Assembly (NCBI GenBank): GCA_977018835.1
Contig: OZ361260.1
Location: 3,472,001 to 3,536,000 of the forward strand
Direction of reading: 5' to 3'
Length of the DNA stretch: 64,000 nucleotides
Source of the DNA: Minutocellus sp. GHC0000111
Taxonomy: Eukaryota
Of this stretch, positions 1 through 64,000 are shown one piece after another. Both the position numbers and the translations under genes were made by a program. The notes beneath the pieces were generated by a model, which had not been told where the DNA came from, did no database searches, and saw only the letters and a list, made by a program, of their open reading frames with translations. Within the stretch, counting starts at the first letter, position 1; each line of letters starts with the position of its first letter.

Positions 1-1
1 A

Positions 2-217
2 GACAAGGCTGGTCTGGGGGATCGCTACTTTAGCAACCCAATTGCTGATGCCGCCGAGGAGAGTCAGGATGTTGTGGATGAGTTCTTCAAGCAGGCCAAC
101 GAAATTGCCGAAGTCGGACGAGATGTCAAGAAGAGAAAGGAGGCACTGTCGGTCTACAAGGACAGGCGTAAGAATGAAGCGGCCGATGGCAGGCTGGATG
201 GTCTGAATAACTGGTGA
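2..217 (+). CDS. 3' end of an unidentified protein (runs in from left edge)
   Basis: Open frame DKAGLGDRYFSNP...DGLNNW* ending TGA 215-217 with coding-like codon usage. Confidence 0.6.
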   Translation, partial: DKAGLGDRYFSNPIADAAEESQDVVDEFFKQANEIAEVGRDVKKRKEALSVYKDRRKNEAADGRLDGLNNW

Positions 218-533
218 TAAAGGCAGGCAGGTAGAACACTTTAACGAATAAGCAAGTCGTATCTATCCATTAAAAATGCTTATACCCGGCGCCTGACGTG
301 TAAGAATGCACATCACCAGAGAGTATTGTCCTCCCAAATCAGCGCAAATTATAACACGCCGGCTGCACTAGTAGCGCAAAAGAAAAGCCCAAGCAGGTGT
401 ACAGGATTCGCATCCGTCGGCATTATCGCCCGCGGATGGCATCCATCGTCGCGTCTCAGCCCGGCACTTTTTCCCTGGTTCATACACTCATTCATTCATT
501 CATTCAAATGTAAGTCAGCTCAGCTCCGCACTT

Positions 534-1793
534 TTAGAAGACGACGTCCTCGTCATCCTGAGCATCAAATTGCGCCGTGATATCCGCACTGTGCTCCTTT
601 CCGACGGACTTTCCAGATTTGAGCGCCACCTTCTTCTCGGCCTCCTTCCGCTTCAACTCCTCTTCGATCTCGCTTTCCTTCTTTCCTTGCACAAGCTTCA
701 GCCGGGTGAAATCTGTATTGATTCGATAATTGGATGGCATAGAGACAAATTGGTGAGCGAATAGCATATGATAAAAGATTTACGAAGATATATCAAGATC
801 ACACAGCCAAAGCAACACATGATGATAGCACATAATAAAAACTCACCCTCACGCTCAAGCTCATCGAGCTCCCTGGAAATGTAATCCAAAACAGCCTGAA
901 TCTTGGGGATGGTCACATTCTCCAAAGCATTGACACGACGGTTGGTCACCTTTAGTGCCTCGTCCAAGGTAACGAAACTGGTTTGCAAACTGGCCAACTT
1001 GATGAGCATTTCGATAAAGTTGGTAAACTTGTCCCGGACGTTCTGAATTTCTTACCACCGCCGACCAGACCGAGGGATTGGTTGTCGGCCGTCGCACCGG
1101 TCTCGTACAGGGTGAAGACGGGGATCTTGACACCGGCGACGTTGTCGACGCCGGCCCCGACGCGGATCCGGGCCGTCATGGGACCCTCGGCCACCTTGTT
1201 CTTGAAGTTGCCCGCGGCGTATTCGGCCTGGGTCAGCGAGAAGAAGGCCGAGGCGGCGTCGGACGACATGTTGGCCTTGGTCTCGGCGATTGCTTTGGCA
1301 TAGTCACGGAATTTTACCTGGAGATGAGTTGGATTGGATATAATATCGAGGATGTGGGTGAGATTTTAAGGTATTGGTATGGATGTAGTTGAGGGACGAG
1401 CAGGCGGAGTTGTGTTTCCGTCGGCCCCACGCCGCATGCTGCCGCCGCATCAAATCGTAGCACAAAACTGTTCTGCAGATACCAGCTGCAATTGAACAAC
1501 CACCAGGACACCCGCACCCACAACCCATAAAATGACGACAAGAGTGCGGCTTGGGCCGCCTACCACCCTGCCTTGTCCCAGTTCACATGCTGCAAAACCA
1601 ACGCCGGGGAAGCATCCGGCATTTATTTTTCATCATCCACCATCCGAACACATCATCATGCCAGATTTTTCTCCAAGAATCTCACCTTGAGCGCATCGGC
1701 CTTCTTCTTCAGCAGCTTGTATCCACCCTCGGCGGCCTTCTTCTTGACCTTGAAGATCTGCTGGTTCATACGCGTTGGCGGTACCTCCGACAT
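534..1793 (-). CDS. ATP6V1D: V-type ATPase V1 subunit D, 3 exons (1793-1686, 1317-847, 712-534); 1-nt frameshift near 1048-1050
   Basis: GYKLLKKKADALK, DNVAGVKIPVF, LASLQTSFVTLDEALKVTNRRVNALE, LDELERE/DFTRLK; GT-AG introns; adding one A restores GGKKIQNVRDKF. Confidence 0.95.
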
Positions 1794-2141
1794 GGTTGCG
1801 GTTCTCTCTATTCTCTCCTCTCTGGACCAAAATGGCGTCGCCAAATTTGGGTTGGAAGTTTGGGAAAGGGGGTCGAAAACCGGGAGATTGGAAAATGAAT
1901 TTTCTGTAGGTCTAATTCGTCTGGCCGTCGCCACGTTCTGCCGTTCTGCCGTCATAACCGCAGAAGCAGGGCGGTAGGAATATCGTTCCAGTTGCATTCT
2001 CGAAGCTCTCCCAACGCGTGCACAGTGGCTTAGCTAGTGACCTATCGTCTTCATTTCGCCGACAAGAAAATATTTTTGGTGGCCCTCAGAGGCGCTCGGC
2101 AATAGCCAAGAGCAAAGACTACCTACACCACAGCACAAGTC

Positions 2142-3710
2142 ATGCCCATCTTCACCCTCATCTCCAAGCTCAACTCGCATCTGGCCACGCCGTTGCTTCG
2201 TCATGGTCTAAGCCTGCGCGTTGCTCTGGGCGGCGGGGTGATCCGTCCCTCTGCGTACTTGGATTACATATCCCTCGTTCCCTGGGGCCAACAGCTGGTA
2301 TCGGGCGAAGTGCACAACTACGCCGAGCAGAAGCGCAAGGAGAGGGAGAAAGAGCACAGTGCCTTGGATGTGTTCGTCGATCGGGCGTGGGATAGGTTGG
2401 GGTTGGAGGATGCCAGCCGGGTGCTCAATGCGGAACCACCGGTGTCCAAGAAGAGCAAATCACCACGTGAATCAGATCGAAAGAGGGGACGTCGACGGAA
2501 GAATCGGCAAATGATGATGCAGCAACAGCAACAGTCACAAGAAGACGCAAAAGTTGATATTGCCCCAAAAACAAATGACAATCCTCAATTGGAGGCATTG
2601 GAGGGCTACCTACGACCGGCGTTGGTGCCCAATGAACGGTGGGAGGACATTCCATCTCGGTGGTACTTCAACACTCCATTCGTCAAGTGGGCGCGGCTGG
2701 AACTGCTCAAGGCCAAGTATGGCGACGACGTGAAAAGCACATTGATGATGCCCAAGTACAGCACCGAGTTGAGCGCAATGCTGCCGGGAATTGCGGCAAG
2801 TAAGGACACGGTGTCTCCTGATCGACCACCAACATTGGCAACTCTTACCAAGGCATTTCAGATGATGGATTGGACCAAGGAAAAGAATACCGATGATGTG
2901 AGCAATCGGGTGAGAGCCATTGCCAAGCAGCTCGGTGGGAGGGTTGTGCCCATTCCAGGTTCGGCCATACTCTATCCTGAAATTCCTGGTGAGGCCGATA
3001 CCTCATTACTTTCCCTGGAGGACATTTTGGAGTTGGGCGGTGGACACGTTGCCAACTGTGGTCCGTTCAACTACGTCTCTGAACAGGCGGGCATTTATGA
3101 ATTCTGGACCAGAGAGTATATTGATGGCCTTGCGACTTATCTGACGGACCGGGCTGATAGTGCCAAGGGCAATACCGTCGTCCTCGACGTTGGAGCGGGT
3201 GATAGGACACTCGCTCACTTCCTACGCAGTGCCTTGGAGGCGCCTGCTATTCAGGGAGAAGCAACATCAACGTCAAAGAAAAACGTCTCTGCCGTTGTGG
3301 CTACCGACGATGGTAGCTGGAAGATTCGTCCTCGCTTTGAGGTGGAGAATATTGGTGTCGCTGAGGCAGTTGCAAAGTACCGACAGAAGTACGATCAATT
3401 GATCGTGCTTTGCAGCTGGATGCCCATGGGCGTTGATTGGACAGCGGAGATTCGGGCCAACGGTGCCGATGAAATCATTTTGATTGGTGAATGCGACGAT
3501 GGTAACTGTGGAGATAACTGGTTGACCTGGGGCAATCCTGAGTTCCGGGAAGATGTGGAAGAAGCCACCGATGGCAACGACGCTCTCTTGGCACCTTATA
3601 GAAACGATGACTACAAGAGGTTTGATCTTGAAGATCTATCGCGATGGCAATGCTCACGATTTGATTCGTCGGTGTCGAGCAACAGCAAGACAGTGAGCTT
3701 TCGGAAGTAA
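2142..3710 (+). CDS. Hypothetical protein with SAM-dependent methyltransferase-like C-terminal domain
   Basis: 522-aa ORF; motif-I-like VVLDVGAGD, VATDDGSW, LCSWMPMGVDWT, ILIGECDDG. Confidence 0.7.
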   Translation: MPIFTLISKLNSHLATPLLRHGLSLRVALGGGVIRPSAYLDYISLVPWGQQLVSGEVHNYAEQKRKEREKEHSALDVFVDRAWDRLGLEDASRVLNAEPPVSKKSKSPRESDRKRGRRRKNRQMMMQQQQQSQEDAKVDIAPKTNDNPQLEALEGYLRPALVPNERWEDIPSRWYFNTPFVKWARLELLKAKYGDDVKSTLMMPKYSTELSAMLPGIAASKDTVSPDRPPTLATLTKAFQMMDWTKEKNTDDVSNRVRAIAKQLGGRVVPIPGSAILYPEIPGEADTSLLSLEDILELGGGHVANCGPFNYVSEQAGIYEFWTREYIDGLATYLTDRADSAKGNTVVLDVGAGDRTLAHFLRSALEAPAIQGEATSTSKKNVSAVVATDDGSWKIRPRFEVENIGVAEAVAKYRQKYDQLIVLCSWMPMGVDWTAEIRANGADEIILIGECDDGNCGDNWLTWGNPEFREDVEEATDGNDALLAPYRNDDYKRFDLEDLSRWQCSRFDSSVSSNSKTVSFRK

Positions 3711-3827
3711 GAAGCTTCATGGAGCAGAAGAATATCACTCAAACGACATCGGTGAGTAGTTTGCCCTTCTGAATTTGCCTGCGAGAGTAGAAATGAACTT
3801 TCAATAGAAGAGCTTTTCTATACTCCC

Positions 3828-4050
3828 TCATCGGTGAATTGACTCTCTTTCTTCAATAAAGGAATCGCGGTCATCGATGTAGAATCCACTCTTAATAGTC
3901 CAGCTGCCGTTTCTGATGCAAGAAAAGACGGCGTTGATCTCAGAGATGACCATACCTGTTGCCTCGGCTGCGTCGATGATGTTGCTGTTGTTGTCCTTCA
4001 TCTTGGCGAGGACGTTGTCGATACGAAACAGGGCGTCCCTGTACTGCCCC
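3828..4050 (-). pseudogene. Diverged Strawberry-notch-like fragment(s)
   Basis: SWTIKSGFYIDDRDSFIEE matches AWTIKSGFYIDDRDIFKET at ~7541-7590 with mainly third-position differences. Confidence 0.6.
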
Positions 4051-4051
4051 T

Positions 4052-6295
4052 GGCATGGGCAAGGGCCGAACCCTCGCCGGTTTCGTCCTGGAGAACAACT
4101 CCGTCGGCCGCAAGAGGCACATCTGGGTCTCCGTCTCGTCCGACCTGTACGACGATGCCAAGCGTGGTAAGTATATATATGCTGCTGGATCCTCGATTTG
4201 TTGTTGGGCGTGATACTTTGCGTTGTGTTGTGATAATGCCATCTGTTATCCATCTTGCCATCTCACTCCATTTGCTTCTTCTTGATATCGTCCTACTTCA
4301 ACTCTCCGGCGCAGACCTCACCGACCTCGGCCTGGACGAGTACGCCCAGGACCAGTGCTACCTGCTCAAGGATGAGAAGTACGGCAAGCTCAAGCTCGGC
4401 GAGGGCGTCCTGTTCACCACGTACAACACCCTCATCGCCAAGGGCAAGGGCACTGGCAAATTCCAGAGCCGTCTCGAGCAGATCATCGACTGGTGCGGTG
4501 GTGATTCGTTCGATGGGCTCATCATGCTCGACGAGTGCCACAAGGTAAGAGGGCCGTAGCGGGGATGGCAGAGATTGACATATTTGATTTGCTGGTCCTT
4601 TGCAATTGTATCGGCTGCATAGGAATTTCTATGTGACCTCTCACCCACCACCAACATTTGTTTCCCTCATCCCTCCAATGCTGTAGGCCAAGAATATCAA
4701 GCTCGATGAGAATGGCAAGCCCAAGCTCGACAAGAAGAACAAGGCCCAGTGCTCTAAGTCGGCCGCCGCCGTCGTGGAGCTGCAGACCCGCCTCCCCCAG
4801 GCCCGCATCGTCTATTGCTCGGCCACATCCGTCACCGAGCCCAGGAACATGGGCTTCATGGACCGCCTTGGTCTGTGGGGACCTGGTACCGAGCATCCGC
4901 AGGGCTTCAACCAGTTCCTCAAGGCCGTCGAGCATCTGGGATGTGGTGCCATGGAGCTCCATGCCATGCATCTCAAGAGAGAGGGCGCCCTCGTCGCCCG
5001 GACGCTATCGTATGAGGATTGCAACTTCGAGGCCGTCCCCAACGTCATGGACAAAGGCATCAAGGCCGTCTACGACCAAAGCGCGAGGCTCTGGAAGGAC
5101 CTCAACTCCCATCTCCAGGATAAGCTCGTTGAAGGTGGCGACGAAGAGGATTCCGACGATGAGGACCTCGATGATGCAGCCCTTGCCCAGCAGGAGGAGC
5201 GTCGGAAGCATCGGATGCAGCTTCGTACTAAGAAGGGACAAGGAATTGTCAAGTCAAGGTTCTGGGGTGCCCACCAAAGATTTTTCCGATCCCTTTGCAT
5301 CGCGGCCAAGGTCGATACGGCGATTGAGATTGCGCAGAAGGCCATCGACGAAGGCAGTAAGTAGAATGCATCGGGATTATTCCATATGTTGATATCGTGT
5401 TGGTATTTTCTCGTCTCATCAAATTACTCACGCCACATCTTCGGTTTGCTTTCCTGAACATTGCCCAAATAATATCTCTTCCTCGTCCTCGTCCTCGTCC
5501 TCGTACAGACTGCTGCGTCATTGGCCTCCAGAGTACTGGAGAGGCCGCGGCTAACGATGCCGCCAAGAAGTCTGGCGTCAAGGACGAGGCCGTGATGGGT
5601 GATTTCGTTTCGGCTCCCCAACAGGCCCTTCGAAAGACCATCCTGTCTGTCTTCCCACCTGCGCCCAAGCCCCGCGGCGTCATTGCTCCCGACTTCATCT
5701 ACCCCAAGATGGATGTCCTCGATGATGTCGTGATGCCATGACGAAAAGGTTGAGGGTCTTCCTTGGGCGCAGTAAGTAGAATCAATTTCGATAACGTCTT
5801 CGGGTTGTGCTGGCTTGATTTGTGATATTTCAAAAGATAAATACGATCGTAATGTACGAAGTCTCAGGTCTAATATGTTATTTTCGTTTCTACTCTCTCC
5901 TCTATCGGCCAAGGAGAGACACCGTTGTGCTTTTCCTTGAAGACCTGCACATACGAATAATAGCATTTGGCCGACAATGCGGCCGGCCGGTCAAATGCGT
6001 ACAGGTCGTTCTGATTCAGTACTATCTGGAATCTTTCGCCACCAAGAATCAATTGCGACCACTTGGCATCATTTACCAGGCTGAACGAGACTTCTTCTTC
6101 TTACCGCCCTTCTTCTTCTTGGAGGTGGTCTTCTTCTTCTTCTTTTTGCTGGCATTTTCGTCGCAGTCCATCTCATCGGTGTCGCCATCGTCTTTCGTGA
6201 ACTTGGACTCGTCGAACTCCTCGTCGTCCTCGCCCTCGTCCGCTCCTCGCTTGCGCTTGCGATCCTTCTTGAGCGACTTGGCGTGCTCGTAACAC
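4052..6295 (+). repeat. Left arm of ~2.2-kb inverted duplication (Sno exon 2 end to exon 5, foreign 3' end, spacer, Sno C-terminal tail)
   Basis: Reverse complement of 7856-10291 (p pairs with 14151-p; with 14343-p beyond the 192-bp insert); mirrored ORFs e.g. 4774-5364(+) and 8787-9377(-). Confidence 0.97.
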
Positions 6296-7855
6296 TCCCT
6301 CGTGGTTTCGACGCCCTTCAATGAAGCCTTTGAGGCCAAGCCTTCAATGACTGAGTGCAAGAGAAAGTGAAAAGTAGGGACGAAGGAGAAGAAAAGACGA
6401 ATGAGATATATCAACGAACCGGATGAGATGTGCTCAGAAGAGAAGCATAGTAGAGATGCGGGCAATGAAGCCATTACTCCGTCGCCACTTACCCTTCTGC
6501 CATGCTGGCATTTCTTCGTTACCGACGAACAAATTGCGATTGGGAAGCTCTAAGCCGATGATACTCTTTGGCAACGAGGTGCTACTCAGCTCAATCTCGT
6601 ACCGCTGCTCGAGGAATCCTTCCACGTCGTTATCGTCGTCCACATTCGTGATGATGGGCTTGCCGACGAGGGAGGGGTGGTCGGCGGCGGAGGCAGCCTT
6701 GTTCGACTGAAAGCTTCTTGCAACTTGTTCGCTCATGTTGCACTCAAGGAGCTTCTTGATTTCATCCTCGTAAAGGTTTCTGCCCTCAAGGGTACGGTCA
6801 ACATCCCACTGGAGCTTCTCGCCGCTCGAGAGCTCGACGAAGTAGGTTCCAGATACCTTGGGGGCTTCGTCGTCTTCCTCGGCGTCCTCGTCTGCCTTGA
6901 AATGACAGATGCGCCCCCGCATGATCCCTTGTCCATCGATCTTGCGAGCGATGCCGGCGTTGACGTCGCCTTCACCGGAGAGGACAATGTCCGTAGCCAT
7001 AGCCTCTTCCTTGCCCCCTGGGCTCTTGACGCTGTCCTCCTCCTCGCTATCAGTAGAGCTCATCTTGCTCTCTTCTCCATCGTCGCTAGTCTCCAATGCG
7101 CCATCTTCGCCCTCTTCATCGTCTCCTTCGTCATCGACCTTCTCGGTCTCCACCCGCACCACCTTGGGCATATTCTTGCTCTTGGTTTTGTCGTCGCCGC
7201 CGCTGGGGTTGGCATCGAGGAGCACCATGACCTTGGTGAGCAAAGGCACGACGGCTCCGGTAAGGACACGGCTCTCCTTCTTTCGACCGGGGCAGGAAAA
7301 TTGATACGTCTCCTCGTAGGGGATATTGGCGAGGTCGAATTCCGTCGTCCAGACCTTCAAGGCGCGCTCGAGCTGCGCCTTGGTCTTACAGAACTTGAGG
7401 GTTCTCTTGTAGCGGATCTTCTCCTCGATGTCATAAGATTTTAGCAGGGAAACTCCAGTGTTTGGGCGGACTTGAGTCACCTTGCCACTGAGTTTGGCCG
7501 TTTCCGGGTCGGCGAGGATGAGGAAGACCTTGGGTGTTTCCTTGAAGATATCGCGATCATCGATGTAGAAGCCGCTCTTGATGGTCCAGGCGGAGGCGGA
7601 GTTCATACCGAAGCCTCGTCGCACACCACGCGAATCTCGATCCTCCTCCTGCTCGTCATCATCAACATTGGTTCCCTCCAGATGCTGTTTCAGCATCGTC
7701 TGGGCTTGCGTCGCACTAATGCCCGTGTCGGCCTGAACCGTGTAGAGCTGGACAGACTCACGAGGAGCATCGAGACTACGGAACTTGAACGTACGGGGGG
7801 CTCCTTGGAAGGACACATCGCGACCGGTGAGTGTCTTAATACCGACGTCGTACTT
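6073..7855 (-). pseudogene. SBNO: Strawberry notch homolog, C-terminal part (exons 7855-6493, 6350-6073), detached from its N-terminal half
   Basis: KYDVGIK...LYTVQADTGIS...VLTGAVVPLL...VVRVET...IIGL resembles the Sno C-terminal region; GT-AG intron; Lys-rich tail ...KKKSRSAW*. Confidence 0.75.
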
Positions 7856-10291
7856 GTGTTACGAGCACGCCAAGTCGCTCAAGAAGGATCGCAAGCGCAA
7901 GCGAGGAGCGGACGAGGGCGAGGACGACGAGGAGTTCGACGAGTCCAAGTTCACGAAAGACGATGGCGACACCGATGAGATGGACTGCGACGAAAATGCC
8001 AGCAAAAAGAAGAAGAAGAAGACCACCTCCAAGAAGAAGAAGGGCGGTAAGAAGAAGAAGTCTCGTTCAGCCTGGTAAATGATGCCAAGTGGTCGCAATT
8101 GATTCTTGGTGGCGAAAGATTCCAGATAGTACTGAATCAGAACGACCTGTACGCATTTGACCGGCCGGCCGCATTGTCGGCCAAATGCTATTATTCGTAT
8201 GTGCAGGTCTTCAAGGAAAAGCACAACGGTGTCTCTCCTTGGCCGATAGAGGAGAGAGTAGAAACGAAAATAACATATTAGACCTGAGACTTCGTACATT
8301 ACGATCGTATTTATCTTTTGAAATATCACAAATCAAGCCAGCACAACCCGAAGACGTTATCGAAATTGATTCTACTTACTGCGCCCAAGGAAGACCCTCA
8401 ACCTTTTCGTCATGGCATCACGACATCATCGAGGACATCCATCTTGGGGTAGATGAAGTCGGGAGCAATGACGCCGCGGGGCTTGGGCGCAGGTGGGAAG
8501 ACAGACAGGATGGTCTTTCGAAGGGCCTGTTGGGGAGCCGAAACGAAATCACCCATCACGGCCTCGTCCTTGACGCCAGACTTCTTGGCGGCATCGTTAG
8601 CCGCGGCCTCTCCAGTACTCTGGAGGCCAATGACGCAGCAGTCTGTACGAGGACGAGGACGAGGACGAGGAAGAGATATTATTTGGGCAATGTTCAGGAA
8701 AGCAAACCGAAGATGTGGCGTGAGTAATTTGATGAGACGAGAAAATACCAACACGATATCAACATATGGAATAATCCCGATGCATTCTACTTACTGCCTT
8801 CGTCGATGGCCTTCTGCGCAATCTCAATCGCCGTATCGACCTTGGCCGCGATGCAAAGGGATCGGAAAAATCTTTGGTGGGCACCCCAGAACCTTGACTT
8901 GACAATTCCTTGTCCCTTCTTAGTACGAAGCTGCATCCGATGCTTCCGACGCTCCTCCTGCTGGGCAAGGGCTGCATCATCGAGGTCCTCATCGTCGGAA
9001 TCCTCTTCGTCGCCACCTTCAACGAGCTTATCCTGGAGATGGGAGTTGAGGTCCTTCCAGAGCCTCGCGCTTTGGTCGTAGACGGCCTTGATGCCTTTGT
9101 CCATGACGTTGGGGACGGCCTCGAAGTTGCAATCCTCATACGATAGCGTCCGGGCGACGAGGGCGCCCTCTCTCTTGAGATGCATGGCATGGAGCTCCAT
9201 GGCACCACATCCCAGATGCTCGACGGCCTTGAGGAACTGGTTGAAGCCCTGCGGATGCTCGGTACCAGGTCCCCACAGACCAAGGCGGTCCATGAAGCCC
9301 ATGTTCCTGGGCTCGGTGACGGATGTGGCCGAGCAATAGACGATGCGGGCCTGGGGGAGGCGGGTCTGCAGCTCCACGACGGCGGCGGCCGACTTAGAGC
9401 ACTGGGCCTTGTTCTTCTTGTCGAGCTTGGGCTTGCCATTCTCATCGAGCTTGATATTCTTGGCCTACAGCATTGGAGGGATGAGGGAAACAAATGTTGG
9501 TGGTGGGTGAGAGGTCACATAGAAATTCCTATGCAGCCGATACAATTGCAAAGGACCAGCAAATCAAATATGTCAATCTCTGCCATCCCCGCTACCGCCC
9601 TCTTACCTTGTGGCACTCGTCGAGCATGATGAGCCCATCGAACGAATCACCACCGCACCAGTCGATGATCTGCTCGAGACGGCTCTGGAATTTGCCAGTG
9701 CCCTTGCCCTTGGCGATGAGGGTGTTGTACGTGGTGAACAGGACGCCCTCGCCGAGCTTGAGCTTGCCGTACTTCTCATCCTTGAGCAGGTAGCACTGGT
9801 CCTGGGCGTACTCGTCCAGGCCGAGGTCGGTGAGGTCTGCGCCGGAGAGTTGAAGTAGGACGATATCAAGAAGAAGCAAATGGAGTGAGATGGCAAGATG
9901 GATAACAGATGGCATTATCACAACACAACGCAAAGTATCACGCCCAACAACAAATCGAGGATCCAGCAGCATATATATGTTAGTCCCAAAATGCGCACTG
10001 TCCCAGTTCGCGAACTGGGATCCCAGTTTGCGAACTAGGATTTATTTATCCCAGTTTGTGCACTGGGACATATATATGTTAGTCCCAAAATGCGCACTGT
10101 CCCAGTTCGCGAACTGGGATCCAAGTTTGCGAACTGAGATTCATTTATCCCAGTTTGCGCACTGGTATATACTTACCACGCTTGGCATCGTCGTACAGGT
10201 CGGACGAGACGGAGACCCAGATGTGCCTCTTGCGGCCGACGGAGTTGTTCTCGAGGACGAAACCGGCGAGGGTACGACCCTTGCCCATACC
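7856..10291 (-). repeat. Right arm of the inverted duplication
   Basis: Near-identical reverse complement of 4052-6295 apart from a 192-bp insert and about five substitutions. Confidence 0.97.
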
Positions 10292-11605
10292 GGCACCGTC
10301 ACCGACGAGGAATCCCTTGCGGTATCCGACGGTGGGCTTGTTGGAGTTGGCGGGAGGGGCATCGTCCTCGGTGGTGGTGGCAGGATCATCGGACGACGTG
10401 TTGGTGGGGGTGGTACCAGCACCGCCCTTCTTCTCGGCCTTGACGGTGGGCACCTTCTTGTTGGCAGAGGACGTGGTATCCTTCAGGGCCGCCTTCTTCT
10501 TGTTCTTGCCGTTCTTCTTGCCCTTCTTGTCCTTGTTGGGCGTGGCCTGGAAGGTGCGGTTGGGATCGGCGGCCGGCAGGTGCTGCTGATGACGCTGGCA
10601 GCCGTAGACGATGGCCTCGAGCTGGAGGGCGGACAGCTTGCCCTCCTTGATGATGTCGGCGGGCATGGAGAGGTTGTCTGCGTGCAGCATATGTGATTTG
10701 AGGGGGTCAAGAGTGATCATCATATCATACATATGACAAGAGGAGGAGGACGAGGAGGTGGTGGTGGTGAGATAATACGTGGAAATTATGCAAGATACGC
10801 AAAATGAAAAAATTCACACGAAACCTTCACCATTGCATTCCCATATGGATACTAATCATATTATGCACGTAGTAAAGTTAGAATGCACTTGTACATCGTC
10901 CTACGGCACTTCCTATTTGTCATATTTTCGACACAAAAAAACAGGCACACGAGACGCAAAAAAATATGACGATACGAGAGAGCAGCAGATAGATCAATGA
11001 TGATACGTACACGTAACGTCGGGGGGCTGGACGGCACCCAAGCTCGAGTTCTCCACGACGGGATCGGGATGGGGCTTGCCGTAGTGGAGCTTGGCGGGCT
11101 TGTACGGCGTGTACGCAACCTCGTCGGCATCCTCGTCGCTGATCTTCTCGCGATCCTCCTCGGAGATGACCTTCTCGTCTTCCACCTCGTTGCCGTGCTC
11201 GTCGACCTTGACGGGCTTCTTGGCTGGCTGCTGCTGCTGTTTCTCCTTGGCGGCGGCAGCGGCAGTGAGGGCTGCGGCAGCCGCGGGATCGGCCTTGGGG
11301 ACGACGGTGGTGGTAGCATCGGCAGCCTTGGGCTGGGCGGCGTTGGAGTTCGTGCCGTTCTCGGCCTTGACGGAGGCAGTGGCAGTGGAACCACCCGAGA
11401 CCTTGGCCGAACTGGTGGTACCAGGAACAGGAGTATGGTTGGTGTTGTTCTTGCTGGAATCAGCGGTGGTGGTAGTAGTGGAGGTGGCAAGGACCTTGTT
11501 GGTGGTCTCGTTGCCAGCGGTGATGGACTTGGCGTCGGCGGCATTGTTGGAGTTCGAGGAAGTAGCGACGCCGCCAGACTTGAGGGGAAGAGGGGAGGGA
11601 TCCAT
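8410..11605 (-). pseudogene. SBNO: Strawberry notch homolog, N-terminal half (exons 11605-11011, 10677-10177, 9836-9607, 9464-8795, 8642-~8420), truncated
   Basis: [77 protein letters not shown]; frame ends at TGA 8410. Confidence 0.92.
9979..10170. mobile_element. MITE-like palindromic element, two tandem units (99 + 93 bp), inserted in a TA run of Sno intron 2
   Basis: Absent at the paralogous site 4172/4173; internal palindrome TCCCAGTTCGCGAACTGGGA; flanked by TATAT. Confidence 0.75.
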
Positions 11606-11999
11606 GGTGATGATAGTGGTAGAGATGACTGAATGGAATGCAAATAGATCAAATCAATGCGCAGTTGAGGACGATAGTTCGATATAACGAGAGTATCGTA
11701 TCCAAAATCTTCGCTTTGCTTTGGTCAGCAAAATGAAAATTGTGAGGAAATCTCAGGTGATTTTCCCGCTTTGAGATGAACACTAGGAAGGTTCCCTACG
11801 TGTAATTCGGATTAAATTGAGGCGCAACGAACACAACAGCCAGTTTTCTTGCAAAGTAAAACGTCCACCAAACAGTCTGGCAACGACCCCCCAGACTTGC
11901 AACATCTTTTGTCCCATTCTCTCTTGGTATCTTTGTGCTGTGACCAGCGGTTCCGGTAAGAGAGCAGCAGCAGCAGCGGCAGAACGTGCACTCGACGAG

Positions 12000-12830
12000 A
12001 TGGTCGATCCCACCACCTCCACCACCGGTCCCAACACCTCAGCTGCTACCATCAAGGTCAAGAACAAGAATGCAGCGCCGGTTCAGGTATCGGCGGAGCA
12101 GTTGGTGGGAGAGGCTTCGGCGTTGAATAATGATGCCTCTGGTGGTGGTGGAAGGAGCAGTGGTGGAAGAGCCAGCGCCGACGCATCTCGTGGCGGTGCC
12201 GAGGGCACGAGCAGAAGGAACACCGCCGCTGCACCACCTGGTAGTGATGGTAATGACGGTCCCTCACCCAAACGTCAGAGGACCGACGATGGCACCCGTA
12301 GGATGAGCAGCAGTGATACCAAACCAACGCCAGCCGCTGACGAATCATCTACAGCCGCCACATCCTCGGCCGCCGAGGCCATGGCCTCCAAATGCCAGAC
12401 GGCCACCTTGTTCGTCGGCAATCTGCATCCCAGAATAGGAGATGCACATCTCACCAAGCTCTTCTCGCCGTATGGGACGCTCAATCGAGTATCTCTGGTC
12501 AAGAATGGTGCATCGGGGCAGCCCAAGGGGTATGCGTTTGTGGAATTTGCCAGCGTGGAATCGGCACGGAGGGCCATACGGAGGGTCGATGGGCGGATGC
12601 TGCTCAATAAGATGTTGGCTGTTCGGCCGGCTCACGAAAAGACTGGGGCGGCGGCAGGGAATGCTAATGATGATGGTGATTGTAACAATGGGAGCAGAGA
12701 TATCAAGGATAAGAGGCAAGTGAGGAAGGAGAAATCGGAGGTGTTGAGTAAGATTGAGGCGGTGAAGAGAGCCATCGAGGAGAAGAAGGCAAGGGCGGCT
12801 GCAGGTAAATCGTTTGATCGGAAACGGTGA
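12000..12830 (+). CDS. RBM18: RBM18-like RRM protein with N-terminal Crooked-neck-like motif
   Basis: RNP2 LFVGNL, HLTKLF, GQPKGYAFVEF, LAVRPAH, C-terminal KIEAVKRAI. Confidence 0.8.
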   Translation: MVDPTTSTTGPNTSAATIKVKNKNAAPVQVSAEQLVGEASALNNDASGGGGRSSGGRASADASRGGAEGTSRRNTAAAPPGSDGNDGPSPKRQRTDDGTRRMSSSDTKPTPAADESSTAATSSAAEAMASKCQTATLFVGNLHPRIGDAHLTKLFSPYGTLNRVSLVKNGASGQPKGYAFVEFASVESARRAIRRVDGRMLLNKMLAVRPAHEKTGAAAGNANDDGDCNNGSRDIKDKRQVRKEKSEVLSKIEAVKRAIEEKKARAAAGKSFDRKR

Positions 12831-12964
12831 TAGATAGTACTTTCTTTGGAGCATAACATGATACTAGCTATTAAGCAAAAAAGATTATAGAGCTTACCCT
12901 GGATTTTGTTAGTGTCTAAGCTACGTAGCTATCTAGCTTTGGCGAGGGGAGCATCTTTGGAACT

Positions 12965-15900
12965 TTAGGACGACGAAAGATAGTCCGCAGGGTAATTGGG
13001 CCAGGTACCTACCACGAAATCCGGCACTTCACAATCTTCTATAACTTCGTAAGAAGGTAAGGTGGCAATGGCCAATTGTGGAGAGTATGTCTCCCCAGAG
13101 TCATATGCTTTGTCGACTTGTACATAGTAATCTTCTTCATCATTGTCAACTTGTTTGAAGTAACTGCACATTTTGTGTTCTTCAATTCTGTGCACGGTCC
13201 ATTCAAAGGCATCCTTTCGGCATTCAAAATCAAAACGCCTAGCATAGATCCATGTGTACTCGACATCAAGTCCTTTTTCAGCCAAGGATGCCGCAACGGC
13301 GCTAAAACCTGCAATAGCACCATAATACACCCCGGGAAGGGTCCACCCCCCAGTAAAAACAAAGAAGCAATCGTCGCTCCAGCTGTTGCAATGCCAAAAA
13401 TTGTCCAGGCCAAAGCGGCACTTTTCAAGTCGCCATTGACGGCAATTCCTGAAATAAAGAAAGTAAGCTTTCGCCCGTCGTCAGTGACAATCGACTGGCT
13501 CATTTGCGGAGTAGATTGAGCATCTGATCCTTCAACAAAAGCTTCCAAAGCCGATTTTCCCGTCGTAACGACTGATGGAGCAATAAAGCCGCCAACATCT
13601 ATCTCGCCCTCGTCTGTACATCGTAGAGCAATGAGCATTCGATGGTGTTCTCTCACCGCATCTTTTCTGAATGCGAGCCTTTCGACGAGTTGTGTGTCGA
13701 GGGAAAATCTCTTCATAGGACCATATCCAAAGGATTGCCCGATGGGTAGCGTGTACTCTTCAATTTCACCCTTTCCCGTTGCAGAACTATCATGGCGGAG
13801 ATAGGTATCACCGAAAAGGGTTTCAAACTTTTTTACTTGCAAGACATTACGGGTGGGCTCCGGTATGTGTTTCCGTTTTCATCTCTACTTTTCGATCCGT
13901 AAACCTCCGAGGCAATTGGAATCGCGCCCCCGGAACGATTCTCACAGCGAAATCGCACTGTATTTCGGTAAAGGAACATCGTCTCCACATCAAAGAAGAG
14001 ATCCCAAGCAGCGAAGCCTAGTGTCGCAACATCGCCAACTATTGGAACAAGTCCAGCGTTCTTTAGGCCCTTTCCTGCTGTAAAAAGATGCTGCCCCCCG
14101 GGGAGTACCATATTCTTTTGGGCATAGTCGAGAGCTTGAACGAAAACCCTGGCATTTGAAAATGGCTTTCCTGCGGCAGCAAGAGCCGATGCCTCGACTA
14201 TTGTAGAACCGAAGCTGTAAACACTCATGGTTAAACCAGTCGCTTGAGCAACTGCAGTGAACACATCCTCGTCGTCGCTTTTCCAATCGCCTTCCCAGGT
14301 AAATCCAACCCATCGAACCAACATTTCTTCTTCATGAGATAGTGAAATAGGATCAAGGGGAAGGATGTAGCCACTGTCAAAAGCGTTCTTGGTAATGTCT
14401 GCCTTGGAGCTTATCATCTTTGGGATCAATGTACCATCGCATTCATCACACTGTACGTCTATTTCCACTTCATGTTCGAGCTCAATACTATCAGAACTAA
14501 TGTCTTCGTCATAAAGACGAGTATAAAAAAGAAAGCTGACGACATCGGATACGGGGACTGGTGTACATGGTGGCGGTGGTGGCGTGTGGCAACAATTGGA
14601 CGGAAATGGGCAACCAACAGAATATGTCCATCTTTTCATAAAGCTTGGAGGACCCGTGTCGCAATTTTGTTCCAGCGAACACTCACCGAACACATCCTGA
14701 GGAAGGTATCGTTGCCCAGCACTATCGGTAGCTAAGCATTCGGGAATATCGGCTGAAAAGACACAGCAGGGCCCAAACCCAACACAATCCGACGTGTCAT
14801 AAGTAGGAATACCTCCACCATCAATGCAACTTTTATTATTTTGATAGCATTTTCCATCAAAAAGGCCACTTGGAGCCTTAGCAGAACAAGTTGGCGCAGG
14901 AACACAACATGCATCGGAAGAGTCAGGGCAGAAAGCTGTTGTCAAAAGTCCATTTGATGCAGCGCAGTCACTTTCACTTTTACACTCTCCGTCTCTACTT
15001 GAGCACTCATCCTCTCGTACACAACACTTTATACTGTTGTCGCCAGGGCAAAGTCCGTCGGTTGTGGACAAGTTGCAATCGCTCTCCTTTTTACAGGATC
15101 CGCCGATGGAGTTGCACTTGGGAGACTTGATGCAGCACTGTACGTCATCTTCTCCAGGACAAAACCCTGGAACAGCGATCCGATCACTGCCCTGGCATGA
15201 CGACGTATAAAGGCATTCTCCTGTATTGCCATTGTCATCTTGACACGAATAGTCGAAACTGTTTGGATTATCAGGAACAAAAATAACAAAAATTGCACGG
15301 TTACCGGGATTTTTGAAGCTTTCTCTGTCGAAATCGGGATCGTAATTGTCTCGATTTGTGGTTCCATCTTCAAATGTGATGCCATTGAAAAGATCGATCC
15401 CGAAAGTTGGTATGTGGTCATCAGCAATTTCAACTTCGATAGCCAAATTGTAATGTCCAGGCCGCAAATTGGTAATTGCAAAGTTATTTGACGCACCGAC
15501 ATCTGTCTTCCCGAGGAACACCTCAGAGAATGTTCCTCCACTCAAGAAAATTTTAAAACTATCGTCCTTATCATTGCCAGTATCGCCAACTTGTATGGCG
15601 CCTTCAAGAACTGATGCAATGCAGGGCTGGGGGTCGATACGAAATTTGCTTCGGATGATAGTTCCGCTTGGTACGTATTCAAAATGAAGATGAGGCCCTG
15701 TCGCACTACCCGATGCTCCTCCCAAGCCTATCAATTGACCTTCTTCAATTATTTCGCCAATTTCGGCCAACGAAGAGGAGAGATGCGCATATAAAGTTGC
15801 CCCTCCATCATTATGGCGGAGCACCAAGTAGAGACCATATCCCGTAGTCTGACCAGAACTATCGTGTTGTGTTTTTACCAATTCTATCAGACCAGAAGAT

Positions 15901-18499
15901 GCAGCAACGATGTTGTCTCCAACATCTAGGCCATAATCGACACCGAAATGAGGCTTGTATACCTTATCTATGGGATGAAAGCGATTCAAATCAAACGGCG
16001 AACTAACATCATCGCACCCCTTTTCCAGAGGACACCGGAGAGAAGCACCTTGGCACTTGACAGGGCGGATCGCTTGCTGGGCAAGGTGTCGACCGTGGTT
16101 GGTCTTGGCATAGCTCGCCATTTGCGCCCCATCGGAATCGCGCCCAGGAGTTGAAGCTATGAATATATCAGTCGAGTAGTCGCCGTCTTTTGTCAGGTCG
16201 AAAGAGAAAGATGGAACCCAAACTGAGAGGATGTTTGCCTTCTGGTCATATGTTGAATCCACCAGAACAAAGATTGGGAAGGAGCTCTCTTCTACATCAC
16301 TCGATTGTTCGATTCGTACAAAAACTTCAATTTGATCAGTTGTGGGAATGGATTCAAGAAAGTCAGGATCTATTGGGAGGTAGAGCAATGCAAATTTTCT
16401 TTGCGAAGGCATACCGCTAGAACGAAGATTGACATGGTAGCTGCTTTGATGAGTTGGATTATACACTGAAGCTGTCTCGGAAAATATCTGGGCTTTTATA
16501 AGATCAGCTGCAGAGTCAATCTTCTTCACTTCTAAGATTGTATCGCCTTCAAAGAATCCCGCTGGGAAGGAGCCACTTGCAACTCCCGTGAGTTCGATCA
16601 CAGCAGCATTTTCATTTTGAATAGATACCGAGATTGAAGAAAATTGGCTATCATTACATCCAATTTCGCCAGTACCGGAATATCCAGGAGGGCAAGGGCC
16701 GCAGGTGGGACCACCAGAACTATTGATACACTCGGTGAGGAGATCACAGCCCCCGTTGTTGGAATGACAATAATCTTGAACTTCATAGACGCCCTCAACC
16801 CTGACGCAGGCCTCGGCGACGTTGGACTTGTAGCTCAATGAAATATCTTGGTGGCCATCGCAAGCTTGGTAGAAGAAGCACACGTCTGCTGTTTCCCCCT
16901 TTGGAAGGTTTTGATGCTCGGCGGCGAGGCTAGATATGGTGAAGCAACCGTCGGCGCCGATGCTCAGCTTGGTGTGTTGGCCGAGGTCAAAATGTTGGTG
17001 AATATCGTTTTGGACCTCAACCCCATTGACGACGCAAACAGCGAGATTCGCGACATCGCCAATGTCGACATCCTTGTCGTTCTCCAAGACACAACCGTCG
17101 GCTACATCTTCTATCGTAGTAGGGTCGTTGCTCAAATGAATGAATAGGTCACTTAAAGCGATCGGGGCATCGTTGGCACCATCGATACGGATATAAAGCG
17201 TCGCTTCAGCACTGTTTCCATGGTTGTCACCTACGACATACTTGCATTCCTCGTACTCCGTCTGAGTTCCCGATAATTCCTGATATGAACCAGAAGCTCG
17301 GCGGAATATGTAGTCTCCATTAGCACTCAGGCTCAGGATAGATCCATTAGGCAGCTTTATCATCATGGATAAACCCTCACCGGTGTAAGTTACAGTGCTT
17401 CCGGCAGGGCCAACGACCTGGTGGAGGTCTACTTTGAGAGTATGCCCAAAGTCAGGATCAAAATCATTATCAAGGACATTTCCAGTGAGATCGCCAAAAT
17501 AATCCTCGTTGGTTGGCAACGTGTCGTCTTGAGCCTTGTGCATCTGACTCTCGTCGATGACGTGCTTGTACAAAATCGAAACATAGGGAGAAGAACCCAT
17601 CCTTTTGCCTCTTTTCCTTCTAACAGCGACGTCGTAAGTCGCGTCTAGATCGAAAAGGGCCGCTTCGATCTTTTTCGCGGAACCTCGTGCGATGAAACTT
17701 TTCACTCTCGTATTATCCTTGGAGATGCGAACGTCGTAAAGCTTGGGACCATTCACCTTATCCCATCTGACAACGACCTCGTTTGTAGAATAGTCAAAGA
17801 AAACATTGATGCCACTGACTGGATCGTATGTTTCTGTGGATCCACCACCACCACCATAGTTGCGACAGGAACAGCTTTTGCGATAACGATTGCACTCGTC
17901 CGAGGGGATCTGTCGGTTCTGGCAGTACCTTGTTGACCGGTCCCCCCTACAGAAAGCTCGACAGAGCCACGGATGACACTCAACGCCCTGAGCTTCACAA
18001 CCTGTAATGCGAGCTCTGCACCTGTTACCACAGGCTCTCCTCGGCTTGTTACAGAACGTGTCGCACTCGACCACCGAGCGGAAGATATTGTCTGCACGGA
18101 GCTGGCGGTCATCTTCGAGAACCCGTCCCATATCTGATCTGGCACCACGAAGATTGGCGGCTGGGATGGATCGGGGCAGTTGCGTTTCGGGATTGGAAGG
18201 GCTACGTAGCGTGACGGCATTTGTTAAGCCCTTGATTCCATCGCCGCTTAGGGACGAAGGGCGATGTGGTCGGCGTGGATCATGGACAGATCCCACCTGC
18301 TGGTTTATTATGTCGTAGTGAGGAGATGAATAACGATCACTTTAGGTCTAGGCATTGTGAGCGGGCCGATCCAAGGACGAAAGCTACGAAACAAATAAAT
18401 GCACATACGCACCTTCAGATTCCCACCGCTTCCACACACAAACGGCGCTTCGAGAAGCGCACAGACGATAATAATAACTCTAAGGATACGAATCTTCAT
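12965..18499 (-). CDS. ~1,800-aa secreted multidomain protein with M23 metallopeptidase (exon 1 18499-18413; exon 2 18296-12965 with two apparent 1-nt frameshifts near 13877 and 13355)
   Basis: Signal peptide exon MKIRILRVIIIVCALLEAPFVCG spliced GT-AG in frame; HFGVD, GYGLY, YAHL, TGPHLHFE; VCBS/Ig-like, EGF and Cys repeats; ORFs 13039-13842 and 12965-13330 join by adding 1 nt in homopolymers. Confidence 0.88.
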
Positions 18500-19342
18500 G
18501 ATATGACTTCGGGCTCACTTCAATTTTTGTACTTTTTCTTTTGAAATAGACTTGTCGTCTTGTGATTTAATATGTATTGTAACGATCCAGTTTTGCCCTA
18601 CATTGGAATGGCAAAAGTTGTGGAAATAATTTGGATGTAAGAACAATGAACGCCACGATACTAGAGGGTATCGAGAACACATGCCACGAGAACAATATTT
18701 CTGCTTAATGTGCTGGCGACTTACCTCTCAAGGCTTTCTTGCACAATCTATGATATTTTGTTTAGTTGATGTCGCCGTAGCAATGTTCAAATTATTATTT
18801 CCTCTCTGGCTGGCTCGACTCGACTAGCCTCGTAGACTTTGGATTGAACGGAGATGGCAGATGTGTGAGAGGGCGATGGGGCTGACAATACACACATTCA
18901 AATAAGCGGCCAGATCGATCCACTTACTTTATATTTCAGAATCTGAATCTGCTCGTTTAGTTTGCTCACTTATTGGTACTTGTTTTGTCTGTCTCGTCAA
19001 TGGGAGGAGTAGACATGGCAGTAAACCAATGCATGAAGAATTTGTCAGCGCACAGACGAGTGTTACATGATTTCCATACATGTAAGATACCAAGTCGAAA
19101 TCCCGGCCAGTCTTCCACTCACCTGGTGTTGGGCTCTTTTGGGGTTCTTTTTGTTTGATTTATGTCAGCATGCTCCACATCCATCACGCAAGTCGCCAAG
19201 GGAGATCGAGCCATCACGGCTCTTTTTGGCGGCGACGATGCGAAGCACAAATTGTTTCGACGAAGTTCGCCCGGGGCTTATGTGTGACGTCAGAAGGAAA
19301 TACGAACGGGCTTATGTGAGGCGCCCACTCGACAACCGACCA

Positions 19343-20686
19343 TCACTCCACACCAACCGGCTCCTTGCAAAAGCCCTTTTCACGCCAAAATGCATTGCTC
19401 TCTAAGCTATCCATCATCATGCCGGCAGGCGGTCGAAGCATGTAGTAGACATTGCCCTCATCAGCCTTCCTCGCACTCTTTCGGGGCTCACCATGGACCC
19501 AGGAAGAATCAATTTGTAGGGAGCACTCCTCCTCGCATTCTCTTGTGGCACCCTCCCACGAAGTTTCTCCAAGATGGCGCTTTCCACCAGGCAAATCGAC
19601 CTTGTACTTGCCCCCTGTCCACTGCAGCATGCCCAACCAATACGCCGAGTCGGCATCGACGTCCTTCTTTGTAATATGGAGCAGAGATGATAAATGATGC
19701 CCAAGTTCGATCTCGCACCCTCCATTAGTTGATTCATCCACAAGATTCTCAACCCCCTGCCTTGACAAGATATCCCGCAGCGAATAATCGGCTTTGTTGG
19801 ATTGATCCCTCGTCTTGGCTGTCTCACATTGCCACAGAACTTTTCTTGATATTACACAAACATGCTCGGAATGATCAGAATGGAGAGGAATTTCCTCGGC
19901 CTTCTTGTACCGTATCCTCTTCATAGCCAACTCTCGGGCAACACCAACCGTTTGGATCGACGGTGATGAGACACAGACAAACCCATTGGGCTTGTCTCGC
20001 AATAAGCACTGGGCGCAGCTGACCTTGTATGGTTGGCCGCCGCCATCTTCATTGTCGGCACTTCCATTTGCCGAGAACAATTCGTCATGCAACTTGAGCT
20101 CGGCATCCTTGGGGTTGGACTGAAATGCATCATAACTGGTATCCAAGCACAAATAGATTGAATTGATACTCTTGATATCCGGCAACACAACCAGCCCGTC
20201 CAAAGTCGGCTGTACATGTACCGCAACATCATCCTGCTGCTTCGGCGGCCCAAATGGCTGCTGCCCAGGAGCCACCCGCTCTCGGATGGCCTTCATCTTG
20301 GAGCAGCCACATCCCGGCGCATGGACCTTGTACCTAGCCGCTTGGCATTGTGCGTGCATCGAGGGAAAGTCTGAAGTGAACTGCTGAACTGGTCGCTGGG
20401 ACGCACCACCATCCCTCCTATCTGACCTTTTGTTGTTGTTGTTGTGGTTTTGATTGGATCGCCCCGCCAAGCTGCTGCCTCGACCTCTCCCACCCTTTTC
20501 ACCCCGCCCAGCGGCGCCACGGCCACCACCTCAGCCCCTCCCACCACTGTTAGAAGAGGAGTTGCGAGCACCCTGGCGTTGCTGGCCTCTCCCACCTCTG
20601 CCGCCGCCCCGTCCACCTCTCGACGACCTACCGGCACCTCCGGTGGAGGCGGCAGACGGCGTGGCAGCAGAGGGGTTGGAAGGCAT
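19343..20686 (-). CDS. RGG-rich N-terminus + Nudix hydrolase domain; in-frame TGA at 20531-20533
   Basis: Nudix box GGKRHLGETSWEGATRECEEECSL; ATG 20686 is in frame with ORF 19343-20470 except for one TGA. Confidence 0.8.
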
Positions 20687-20949
20687 TATGGCGCTGGTAC
20701 GGCACAGAGCTATTGGTAGCGAAGCAGATGCGCGGGATATGCGAGCAGATCGGATGCAGATGGTGGAAGTGGTTGCTCTCAAGGCGGCTCTACTTGCGGC
20801 GGCATACATCGGGTGGTTGTCATGGTCCAGCCAAGCCAGCAAGCCGGCCAGCCCAGCAGCAGCCCAGAAATTGCTGGTCCAAAGAGACCCGGAAACCGTC
20901 GCGAAGGCAAGACCAGCTCATTCCGTCACCCTTTGGATCTATCGCGAAG

Positions 20950-22045
20950 ATGGCGGCCAGCACCGCAGCCGCCGCTGCTAACACCACAGCCAACGACAAC
21001 ACATCCCTCCAAGTCGGAGACCTCGTTGTGGCCACGGACAAGATATGGGCGGAATCGCAGACGTTCCTGCACTTCATGCGTCGGCAGACCGGTTCGCGAA
21101 TACCACTCCTCCAAGGGCTGCGTCTTCCGAGTGTCGGATGTGATCCATTCGTCCGGTGATTTCATACTCAATCTGGCAAATGTGTTTGATGAAGCTACTC
21201 CCAATGGAAATGGCGAAGATGGTCATGCCAGGCAGCTGTTGAGAAGTGAGAGCCTCATCTTCTGCTCCAAGGGCGACGAAAAGAAGCTCCAAGTTCTGGA
21301 ACGAGCATCTGCCGAAGCTGCAGCTGATACTCAAGCTGATGCGAGCAATACTGACGATGATGCAGCAGCAGAAGGCTCTCATAGCCCACAAGGCAGCAGC
21401 GATGATAAGTCAAACGATGAAAAAAACGATACGAACGACAACGACGACGACGATGAGGAGGAAGAACCAATGTTGCTGATGGGATCCGCACCATATCAAG
21501 ATATCGTTCGATTGTTTTACCGTGGCTTGGACCTTCCCATCGATGTAGCCAAGCACATGACAAAGTTCCTTAAGATCAAAGACATTGCAAAGAGTGAGAT
21601 ATCGGTGACCAGAGCTTCATCTACCAGGGGTGACTATCCTCTATCATCGGTCCTGGGCAACGAAGACGGGACGTGGTGGATATCAGCCGAGGGCAGCATG
21701 GAGTCAGGTCAGGGCGAGGAGTATCTGGAATTCAGTTTGTCACCCAAAGGTATCGCCCGTCGATGTTCCTATGTCGGTCTGAGTATTCCGCCGCTACCGC
21801 AGGGTCCACTATCAGTACGCAAATTTCGCATTGACTGGTCATACGATGGAAAGGAGTGGACCGAGGGATGCCGACGATACACCATGGAAACGATGGATAT
21901 GGCAGGGATGCAATCCTTCAAGCTCGAACAACCGATCGATGCAGCCAAAGTCCGATTGGTATTCCTGACGAATGCATTCACAAGCGCAAGAGGCGGCACA
22001 TCTCCATTTGATTGTGTGGGTTTGTTCTTTGTGAGGTGGAAATAA
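20950..22045 (+). CDS. Hypothetical protein with C-terminal galactose-binding/discoidin-like beta-sandwich; frameshift near 21088
   Basis: MAASTAA...VGDLVVATDK in one frame, VREYHSSKGCVF...TWWIS...EYLEFSL...FRIDWSYDGKEW...VRLVF in another. Confidence 0.65.
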
Positions 22046-22241
22046 ATGGGCACTTTCAGTACAGAGACGGGATGCAGAGACGGGATGCACATACACACAA
22101 CACTGCAACACATAGCTGTCAGAGCTGAGATTTTCATGAGAAGCACAATATGTAAGTCGCCGCATCGCCAAAAGAGGAAGCAAAACTCGAGATACAATAG
22201 TACCACGGCCCTTCATGCAAGACCACTTACTTTTCTCACTG

Positions 22242-23252
22242 ATGATGAAGATGAATTCCATCGTTGCTACCACGCTTTTCCTTTCCTTTGTCGCAGGTAC
22301 CACCTCGGCGCAATGGGTGGAACCAGAGTGGGACGATTATGATTGTGTCATCAAGAGAGATGAGCTGTTGCAAACTGTCGCTCCTCACACTCCGGTATAT
22401 CTCAATGGCGACGCCGTTTGCAGACCTTATCAACCACGTGATACGAAATTCCCCGACCGTGTTCGTCTGACCGATGACGCTCCCAACCAAGCCGGTTCTG
22501 CTTATACCACGTCAACATTTCGCAACACCGAGTATTTTCCCTTTGAGACTTTTTTCGAGTATGAAATCATCCCTGGACAAGACGAGACTGTTGCTGATGG
22601 CATCGCTTTCGTCATTCACTTCGACCCCGATGGTGTGGATGCACTCAGCTCAGTTGGTGGAGGTCTCGGCGTTTACAACGGCTACCCTGAGAGCGCCCCC
22701 TGGGGAATCCGCAACGCTCTTATCATTGAAGTCGATACCTTCCTCAACGAAGGGCCCTTTCCTCCATTCTCCACAAACCAATATGCTCGCACCATCGATG
22801 TCATTGTCACCGATGGCGAAGGATATGCAACGCGAGTGCACGAGGAAGATATATCCCTCACCATCCCCTGGTCCAATAGGGGAAAGATGTGGATTTCACA
22901 TTCTATTAGTTCTCCTTATATTCTTGACATTTACTTCGGAGGCCAGTATACAGACCCAAGACCATCCAACCCTCTGATATCCTTCGATCTTTCTGAATAT
23001 CTGGAGCAACCTGATTCCAACGTTATCTTTTGTGGATTTTCTGCATCTACAGGCGGAGCATTTTCGATCCAAGAAATTGTTCGCTTCACAGGTTGTGCTG
23101 AAATCCCCATTGATGGCGATGACCCGCTCGCCGATGAGGGTCCCTCGGACGGCCCTATCCTACTTGCTTCCACACTTGACGGTGCCGAGTTGACTTCCAT
23201 TAGCTCCATTGAAGCCTCATTCATCGACACGGAACCCGATGCTGAACCTTAA
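22242..23252 (+). CDS. Secreted L-type (legume-like) lectin domain protein
   Basis: Signal peptide; VRLTD..NQAGSAY, ADGIAFVI, GGGLG, IEVDTF.N, GFSASTG. Confidence 0.85.
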   Translation: MMKMNSIVATTLFLSFVAGTTSAQWVEPEWDDYDCVIKRDELLQTVAPHTPVYLNGDAVCRPYQPRDTKFPDRVRLTDDAPNQAGSAYTTSTFRNTEYFPFETFFEYEIIPGQDETVADGIAFVIHFDPDGVDALSSVGGGLGVYNGYPESAPWGIRNALIIEVDTFLNEGPFPPFSTNQYARTIDVIVTDGEGYATRVHEEDISLTIPWSNRGKMWISHSISSPYILDIYFGGQYTDPRPSNPLISFDLSEYLEQPDSNVIFCGFSASTGGAFSIQEIVRFTGCAEIPIDGDDPLADEGPSDGPILLASTLDGAELTSISSIEASFIDTEPDAEP

Positions 23253-23580
23253 AAACTTCATTTCTGACGGCATCAGAGTACGATCGTACGATCAAAGAAA
23301 AAGAGTAAAATAATTTTAACAAGTGATTACAAGCGCCCATCCCTCATCACTTTATCAATCTTCTTGTCGTATCTCACGAACTTGAGCCGCAAACGCATCT
23401 GCCGTGGTTTGCCCATCAAGGTTTTCGGCCTGCGATATTTCACAGTTTCCGTGTGCAAGGGGGGCCCAATGCATCCGTCCTGTATATAAACACGGGCATT
23501 CAGAGAGCCTATCTACTAATGGCTACGTACCATGGTAGTAGCGTAGGCATATATATGCAAATACAAAATCTTTTGAAACC

Positions 23581-24546
23581 TTACAAATTGTGACTCCTGC
23601 CGATGCCGATGCCAACGGGTCTCCTTGCCCTTGAACGCCGCTGGTAATCTAGGTAATCTCTTTTGATCTTCATTTGAGACTCATGATATTGATCATCCAA
23701 TGCTTTCTTCATAGCTGGAAGCAATTCGGCAACTTGGCGGATGACTCGTGCTTCCCGGCCGTGGACAAAACCTGCATATTCACCAATAATTTTTAATACC
23801 CCAGATGTTCCACCAAGCAACTCGAGAGGCGAAGGCGATCGAAGTGGGGAATCGACGCGAGGACGGACCGCACATGTCCCACCCAAAAATATCAGAAGCG
23901 AAGCACGCGTCCGAACAAGTCCGAGTGCCCAATTCATGAGCTCTGTTCTTTCCTCCAATATCATCTTAGGCCCATTATCAAGACTCTCCCTAATTTTATT
24001 TTCGTCCAAAATTCCAGAGCCATCTTCTCGGCAGAAAGCACCTCGCAGGATCAGCCACTTTGCACAGTCTCTATCTTCTTGACTAGCGGGGAAACCTTTC
24101 GAACGAAAGGTCAACAGCTCATAGAAAGGACTTGTTGTGTCATCATTGCCGCGCCAGACATTTGTTCTTCTGCATACATCCATGGCAGCCCCATGGTTGT
24201 ATAGCCATTTACAAACTTCCAGATGCCCCCGTCTCAAGGCAGCGCGCATGGGAAACCAAATCGGAATGTCAAGGTCCCTAGTGTCGGCTCCGTTGACGTA
24301 CAACCAACGCATCATTGGCAGGTCCCCCTTTTGCGCGAAGTAGCCCATTGGAGATACGGCTTTCCCATATAGAAACCTCGCTTTGCCTATCTCGCTCAGA
24401 TCAAACCCGGGACTATCGGCATTCCTACTTATCGAGGAGGCAGTTTCGGAAACCGGGGCGTCTCTCATCTTTTGCCGAGCAGTCTCGTCATCCTCGATCG
24501 GTCCGCCGGCATCGAGAAGTCTCCGCTTCTTGCCCTCGGATTCCAT
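23581..24546 (-). CDS. Ankyrin-repeat protein
   Basis: PMGYFAQKGDLPMMRWLYVNGAD, PMRAALRRGHLEVCKWLYNHGA. Confidence 0.85.
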   Translation of the reverse strand: MESEGKKRRLLDAGGPIEDDETARQKMRDAPVSETASSISRNADSPGFDLSEIGKARFLYGKAVSPMGYFAQKGDLPMMRWLYVNGADTRDLDIPIWFPMRAALRRGHLEVCKWLYNHGAAMDVCRRTNVWRGNDDTTSPFYELLTFRSKGFPASQEDRDCAKWLILRGAFCREDGSGILDENKIRESLDNGPKMILEERTELMNWALGLVRTRASLLIFLGGTCAVRPRVDSPLRSPSPLELLGGTSGVLKIIGEYAGFVHGREARVIRQVAELLPAMKKALDDQYHESQMKIKRDYLDYQRRSRARRPVGIGIGRSHNL

Positions 24547-25457
24547 TTGGTAACCGTCAGCCGTCAGCGCTAAAAAGAGAAATGATAGAGAAATTATTCA
24601 ATCCAATGAGCGGAAGTCGGGCAATTGCCGAGTGGCCGGAGGCAAGGTGGCGGTTTGCGGGAGAGGATCGAGATAGGAGAAGGAGAACCCGGAGAAATGT
24701 TGAGGAAAGAGCCACCAGATTTGTGTTGCAGTTTGTGTTGCAGGCGGGCGACGGTCAGACTCTGTGTTGCAGCACGGGCGGCGTCCAGACGTGCGCCCTG
24801 TCGCGTGCTGACCCGCACATCTTTGTCGGTCGCTTCATTTGAGACTTGCTTGATTGCAGGTAGGTGTCAATTTTGTACCAAGCACATCTTCTGCTGTGTT
24901 CGTCCGTTTCTAACAAACGATGGCATTTTGGAAAGCTCTTGGTGTCTTCTAATCGATTTGATGGGCGGAACGGCGACAATCGGACTGGCACTTTTCGCCC
25001 GAAATCGCGATTTGCATCTTTGGAGTAATTTTTTTTTTATGTTGCATTTGTCTAAATCCGACGTTGGTACCCATCACAAAGTACATTCTCCTACCGACCC
25101 CAAATGATGAAAAATCAACAAAAAATTGAAAAAGGCCCAAACATGCGTCGATTCGCCGCTCCAGCAGCAAAGACATAGCAAGTGCCTTATCATGTGCGTG
25201 ATAGCGCATGATTAGAGGATTCCAAAACTGCATCATTTGTCTAAATCCGACTTCTGGAACTCTAGTTATCAGCAGAGAAAGCACACCATCTCACCTTCTT
25301 GTCATTCGGTCGAGAACGACAAAAAATGAATTGGTGGTGGCGACACAAGCACCAACGTAAAAGACACAGTCGAATGAGTCATTGAATGAGTCGCCGAGAC
25401 ATGACGGGCGAAGGCAAGACCAGAACACTCCCAAGATGAAGTGTTCTGCAACACAAA

Positions 25458-26099
25458 ATGGAGCGAAGCAGCACAACTGCAACACAATTCTGGACCACGA
25501 AAAAATGCACGGGCAAAACACGCGAAAAATTCGACGCAACAAGAATTGTCATCGTCAAGAGTGACGAAGGAATGTGTTCTGACATCGATGGCAGCTTCCT
25601 CATGCCTGTAATCAACGCTGGCCATTCTTGCCAAGGAGGATCTTTCGACATGAAAGATTCCAACGACGGTACAACGGAAGAAGAGTGTATTTCAGGCGGC
25701 GGAACATGGACCGCGTACAATTGCGGTGAGGCGGAAGAATTCCTTTTGCACAGTCCAATTGCAAACGACCCGGAAGTTAGGCACTTCCTGAAAGAGTATT
25801 GGTGGCAGCCAAAGTGCTGCATTGGTGGCGCAGAGGAAGGCAATAGCGCTGACACTGAAGCTGACGAGATGCTATCCTCCGGAGGCAATGACTCGGCTGA
25901 TGAGTCTAGTGCCAACATCGGTGCCATTGTTGGTGGTACCGTCGGTGGACTAGCTGTTGCTGCCGCCATTGTTGCTCTTGTCATCAAAAAGAAGCGTCAC
26001 CCTGGAGTAGCTTCAGGCGACGAGAAGAGTGACGGAAAGAGAAGCACATCAATCGCCGCCACCCGCCGTGTTACTGGCTATGATTTTGACAACCTTTAG
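25458..26099 (+). CDS. Cys-rich single-pass membrane protein (5' end uncertain, no signal peptide seen)
   Basis: EEECISGGGTW, WWQPKCC, TM IGAIVGGTVGGLAVAAAIVALVI followed by KKKR. Confidence 0.65.
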   Translation: MERSSTTATQFWTTKKCTGKTREKFDATRIVIVKSDEGMCSDIDGSFLMPVINAGHSCQGGSFDMKDSNDGTTEEECISGGGTWTAYNCGEAEEFLLHSPIANDPEVRHFLKEYWWQPKCCIGGAEEGNSADTEADEMLSSGGNDSADESSANIGAIVGGTVGGLAVAAAIVALVIKKKRHPGVASGDEKSDGKRSTSIAATRRVTGYDFDNL

Positions 26100-26190
26100 A
26101 AGATGGGTCCGCCAGTAGAATTATGCATATGACAGAGTATTACTTTAGAATCAGATTACTTAATTGAAGCATTCTCTTGGCACTTACTTC

Positions 26191-28344
26191 TCATCTCTGC
26201 TGATAATTCATAAAGATTTCGTCGTCCAATTGACCCCCTACCGATACCAGCGAGAGATTGTACACTAGCTTTCCTGCCACGACAAAAGGGAAAATGGGAA
26301 GGAAGAGTGCCGCCAGCGCTTTCACCATTCTATTGGTACCCGCGACAGAGGACCGGACCAAACTAGAAAATATGTTAAAAATTATTGCCCAAGACAATAC
26401 TGCTCTTGAGGCAAGTCCATTCAACACCGTTTGGTGCCCCTTTGCGACGTGATAAAGATACATGCATGAAGCTGCGGTTGTCAATGATGTGATGAAAGTG
26501 GTAAAGATATGATTTGCCCACCGTGGTTCCTTCGATGACATATTTTTGGCCTGTCTAATCTTCTGCTTTCCTCCACGAAAGTATATATACAGGCCGGACA
26601 AAAGAGGCAATATGCCATGCAAAATAAAGGCGTACAACAAACATGATCCTGTCGATAAAACTGTCGTTGTTCCGAACGTTGACCACGGGAAAGAAACTAA
26701 TCGAACAAAAATAAATGACAGAGGTACCGGCAGAAGAACAAGATATCTGCAAGTACGTAGGAAGTCGATTTTGTCCGAAATAATTGGGTGGAGAGTTTGA
26801 ATTGTGGCAACAATGAAATACAGAAGCACGCATTCCCAGGCCCTGTATGGCATTGTCGTTTGTAGAGCGGCTGCCTTCCCAAAGCCATAAGTTTCTGAAA
26901 TAGACCGCTCTTCGGCTTCCAAGGCATCTGCATAATCTTCAATCTCAAGTTTGGTACGTTTGCGCAAATGAGCAATGCGAGTTTTGGTCGCTTCAGGGAA
27001 AGAATCAACTTCGATAGCTGCGAATATAATTGTTCGAACCACGCTCAGTACATTATGACACCACGATATAGCCTTGTGGTCACACCCAAGAGATATATCT
27101 GCGATGACCCCCTCCGCTATACTCTTCGGCATCACATCTGTGGCCAGCATTGAAAGTCCCAAAGAAGGGTCTACACCACAAGTCGATGGAGGTATCAGCT
27201 CGTCTCGGAGCCCCCCTGAGATTGAGACTATGATTGGAAACTCTTTGCCCTCTTCAATGCTCCTCAAGGTGCCGTCATCAATATAATTGTAGAATCTCTC
27301 AACAGAGGAATCAAACGTATATGGAAAGCCAATATGAGGACTGGCAAGAGTAATGATTGTTTTGATATACTGACCTGCTTCAGGGGAAAGCATTGGAACG
27401 GCCTTGGCGACAATGCCACCGATGGAATGGCCCACAACGGTAATCTGATCGGCATTGCATGCCCTCGCAATGGTCAGAATTGATTGCGCCACGAAGTAAG
27501 CCTGTCGAACCATTCTACTTCCATGCAAACCTGCGCCTTCACCGTCAAAGTCGGCGGTGTAAACGTCGTAAATGAAGCGATCAATGTCGCCGTCATCTCC
27601 CACTCTTCCGTTAAGAGTTCCGTCCTTAAGATTTCGAACGACATCGTTTTGATATTTGTAGGAGTGCGATCTGCGTGTGAATGTCGTCCCGTGGGCACCG
27701 AGTGACCGTGCTTGCTTGTACTCGCCCCAATGTCCGGGAATGAATAGAACTGGATGGCCAGGATTGGGATGAGGTGCCGTCGCTGATATTCCATTGTCGG
27801 ATGTGAAATTGGATTGGGGCAATAGACACCAATTATCAGACAGTCTATGGACCTTTGTGCCATCACCATGCGGGTCGGTCTGTTTCACGCCAAAATTATC
27901 GTCATCTTTCCACAGATGAGTATTCCGTGGGTCTCTGGCATCAACGAATTTCAACAGCCGGTATGGACGAGCACCCGCAGTGTAGTTGGCCACCTCAAGT
28001 GCCAAGAATTTGTATCGGCTGTACGTCATGTCGCATTCCCGCCCGTGGTGGAATGATGCTCGTAGGACGAACCCATAAATAAGAAATGATATCGTAGCCA
28101 GAGCTACTGTGAGTGTGATGGATACAATGGCATAGTCGAACGGTGAATATTGTCGTTTTGTGGTGGTGTTGTCCGTACTAGTATTAGCGTTGTGATGAGG
28201 CGGTGGTGCTTGGCCTGATTGGCCAAAACGATCGCATGCTGCAGTGCCGATACCATTGGGGCTGTCTGCTGCCGGTGCCGACGCGCTACCTAACGTTGCC
28301 GACGCTGGTCTCCACCTTTTCCGTATTGTTTGTTTGGTATCCAT
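26191..28344 (-). CDS. PGAP1: GPI inositol-deacylase (PGAP1/Bst1-like)
   Basis: PVLFIPGHWGEYKQARSLG, GHSIGG lipase motif, SISGGLRDELI, DHKAISWC, N-terminal and C-terminal TM helices. Confidence 0.88.
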   Translation of the reverse strand: MDTKQTIRKRWRPASATLGSASAPAADSPNGIGTAACDRFGQSGQAPPPHHNANTSTDNTTTKRQYSPFDYAIVSITLTVALATISFLIYGFVLRASFHHGRECDMTYSRYKFLALEVANYTAGARPYRLLKFVDARDPRNTHLWKDDDNFGVKQTDPHGDGTKVHRLSDNWCLLPQSNFTSDNGISATAPHPNPGHPVLFIPGHWGEYKQARSLGAHGTTFTRRSHSYKYQNDVVRNLKDGTLNGRVGDDGDIDRFIYDVYTADFDGEGAGLHGSRMVRQAYFVAQSILTIARACNADQITVVGHSIGGIVAKAVPMLSPEAGQYIKTIITLASPHIGFPYTFDSSVERFYNYIDDGTLRSIEEGKEFPIIVSISGGLRDELIPPSTCGVDPSLGLSMLATDVMPKSIAEGVIADISLGCDHKAISWCHNVLSVVRTIIFAAIEVDSFPEATKTRIAHLRKRTKLEIEDYADALEAEERSISETYGFGKAAALQTTMPYRAWECVLLYFIVATIQTLHPIISDKIDFLRTCRYLVLLPVPLSFIFVRLVSFPWSTFGTTTVLSTGSCLLYAFILHGILPLLSGLYIYFRGGKQKIRQAKNMSSKEPRWANHIFTTFITSLTTAASCMYLYHVAKGHQTVLNGLASRAVLSWAIIFNIFSSLVRSSVAGTNRMVKALAALFLPIFPFVVAGKLVYNLSLVSVGGQLDDEIFMNYQQR

Positions 28345-28565
28345 TTGAGTTTAGTGGCAGCATGCACTGGCTTCTACGAGTATTACCGAAGTGCAAGTTT
28401 CACTCTTCAATTCGAGCAATGTCCGGGTTTCTTTCCACGAGCGCGCGCGCGCGCAACGAACAGCGCAGAAAGAAGCAAAACGCCTCAATCCTGCCCAGAC
28501 AGTCGTCGGCAACCAAGACCATCACTGCCTGCACTCGTGGCATTCGGTCCCACGGAGGCGCGCTT

Positions 28566-28732
28566 TCATTTATCGCAGAACTCATTGGAAATAGCCATGG
28601 AAGACAGCAATGGATTTATCGCAAAAAATCATTTATCGCAGAACTCATTGGAAATAGCCATGGAAGACAGCAATGGATTTGCGTCCTATTCGGTTGAAAG
28701 ACAGCAATGGATTTGCGTCCTATTCGGTTGAA
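28566..28732 (+). repeat. Nested tandem duplications (63-bp and 34-bp periods) over the RING gene start
   Basis: 28566-28617 repeats at 28629-28680; 28664-28697 repeats at 28698-28731. Confidence 0.95.
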
Positions 28733-29826
28733 CCGACGCCGTCACCGACGGCTGCAACGCTAACGCTCGCCCCAACGTACGATGAGAACTTTTCGACCCC
28801 CAACCCCACCTACGACCAAGGAGACCAGGGCTACTATGACGATGATGATATGACCCCACTCATGCGTGCATACGCAACGATTGGGTTCATTATCCGCATT
28901 TTCCTGCCAATTATTCTTATTGTCATGTGCTGCAGGTTAAAACGACGTGGTGAATTTGCCGAGGGCTTGGGAGGAGTTGGTGGTGGAGGTCGTGCGCAGG
29001 ATGGAGGCTTCGTCAGTGGCGAAACCAGGATGGACCCCGAAGAGCGAAAGCGCTACGTTGAAGAAAGACTATGCTCCAAGGTGAGAGAGTTTAGTTGCCC
29101 TGGTATGGTGTGCTACAAGTGACTCCAACAGTGCTGTAACTGCTTTCGCCCATCACTCATTATGTGCTCGTTTTTTTTTCTCCTTTCCAAAAACAGAAAG
29201 TAATACAGGCATCAGAAGGTCAGGTAGTGCCATCGTTTGCCGACGATGCCGAAAAGAAGGGAGATATTTTAATACCCAAAGAACAGAAGGTGGCATCTGC
29301 AGATAATGGCGGTGGAGAGGGAGAAGACAGCACTGTGTGGTTCGAATCAGAAGAGCCTTCGTGTTCCATATGTCTCTGTCCGTTTGAACCAGCGGAAGAA
29401 ATTTGCTGGTCCAGCAATAAGCGATGCAAGCACTCTTTCCACAAGGATTGTATGTCGGAGTGGCTTCAGCGGCATGAAGATTGTCCTCAATGTCGGCAAG
29501 ACTATCTCAAGTATGATCTTGAATTCGATGATGACGAAGAGAAGGAAGATGATGTTGAAGATGCTGGCGTTGCTGGATCGACCACCATTACCTTTGCGCG
29601 AAACAGTACCTCTGGTATTTCTTCGAGAATAAGGCGGCCTGTGCCAGTCGGTGCTTCCAGGTCTAGATCAAGTGGTGACGACTTGGAGGATGTCGATCTC
29701 GAACGAGGTGACCGCAATTCTGCACCAACAGCCGCCGACTTGGAGCTGCCACAGTGGTATACAGAAGCAATTCCTGGTATTGGTTTGAGATACACTGCGT
29801 CGGCGTCACCGCGATCTTCTTCTTAG
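28673..29826 (+). CDS. Transmembrane RING-H2 E3 ligase (ATL-like); exons 28673-29080, 29197-29826
   Basis: TM helix; CSICLCPF...CKHSFHKDCMSEWL...CPQCR; GT-AG intron in frame. Confidence 0.88.
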
Positions 29827-30185
29827 CAACTTAATGTCATTAGAGATGCTTTTGCATACGAACTCGTAGATCTAGCTAGACTAGCTACTAGAGCTAGCTA
29901 GAGATATCTCTGGCCATCTCTCCAACCTCCTCGCATGATGATATGATCGAATCACAAGGCAGGACCCCGGAGGTCATCATTGGGAGCTTTCCGCCCCCGG
30001 CGCGAAGTCTGGCACGATCGAACGCCTGGCTCGGTTCCCGCATGAAGCAAGTCAAGGGATGTGAATGAAAAACGCCGACAATACTCCATTCCATTAACAT
30101 GATAACATCATGGCACCCGCTCTCATAATATGAAAAAAAACGAAAACAACATACACAATCTGATACTGCAAAACTGTAATGAACC

Positions 30186-30751
30186 ATGCCAACCTTCGAA
30201 AGTGAAGCAAGCTCGATGGTGTCGTCGCGCGACATGATGCTTGTCGACAGAGTGAAGGTGAGAGTTGCGAGCGGCCATTCCAACTCCGCGACAAATAGAT
30301 GCAACACATTGTCTTTGTACATCCCTACTATAACTATCGTCGTCTCACATGTCATACTCCTTCGGCATTGCAGATCCTCCTTTTGCAAGAAAGGAACAAA
30401 CCATTTGTCACAAAGAATTATTTACGAGACCTGGATGGTGTCCAAGGCATTCGAGAGCCGGTCAACGAAACTTGTCGAGCAAAGAAGGTAGAGTGGGTCC
30501 AGATGATTTGCGATGTGTGCCATCTATCTCGAAGCGTCGTTCCAATAACATTTAGCTACGTTGATAGACTACTTTCCGATACGACAAGTGACAAGCAAGA
30601 AACAAACGCCCTACTTCGAGACAGAGGCAAATACCAACTCTTGGTAATAGTATCTTTCTACATAGCCGTGAAGATCAATGAGCAGAAGGTCCTCTCACCA
30701 GATATACTAGAACTCTTATCATGTGTTGGGAGGATTACCATTGAATCATAG
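30186..30751 (+). pseudogene. Diatom-type cyclin, 3'-truncated (exons 30186-30257, 30374-30751)
   Basis: DRVK/ILLLQE..NYL, CRAKKVEW, FSYVDRLLS, YQLLVIVSFYIAVKINE; stops within the N-terminal cyclin fold. Confidence 0.75.
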
Positions 30752-31626
30752 AGACATTTCACAATACATGTAGTGCAGCCCCTATTACTTTTGTTGTACC
30801 GGTACAAGTACATGTACCGGTAAGCAAGCCATGGCGTCTAGATTACCGGTCTTATTCTGTCACCCTACACCTGCATCGTCGAGCGCTTGCCGGTGCCATT
30901 GCCCGAGGTCTCTCCCTGCACAAGAGGTCACGATTGCATTTTGTTCGAGGCTCGAGGGTAGAGGCAGCTAGGGTCGCTGAGGATGCTAAGAATCAGTATG
31001 AGAGTGGCGGATGCTCTAATGGTGACGGTTTCTCGGCACGTCATTCGAGTCGAGAATACGGTTACTCCGAGCAGTTTTAGAGGTTTTAAAAGAAATGGAC
31101 CTGAACGGCGCTATGAGTAATTATTTGCGGTTGGCTTTGCTGGTTCTACTTTCTTCACTTCTTATCGCCTGATTATGTCACCATGATAAAATGACTATGT
31201 AGAAAATTGTTATATATATGTGACGTACCGGTCGGTACATGTATGTAGGCCTACCGGTAGTCTCTGGGCGAATTTCGCCGACTGAGTGACTCAATCGACC
31301 GATGATGCATTTGTTTCTCCGATGACATCACTCACTCGAAAGGCTTCGAAGGAAATCGAAGCCTCTTTGGTTCGCACGTCAGCCAAAACCACGCCCGAGC
31401 ATGGATGATGTGGCTGGGGGAGCTTCGCATTGTGCGGGTCCGCCCAACATGACAGCTCATTCATCCCCCATCAGAAGAGAACTCAAAAGAAACAATCAAT
31501 AGCATGCACGTCGATCACAAGCAAAACGCACGAAGAAGAAACATGACCAGAGTGAGCAAAGCGCCTGCGCGCCCTAGCAACAGACAGAAAAGCTGCTGTC
31601 TACAATCATCGACGACGATCACGGCG

Positions 31627-32565
31627 ATGTGGCAAAGTAGAGGCCGAGAGATCATCTCCGATCGCATCGAGGGCCTCATTTCCCAAGAGAAGTCAGCAGC
31701 ACATGCAATCAAGGACTATCTTCGAGATTTCGAGAGAGACAAACGCATCCGAACCAGTCGATGCCAGTTGTAGAACCAAAATGATCGATTGGCTTTACAT
31801 TTGCGTCACCACTCTTAGACTTCGTCGAAGTGTCGTCCCGATCGCCTTTTCGTACGCCGATCGGCTCTTATCCTCAAAAGAAAACCAAGAGTACTACATC
31901 AAGACCATCCTACAAGATCGAAACACAGACATCAGCTTCTCATCATCATCACTTGTCTGTACATCGCCGTAAAGCTCAGTGAACCGGAGGTCTTATCTCC
32001 CACCATATTGTCAAAGCTCTCACAAGGACGATATAATGAGCAAGATATCGAAAAAGAGGAACTTAGAATCCTAGAGGCACTCAACTGGCGCCTCACTGGC
32101 CCTAATACTTCTGAATAATTCGTCCAGCACTTCTTAGCATTCGATATTATGCCGAATGGTAGAAGCGACGTCGAAACGGCCGCAAGGTTGACCATCGAAG
32201 CCATATCAAGAACTCAAGCCGAGCTCTCCGTAGCAGACCAATCCCTCGTATCTGTACCTTATTCCGTCTTAGCACTTGCTTCCATTCGCAATGCAATGGA
32301 AGACGTCGCCTATTATACACCGCAAGAATGGGTGGGGAGTCTTTCGACGCTCTCTGCCGTCAGCGAGACTGATCCATTCGCACCAGAAGTAGACGAGGCA
32401 ATGTGCTCCCTCAGGAAGATTGAGAGGGATAGTGCCCTTGGCACTGCTTTGTCTCTCTTATCATCCGATCTCGTCTGCCATAGCCCGAAGAGACACAGAG
32501 TTGCAAGACCTGTTTTGTCGCCCACTTCTGTATCCCGCGTCGTATCGGTGAAATCTTTTCAATAA
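31627..32565 (+). pseudogene. Diatom-type cyclin with two frameshifts (~31750, ~31922) and in-frame TAA (32116-32118)
   Basis: CRTKMIDW, AFSYADRLLS, CLYIAVKLSEP, EELRILEALNWRLTGP, C-terminal SPTSV. Confidence 0.82.
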
Positions 32566-32993
32566 TTGTTACTAAGAAAGCTACATGTAAAAGAATTGCA
32601 TTTATGTTTGTAATACGATCATGTATGATATGCAGCTACCTCCATGCTTAGTAAGAAGTCGTGCATCAATCACGATATATGTATGTAAAGTGCATATTAA
32701 ACTGTATAGGGTCTTTGCTATATATACACCAAAAGTGCAAGGTCACGAGAACGTCACATTCGCTCTCTTCGAGTATCAAACTATTGAAATGAATGAGTAG
32801 AGTTAGCTTCTTGCCAAAGCAAGCCATGACTGAGAGTCTATGACCAATCAACTCCATGATTCCATGTCTAGCGAAGCAATAGAGGTGAAAGGAGCGCCTC
32901 GTTCCGTAGCGTGATTTCCTCCGGACTAACATGTTCAACAGTGTCCATCACATCCCGTCCACATCCGTCCTCGCAAGCCTGCTCTCTCAACCT

Positions 32994-33707
32994 CTAACAT
33001 CCGCAAGCATCGGCAGTCGAGCTAGACGGGGCGGGCGCATCGTTGCCGCCACCGAGCTTAAAGCCGCCAGCCTGGCCGCCCGATCCGGCGCCGGCACCTC
33101 CGGCCCCGGGCTGGTTCAGCCCCTTGATGCCCCCGCGCGACTTTTGCTGCGCCAAGGCCCGCTCGTGGACGATGCCGATGAGCTTCTCGAAGGCCTTGAG
33201 GACGTTGTCGCCGGACTTGGCGGACGTCTCCAGCATCTCCATGCCGTGCTCGATGCAGAACTGCTCGGCCTTCTCCCGGGGTACCTCCCGGCTGGCCTCG
33301 AGGTCGGACTTGTTGCCGACGAGGAGCTTGGCCAGGTCGTCGGAGGAGGCGTGGTCGTTGAGCTGGGCCATCCACCGCTCGCTCAGGCTTTCGAAGGACT
33401 TGGCGTTGGTGATGTCGTAGACCAGGATGACGCCCTTGGCCTTGCGGAAGTAGGTCGGGAGGAGGACGCGGGCGAAGCGCTCCTGGCCGGCGGTATCCCA
33501 GATCTGGGCCTTGACCTTGCCGTGCTCGGTGTCCAGCATTTGCGTGTCGAATTCGATGCCCATCGTGGCCGAGATGTCGTGATTCATGGGCCGGTCCGGG
33601 TTGGTCAAGCGAGCCACCAGCGACGTTTTACCAACGCCGGAATCTCCCAGCATGACAATTTTATAGAGAGGTGGCTTGGCCCCCGCTGATGTTGCTCGGC
33701 TTGCCAT
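32994..33707 (-). CDS. Rab-family small GTPase
   Basis: GDSGVGKT, WDTAGQERF, NKSD, ETSAK, C-terminal CGC. Confidence 0.96.
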   Translation of the reverse strand: MASRATSAGAKPPLYKIVMLGDSGVGKTSLVARLTNPDRPMNHDISATMGIEFDTQMLDTEHGKVKAQIWDTAGQERFARVLLPTYFRKAKGVILVYDITNAKSFESLSERWMAQLNDHASSDDLAKLLVGNKSDLEASREVPREKAEQFCIEHGMEMLETSAKSGDNVLKAFEKLIGIVHERALAQQKSRGGIKGLNQPGAGGAGAGSGGQAGGFKLGGGNDAPAPSSSTADACGC

Positions 33708-34180
33708 CTTGTTTCGTAAAAATACCCCTCACAAATAAATGGTTATTATTATTGGGTTTTGTGCTGTGTTCGGCTCAGAGGGACACAACGTTTTGATGTG
33801 AACAAATGAAAAGGTTGAGACCAGTACAGCTGTATGTAATCCCAAGGCAGCTGTAGCAAGTCCAACAATCTGCAGGTGTTGGGCAAGGCGCGGTCGTCGA
33901 GTGGTAAAGCGGCACCAAGGACGATATGCAGTTTCCGTCATTGTGCCGAACAAGAGGAAGCAAGCCGGCCGCACCTGCTTTCGACCTTTCGTCACACTCG
34001 AACATGGGCCGGCCAGCGCGCAACCCGCCAAATCTGCTTCTGGCGGGCTTCTCGTCGGGAGAAGTGAGCAGGTGTCATCGAATTTCGACGAGAGTATCTT
34101 TGCCATTAGAAAAGCAAACTGACATCAAACAACCGCAACAACAACGCTAATACCACTGAACAGAGTATTTCGAAGAAACC

Positions 34181-34632
34181 ATGACTAGTCACGGAGGTAA
34201 GTGCCGTCGTCGTTGCAATTATCAGAACTTCGAAAGTAGGCGAGAGAACTGGCCTCATTTCTCACCACACCCAAGCACATCTTTTCGACGCTTATCTTTT
34301 CTCCCATCAAACTGTCAGATCCTCTACTTGCAGCCACTGGCATGAAGGGCGAGGAACGGCCCAGCGTGGATGCACCTCATGTTACCGTCGCTCACGGCGA
34401 TCCACTGCTGAAAGAGGCGGAGCATTCGCACAAGCTTGCCCTGCACGCTGAGATGCAGGGCCACGGCGACCTGCTTCTCGATGCGGCTCTTGACAAAAGC
34501 CCGGTCGATGCCAAGGATGCCCTGATGGGCAAGGGCCACTCTCCCGATCATCAGCGCTTGGGCGCTGGAGAGAAGCATGTGCCAAAGTTCAATGTCGGGG
34601 AGGAAGGAGGACTGAAAGCGAAGCCGCAGTAG
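34181..34632 (+). CDS. 109-aa His-rich protein with three HGD(P/L)LL repeats (exons 34181-34196, 34319-34632)
   Basis: GTAAGT...CAG splice joins MTSHG/DPLL, recreating the internally repeated motif. Confidence 0.75.
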
Positions 34633-35135
34633 CATCCACTTGATACAGCAATGTTTGTCAAAACCATACAAAGCAACGCAAGGAGCTAATTCAGATCTCG
34701 AGCTGGATACCATCCGATGAAGAGAGAAGTCAATGATCATTCAATAGCTAATGTAATAGCCATATACAATTGTAATATATCCTCTTTAAAAGATATAGGG
34801 CAAATAATGGACTCAAAAGAACTGCTGCTAGTAAAGTGATCAGTTATCAAATACTGCTAACATGCATGTTCGGAACTACCCAGATATGCAGCCGGTCCAA
34901 TTCAAACAAAATTCATTCCTAAGTATAATATTTTACTCTCCGACTTGGTGATTTTGCGAAAGCACAGCTTAAACTCCTGTCTCTGTCAATATCAAGCCAT
35001 AGGCCAAAGCTCATCAGACAGCAAGACGAATGTACTTTGTTCGGTATCGCAAAAATCAAATATCATTGATCTCCTGACTTCCCATTGGATCATTGTCCCA
35101 AGTCTTTCTTTTTATCATACATGTCGTTCCTCAAC

Positions 35136-37554
35136 TTAATCAATCTTGATGGAAGCAAAGATGGTCTTATTGAACCAAAGGGAACTGGCAACGCCGATGT
35201 AACCCGTCATGAGGAACAGAGCCAACGAGGCGAGGCCCATGTAGCCAAAGTACAGCACGTACGTAGCAGCGGTTTTACTGGCCTCGAGCTGCTTGAAGTA
35301 GACGAAGGAGTAGAAGAAGACGTACAGGGCGGTGGATCCGGCAGTGCAGAAGGAGCGCCACCACCAGTGGTAGTTCTCGCCGCAAAGCTGGAAGTAGCAG
35401 AAGAGGACGGTAATCTCGGCGCAGGTAATGACAAGGACGATGAAGACCAAGAGGAGGAAGCCGAAGACGTAGTAGTACTGGTCCATCCACACGGAACTGA
35501 GGATGAAGTACAGCTCGACGAAGCAGGCGCCGAAGGGGAGGATACCGCCGACCAAGAGAGTGAAGGGGATGCCCATAAACCAGGGCTGGTCGGGGATCTG
35601 TCGGGGAATGTTGGAGGTGTTGACGGGGAACTCCATGGCCTCCTGCTTGTATCCGAAGTAGGCACCGAAGAAGACCAGGGGGGTCGAAATACCGAACCAG
35701 AGGATGAGAAGGACGAGCATGGTGGTGAAGGGGACGGCGTCACTGGATCCCTGGGACAGAGCGATGATGTTCATGATGAAGAAGATGAAGAACGCAACGC
35801 CGGGGAAGCCCAGAGAGGTGAGGGTGGTGGCCTTCTGCCAGCTCTTGCCCTTGAAGGTCTTGTACAGGCGAGCCGTGGTGTAACCAGCGACACTGCCAAG
35901 AAGGACGTAAAGGAGGAGCTGGGCCATGAGCAGAGCACCACGATTGGCGGGGCTGAGGAAGCCCATGGCGGCGAAGAGGATGGTGAAGACGGCCATGCAC
36001 AGAAGCTGGGCGCCGGTACCGCAGCAGACGGCAAGGAGCATGGGGGAGAAGCTGGGAGGGCGGAAGACGTCGGCGTGGACGAGCTTCCAGCCGAACTCCT
36101 CGAGGTCCTCGGCCTTTTCCTCGTCGGTGGCGAGCTTGTTGTAGCGGGCGTAATCGCGACGGAGGTTGCGAACGAGGATGGCGGCAATCATGGCGGACAG
36201 GACGAAGACAATGACGAGACTGTTGGCAATGCTGAGCCAGTGGACTTTGGCGGGGATGGCATCATCCATGGAGAGGTAGATGTCCCAGCGGGAGGCCCAG
36301 TGGAGGTCCATGTTCTCGGTCCAGATGACGTCGTAGGTGAAGAGGACCTTGCCGCTGGCAAGCTGAGGCTCGCGGCCGCGGGCGTAGACCATGTCGTAGT
36401 TGGTGTGGACGGAGTTCCTGCCGTTACAGGAGGGGATGGGGTTGATGATGTCGGCAACCTTGAAGGGCTTCTCGACGGCCTCGGAACCATCGCCGTCCTC
36501 GTCTCCCTCGACGGAATCATCGTCATCCTCGGAGGGCTCGAACTCATGCTTGATGGAGAAGGGCTCGACGGTGAACCGGACGACACGGTACTTGTCGGTC
36601 TCGGTCTCGACGGGATGGTACATGATCTCCAGGTTGACGTGGTTGTGCACGTACGCCTTCTGGGTATCGGAGGCAACGAAACCGACGGGGAAGCCCTGCC
36701 AGTAGCGGGTGGTGATGGTGGTATCATCCTCCACCTTGGAGGCAGCCGACAGGTTGTCGACGATCCAATTGTTGTGATAGTTCTTGCGAATGGCCCGCAC
36801 GACCTTGTTGGGACTCACACCCTTCTGCTCTCCCCGGCCGAGGTTGGTGATGCACACCTGCTCGCAGTACATGTCCTGCTTCATCCGAAGGCGGTACGGG
36901 GAACTCTCGATGCGATCTCCGACGAGGAACTCTCCGAGATTCTCATTGTCCATCTTCGGCCCGCCCTCCGGCTGGCAGAACGGGAGGCGGTAGTAATCCA
37001 CGGGAAGCAAAGTCTTTTGGGACGTCATTTTGTTCACCTTCATCTTGACGCTGTATATGGAGGTGGAATATGAAGAACAAGGAGCAGTTATGAAGTAGTC
37101 AGCAAATGAATTCGGGCAAACACGGCCATGGAGCAGGAGAGGCGCGGACGCACACCCCTTCCGCCTTCCGGCCTCGTCATCCAAAAACAATACGCGGCAC
37201 AATTTGTGCAACGAGGCCACCGGAGCCAGATCATGTCCCCAAATAGCGTTCAGGTGACCCTCCCAAAGCACACAGATACAACAATAGCCTTCGTGATAGC
37301 CCAGACAGCCAGGCAACCAAGGTCATTGCAGGTGCGCCATTCGTGGAGAAACCAAATGCTCATGAAAATGCGGGAAGGGGGGCGGCGGTCGGTTCCGCTC
37401 ATCGAACAGAGGAAAGGAATGCAACTTACGGATCACCCTCCGAGAAGGATTGCGGGTTGACTCCCGGAAGGTAGAAGGCGGCGGCCCTCTCGGCCGAGAG
37501 GACCGCAAGCAGGAGGCCGACAAGCGGCATCGCGGCGCTTATCCGGCGGCTCAT
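35136..37554 (-). CDS. TM9SF: Transmembrane 9 superfamily (nonaspanin) protein; exons 37554-37430, 37050-35136
   Basis: Signal peptide + FYLPGV, ENLGEFLVGDRIESSPY, WASRWDIYL, GWKLVHADVFRPP, C-terminal IKID. Confidence 0.96.
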
Positions 37555-37998
37555 GGTGAACAAATAAATATGCGCTCGCTCGAGGGAGAGTAGCAATGCT
37601 TTGCGCAGGGGGACGTGCTAGGTTTTTGAACCTACACTGTCTTCCTAACTTCACCCAAAGAATACACCTCTAGGAAAACTTGACAATGATAGTACCAATA
37701 GCCTAATTTTGTGTAACGTGATTCTGATCAAAACTCAAAACATTTTGCGCCGCACCAAAATGCAAACGCCAGCCACAAGCGCAGCAGCAGCAGCAGCAAC
37801 GGCATGGTGAGAAGCAGGCGCAGCTCAGACACATACATTGATGAAGACTTAGTAGACATTTTACATGCATGTACGACTACTCCTTAGTAGTCCTCCAGCT
37901 ATCGGTACATAAATGTAGCGGTAGCTACTTTCTGGCACGAGCCGTTGTACATGTAGGATTCCTACCGGTAGATCTGCTATGCATTCTATTCTATTCTA

Positions 37999-39497
37999 GA
38001 GTGATTCCACGAGACCGCCGACAAAATCGCCGTAAATAGTAAGGCACTAGGAAATTTTTTTGTGCGATACTTTATGCAGCGCAAAAATGAACCCACTAAA
38101 TGGCCTCTCTCAACACGGCGAAAGCAAGGAGAATTCATCTCCACAAGAAGGCCACCAAATGATGGTATAACGATAAATAACTCCAAGCCAACCGATGTAT
38201 ACGCCAACTACATGCATTAGGTGAGTATTGCATACTTGAAAGCAAACTCATTCGTACATCATGTGCTATTTTAGCAACATCTCCTCATGCCCAGAAATTT
38301 TCAATATTTTTTTACCCTCAAAATGGCAAAGAATGATGGCTGATGCTTGTCTACATCCATTTCAATCCTCCCTGACCGGCATTACTTTCACTTGGGTAAT
38401 ATTGGGAGCAAGTTTGCGCCAGAGGGTCGATATTGGGCCCCATCTTTGTATCATTGTGGCCGTCACCATGGAAAGCAAAAACATCTGAAAGTAGCAAATC
38501 CCCAACTACAACCCCCTTCAAGCCTCAACCACTGTTCCTTCACGCAATATCAGCACGCACGATGCTCATTCTATATTACATCCATCGATCTCACGTGATG
38601 GTTTGGCCGCTTTCTCCGGTTTCGTTCCTCTCGGGCGGCAGAAGCAATGAAGGTGAAATCTGGTGCCGACATCAGACACGGGACTTTGGGAATAGTTTTC
38701 TCTATGAATTGTCGAGAAATGCCACCACCCCCCACTCAAATGCGCTTGGTATATATATGGGTGAAGCGTCGACGGCTCAGTGCAACGGAAGTGGTGCATG
38801 GACCGCATAAAAGCATCCGGACCAACTTTCGGATGGGTGGTGTAATGGGGGTGGTAATGGCGCTGGGCCAAATTTCGCGGTACAGGCACGCACCGACGCA
38901 CCACTATCGCCCAAAAATCCCTTCCAGTAATATTCAGGAAGGCATCTAGGTGGTCAGAGTGTATGCGATGGCCGGGGTGGTGCTGTACATCGGGCGAACA
39001 TGGTCGTGATGGAACGTCGGAAACTGTCGAAAAAATCGGGTCTAACGCGAACGAATTTTTCAAGGCTCAAAAAAGTAATTGCAAGTCTCCTGCTGCACCA
39101 CAGTGTTGTGAAAGGCTATTACAAGGGTATGGTGCCCCGTAGTCTTGATTGTTCTCAATGGGAGGCACGTCGGCGACACATGTTGTGGCCCCATTCGTTG
39201 AACGAAATGGGTTTTGTTTCGTTATAAAGTTTGATGTATTTTTTCTTTCTTGAAACAGCACAAGTGTATTCTACGACATAAAAATAAATTTTCAAACAAT
39301 AGTGTACCAAAAGAAACACTCTAATACCGTATCTATATCATGTGCTAAAAGAGCACCAAGATCATTGTACCAACTTCCTTTTATTGTTGATTATGGTCTA
39401 CAATACCCTTCTGAGTAAGGATCATCAATAAAAGGAAGTTGGTACAATGTTTACGAAACATCGCGGAGGGGGTGTCTGCTCTCTCGTGAAATCACTC
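37999..39497. mobile_element. Non-autonomous Mutator-like DNA transposon (~1.5 kb)
   Basis: TIRs GAGTGATT(C/T)CACGAGA 15/16 identical; exact 9-bp TSD TCTATTCTA at 37990-37998 and 39498-39506; no transposase recognised. Confidence 0.85.
39363..39449. repeat. Subterminal 29-bp inverted repeat (hairpin) in the Mutator-like element
   Basis: 39363-39391 vs reverse complement of 39421-39449, 28/29 match. Confidence 0.9.
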
Positions 39498-39884
39498 TCT
39501 ATTCTATGGTTAACCTTATTTAGGAATCAATCCAAGGGCGCACAAAGGCCTCCGCGCCAGCCGAGAAGCTTCGCTTAATGTGTGGTACCCTATCACCGTA
39601 CCCTCGTACTGCGGACCGTTGCCGGGACACTGGATCTCCGTTCTTGCTTTCGCCTAGTCCGGTGTACCACCGCCTAACATCCAAGCTCAGTTGCCTGAGG
39701 ACGTCCAACCGAAGGAGCGGGTAGATCTGCTACATGTAAAACAATTTTCTACGTAGATCTAGACGTTTTATAGGATCGACATAATCAGAAGATGAGAAGC
39801 GAAGAAAGTAGATGACATTTTGCAGATCTCTCTCTCTCTCCATCTTGTCGGTCATCAACAACAACAAATGCCAGCTCCGTTCAT

Positions 39885-41093
39885 TTATTTTGTTGGCGCG
39901 TCTATCTCCCAGCCGTAGGCTTCATCCAACAAATCGACTGGTTCCATCTTTCGCTCGTCCAAAATGCTGATGGCAAGGTTCATGTCCTCGGGAGTTGTGA
40001 TCTTGAGGTTGGTGTATTCTCCCAGAGTCAGCTTGACGGGCTCACCGAGCTGCTCCACGATCGAAACATCGTCCGTCACCTCCAAATTCTCCGCTTCCAC
40101 CTTGGCAAATCCGCGCTGCAATGTGTCAATCTTGATCACCTGAGGAGTGTGAACCTCCCACAATCGAGCCCGGGGGATGGTACGAAGGACCATGGACCCA
40201 TCCTCGCTCTCCTTGATCGTGGCCTTGCACGGGACGCCGAGGACTGCCGCCCCATGCTCCTTGGCGTCCGATACGACGTCGCAAACCTCCTTGATGGTGA
40301 CCAGTGGACGGGCACTATCGTGAACGGCGACGTACTTGCAGCTGTCTCCGGCCAATTCCACCAGCTTGTTCAGACCATTCTCCACGGACCCCTGTCGCTC
40401 CTCTCCTGGGTTGGCAAATGCCAGCCGACCTGCGTATTTGTCCACGATGGGCTGATATTCCGGCTGATATTTGGGATCCATCACGAGGACAACCATTGGT
40501 GGTCCACTGTTGACATATGCACCATGGCAACAATCGGTCATTGCGAAGTGGTTTTGATCGCAGAGTTATGACACAAATAATTGCAATCAGTACCCAAAAA
40601 AAGAAAATAGTGATTCCCAAAATGCATATACAATTCTGTAACCGATGTTCTAATGTGAGTTCATGCAACACACATTGCCGTCAACAACACACGACATACC
40701 TCTTTCCATTCTCCCGGGCAAAGACTGGCAAACGCTCGAGGAACAGATCGAGCGAATGGTGCAGGACGGGCATCCCCTCAGAGTCAGGTACTGCTTGGGC
40801 ATGTTGGCCTTCATCCTCGAACCGGTTCCACCGGCGAGCAGGACAAAGCCCACGTCAGACAGGTCGGTGTCGGCGGTAGGAAAAGATTCATCACTGCCCT
40901 CTGCCGCAAGCGATGTGGAGGAGGAAGTAGCGGTGGCGGCGCTTTGCTTCGACAGTTGCGATGTCGACGCAGAAATTGACGACACAGATGACGGCCGGGC
41001 TGAAACTCCGAGCGACTGCGTGAATGCATATGACGTTGGGGTGGCCGCAAGAGCGGCGGCTGCCGCCAGCGTAGTCGATGCCCAGATCTTCAT
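39885..41093 (-). CDS. ispD: 2-C-methyl-D-erythritol 4-phosphate cytidylyltransferase, plastid-targeted; 1-nt frameshift at G run 40774-40777; intron ~40698-40507
   Basis: LLAGGTGSRM..PKQY, ERQGSV.NGL, VHDSARP, TPQ, TDD, NLKITTPED; signal SYA-FT. Confidence 0.95.
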
Positions 41094-41222
41094 CTTGATG
41101 TTGCACTTTTGTGTCGAATGACGTCGCATAAAACGTATGTAGGGGCAAAATTCCCCCGAAATTCCCCTTCCTACCAACGGACTTCTGGCCGTCGTCTCCT
41201 CCTCCTCCATTTCAACGCCACC

Positions 41223-42088
41223 ATGTCGCTCCTTGCAGCCAGCCGGAGGACCGCGGCGGCGGGTCTTTCCCGTGCCCTCGCGGCCAACCGGGGAGTCCTT
41301 GCGGCCGCCGATGGCGCGTCCCGCTCGGTCGTCACCATGGGGCGAACGGAGGACACCATTCTGCCGGTAAGTTTTCTTCCGTGTTTTTTGGGGTCCGCCG
41401 AAGCCCTACCCTTCGTCGGACGGAGGGGTCTCGGGCTTTTCCCTGAAGATATATATGTCTCCTTTGTCATTTTATGCGCTTTCCTAACACTATTGCTTAT
41501 TTCTATATTCTGTGTCGACGCCGCGCGTTGTGGTGATGTGGTGTGATATGGTATGGTGATGCTGTGCTTTTTGTTGGGGGGGCTCCGCAGACTTCTTGGA
41601 ACGACATCTTCGAGAGGTCGTCAAAAATTTTCTTCATGACGGAGATCTGGAGAGGTTTCATCCTCTGCTTCGAGGCCGCCATGAAGCCCAAGGTGACCAT
41701 CAACTACCCCTTTGAGAAGGGATACCTCAGCCCCCGATTCCGCGGCGAGCACGCTCTTCGCCGGTACCCCTCCGGAGACGAGCGGTGCATCGCCTGCAAG
41801 CTGTGCGAGGCCGCCTGCCCGGCCCAGGCCATCACCATCGATGCCGAGGAGCGAGAGGATGGGGCCCGTCGGACCACCCGGTACGACATCGACATGACCA
41901 AGTGCATCTACTGCGGATACTGTCAGGAGGCCTGTCCCGTCGATGCCATCGTGGAGGGACCCAACTTTGAGTTCGCCACTGAAACGCACGAGGAGCTCTT
42001 GTACGATAAGGAGAAGCTGCTGTCCAACGGTGACAAGTGGGAGAAGCAGATTGCCAAGAACCTTTTGAGCGAGCATCTTTACCGCTAA
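41223..42088 (+). CDS. NDUFS8: Complex I 2x[4Fe-4S] subunit TYKY; exons 41223-41366, 41591-42088
   Basis: [44 protein letters not shown]. Confidence 0.97.
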
Positions 42089-42639
42089 AAGATCTCAGGA
42101 AGGGAAGGAATTGGGTGGTAGAATCTTGAGGTGGATGAAGCGTTGTTGGTCAGAAATCAGAAGCGGCGGCGGCGGCTACGGTCTTCGCGTACAGTTGGCT
42201 GGTTTCTGGCGGCTAGCGGTTCCAATGGCCTCTCTGCCATCCATATAGGTAGCTTGTAATGAGCTCCATGTAAACGTACTTTAGCATTTAACTCCATTCA
42301 CTCCTGCTGGCGACCGGTAGCAACATTCCCCTCATCTCCACCTCTCACGAAAAATGCACAGCTGGTTCAAAAGGAACCCGGATATTGATATAAGGAGGTG
42401 AGGCGACAAGTCAAACCCGAGCGAGCGAGAGTGGAGTTCGTCGTATGCGTTGGTACCGTTGTCATCTGCAGCAAATTGCAATTCCCTGAGCGGATATTGT
42501 TTCTTTGGGTGACGAGCCTATTCGTGCAAAAGTTTTTGCTGTTGCGATTTGTGCACGAGAAGTGCCGGTAACTTATCCTTTTTTCCAACGAGAGAGGGAA
42601 GCAAGCAGGACATTGAGCAGGAGGGCATAGCGCAACACC

Positions 42640-42879
42640 ATGGGCTTCTCCCTCTACAATCTGTTCAAGGCGGGCCTATTGTTTACAAATGCTGCGCTAA
42701 TTATCAACAAGCCACGATTCCTTGCCAAGTATGGCTGGGATGAGGTCAATCCGCACACACAATCGCCACTTGTTGTACAAGCCATCAATTTGTACAATGC
42801 GATTCAGTACCTCAAGGTTCCGGTCATTGCTTGCAATGTGATTGTTATTTTCTTTGAACTGATCCTCGGTGGCACATAG
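42640..42879 (+). CDS. YOS1: Yos1/IER3IP1-like ER-Golgi membrane protein
   Basis: 79 aa; LLFTNAALII..RFLAKYGW...LKVPVIACNVIVIFFELILG. Confidence 0.88.
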   Translation: MGFSLYNLFKAGLLFTNAALIINKPRFLAKYGWDEVNPHTQSPLVVQAINLYNAIQYLKVPVIACNVIVIFFELILGGT

Positions 42880-43093
42880 CCAATATACATGACGGCTGCG
42901 TTGTGAATTGAATTCTCTCTGAGCTCGTTTGTCGGCCGTTTTGGGGGCAGTGATTTGTGGGCATTTGTGTTTGATCGGAGTTCCGTGGTATTGGACCGTT
43001 CGCGTTTCTGCTTGAAATTCCAATCAATGTATTATATATAGCACAGCTATACATCCATTTCTTTTCAACTACAACACCATGTATTTTATTTGC

Positions 43094-44422
43094 TTAGCTC
43101 AATTTCTTATCGGCAAAGCCATCTGCAGTGAAGCTCACCTCCTGATGGTTAGCAGAGTTGCTTGCTCTTTGAGTCGTACCGGTACCTCCGCCCTCTTGTG
43201 CGATCACAATATCGGACCATATGAAGGGCAGACCTGACCAAGTGCTCGCCACATAGGCCGGGTATTCATCTGGGAAGTATTTCAGCAGTGTCCCCTCCTC
43301 GTATGGTATTCTCCTCTTGAAGAAGTACCAAGAAGCCAAGCTGTAACAAACGGCGCATATGGGGTTGCCCAACAATAGCTGCGTGCCGACGGACCAGTAA
43401 TAAAAGCCGACGTAGGATGGGTGTCGGAAATACTTGTAGCTGCGTACGGTATGGAAGTAAGATATGATGGGAAGTATGAGATATTGCCCAAAAATGAAAA
43501 ACAAAGTCTGCTTCATGTGAATACATTTGTACGACAAAATGTTACGTCATTGTTTTCTCACTTACATTCCGTGGGTGATCAATACATGATTGTCCTTCTT
43601 GGTTTGCTGTATCAAGTGGTTGAAACTCTCCCCGCAGGTGATCATGGCCAGGGCACGAACGACCTGCCCGCTGATAACCAAGACCAAACCAATGGAACTC
43701 AATGGGACGCTGTTCACAAAGGGAAAGAATGCAAATCGAATCCAAAATTCAATCCACGATACCAGCGCGGCCGTGGTATATGCCATGCTCTGATTGATGA
43801 CAAAGGAATCTGCCGTTGTTACCGAGTGATTATATATCGCAGTGGTGAAGAACTCCAATGTATGAAACGAAGTAAGTCCCACAACGTACAGTGCCCATTG
43901 ATAGATAAGCTGTATCCGTTCTGGTGTCAGTATGGAATGGCTACCATCCAGGATGTTGATAGTGATCCAGCCACGACTGTGCAGATGGATCTGCACAAGT
44001 ATCAAGGCATGGACGGCCATCACGGCACCCAGTATCATGGCCAACGCAGCGACCCGTCCCAATCCATGAGCATGGCAAAATTGCGGCAAGTGATCGCTCC
44101 CGCGCCAATCCAGGCGATTCTGAATCCATCGGATCGGTGGGAGGCCACCCTCATTGCTGGGCTTTGCCCGTGTCGGCTGACTCTCAGATGACGACGATGT
44201 GTCTGCGGCCACCAACTCGTTGATGCTGTTCATACTTTGGCTGGCGCGATACCCGCCACCATTGGAAGGGCCATGATTTGACTGCGATAGGCCCCCATTT
44301 GCCGAAGCGAAAGACGAAGAGCGGGAGTTGTTGCGAGAGATGGTAAGCCTGGTGCCACTGAGCCTTCTCGGCAGAGTAGGACTGCCGCCGTTCATATTGC
44401 TACTGCTGCTCCCGCCGTTCAT
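43094..44422 (-). CDS. ICMT: Isoprenylcysteine carboxyl methyltransferase; exons 44422-43566, 43439-43094
   Basis: FHTLEFFTTA, GESFNHLIQ, HVLITHGIYKYFRHPSYVGF, RIPYEE..L..F. Confidence 0.94.
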
Positions 44423-44624
44423 GCTGCTAAAAGTGCTCTACGGCGAGTGCTCGTACATGTAGTACGGTAGATAAAAGTCAGTACTCGAAGTACGAGCGGC
44501 GGCGTCGTGTCATTTCTTCTGGCAGAGCAAAAAAGCAAAAACGTCTCCTTTCCCATGTTCGTGTGGTATACAATATATGTGTGTGTGCAGCAACATCTGC
44601 ACTAGAGGAAAAGAAACTCAGAAG

Positions 44625-44959
44625 ATGAACCGCACTCTCCCCCGCCCGTGCGCGTCTTTTACGAGCCCCCTCCGTTCGGTCCCCGCACGGCTCTCAACCG
44701 TCCCGCGTACGGTATGGAGGGTGGCACTACTCCTATGTGGGTAGAGAAGATCAACAAGATGCCCACGTGGCAGCCCATCGTTGGATTCTGCACCCTGTTC
44801 ACCATCCTCGGTTACGTCCCCGTCGCCCTTCGCGAGGACCTGCCCTTCACCTGCAGCCCCGAATACGAGGCCGCCAACCGTGCCTACATGCGCTATCACA
44901 ACATGAACCCCATCTGGGGCATCTCCAGCAAGCAGGCCCGTGCCGCCGACGGACATTAA
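44625..44959 (+). CDS. Cytochrome c oxidase subunit IV-like small membrane protein; 1-nt frameshift in C runs 44639-44647
   Basis: Single TM followed by PFTCSPEYEAANRAYMRYHNMNPIWGISS, resembling the COX4/yeast Cox5 C-terminus. Confidence 0.65.
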
Positions 44960-45217
44960 GTTCTCGATTCATGTGTCGGAGTGAGTCGGTGCAAAGGCGG
45001 AGGACTCTTTGGCTGAGCAAGACCTCGGAATCAGCCCCGGCTGATTCCTGTTGATCTTATTTCGCGTTGGGCGACACTGACCGTTAATAATTTGAATAGC
45101 TGCATAACGTACGTAGTAATTATGCCCGGCCTTCCGACCATTTGCTACGAATGAATATCATCATGCAGTCCGGCGGACTGTACTACTTAGCTAGGAATTC
45201 AGTAGTATATTTTGCTC

Positions 45218-47232
45218 CTATGAGTCGCCGTTATCCCCCACCCTACCTTCCTCCACAGCCGCGCTACTGCTTCGGCTCAATGCTTCTCCCAATTGAGCGG
45301 CGCTTGAAATCCTCTCTGGACTCAGCTGTCCAATGCTACTCGATGCACTTACATCCCACATCTTTTCGTCTGCGCATTCACCGCAAATGACGACCTGAGA
45401 GAAATCAGTTGGTAATCTAGATCGAGGACGACGACCGAAGAGAGCCGACATCCAGTTCGGAAGACAGCCTTTATCCGCTGTGTTGCGTGTCCCGCTGTAG
45501 GCATATACGCCTCGTACTCTCTCGTTTGTTGTTTGAGCAAGAGTAATAATGAGAACATGGAAGCAAGTCAGTGAAGTCAGACTCCATGCGCAAAGCAAAC
45601 AAAAAATGGTCATCAAAAATACCAGTGGCATCGATGATACGGCCGCCCATAATTTCTGCACTTCCGTAGGATGGTCCGAACGATAGTGGTTGCTATCGCT
45701 GCTATGGTTGCCGTCGCTATCAACATCTTGAGCTTCGACATCTCCACTCGTAATTACTGGGCCAGGCGACATCGGGCCAATAGCAGATTCCTCGTCCATG
45801 TACGCTTTGATCAGAACTTGCAAACAAGATAATGTCACCAGTATCTTTAGAGCCGATATTGCCACAAGGAAGGCAAAAAAATATCTATAGTTGCGTTCCC
45901 CAATACAAGTACTCGACCATGGACAGTGGTGGTCAAACTTGCTAACGCAAACGTTGCAGCTATTGCAGTGTTTCGACCTCGGTGGTCGAAAGATGTTGCA
46001 GGTAGAACAGTAACGATAGCCCAGTCCTCCGATTGGTGTGCCATCATTAGGAATTGGTGGCTTTATGGGAGATGAAACACCTGGAATCCCGCAGCAGATG
46101 GCCACTCCAGCCTGTGCCGTCCATGATTCGGTATGTGTTCCATGAGGTGTGGTACCACGATGATATAATAGAGCGCCATCGAAACGATGAGCAGAGCATT
46201 GGTGAAGAAGAAGAGCGGTGCGTCACTGCCAAGCATTATTTTTCCTTTGCAGAGGAAGTGATGATTGCCCATCCACCCCTCCGTTGCCCGAAAGGTTGGT
46301 GCTGGTTCGAAGGATCCCTGCTGTGACGTTGCCGCAGCATGGACCGACATGGATGATCCAAGAGACATGGTCGAAGAGTACGGTGATAGGGCAGTCGAGG
46401 CCGCCGACTGATCCGATCGGGTGCTGCCACCAAAGCCGACTTCGTGAAACAGTTTCTTCCTTGCCCATCCACTTCGCCCACCAACACTGACCAAAATCCA
46501 TTTACCCGATGAATCCGTGCCATGAGAGGGGAGAACTAATATCGATGTTGCGCAAATTATAGGTAGGATGGAAGCAGAACGCAATGCATACATGAGATAC
46601 AGGTGGTTGCGTACCCAGCACATGCAAACTCATCGACAACATCAAGCCATTTATGCCAAGTGTCTTCCACCGGTTGTATATAATTCACGGTACTTACCAG
46701 CACTTCGTCTCAAAAGGCCAGTAACTCCCGAATTGTTTGCGGCGTTGCTGGTATCGCTGGCGGACCCTCCAGTACGACTGTCACTCCCCGGTCGCTTGTG
46801 CAAGGCGGCAAAGGGGGTTTCTGAACTAGCCGTGAATCGATAATATCTCTGGATCGTTGGGTTGTACCTTGGAAAGAAGAACTGGTGCAATGATATTCCA
46901 TGAACGCTGCCGCTTGGACCCGCCGGTGCCGATGCTCCGACGGCGTTGGGATCGAAGTTGTAGTTGGTATCGAGCAAAGATGTATGACAATCAACCGGCA
47001 GAAACTCCGCCGTTTCGTCCTCAACAACGTCCGATCGGATGGGTTTCGTGTATTCTTCCGATCTGGCCACCGCCATGTCCCCCGACAATGACGATGATGG
47101 ATGCTGTTGTGGCTGCTGCCGTTGTGAGTTGCCATTGTCCGATGCATGCAGCAACAAATGAGTTGTCTCATCTGGCTGTACCCCGTCGTCGCTACAGGCG
47201 CAAAGTCGGGATCGACGGTTGTGTGTTTGCAT
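45218..47232 (-). CDS. DHHC palmitoyltransferase (intron 46697-46536); frameshifting lesion ~46090, 5' end uncertain
   Basis: [46 protein letters not shown]; second TM/TDPG region appears missing. Confidence 0.85.
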
Positions 47233-47240
47233 GCTTCCAG

Positions 47241-47912
47241 ACCATCTCGAAGCACCTTGGAGAGGACAACGTCAAGAGGCTTGTCAACTGGGTCATGAAA
47301 TACCTTGCCGATCTCGACATTCCGGTCAAGGTGAGTTGATGCCGTTGCATTTTTGCATGTGCTGCAATTGCACTTGCATGTATTTGAAGTATTTATCATT
47401 TATTTGTCGGAGTGACCAGATCTCTTGCAATTCAAATATATGTATCGTACTCACAATACATCCCTTTTTTGCTTCACATGCGTATTCGTGACACACATCG
47501 CTCGCGTACTCAGCGTGGGACCTTCATTGAGTTCAGGTCGGGTATGTTCAACATCTCCCCCATTGGTCGCAACTGCTCTCGCGAGGAGCGAAATGACTAC
47601 GAGAAGTTCGATCTGGAGCACAACATCCGCAAGAACATGGTCGCCGCCATGAAGGAGGAGTTCAAGGACCTCAACCTCACGTTCAGCATCGGCGGTCAGA
47701 TCTCGTTCGATGTCTTCCCTACCGGCTGGGACAAGACGTACTGCCTGAAGTTCCTCGACGAGGGTGATTTCGATGAGATCCACTTCTTCGGCGACAAGAC
47801 CTTTGAGGGCGGCAACGACTTTGAGATTTTCACTCACGAGCGGACCAAGGGCCACACCGTCACCTCCCCGGATGATACCAAGGAGCAATGTACGAAGCTT
47901 TTTATGTCGTAA
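47241..47912 (+). pseudogene. PMM: Phosphomannomutase lacking its N-terminal part (exons 47241-47330, 47514-47912)
   Basis: [61 protein letters not shown]; no DxDGT exon found upstream. Confidence 0.85.
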
Positions 47913-48655
47913 ACATGTGCACAACATGACACAGCGCACGCTGCAGCATTGGTGGATGTATTGAGGCAACATTCCGTACCGGTAGACGTTTTGTGAGGAT
48001 ATTATGGACAGCAAGGCGGTGAAATACCGGTACTTACTGTCTTAAAAAAGGAAGGAGAAATGATATGAAACAATGCATGAATTCGTGCTATGGTAGATCT
48101 AGTCAAGTAGATCTACCGTGGATGGATTTCATGATACCGGTAATGGATGAAAAATTAATTCCAAGTCCAGTGCGATACCAAGATACGGGATGCTGTAGAT
48201 ATCAATGTTTTATTAGATCAATCGGTTGCGTCGGATGGAAGTCATCTCGGATCAACCAAGTCCCCCCTCCCTCTCCAGCAACAAACCAAGAGGCTGCCCG
48301 TCAAGGTCCACGTCGTGTGATGTCGTCCAACCAACCAAAAGTCACGCACGCTCATTTTCGAAGACAGTAGTGACCGCCGCCCAGAGACTGAGAAGTATCG
48401 ACCGCCGCCTCTCGAATAGCATGGACACATGCAACACATACGTTTCGGTCCATAATTATCCTACCCAAATTGTTTTCTTTGGCCCGTTGCTACCATTGCG
48501 TGTCCAGCTCATTGAAAGCAACGCATAGCGCCCAAAACGCAGAGAGACCCCCAGAGAACAATCGGAAACTCAGCAGTGGTAAAAGAGTTTCCACGAAATA
48601 TAAGGCTGCTTCCACGCTTGGAGAGCACTTACTCTTGCCCTATTTGCAAGAGACT

Positions 48656-51600
48656 ATGGACGGCTTCTCCTGGATGGGATCACCCGTCGGTGGTGCTGGT
48701 GGATCTCAATCGCGACGGTCCAGCGATGGGTTCGGAGGAGCAGGTTCCGGCGGCGGCGGCAGCGCAAATAACGTCGGGGCAGGAGGCGGCGCAAATAATG
48801 GCGGCAGTGGGCAGCAGCAACAACAGCAGCAGGGGAACCACTTTGGCAACTCGATGAATGCAGCTATGGGAGGTAGCTACGACCCTTTCGGGGCTATGCT
48901 TGATTTCACCGCCGGTGGGGTGGGGTTGGGAGGTGGGACCGGTGGTCTCGGCCTCGGTGCGCCCCAGGCCAATCCGTTCGGTGATCCGTTCCCCGCCACA
49001 TCTCCAAATTTGTACGGCGGTGGCGCATCAGGACTCGGCGGCGGTGGTGGCAGCGGATATACGCAATTGCAACCATCTCAGCTGGGGGGCACGAGCACGG
49101 GCAATGGCATGAGTCTGGGCACGGGCGGGACTGGCTTCGATGATTTCGCGATGCTCTTCGGTCCTCCTGCTGGTACAACAACAGCAGGGGGTGGGATGGG
49201 CGGTGATCTTGGCGCCAGTGCCTACCAGCAGCATCATACACAACATCGTCAGCAACTCATGCAGCAACAGCAACAATTGCTGGTGCAGCAACAACAGCAA
49301 CTCATACAGGCACAGAATCGAGCGCTGGCACAACAACAGCAGTCACGCCGAAGGAAAAGTCCGTCAGTACCGCAGCATCGGAGTCGATCGGGCCAGGGAC
49401 AGCAGCGAGCCCCCTCCATCCTGGGCTCTGCATCGACGAAGCCCTCCTCCTCCCTCTTCGATCCCATCGACGTGTTTTCGTCCTCTCGTCCCTCTCAAAG
49501 GGCAAAGCCCAACACCGCCATCCTATCCGCATCGAAATCGGCCACCCCCTTGCCAGTGGCCGAGCTGGGCGAGAATGACGATCTGCTCAATACCTTCACC
49601 ATGCGAGTAGAAAACTTATCCGTCGAGGATATGACAGCCAAAGAGGTGTTGGACAAAATCAACACACGAACCGACGAGGTCATCACACTCTTCTTGCCAT
49701 GTTGTGACTTTCTGGTCCAATGTCAACAGGAATTAGGGGCAGGACTGGCTGTGGCGACCAAGAAGCGCTACAACAGCCGAGGGGGGTATCAGAACAACAT
49801 GACCAACAGACAATTTTACAACACATATATTGCTAACCTGCCGAACAAATTTTTGCGACAAAATCAGCCCATCATGCCCACGGTTGCCATCCAATCGGCA
49901 TTGAAGGGCGTGCGATGCCAAGCGGGCCGAACGCAGTGGTTGTGAGGCCATGAAGGTAAGTTTTTCATCATTTCTGTGACGGATGCTTGGTCTTGATCTC
50001 CCTGGGACTCCTTCTGAGTATTTTTGGTCGCCATTACTAGTCTAGCTACGTAGTGTCTCACGATGCTTGATGGTTCTCCGCTCTTCTTACTCTCCCCCGA
50101 ATTTAGAACACTTTTCTGGGTGGAATGCGCGAAGGACAATCCTGGGGACTTCGGAAATGGCTCAGCACGAACGGTGGCGCACTTGCTATCTGCAACGATC
50201 TGGAATTGATAATGGGCGCATTGCGCAAACTAGACAAGTCGGCCCCATCGACAATTCGGTTGGCCGAAATTGTTCGGCCGAGGGCGCAGCTTGTATTCGA
50301 TCGGCTCAAGGCCGACGTCCCGAAGGCATACCAGGAGCATAGCTCGGCGCATCCATATTTGCCCTTCTTTCACAGGCTCGAAGGTGTATTGAAGGGCCTT
50401 GCGACATTTGATCCTACCGACGATGATGTAGTCTGTTTGGATGACTCCGACGATGAGGACGACATTAAACCAACCCCTGTCAAGTCCGAGTCCGGTGCTG
50501 GCATCGTTCCCACTGGTGCTACTCCTGGTTTGGGCAGTAAACGGCCGTCTGTATCAGCCAAGTCTGACGATTCGTCCATGATGGATACGTCGACTTCCAA
50601 ACGGATAAAGCGCGAGGAAAGCGACTTGTCGGGCTTTTCTGGGTTCAATCAGGCGTTTGGAAATGTGTTGGAAAAGTTGGCTGATGAAAGTGATACCGGA
50701 GGCACTGGTACCTCTGGTCAAAGCAGCACACCGGTACAAAAGCAAGAGATTGAAACCATTGACCTGCTTGACTCGAGTGATGAAGAAGACGAGGTTGATA
50801 GTAAGCCGTCGGGTATACCTACTGGAGCTCCGACCGGAGAGTCGGCTGTTGAATCAAAACTACCTCCGACGGCTGCTAACATGCCCCAGGCGGCTTCACC
50901 AATTACTGCCTCAAAGGGCTGGCGCTGCCCGCAGTGCACCTACTTCAACGAAGCGAACGCTAAGAAATGTGCCATGTGTCAAGACGAGGACGATGATGAA
51001 GATTTTGACAGTGATGCCTTGCTTCAGGCTCTTATGAATGGCACATTTGCTAATGATGTCGGCCCGTCGGCGTCGGCGAACTCAACACTCGGTGGATCAG
51101 CAGCTGCAGCAGCTCAAGGTACCAATGCTGCTTTCCCCATATCACATACTGCCGACAGTCTTTCTACCAAATTAGATGCAATCATCACTGGCTTCGGATC
51201 AAATATGCACTACATGCTGCGGCCGTGCGAGGTTGATACGACTTCCGAGCATTGGAATGCCGAGCACAATTATGTGTGGGCGCTCAAGTTTTTGAAGACG
51301 ATTCTGCAGAGACCTGAAAGTCGAAGCCTCATCAATCCAACAGATGAGACTGCTCTGTTCCTTGCCGGCCACCCGTCCTATTCCTCTGTCATTCGCCACC
51401 CAGTCTGCTTCGCTGATATCGTGGAAGCGCTTGCCACTCCCAAAACGAGAGGGTCACACCTATGGGGAGACGGCAAATTATCCAGCCTCCCGAAGTGCAA
51501 TCTATGGGAGGGTAAAGACCTCCTCGAAGCTATCGATATGGTAATACTGAATGCCTTGGCATATTTTGGTGGCCGAGACAATAATAAAAAGGCGGTGGCC

Positions 51601-51708
51601 CAGAAGCTGCGCACCTATTTCTGGAAGACGCTGGATGAAAAGTGCGCACACAATAAATCCATCCTTCCAAAGCGCCGTAGGCCAAGTGACAAATTCATCA
51701 AGAAATGA
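48656..51708 (+). CDS. Large nuclear-type protein: G/Q-rich N-terminus, RanBP2 zinc finger, bromodomain-like C-terminus; frameshift ~49910, intron 49956-50106
   Basis: WRCPQCTYFNEANAKKCAMC; YSSVIRHPVCFADI...IDMVILNALAYFG; splice CEAMK/NTFLGGM. Confidence 0.75.
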
Positions 51709-51959
51709 AGACATGCACCTACTTTAAAATACACGTACTTAATTAACAAATGTACCCTATGTAGTCATCTTCATCTTCTTGGCCCGTGGCTTATTTTCTC
51801 CATCGTTACTGGTAGGGTATCGGTTCTTCGTAGTGATGACTCCGGGAGTCTCAATTCTTCAAATAAACGTTAAAAATAAACGTTAAAACCATATGTTGCG
51901 ATGCAAAATGGCTTTTACTTTATTCCTACAGTATAGACATGTTGCCGTTGGGTTGCAAC

Positions 51960-52886
51960 TCAATTTTCTTCATCAGGCTTGCGATTGGAACCAAAGTACG
52001 ATCGCTTTGGTTCACAATCTTTGAAGGGTCGACGGAACGCCCACCTAACATGGTGAGACAGGCGCCGAGTCATTTGATGAGCATTCTTGCCTACTTCATG
52101 ACTGCAGGCGAAAATAAGACAGAGAAGGTAGTTCATTCCAGCGATACTCTCAACGATGATGACACTGGTAAAGAGGAGGAGGATATCGATCAAGCGAAAG
52201 GATTGGCCAATGACGTAGGCGATGAAAAATGGAAGCCAAGAGAAGAGGCCCACGGGCGCGCACTTTGTGCAGACTCTATCGCACAGCCAGTACGATAGGA
52301 AGCAGTAGGCAGCACAAATCTCGATGGTAAAGGCCGACAACACAGCGGTCAGGGCAAGGGTGGCACCGATGACCAGATCAAGAAACCCACTGAAGGTCTT
52401 GCCAGATGACTTGGCATCATCAGTGCCACCTTCGAGATCGGGTGCACTAGGCGACACAGATACAGACGAGGCAGCGACCCTGCCCTTTTGGAAGTCCTCC
52501 TTTGCCTCTTCATAGACCGTGAGCCAGGGATTTCCGGGGATCAGGAAGCGAGGGTCGATCTCCACACTGGCATTCTCGGGATGGAGCGTGGCAATCCAAG
52601 TCACGTAGGAGGCACTTCCTTGGTTGGACTGAAGGTACGAGTCGCAATGATTCCGAATGTCTGCTACACAAGCCTCCCTGGCCGCCGCTGCGGCAGCTCT
52701 GGCCTCTCTATCAGACGGGTCGACACTGGTTGCCAGAGGTGTATCTTCGTCGTCGCCGTTGACATTTGAGGTGACTGGAACGGCAACGGCGATGTGTGTC
52801 AAGCCCTCGGTGGCGTCATCTCCGAGAGAGGTGGAGTCCTCGAATTCGGACGTGTCATCATCGTTGGTAGCAGGTTTGTTTCTCAT
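51960..52886 (-). CDS. Hypothetical multi-pass membrane protein
   Basis: 308-aa ORF; YVTWIATLHPEN motif; several hydrophobic helices. Confidence 0.75.
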   Translation of the reverse strand: MRNKPATNDDDTSEFEDSTSLGDDATEGLTHIAVAVPVTSNVNGDDEDTPLATSVDPSDREARAAAAAAREACVADIRNHCDSYLQSNQGSASYVTWIATLHPENASVEIDPRFLIPGNPWLTVYEEAKEDFQKGRVAASSVSVSPSAPDLEGGTDDAKSSGKTFSGFLDLVIGATLALTAVLSAFTIEICAAYCFLSYWLCDRVCTKCAPVGLFSWLPFFIAYVIGQSFRLIDILLLFTSVIIVESIAGMNYLLCLIFACSHEVGKNAHQMTRRLSHHVRWAFRRPFKDCEPKRSYFGSNRKPDEEN

Positions 52887-53229
52887 TCTTCCTACTAACT
52901 AGCCAGTGCAAGCATTCACACAGATGGTTGTGGAAGTCGGCCTCAATCAGGTGTGAGAGCAATAACTCAAAACGAATACGAGCCTTGTACCTTCCTTCCT
53001 CCTTCTCCCTGTTCGCACGAGTGAAAAGTAGCATGAAGTTCGTTGACTGACCGACTGCCCCCCGCTGTGCTCCGGCACGGGGAGCTTTTTCCTCCTGGGG
53101 CGGTCTTTCCGTCGCTCAAGCGCGAGAACGGATCGAGGTTCATCCACTTCCTCCCTGCTACCGGCAGAAGGTACTAGCTAGGACCTAGTACATGTAGCCA
53201 CCGACGTATTGCTTGCCAAACTTATTGCA

Positions 53230-54525
53230 ATGAAGCTCGCCGCAAATCTTTCGATTGTCGCCATTGCTGCGTCCACATGCGACGTATCTGGCTTTGGCGT
53301 GGGCAATGATGTGGTAAAACAGCCGGCGGTATCTCGGCCGTCTCTCACCTCTGCTGGTGGCCGACGTCATTGCTGGCAACCGTCCACCAAAACAACGTTG
53401 AACGAGAATCTTGCGGCCTCTAGCACTGTCAATATTGCCTACAATAGTAAATCGGAACGGCAGAATTCGGCTCTTGATGCGTTGAAATCGAGCGCCGTCG
53501 CTGCCGCCGACGCCGGTGGTGATGATCAGTCGTCATCATCGGAAGGCAACGCCGCCACTACCAAACTTCCCTTTCCAATTGTCCTTTGGCGCTTCACGAG
53601 GCCGCACACTCTCATCGGGTCGGCATTGGCCATACCGGCCCTCCACCTGCTGGCGGCGCCGGCCCTTGCCGATGCCTTCACGGTAACCAACGCCGTTGCC
53701 ATGCTGTATGCCATGATTCCCTCTCTGCTGATGAACTTGTACATTACCGGTCTGAACCAAATAACGGATGTGGAGATTGACAAAATCAACAAGCCCAATC
53801 TGCCCATTGCCGCCGGACATCTGTCTCCTCGAACGGCAACCCTGGTCGTTCTGGTGGCACTGGCGGCTGCCTTGGGACTGGGGGTGGCCCACCCCACCTT
53901 CGGCACGGAGGGACTCAATGTCGCCTTGTGGGGTAGCGGCATCCTCGGTACCATGTACAGCCTGCCCCCGTTCCGGCTGAAGCGTTTCCCGCTCCTCGCG
54001 GCATTCTGCATCGTGGCCGTTCGGGGGACCATCATCAATGCCGGTTTCTTCGCGCATGCCAAGGCGGCTGCGTATGGTGCCCAGGGTACCGCGGCGGCGT
54101 CGGTGATGAATTGTCTTCTAACTGATCCTCGGTGCATGCTGTCAAGTCTCTTCTTTGGCATCTTTGGAATTGTCATTGCCCTCATGAAGGATGTTCCCGA
54201 TGTGGCCGGGGACGAACTGTCCAACATTCGAAGCTTCTCGGTCCGAGTTGGGCAGGATCGCATATTCAAGGCCATGCGCCGGCTGCTCTGTGGACTGTTC
54301 GTTGCCTTCGGGGCGGGATTTGTACGTGGCGCGTTCCTCGCACCGACCAGATTCATTGCAGGTTGCCGAGGTCTTGTGGGGATTGCTAGTTTGGCAGCCG
54401 GTTTATCGGTAAGAGATGAAGCCCAGGTGGTCAATCCCAAGGATAGTTCGGAGGTGTATGGCTACTATATGCATCTGTGGAAGCTGTTCTACCTCTCGTA
54501 CTTGGTCCTTCCGTTTGCTAGGTGA
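53230..54525 (+). CDS. HST: Homogentisate solanesyl/phytyltransferase (UbiA family), plastid-targeted
   Basis: WRFTRPHTLIG, NQITDVEIDKINKPNLPIAAG, KDVPDVAGD; signal VSG-F. Confidence 0.9.
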   Translation: MKLAANLSIVAIAASTCDVSGFGVGNDVVKQPAVSRPSLTSAGGRRHCWQPSTKTTLNENLAASSTVNIAYNSKSERQNSALDALKSSAVAAADAGGDDQSSSSEGNAATTKLPFPIVLWRFTRPHTLIGSALAIPALHLLAAPALADAFTVTNAVAMLYAMIPSLLMNLYITGLNQITDVEIDKINKPNLPIAAGHLSPRTATLVVLVALAAALGLGVAHPTFGTEGLNVALWGSGILGTMYSLPPFRLKRFPLLAAFCIVAVRGTIINAGFFAHAKAAAYGAQGTAAASVMNCLLTDPRCMLSSLFFGIFGIVIALMKDVPDVAGDELSNIRSFSVRVGQDRIFKAMRRLLCGLFVAFGAGFVRGAFLAPTRFIAGCRGLVGIASLAAGLSVRDEAQVVNPKDSSEVYGYYMHLWKLFYLSYLVLPFAR

Positions 54526-54847
54526 TGAGGGATTCTAGGATAATAACTCAGTTGGCAAAGCTTGCCGCACCTTAAAAACCTTCCCTTGGTTATCGCATAG
54601 CCGAAGGGTTCCTGCTACGTACAATAATATGAGTAAATGCTGCCGTTTGTATATCTCTTCCCTAAAATGTCATTGCTACATGTCTGTTTCTTTTGTCTGT
54701 GTTGGTGCATACTCTACGCGAGTTAATGCTTCTCTCGTCGTGGCACAAACAGCGAGACTGAAGTTGCTACAAGCAGATTTAGTCTCACATTCCACAACGA
54801 AGTCGCAATATATATTGGTGGTCTGGCCATTCACTTTCCTGGTGGGT

Positions 54848-57800
54848 CTACCTGCGAGGCTTCCTGGTATCACATACGTCGCACTTGGTATGATCATCTG
54901 AGTTGACAATGGTGCAGACCTTGCATCTCCAGCCAGCTGTCTCTTCTTCGGAATCATCGGAAGCTTCCACTTCCATTGCACCGTCGTTGGTCTCGGCGGC
55001 GCCATTCTCTTCTCCCTCGGATTCCCCCTCCTCTTCATCTTCATCATCATCACTTTGATCATCCTCGTTATCCTCCTCCTCCTCACCATCGATCATTTGG
55101 ACGTCATCATCTCCTTCTCCGGGTATGCCCGAGCACCATTTTTCGAGCACCTGCTTGTGAGCGTCGGTGAGAGGGCCATGCTCTCCAAAGGATTCATCAA
55201 ATTCATCGACCTGACAGTCAAAACACACGGCCGATGTATCGCCGTTATCATTGTTCTTCCACAATGTAATGGCTGTTGGTGATAGATGAGGCAGTGACAC
55301 GAGAAAGGTGGGTGAGGGGGATCGAGTTTTTACAAGTCCTTTGAGCAGGGCAATATGAAATAAATAAAGAGCACCAATAAACAAACAGAAGCGTCCGTCA
55401 CGTACCACGCCTGGGACCTTCGCAATCATCGGCCTGACACAAGACGGGAGATGAACCAGTAATTTCCATGGCACTGAACAACTTGGAAATTACCCAGCCC
55501 CCGTCATCATCGTCAGAGTCCTCGTCAGAATCTTCGCCCTCAGCAGCAGATTTCGTACTGGTCTTGGTCCTGGCCGACGGAGCTTCCCCATCAGAATGAG
55601 TCTTCATCTTTTTGGCCCTTGGCTTCTTATCTCCATCGTCACTATCATCCGAATCATCCGAGTCATTGGAATCTGATCCTGATCCACCGTTCTCTTCGAG
55701 CTGCTTCTGGAGCTCCTCCAGACGCTGCAATTCTTCCGCCGCCTGACGTTCCTCCTCCTCCTGTTGGCGCTGTTGGATTAGGGACCACGTGACCTCCAAA
55801 CCAAAAACGAAGGAAACGGAATCAAATCCACGCATCGCCGCGCGAAAGACGGGATCATCGACGGTATCGGTGCTGTAATGATGACTCCAGGAGCGCATGT
55901 TCTCCTCATCGGGCATACCCAGCTGTTCCTGGTAGTCCTCACCACGCTCGTTGTCAATGAGGGCACACTTGCCTTCGTCGTCACCGGCAGCACAATCGGA
56001 TGGACCAGAGTTCTCCTTACCGGTAGTCTCATCGTCGGGCTTCATATTCATCAGAACAGGCACAAGAGCGGTCCATTCGTCGACCCACCAGGCTTGGAGC
56101 CGTCTCGCAGCATCGGCAATATCTTGACCAGGTTCCCACACCTTCATCACATTGGAGAAGATGCGATTGACGTCCTTGGAGAAGGCAGAAACGCTTTTGT
56201 AGCCACTGCCAGACTCGGCAGTCGCCTTCAGCTCATTGCCGATAGTTCCCAGGTCCATGGGCTGCTTCACCCTCTTTTCATACTCCTCGACCGTTGAGCC
56301 GTGCTCGTCGGCCTTCAATGGAGTAAGGAAGGAAGCTGCATCCTCGTGCTCGAGCATTCGGTCCAGCAGAGTTCGACATTGAGCCAATTTCTTCGGCAAA
56401 ACCTTTTTCTCAATGGCCTCCTGGTCATCGGCAATAATGGCACATCGCTCGCACTTGAGTTTGTCGTGTGTATCAGATGGAGTACCAGTTCGGAGCTTGA
56501 ATAGATTTCGGAGATCCTTGGTCGAGAGAGCGTTGACCTGCTCTTTGTCGTCAACTACAGACTGAAGACCCTCCTTGGATAGCTGACGCTGAAAGATCTT
56601 CTCTTCGACGGTACCCGTGGCAAAAAGGCGGTAGGTGAAGCATCGCTTCTTCTGACCGTCACGCCAGCAACGTGCAGCAGCCTGCTTATCGACGGCAGGA
56701 TTCCAATCGGGATCGAAGAGGACAAGTCGGTTACCTCCGATAAGGTTCAAACCACATCCACCGGCCTTGGAAGACAGGAGGAAGGCGACAAGACTGGAAC
56801 CTGGATCGTTGAATTCGTCGACCATCTGTTGACGCTTCTTCATCGAGATGGAACCATCGAGACGGCAGAATCCCCAGCTGTTCTCGCGGCACATCCGACC
56901 GATCAGGTCGAGCGTCTGAGTGTAGTTACTAATGATGACGATCTTGTCGTTGCCGTTTCCAGGCTTGCGCATCTCACGCATGAGTCTCCAGAGGACGAAC
57001 ATTTTGCCTGACCACTCGGGATGGACAGGAGCATTGAAGCTGCGCCCACCACCAGCTCCGTCAAATGGGAGGAACTTGCTAACCCCGTCTGCACCGGGGG
57101 CTGCGCTGCTTTTCTCGTCCTCGGCGTAGCTAATCTTTTTGGCCTTGGCCCTGCGTCCTCCTCCGCCGCCAGTATTCTTGGAGTCTTCATCGGCGATAAG
57201 GCTCGGGTGGTTGCACAACTTCATGAGCATCTGGATGGAGCTGAGGCAGTTGACCTGCTTGCCATCGAGGACGTGTTGCATATCCTTGGAGCTGACGAGG
57301 TGCTGGTACATATTCTGTTGAATTTCGGTGAGGTTGCAGCATACAACTTGAACGAGCTTCGGAGGCAAATGCTGTGCATTCAATGTGTTCACACGGCGGA
57401 GGATGAACTCGTTGACGGTGGTACTCATTTCGTTCTGCACCTCCGTCATCTTGTTCTTTTGCCGTTCGGTGGCATCGGGCTCTCTACCACGGAGAATCGG
57501 GAAGAGGTAGTTCTTTCTGAATTCTTCCTGCGTTCCGAGGACGCCGGGATTGACTGGGATTGGAAGATGATATGGAATTGGGGTGAAACGAAAATATTGT
57601 TAGAGAGAGAAGTAGTATCCAGCTAGAGATCGATACGTAGATTCTAATCTTGCAAAGAGAGCAAAACTTACTGAAATCAACCATGGCGAAGAATTCCTGC
57701 AGGTCATTCTGCATGGGAGTACCGGTCAGGAGTACGCGACGCTTGCATGGGAGTGAAAACAAGGCCTGGGAGGTCTGATTCTCCCTGTTCTTGAGGCGAT

Positions 57801-59243
57801 GGGCCTCGTCACATACCAGCAGGTCGCAGCAATCCTTGTGTTTGTTGAGCCGGCCGATGTGCGTCCTCATGGTCTCGTAACTGGCGATGAGGACGTTGAA
57901 CATCTTGGTCTTGACGAACACGTCCAGATTCTTCTCCACGGTCTTGCGGTCCGATTCGGCCAACGCAATTGTCTTGACGGTGCCCGGTCCGAGCCACTTG
58001 ACGAACTCATTGTCCCAGTTCTTGACGAGGGAGCACGGGCAGACGACGATGACGCGCTTGGCGGTCGGGGCTGGACGGGCGGCGATGCCGGTCTTGAGGA
58101 GGGTCCAGATGAGGCTGACAGATTGGAGAGTCTTGCCGAGTCCCATGTCTGTTGGGTATTTGTATGGGATAGAAATCATGAGAGATATTTATTTGCGGCG
58201 GAAATGAGAGAGTGGGATGGGTATCTACTAGTAATTCCGAGCATGACCACAAACTCAAGTGAAAGATGTGGAGATGGCAATGACAACAACATACACGATA
58301 CGCAGGCAATACTAGAATACGGTCTTCACTTACCATCGGCCAGGATACAGCCATTGCCGTCAAAGTCCCGCATCCCCATGACGCACTCGTACATGAACTT
58401 GACTCCCTCCCTCTGATGCGGCCGGAGCCACTTGGCCAGGACCTTGGGAACGTACTGGTCCTCCTTGGTGTAGGCCTCGGCCGGCGGGCCGGTCTTGATG
58501 GTGACCTCCTCCTCGACGCCGTACTCGTCGGGTCGGGTGACCGTCCGCAGTACCTTGGGCAGGCCCTTGGCCTCTCCGCCGTTTTGGGGGGACTGCCACA
58601 CCATGAGGGGCTTGTAGTTGCGCTCGAGCTGGGCCATGAGGCTGTCCTCCTCCTCCTCTTCCTCGTCGGCGGATGCGTCGGACCCGTCGTCCCCGTCGCC
58701 GGCCTTGGCCCGTCCGGGAGTTTTGTAGTTGAGACCCTTCCCGGCCCGGGCCAGCAATTTGGACATGCCGTCCATCCTCCGCTTCTGTCCGAGCGTGGCA
58801 CGCTTGAGGGCCGCCTCGGAATTCTTGTCGTACGCCCTCCGTCCCAGCTGGGGCCGTTGGAAGGGTTTGCGCACGCCAGCCCCCACACTAAGGCCCGTCA
58901 TCATTGGAGCCCGCTGGATCTTGAGCTTTACGCCCGGCTGGAACAGCTTGTTGGTCGCGTGCGGTCCGCGAGAGGCCAGACCTCCGCCGCCTCCTCCACC
59001 AAAACAGGACTTGGACGGGGCACAGTCCGAGATGGTGGTGATACCACTTCCGGCGGCGGCGGCGGCTGCCGCACCGGCCGGTGAGGACTTGAGCATCGCC
59101 GGGTTGGCCAGGCCCGACCCTCTCTTGCCCACCGTCTTGATGACGCGGCGGGGACCCCCGCCCGCTCCGAGGCCTCCGCCGCCGATCCGACGGCCGTCGG
59201 GACCGAAGCTGGACGACGTCTTCTTCTTGCCGCCCGCCAGCAT
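54848..59243 (-). CDS. RAD54: RAD54-family SNF2 ATPase with bromodomain and C-terminal zinc fingers; exons 59243-58334, 58148-57672, ~57553-55406, ~55272-54848
   Basis: LRPHQREGVKF, ILADDMGLGKT, CDEAHRLKN, TGTPMQNDL, LLSSKAGGCGLNLIGGNRLVLFDPDWNPA, QAAARCWRDGQKK. Confidence 0.93.
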
Positions 59244-59647
59244 GGTGGTGTTGGTGTGGGTGCAACTTGCTGGTATTTGAATGGGATACGACGAACAAAA
59301 GTGTTGACGATATCGATACTTGCTGTTTTTACAATGAGTTGAGTGAGGCAGCTGCAACAACGAGTATTCAGATGCCCCCTGCTCTCGATATTGCACCTCC
59401 CTTCGTGCTTGGTGTTTCCTGCAGGAATCAGGAAGGAGCGGCGATAGCGATACTGACTGCCGATACCAACAACCACCAGCATGCAGGAATGCCGAACGGC
59501 CGAGAAATGATTGAGGAGCTGGCCCTGGGAAAGCACCCGGTGAAAGGTCGGCCGGCTTGCAAATTCGTTTTGTGGGCGCGAAAGCAAGCAGAAAAATTGC
59601 GCCAGCCACCGCACACCACGCCACTCATTCCTGGCCAGTCGTTGACC

Positions 59648-61169
59648 ATGCTCGGTAGCAGCAGACGCATCGTGTCGCACGCCGCACGCCACGGTCGTCT
59701 CTATTGGACGTCATCTTCGTCGCCACCTTCATCGTGCTGTGCCTGTGTCGGTGGTGGTGGTGCTGCTGCTGACGGCGGCGGCGGCGGCGGCAGTCTCAGG
59801 TGGCAGGCAGCAGAGTATGCCGCTTCTGCATCTACATGTACGAGTACTCTGCATTATGGGTATGCCAAGGCACATAACATGGTGATAATGAGAGGAATGG
59901 GCGGTGGTCCCAGGCCAAAGAAGCCGAGGCACATGAAGGGCAGTCAGGGGAACAAAGGCAATCGGAATCGGAACCAAAAGAAGGCCAGACAGCAAGCATC
60001 CGGCAACAATAAAAAAAAGGTGAAACCAAAACTACCGCCACGACAACCAAGGGCAAAGTCGGAGGAGGCCCAGAAGGCCCCGCCGGCATATTTGTATCCC
60101 ACGGCATCGAAATATGCATATATTGCCGGTTGCGCTTCCGAGGAGGCGGGCGTTGATCCCCGCACTCTTTTTGTGGACGCCAGAGATGGTCGGACACCAC
60201 CCTCCTTCCTTGCATCGCAATTCGAGTACGTCAGTCCCAAGGTCCTGGGACATGAAGTGCCCGACTTTCAAATCCCAGAGGTGGCCTTTCTTGGCAAATC
60301 CAACGTTGGCAAATCCAGTCTGATCAATGCCCTCACCAAAAAGAAGGAACTCGCAAAAATTAGCAAGACGCCGGGTAGGACGCAGCAGGTCAATTATTTC
60401 GCTCTAGTTAAGAAGGACAAATGCAAGCATCAGGGGAAGGGAGTCTATGCCTTCCACCCCTCGGAATCTACGGGCTTTCTGATTGATTTACCGGGATATG
60501 GCTATGCTGCTGCACCGGATGACAAGGTGTCGGACTGGCAGGCCAAGACGCAGGAATTCCTCCTGCAGAGGAGGGATTCCACCTACCTTCGGAGGGTATT
60601 TCTGCTGATTGATGCTCGTCACGGCGTTGCCAACTTCGATCGGGCTGTCATGGGGTGGTTTGATGAGGCATCGATTCCCTATTCCATTGTGTTTACGAAG
60701 GCCGACCGGGTGGGCCGGCCTCACCTTGTGCGAATAGTGAATGATGTCTGTATGAGGTATCATAGCCAGCTTTATGGTTCTGAAGGCAGTATGGAGGAGG
60801 GGGTACATGTACATCAGTCTCCCATCGTTCATGTTACGAGTTCGAGGTAAGTTCGGTCGAACAGCTGAGTCAATAGTCAAATATTATTCGAGGAAGCCGC
60901 GCGCAACAGAATTTCATCTTACCTTGCTCTCTTTGTATTTGTTTCGGTAATAATTGTCATCCTTGCCGGTTGTCCGTAGGGATGGTGAGGGAATTGAAAC
61001 GTTGATGTGGGCAATCGATGGTGACTTCGTTGCCGACGATATTCAAGAAGGAGCCATAGGCGACATTGAGTACGAGGAATGGGACCATGAGGATGATGAG
61101 GAAGGAGATCAAATAAACTTATTGCATTACGAGAAACTCGAGTATGACTTTGAGGACAAAAAAAAATGA
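59648..61169 (+). CDS. engB: EngB/YihA/YsxC-family GTPase, probably organellar; exons 59648-60846, 60980-61169
   Basis: PEVAFLGKSNVGKSSLIN, SKTPGRTQ, DLPGYGY, TKAD. Confidence 0.92.
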
Positions 61170-61323
61170 AGTTGAGTGGACTGAAGAAGGTACAAAACGA
61201 TAATTGCCAATAGTGGTACCAGGTACTCTGCTCGACCGATGATTTGCAACGCACGCAAACAAAAGATAGTTTTAAATACATGTATTTATTTGGATGCTAC
61301 TCCATTTGACTGCTCCTACGTAG

Positions 61324-62832
61324 CTACCTTTCTGGCATTCGACTCATTCGGTATTCTTGCCGGTGAGCCACCTCTTCTTCTGTTTCCATGGGAAGTGGTC
61401 TCACTTTCCGATTCGATATGATCGGTACTGGAATCTCGGATGTGAGAGTTTCTATCTCAAGTTGGAATCTCAAGGGCAAAGGAGGAGCATCAGCTGCGCT
61501 GGAATAAGGGTTATCGGAACACAACCTCGGCAACAACGCCGAGTCGCTCTCTCGAAATCGTATGCAGTCAAGAGCTCTAGCGGCAGCTGCGTGTTCCGCA
61601 TCTTTCTTCTTTCTGTACCATACGACGTCGACTGCTCCACCATCACCGTCCACATCTTCTGATGATATTTCGTAAGGGGGATTCTTTCCATTGTCAACCA
61701 AACGGCCACAGGTGAAGCGTTCGACCCCATCTCTAGGGTCGGTGAAGACAGATGAATGGGCCATGTGGTGATCATCACCATTGCTAAAGCTGTGGAAGTA
61801 AGCGCCGATTGATTCAAAGTCCAAGTAGCGCTCTTGAAAGTACTGCTGAAGCTGAGCTTTGGGGGGCGGTGCATGTCGGTCTTCTGCTACATTCGAAACC
61901 CCATCTTCATTCTCTGTCAGCATTGGACCAGTGCTGGCACGTGAAGAAACAGGCGCGCTCCTTGGTAGAGATGGTGCATCCGCTGGATTCAAATAGGGTT
62001 GATCGATGCACATGCCATATGCTTCTTCTCCGTCGGTGCTACGAAAGGAAATACAATCAAGGGCCCTCGCTGCAGCGGAATGTCGAGCGTTTGCCTTGGA
62101 AGAGTAGCACGGAAGCAACACAGTCTTCCCATCGATCAACGGCACTTCCACCATTTCGTATGGTGCCCCCTTCCACCGACCACCGAGAAAGTGCTCGCCA
62201 TCGAAGGGGTTGGTAAAGAGTCCGACAAATTTGTATTTCATGTCCTTTTTCTTGGACTTGATATCCTCGCACTCCCACACGGTGTAGTCCGTATCCTTTG
62301 CTATTTGGAGCAGCTTGGTATCTTCATCGCTGCCGAATACTTTGATCAAGCATGAGCACGGCTGTCCTGATATCTTGGCGTTGAATGCGTACAGTCGGCT
62401 GCGATTCGGGCGAGGTGTAGAATCTGTCTCTTCGCCATCATCCACCCCCTTCATTTTGGCATCATCAACTAATATGTCTCGCGGTGTCCATTCCTTTCCT
62501 TCCGTCTCTTTTGCTTTCACAGTGGCCCACCCATCATCTCCTTCGGACTTGGTATTCCATACTCCACAATCAACATCCGACCGCTGACCCCATGGTTTTG
62601 CCGCACCTGTCGAAGCGCCATCATGACCACGAGCATGGCCGGTGTTCCAAGAACTCGATGTACGAGTTGGCGTCTTCACCTGCCCCCGTTGACCCCATCC
62701 TCCGTCACCTCTCGGCAACGAGGGTGGGACCTGCTCCTCGCTACTGTGAGGCATCGATGGAGTTTGATGGCTGCTCCTGGGGTCTTTCAGTAGCCCGAGG
62801 CAAGTATCTCGATCACGCGGTTTGGTGGGCAT
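61324..62832 (-). CDS. Protein with two tandem dsRNA-binding-domain-like repeats (start uncertain)
   Basis: SKANARHSAAARALDC and KKKDAEHAAAARALDC; PKAQLQQYF. Confidence 0.7.
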   Translation of the reverse strand: MPTKPRDRDTCLGLLKDPRSSHQTPSMPHSSEEQVPPSLPRGDGGWGQRGQVKTPTRTSSSWNTGHARGHDGASTGAAKPWGQRSDVDCGVWNTKSEGDDGWATVKAKETEGKEWTPRDILVDDAKMKGVDDGEETDSTPRPNRSRLYAFNAKISGQPCSCLIKVFGSDEDTKLLQIAKDTDYTVWECEDIKSKKKDMKYKFVGLFTNPFDGEHFLGGRWKGAPYEMVEVPLIDGKTVLLPCYSSKANARHSAAARALDCISFRSTDGEEAYGMCIDQPYLNPADAPSLPRSAPVSSRASTGPMLTENEDGVSNVAEDRHAPPPKAQLQQYFQERYLDFESIGAYFHSFSNGDDHHMAHSSVFTDPRDGVERFTCGRLVDNGKNPPYEISSEDVDGDGGAVDVVWYRKKKDAEHAAAARALDCIRFRESDSALLPRLCSDNPYSSAADAPPLPLRFQLEIETLTSEIPVPIISNRKVRPLPMETEEEVAHRQEYRMSRMPER

Positions 62833-63459
62833 GGCGCGAGGCGCGAGGTGGCAGTGAGTTGCTTTGAAGAGAATGAAGGCAGCTTGCAGCCTATGGCAGC
62901 TTACGCAGTGGCAAAAGCTCATGATCCGGCATGTGCACTCTCGGCGCCATGGCGCGGCCTCGCGGCCTCGCCTCCCCGCCCACAGCTGCTGCACAGTCAG
63001 TCCAGCAGAGCAGCAGCAGCAGCAGCCGCAGCTTTGTGAGGAGGTTGCACAGGTCAAGGCGGTCGAGACGGAAAGAGGACGTACCTAGGTAAATTAGAGG
63101 TATTGGAAAATACCTGTATTACTAGTCTAGACTAGTCCAGTGAAGTAGATCTAAGTGTGCATTTCTTCAATTGTACCGGTACATGTGATGCTATGCCGTT
63201 GTCAGACCTCGGTAGAGTCTAATGGCAAGGTTTCTCGCGAGCATCAGCGATACATAAGATAAAAATTCAATGCTATCGCTATTCATGGCTACGAAGGTAC
63301 TAATAACTGTCTCTACCTTTAGATCTAGTTCTTATCATCAATGGGCAGTGCACCTGAGAGACATTGCTCATCTCAACCACAAGGAACAAAGAGAGTGCCA
63401 CGACAAACATGAGGTAGTAGATCTAATAAATCAACGCACATCCCATAGAATATATATTT

Positions 63460-63602
63460 CTACTCATCGGCCTTGGGCGCTTCTTCGTCCGCCTCCTCGG
63501 CCTTGACAGTCTTGTCAATAGGGGCAGCGATATCCTGGGTATCGCTCCAGTAGTACTTCCACACAAAAATGGTGGCAATGGCACAGATAGCGATGGGAAT
63601 CA
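63460..63602 (-). CDS. Possible terminal exon of a membrane protein
   Basis: CAG acceptor then IPIAICAIATIFVWKYYW...EEAPKADE*; upstream exons not identified. Confidence 0.45.
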
Positions 63603-64000
63603 CTGCGAGGAATAATTTAGAAAAGATGTGCAAAAAAAGGGTCAGCGCTTCGATTTCAAATTTGATTTTTCAAATTTCAGACAAACACTGCCGAGACCAC
63701 TCTCGTCGAATTGAGGAAGAAACTGGAGGAGCATTGCTGGCTGTGACAAGGAGGCCTGGGCCAAACTGTACAAGAGAACTGGAGTGATGTGCGGCGGGCA
63801 CATCCAACTGCTCTGGCGGCCCTTCCAAAGAAGCCGAGGCGAAGGTGGTGCACAACGACCGCTCCGTCACAGCGGAAGGAAGAGCCCCAGTTCGTGGCAC
63901 AGGTCCCGGCCAAGTCGACATCGTCCTGGTCCATTCCCTCTCTGACTTCGATGAAGCCATCGAGAGGTCTCACAGGAAGGGTGGACCTGCAGCGACAATG

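Follow-up and report, generated by a model that had tools for sequence, protein, structure and literature searches.

Our data reveal that a diatom gene, real, spliced and transcribed, encodes a protein of 1,516 amino acids whose core is an M23B metallopeptidase domain; comparison of sequences suggests that this core, together with the two domains that flank it, was likely acquired from bacteria. On balance we read the product as a horizontally acquired and secreted peptidoglycan endopeptidase, probably made as a pro-form, that would act on nearby bacteria, and we infer that the 'antibacterial weapon' of a preliminary description of this locus is its most likely reading. The gene lies in a window of 64,000 nucleotides (the whole stretch of DNA analysed here), and its features are the following:

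18413..18499, minus strand: exon 1, 29 codons, with a predicted signal peptide (about aa 1-23; from the translation, hydropathy peak 2.3), covered by RNA contigs
18297..18412, minus strand: intron, 116 nt, GT..AG, phase 0; joint 18293/18410 (cut +3) in RNA runs X6, X7, X8 and X11
13833..18296, minus strand: coding part of exon 2, ending at the stop TAA 13835-13833 (total protein 1,516 aa)
17865..18065, minus strand: basic segment rich in Cys and Arg (aa 107-173, pI 9.1), without a family match
17568..17840, minus strand: probable beta domain, first described as FN3-like; no relevant Pfam match at E<=1
16938..17534 (Pfam-matched span), minus strand: two VCBS/bacterial cadherin-like Ig repeats (PF17803, PF17963, TIGR01965)
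16656..16769, minus strand: EGF-like module with six Cys; PF12947 (EGF_3) E 0.0098, below cut-off
16143..16640, minus strand: beta domain of ZU5/GAIN fold (aa 582-747) that opens the cassette; candidate pro-domain, from predicted structure
16083..16091, minus strand: R-H-L (RxL) motif in a flexible linker before M23 (linker pLDDT <50); candidate processing site
15609..16055, minus strand: M23B metallopeptidase domain, H812-x3-D816, H867, H898-x-H900; PF01551 E 7.7e-19
15336..15608, minus strand: small seven-strand beta domain (strands from the model), third part of the cassette, conserved in the family; candidate cell-wall-binding domain
14589..15245, minus strand: five acidic 6-Cys modules whose Cys spacing is beta-defensin-like, also in the distant relative P0145
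13836..14561, minus strand: C-terminal domain, not assignable to a family, in which one stretch is mildly hydrophobic; its start is common to P0145
12965..13878, minus strand: downstream tail, made up of two open frames (279 and 171 codons between stops) that are not in frame with the M23 gene

The intron is removed in RNA contigs from four of the five RNA runs (all except X12), representing three samples and two studies, so that expression of the locus and the spliced exon with its hydrophobic, signal-peptide-like N-terminus are both borne out, although RNA cover over the gene is patchy and shallow (depth about 2-8 in the contigs listed). The length of about 1,800 amino acids first proposed has to be given up. 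It would require a 50-nt intron (13836-13787) by which the gene is carried into the following frame, as well as another change of frame near 13330; an RNA contig of 177 nt (13704-13880; X6 and X7, one sample, depth 2.7) is unspliced there and retains the stop with zero differences, and the C-terminal residues of a second record of the gene, P0001, are identical to those of the 1,516-residue model. Two C-terminal 'hydrophobic-hairpin' domains had been described: one is indeed present in the protein, and the second lies beyond the retained stop and therefore outside it. Since 13878-12965 is read in two other frames, a single C-terminal domain belongs to the protein, and on present evidence the tail is no part of it. 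A Pfam search of the tail frames gave no match, and no contig from the five RNA runs covers 12965-13700, a negative that carries no weight because RNA cover is sparse. The tail resembles the C-terminal domain by eye, but as a copy of it was rejected, because the scores fall within those of shuffled sequences (108 and 93 of 500; 63-237 of 500 in a second test).

The bacterial unit in this protein is a cassette of 430 amino acids, in which a ZU5-fold domain, the M23 domain and a small beta-sandwich follow one another (model pLDDT 91); the transferred unit is thus larger than M23 alone, and is common to other eukaryote-labelled proteins. The M23 assignment scores well above the gathering cut-off of PF01551 (68.1 bits against 28.7), and the full zinc set of the preliminary description is confirmed, all five catalytic and zinc residues being intact. 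These correspond to the HxxxD and HxH zinc motifs and the extra His about 30 residues before HxH given as the M23 definition in PMC9662197. In fold (model pLDDT 90.9), the domain matches the LytM domain of DipM (Z 19.5, rmsd 5.4, 144 aligned), EnvC (Z 18.1, rmsd 2.4, 128 aligned) and LytM (Z 17.1). All named NCBIfam M23 families that we compared (ShyA, ShyC, MepM, DipM, EnvC, NlpD, Pgp3) stay far below their cut-offs, the best reaching 75 bits against 700 (ShyA) and 60.3 against 341 (MepM). Fold searches with the cassette model gave no match for the third domain.

The first cassette domain is predicted with pLDDT above 90 in every block of model residues 1-160 and resembles the ZU5/GAIN/FIIND group (ankyrin, CD97, CARD8 and UNC5b; Z 6.7-11), best illustrated by ankyrin ZU5 (Z 10.1, rmsd 2.8, 120 aligned) and CD97 (Z 10.1, rmsd 3.1, 131 aligned), both values obtained with the whole three-domain model; identity to these proteins is at most 12%. 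Autoproteolysis in this group follows what we take to be a general rule: a Ser or Thr nucleophile after a conserved Phe, with a His nearby. At a conserved Phe about two thirds of 102 rows of the cassette family have F-[T/S] (T in 50, S in 18), whereas the diatom protein has F728-D729, and self-cleavage at F728 is therefore not expected, if the position is structurally equivalent to the cleavage site. Processing might occur in the linker: an RxL directly precedes M23 in all five eukaryotic rows compared, and in one of the 15 bacterial rows that carry a name. In diatom proteins, RxL may mark a site of proteolysis according to PMC9650480, and PMC9662197 describes pro-regions as frequent among M23 enzymes.

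Outside the cassette, the N-terminal Cys/Arg-rich segment of the preliminary description is visible, and its two VCBS/Ig-like repeats are well supported (Cadherin_4, PF17803, E 3.1e-12; Big_9, PF17963, E 7e-7; TIGR01965 VCBS above its cut-off); the EGF assignment holds by its six-Cys pattern, and the FN3-like one is unconfirmed. The five 6-Cys modules are located at 15245-14589. Module 2 has the spacing 6-5-8-7-0, close to what we take as the beta-defensin consensus, C-x6-C-x4/5-C-x8/9-C-x6/7-CC; the model of module 1 gives weak matches to helianthamide (Z 3.7) and human beta-defensin 4 (Z 3.6). Unlike the cationic defensins, the modules carry net charges of -1 to -6, and a PDB sequence search with them found no match. 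For the C-terminal domain there was no Pfam match, and an Atlas search gave nothing usable; the single-sequence model of the C-terminal 475 residues has a mean pLDDT of 35.6 and is usable for the first Cys module only.

Relatives of the cassette are widespread. About 130 clusters carry it, the named members span eight bacterial phyla, and the diatom cassette is 34-38% identical over about 430 residues to many proteins, among its relatives being proteins labelled as Synedropsis, a diatom, and as two foraminifera. In the copies labelled as foraminiferal, a hydrophobic anchor at the N-terminus is combined with a Thr/Pro-rich stalk, as in surface receptors. P0145, at 33% identity, keeps the same order of cassette, 6-Cys modules and C-terminal domain. 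In P0144, which we infer to be of eukaryotic origin, the cassette is fused to a goose-type lysozyme (E 4.3e-23), a second peptidoglycan enzyme, and this pairing speaks for peptidoglycan as the substrate. Seven of 16 eukaryote-like copies, against four of 139 other rows, have lost one or more of the five residues that serve catalysis and zinc binding, so lysis is not the sole use of the cassette in eukaryotes. Bacterial cassette loci share no neighbourhood, three of 17 have a transposase or integrase nearby and one a toxin-immunity pair; because of this, an accessory enzyme fits better than a division enzyme. A scan of metagenome contigs with a single protein found no locus.

In the trees (FastTree and LG+G4, bootstrap not settled, root chosen by us), eukaryotic rows fall within two groups that hold named bacteria, one of 44 rows (98/96) and one of 33 rows (91/90). 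The nesting among bacterial sequences anticipated by the preliminary description is thus found, and with a spliced, transcribed nuclear gene and a cassette akin to a bacterial subfamily its horizontally acquired, bacterial-type hydrolase is supported. The placement of the eukaryotic copies varies with method; the AU test (p=0.39) does not discriminate among numbers of transfers, nor do the trees single out a donor. As to a grouping with LECT2-type proteins instead, LECT2 was compared by fold only: it is likewise a eukaryotic secreted M23 fold (Z 12.6, 15% identity to the diatom domain), but the diatom fold is nearer to bacterial M23. According to PMC9662197, LECT2 is without one catalytic His, whereas the diatom domain retains five of five residues and its cassette is 34-38% identical to its best bacterial-type relatives.

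If the protein acts as we propose, the signal peptide would export it, and the VCBS/Ig, EGF and Cys-rich modules may tether it in mucilage or on cells. A host protease might then cut at RHL, parting an N-terminal half that contains the ZU5-fold domain from an 80-kDa half that bears M23, and perhaps lifting the latency of the latter. The beta-sandwich and the 6-Cys modules may aid binding of the target wall, and M23 would cut peptidoglycan cross-links of bacteria at the surface of the alga. The most accessible targets would be Gram-positive or already damaged cells. The majority of diatom-associated bacteria are Gram-negative, and a protein of 162 kDa with an acidic pI of 4.7 would not cross their outer membrane, an observation that speaks against the killing of such bacteria. 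In the literature searched, we found no characterised member of the ZU5-M23-beta-sandwich subfamily.

Several other explanations have to be weighed. The M23 groove may bind peptidoglycan to hold or sense bacteria, or M23 may cut a Gly/Ala-rich host matrix protein, without any killing. Some 70% of the sequence is not cassette, and much of that part is adhesin-like (VCBS/cadherin-like repeats, EGF, Cys modules), and the degenerate sites of the eukaryote-like copies and the receptor-like build of the foraminifer-labelled ones point the same way, as do degenerate M23 folds that act in binding according to PMC9662197. However, the diatom copy retains its five residues at about 60% divergence from its nearest relatives, and the lysozyme fusion of P0144 suggests wall degradation; we therefore regard a role in adhesion or recognition as unlikely.

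Alternatively, peptidoglycan could be cut as a way of recovering nitrogen and carbon from dead bacterial walls, or of setting free muropeptide signals, with biochemistry identical to that of the preferred reading. Given its size and charge, the protein is better matched to exposed wall fragments than to live Gram-negative cells, and foraminifera feed on bacteria, so that the copies labelled as foraminiferal fit a digestive role. Diatoms, however, do not phagocytose, and an RxL next to a putative pro-domain hints at regulated activation, for which scavenging has less need; this makes such a use quite unlikely in our view. It is very improbable that the gene is a decaying relic of transfer with background transcription and no current function: the coding-like, out-of-frame tail after the stop, the low RNA cover and one contig of the DNA run X5 that lacks a base at 16750 (either an error or a broken allele) would fit decay, but decay is at odds with an open exon of 4.46 kb, an intron correctly removed in two studies, an unimpaired active site and the order conserved in P0145. 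Bacterial contamination or a chimeric assembly is largely refuted, even though the core is bacterial in type and DNA of the gene is also present in sponge metagenomes: as the preliminary description had argued from intron and flanking genes, the spliceosomal intron is removed in RNA, a DNA contig of X1 (12425-17099; X1 may be the source sample) runs from the host RRM gene through the M23 domain with zero differences, eukaryotic modules stand in frame, the second record sits on a 1.47-Mb contig, and the TM9SF of the window has its best named matches in diatoms (84-85%), which identify the host, by sequence, as a diatom. Base composition was rejected as a signal of transfer: the AT-richness first noted is not distinctive, since the GC3 of the M23 gene (0.451) is matched by four of the 16 further long frames in the window (DHHC, PGAP1, lectin and ankyrin, 0.449-0.488), and TM9SF (0.835) is the outlier.

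With a peptidoglycan endopeptidase as the preferred reading, the closest known systems are the M23B endopeptidases LytM, lysostaphin, zoocin A, ShyA/ShyB, MepM and DipM, which share PF01551, the HxxxD, His and HxH set, the fold and possibly N-terminal latency; the diatom M23, in contrast, is flanked by a ZU5-fold and a beta-sandwich domain rather than LysM, SH3b or OapA, in a eukaryotic mosaic predicted to be secreted. Archaeal M23 hydrolases, homologues of zoocin A, are according to PMC12352652 likewise bacterial M23 enzymes gained by peptidoglycan-free organisms, domain-shuffled and patchy, but their killing of a bacterium is demonstrated and they bear PG_binding_1, whereas the diatom protein is eukaryotic, spliced, of another subfamily and known from sequence. 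The NlpC/P60 hydrolases of Trichomonas (10.1101/320382) are also laterally gained by a protist; they are of the DL-endopeptidase class, with function shown, in a mucosal parasite and not a free-living alga. M23B genes occur in another stramenopile, Blastocystis, and their function is stated as open in PMC5608401; this gut anaerobe has 29 copies across two subtypes. For M23 enzymes of diatoms or foraminifera, a literature search outside the subscription journals retrieved nothing, nor did it list a paper joining ZU5 and M23; the main text of a preprint on diatom transfers (10.1101/2020.01.24.918219) names neither M23 nor peptidoglycan (its supplements may list such genes), M23 is not mentioned in PMC12612818, and chloroplast DipM, as treated in PMC4015805, is a different subject without bearing on the gene.

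As a kind, the diatom protein is not new, because both protists and archaea are already known to possess peptidoglycan hydrolases gained by lateral transfer. It is a tentative and rather doubtful extension that diatoms and foraminifera share a ZU5-M23-beta-sandwich hydrolase from marine bacteria, perhaps gained once, rewired by RxL and shuffled onto EGF, defensin-fold and lysozyme modules, as a protein-based antibacterial innate defence in which the dead copies would be peptidoglycan receptors. Diatom control of the surrounding bacteria is usually credited to small molecules, and a secreted wall-cutting enzyme would let the question whether algae attack bacteria with proteins be put to one gene, with a His mutant as a clean test. 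The cassette itself represents an M23 subfamily outside all named NCBIfam families, with an unexpected ZU5-fold partner, and because it is sporadic in eight bacterial phyla and, by label, at least two eukaryotic lineages, it both offers new wall hydrolases and allows the domestication of a bacterial enzyme to be studied.

The gene encoding the M23 protein occupies positions 18499-13833 of the minus strand, and its product after splicing has 1,516 aa. Its features are as follows:

18499, minus strand: start ATG, from the sequence
From 18499, minus strand: exon 1, 87 nt, hydrophobic leader, from translation
18412-18297, minus strand: intron, 116 nt, with GT..AG ends, from RNA contigs
13835-13833, minus strand: stop TAA ending the single long exon, from translation and an RNA contig
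Last 240 aa, minus strand: C-terminal domain, no match in the Pfam search

Of 18 sequencing runs, 14 contain some of this DNA and six are RNA; contigs were examined from two DNA-type and five RNA runs. The intron is absent from RNA contigs of runs X6, X7, X8 and X11 (three samples, two studies), which bears out the proposed splicing of the signal-peptide exon and provides expression support for the locus; its removal was not seen in the contigs of X12, one of the five RNA runs examined. Part of the M23 domain (15849-16025) is covered by an RNA contig of X11, and one base is missing at 16750 in one contig of the DNA run X5.

The preliminary description had extended the gene over 12965..18499 (~1,800 aa). 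This length must be revised: the frame stops at 13835-13833, an RNA contig shared by X6 and X7 (one sample, depth 2.7) runs through the stop region unspliced with 0 differences, and P0001, a second record of the gene on a 1.47-Mb contig, differs in one residue and ends identically. The longer model requires two more frame changes, for neither of which support was found. After the stop, the minus-strand tail 13878-12965 contains two open frames, out of frame with the M23 gene, with a hydrophobic stretch; a Pfam search of both gave no match, similarity to the C-terminal domain is not significant, and no RNA contig runs past 13704 in the five RNA runs examined, where cover is sparse. The tail may be an extension that has decayed, or an independent small gene.

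Elsewhere in the window, a 134-nt segment with GT..AG ends on the minus strand is missing from an X7 RNA contig at 18988-19123, in the interval separating the NUDIX and M23 genes; it may be a UTR intron of either gene or belong to a separate transcript. At 19093-19500, which reaches into the 3' end of the NUDIX frame, contigs of X1, X5 and X7 have 3-4x the local depth and many differences, which points to diverged copies elsewhere in the genome. Short repeats in translated frames (motif like SQFANWD) lie at 9854-10100, inside an apparent intron of a long spliced gene (~8400-11650) that presumably resembles strawberry-notch proteins.

The window holds further eukaryotic genes (TM9SF, PGAP1, DHHC and a SNF2-bromodomain gene). 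Judged by sequence, the host is a diatom, because TM9SF has its best named matches in the diatoms Pseudictyota dubia (85%) and Trieres chinensis (84%), and it is probably close to multipolar centric diatoms such as these. Bacterial contamination of the locus is very unlikely given the splicing in RNA, the diatom TM9SF, and a 4,675-nt contig of X1 (possibly the source sample) which extends with 0 differences from a point within the RRM gene past the M23 domain. Runs X5-X9, from sponge metagenomes and metatranscriptomes and from marine metatranscriptomes, also contain this diatom locus, in spliced form. The argument drawn from the gene's AT-richness does not hold: GC3 of exon 2 (0.451) sits at the low end of the range of 16 other long window frames (0.449-0.835; approximate, as stop-to-stop frames) and is no evidence of transfer. 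About 4 kb upstream of the M23 gene, at 22140-23252 on the plus strand, lies a secreted-looking legume-lectin-type protein (PF00139, E 3.8e-10), likewise with low GC3 (0.478).

Pfam identifies M23 (E 7.7e-19), Cadherin_4 and Big_9, with EGF_3 below threshold, and NCBIfam a VCBS repeat. Of the modules described earlier, the VCBS/Ig repeats and five 6-Cys modules stand and EGF is sub-threshold, while an FN3-like domain was not confirmed by the Pfam search. Every 6-Cys module is acidic; the best matches of the first (pLDDT 64-83) are weak ones, to beta-defensin-fold proteins (Z 3.6-3.7). Hydropathy gives no C-terminal membrane anchor. The full catalytic and zinc set is present, as H812, D816, H867, H898 and H900 fit the motifs defined in the excerpted text of PMC9662197.

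Residues ~582-1016, hereafter the cassette, align end to end with 130 clusters among 1.84 billion representatives (E<=1e-30), the best relatives having 34-38% BLAST identity. The model from 102 sequences (mean pLDDT 90.9) has a disordered linker before M23. Its first domain has a ZU5/GAIN fold by its matches to ankyrin ZU5 (Z 10.1, rmsd 2.8, 120 aligned), CD97 (10.1) and CARD8 (7.1); its third is a seven-strand beta domain for which the fold searches listed no match. For the middle domain the matches are bacterial LytM folds, namely DipM (Z 19.5), LytM (17.1) and a zinc peptidase of Vibrio (19.1), and Foldseek concurs on the M23 fold. A LECT2-type kinship, which would have spoken against a lytic enzyme, is disfavoured, LECT2 scoring 12.6 and all five residues being kept. 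By motif and predicted fold the protein is a member of M23B; it is not LECT2-like and is outside every named NCBIfam family, no named M23 family coming close to its cut-off.

A strict pattern scan of 185,579 prokaryote genomes, which is no census, found the cassette at 20 loci (18 strong) in eight phyla. No gene neighbourhood is shared among 17 loci (51 of 115 ORFs scanned); a transposase or integrase lies nearby at L081, L091 and L093, a PBP at L085, a MacB-type transporter at L088, and in a myxobacterial genome (L096, 489-2642) a Tox-REase-5/Imm52 toxin-immunity pair lies 1.3 kb upstream of the cassette gene. Many members begin, by eye, with leaders resembling signal or lipoprotein peptides, and the bacterial members are probably accessory, exported enzymes.

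Among 29 relatives checked by exact sequence for source names, four are labelled eukaryotic: Synedropsis sp. (P0147, EGF repeats plus cassette), Nonionella stella (P0172, P0242) and Bolivina argentea (P0283). P0242 and P0283 are nearly identical across two species labels, so the foraminiferal labels may reflect shared prey or cross-contamination; both lack the His before HxH. A type II membrane anchor and low-complexity stalk occur in P0172, P0242, P0283 and P0042. P0145 has the order of the M23 protein (cassette, 6-Cys modules, start of the C-domain). L001 (1128-2696), on a contig we read as eukaryotic, is a stand-alone copy with leader peptide, Pro/Lys/Ser-rich linker and RRL motif, adjoined by LRR and DUF7633 genes.

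In a 155-row FastTree phylogeny the eukaryote-like rows all fall, as three subgroups, into a single 42-row group that also contains bacteria. IQ-TREE (LG+G4 without mixture model; 58 rows, namely 35 of that group, 18 locus rows and five others; near-duplicates and partial loci excluded; root chosen on Bacteroidota-like rows) grouped rows differently, with long branches and bootstrap not settled (correlation 0.93): the query joins P0145 (99/90), then foraminifer-labelled rows (96/94), apart from the Synedropsis group (84/99). All of these lie, without resolved order, in a group (91/90) that also holds Porticoccaceae, Archangiaceae and other Pseudomonadota. A single eukaryotic clade is not rejected by the AU test (p 0.391), nor thereby proved. 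Transfer of the cassette from bacteria, as first proposed, is well supported, because the eukaryotic rows are nested among bacterial rows and the family is broad in bacteria.

The eukaryote-like set (16 rows: query, four named, 11 judged by modules, tree position or linker motif) gives partly circular counts: all five residues are kept in 9/16 vs 135/139 other rows, and a linker RxL occurs in 13/16 vs 16/137. Among rows whose label does not rest on the motif (query, P0147, P0172, P0242, L001) RxL occurs in 5/5, vs 1/15 named bacterial rows. Extracts of PMC9650480 describe RxL as a site at which diatom proteins may be cleaved.

The data above show that the gene is transcribed and spliced, and they establish its intact active site, its fold and its kinship. 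Beyond this we infer that the leader would export the protein, that its VCBS, EGF and Cys-rich modules would tether it, that cleavage at R765-H-L would separate an M23 half of 80 kDa from a putative ZU5-fold pro-region, as in latent M23 enzymes, and that the enzyme would cut peptidoglycan cross-links of phycosphere or biofilm bacteria. Among the contextual evidence, peptidoglycan as the putative substrate is best supported by P0144, whose single chain combines two peptidoglycan enzymes, the cassette and a goose-type lysozyme (E 4.3e-23). We somewhat favour an effect on living bacteria nearby. Arguing against use purely as a weapon are the protein's size and acidity, the outer membrane that most marine bacteria have, and the site decay often seen among eukaryotic relatives. 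A binding role, or a substrate of the host, is unlikely, and scavenging seems quite unlikely; a relic is very improbable beside an expressed gene with an intact site, and an artefact is scarcely credible beside splicing in two studies.

In the open-access full-text literature searched, no paper came up that describes an M23 enzyme from a diatom or foraminifer or that pairs ZU5 with M23; for Blastocystis, the excerpted PMC5608401 mentions M23B genes with no assigned role. The M23 gene is real and directly testable, and its predicted product, if it acts on nearby bacteria, would act in the manner of the hydrolases that Trichomonas (10.1101/320382) and halophilic archaea (PMC12352652) acquired laterally, as extracts of these sources describe them.
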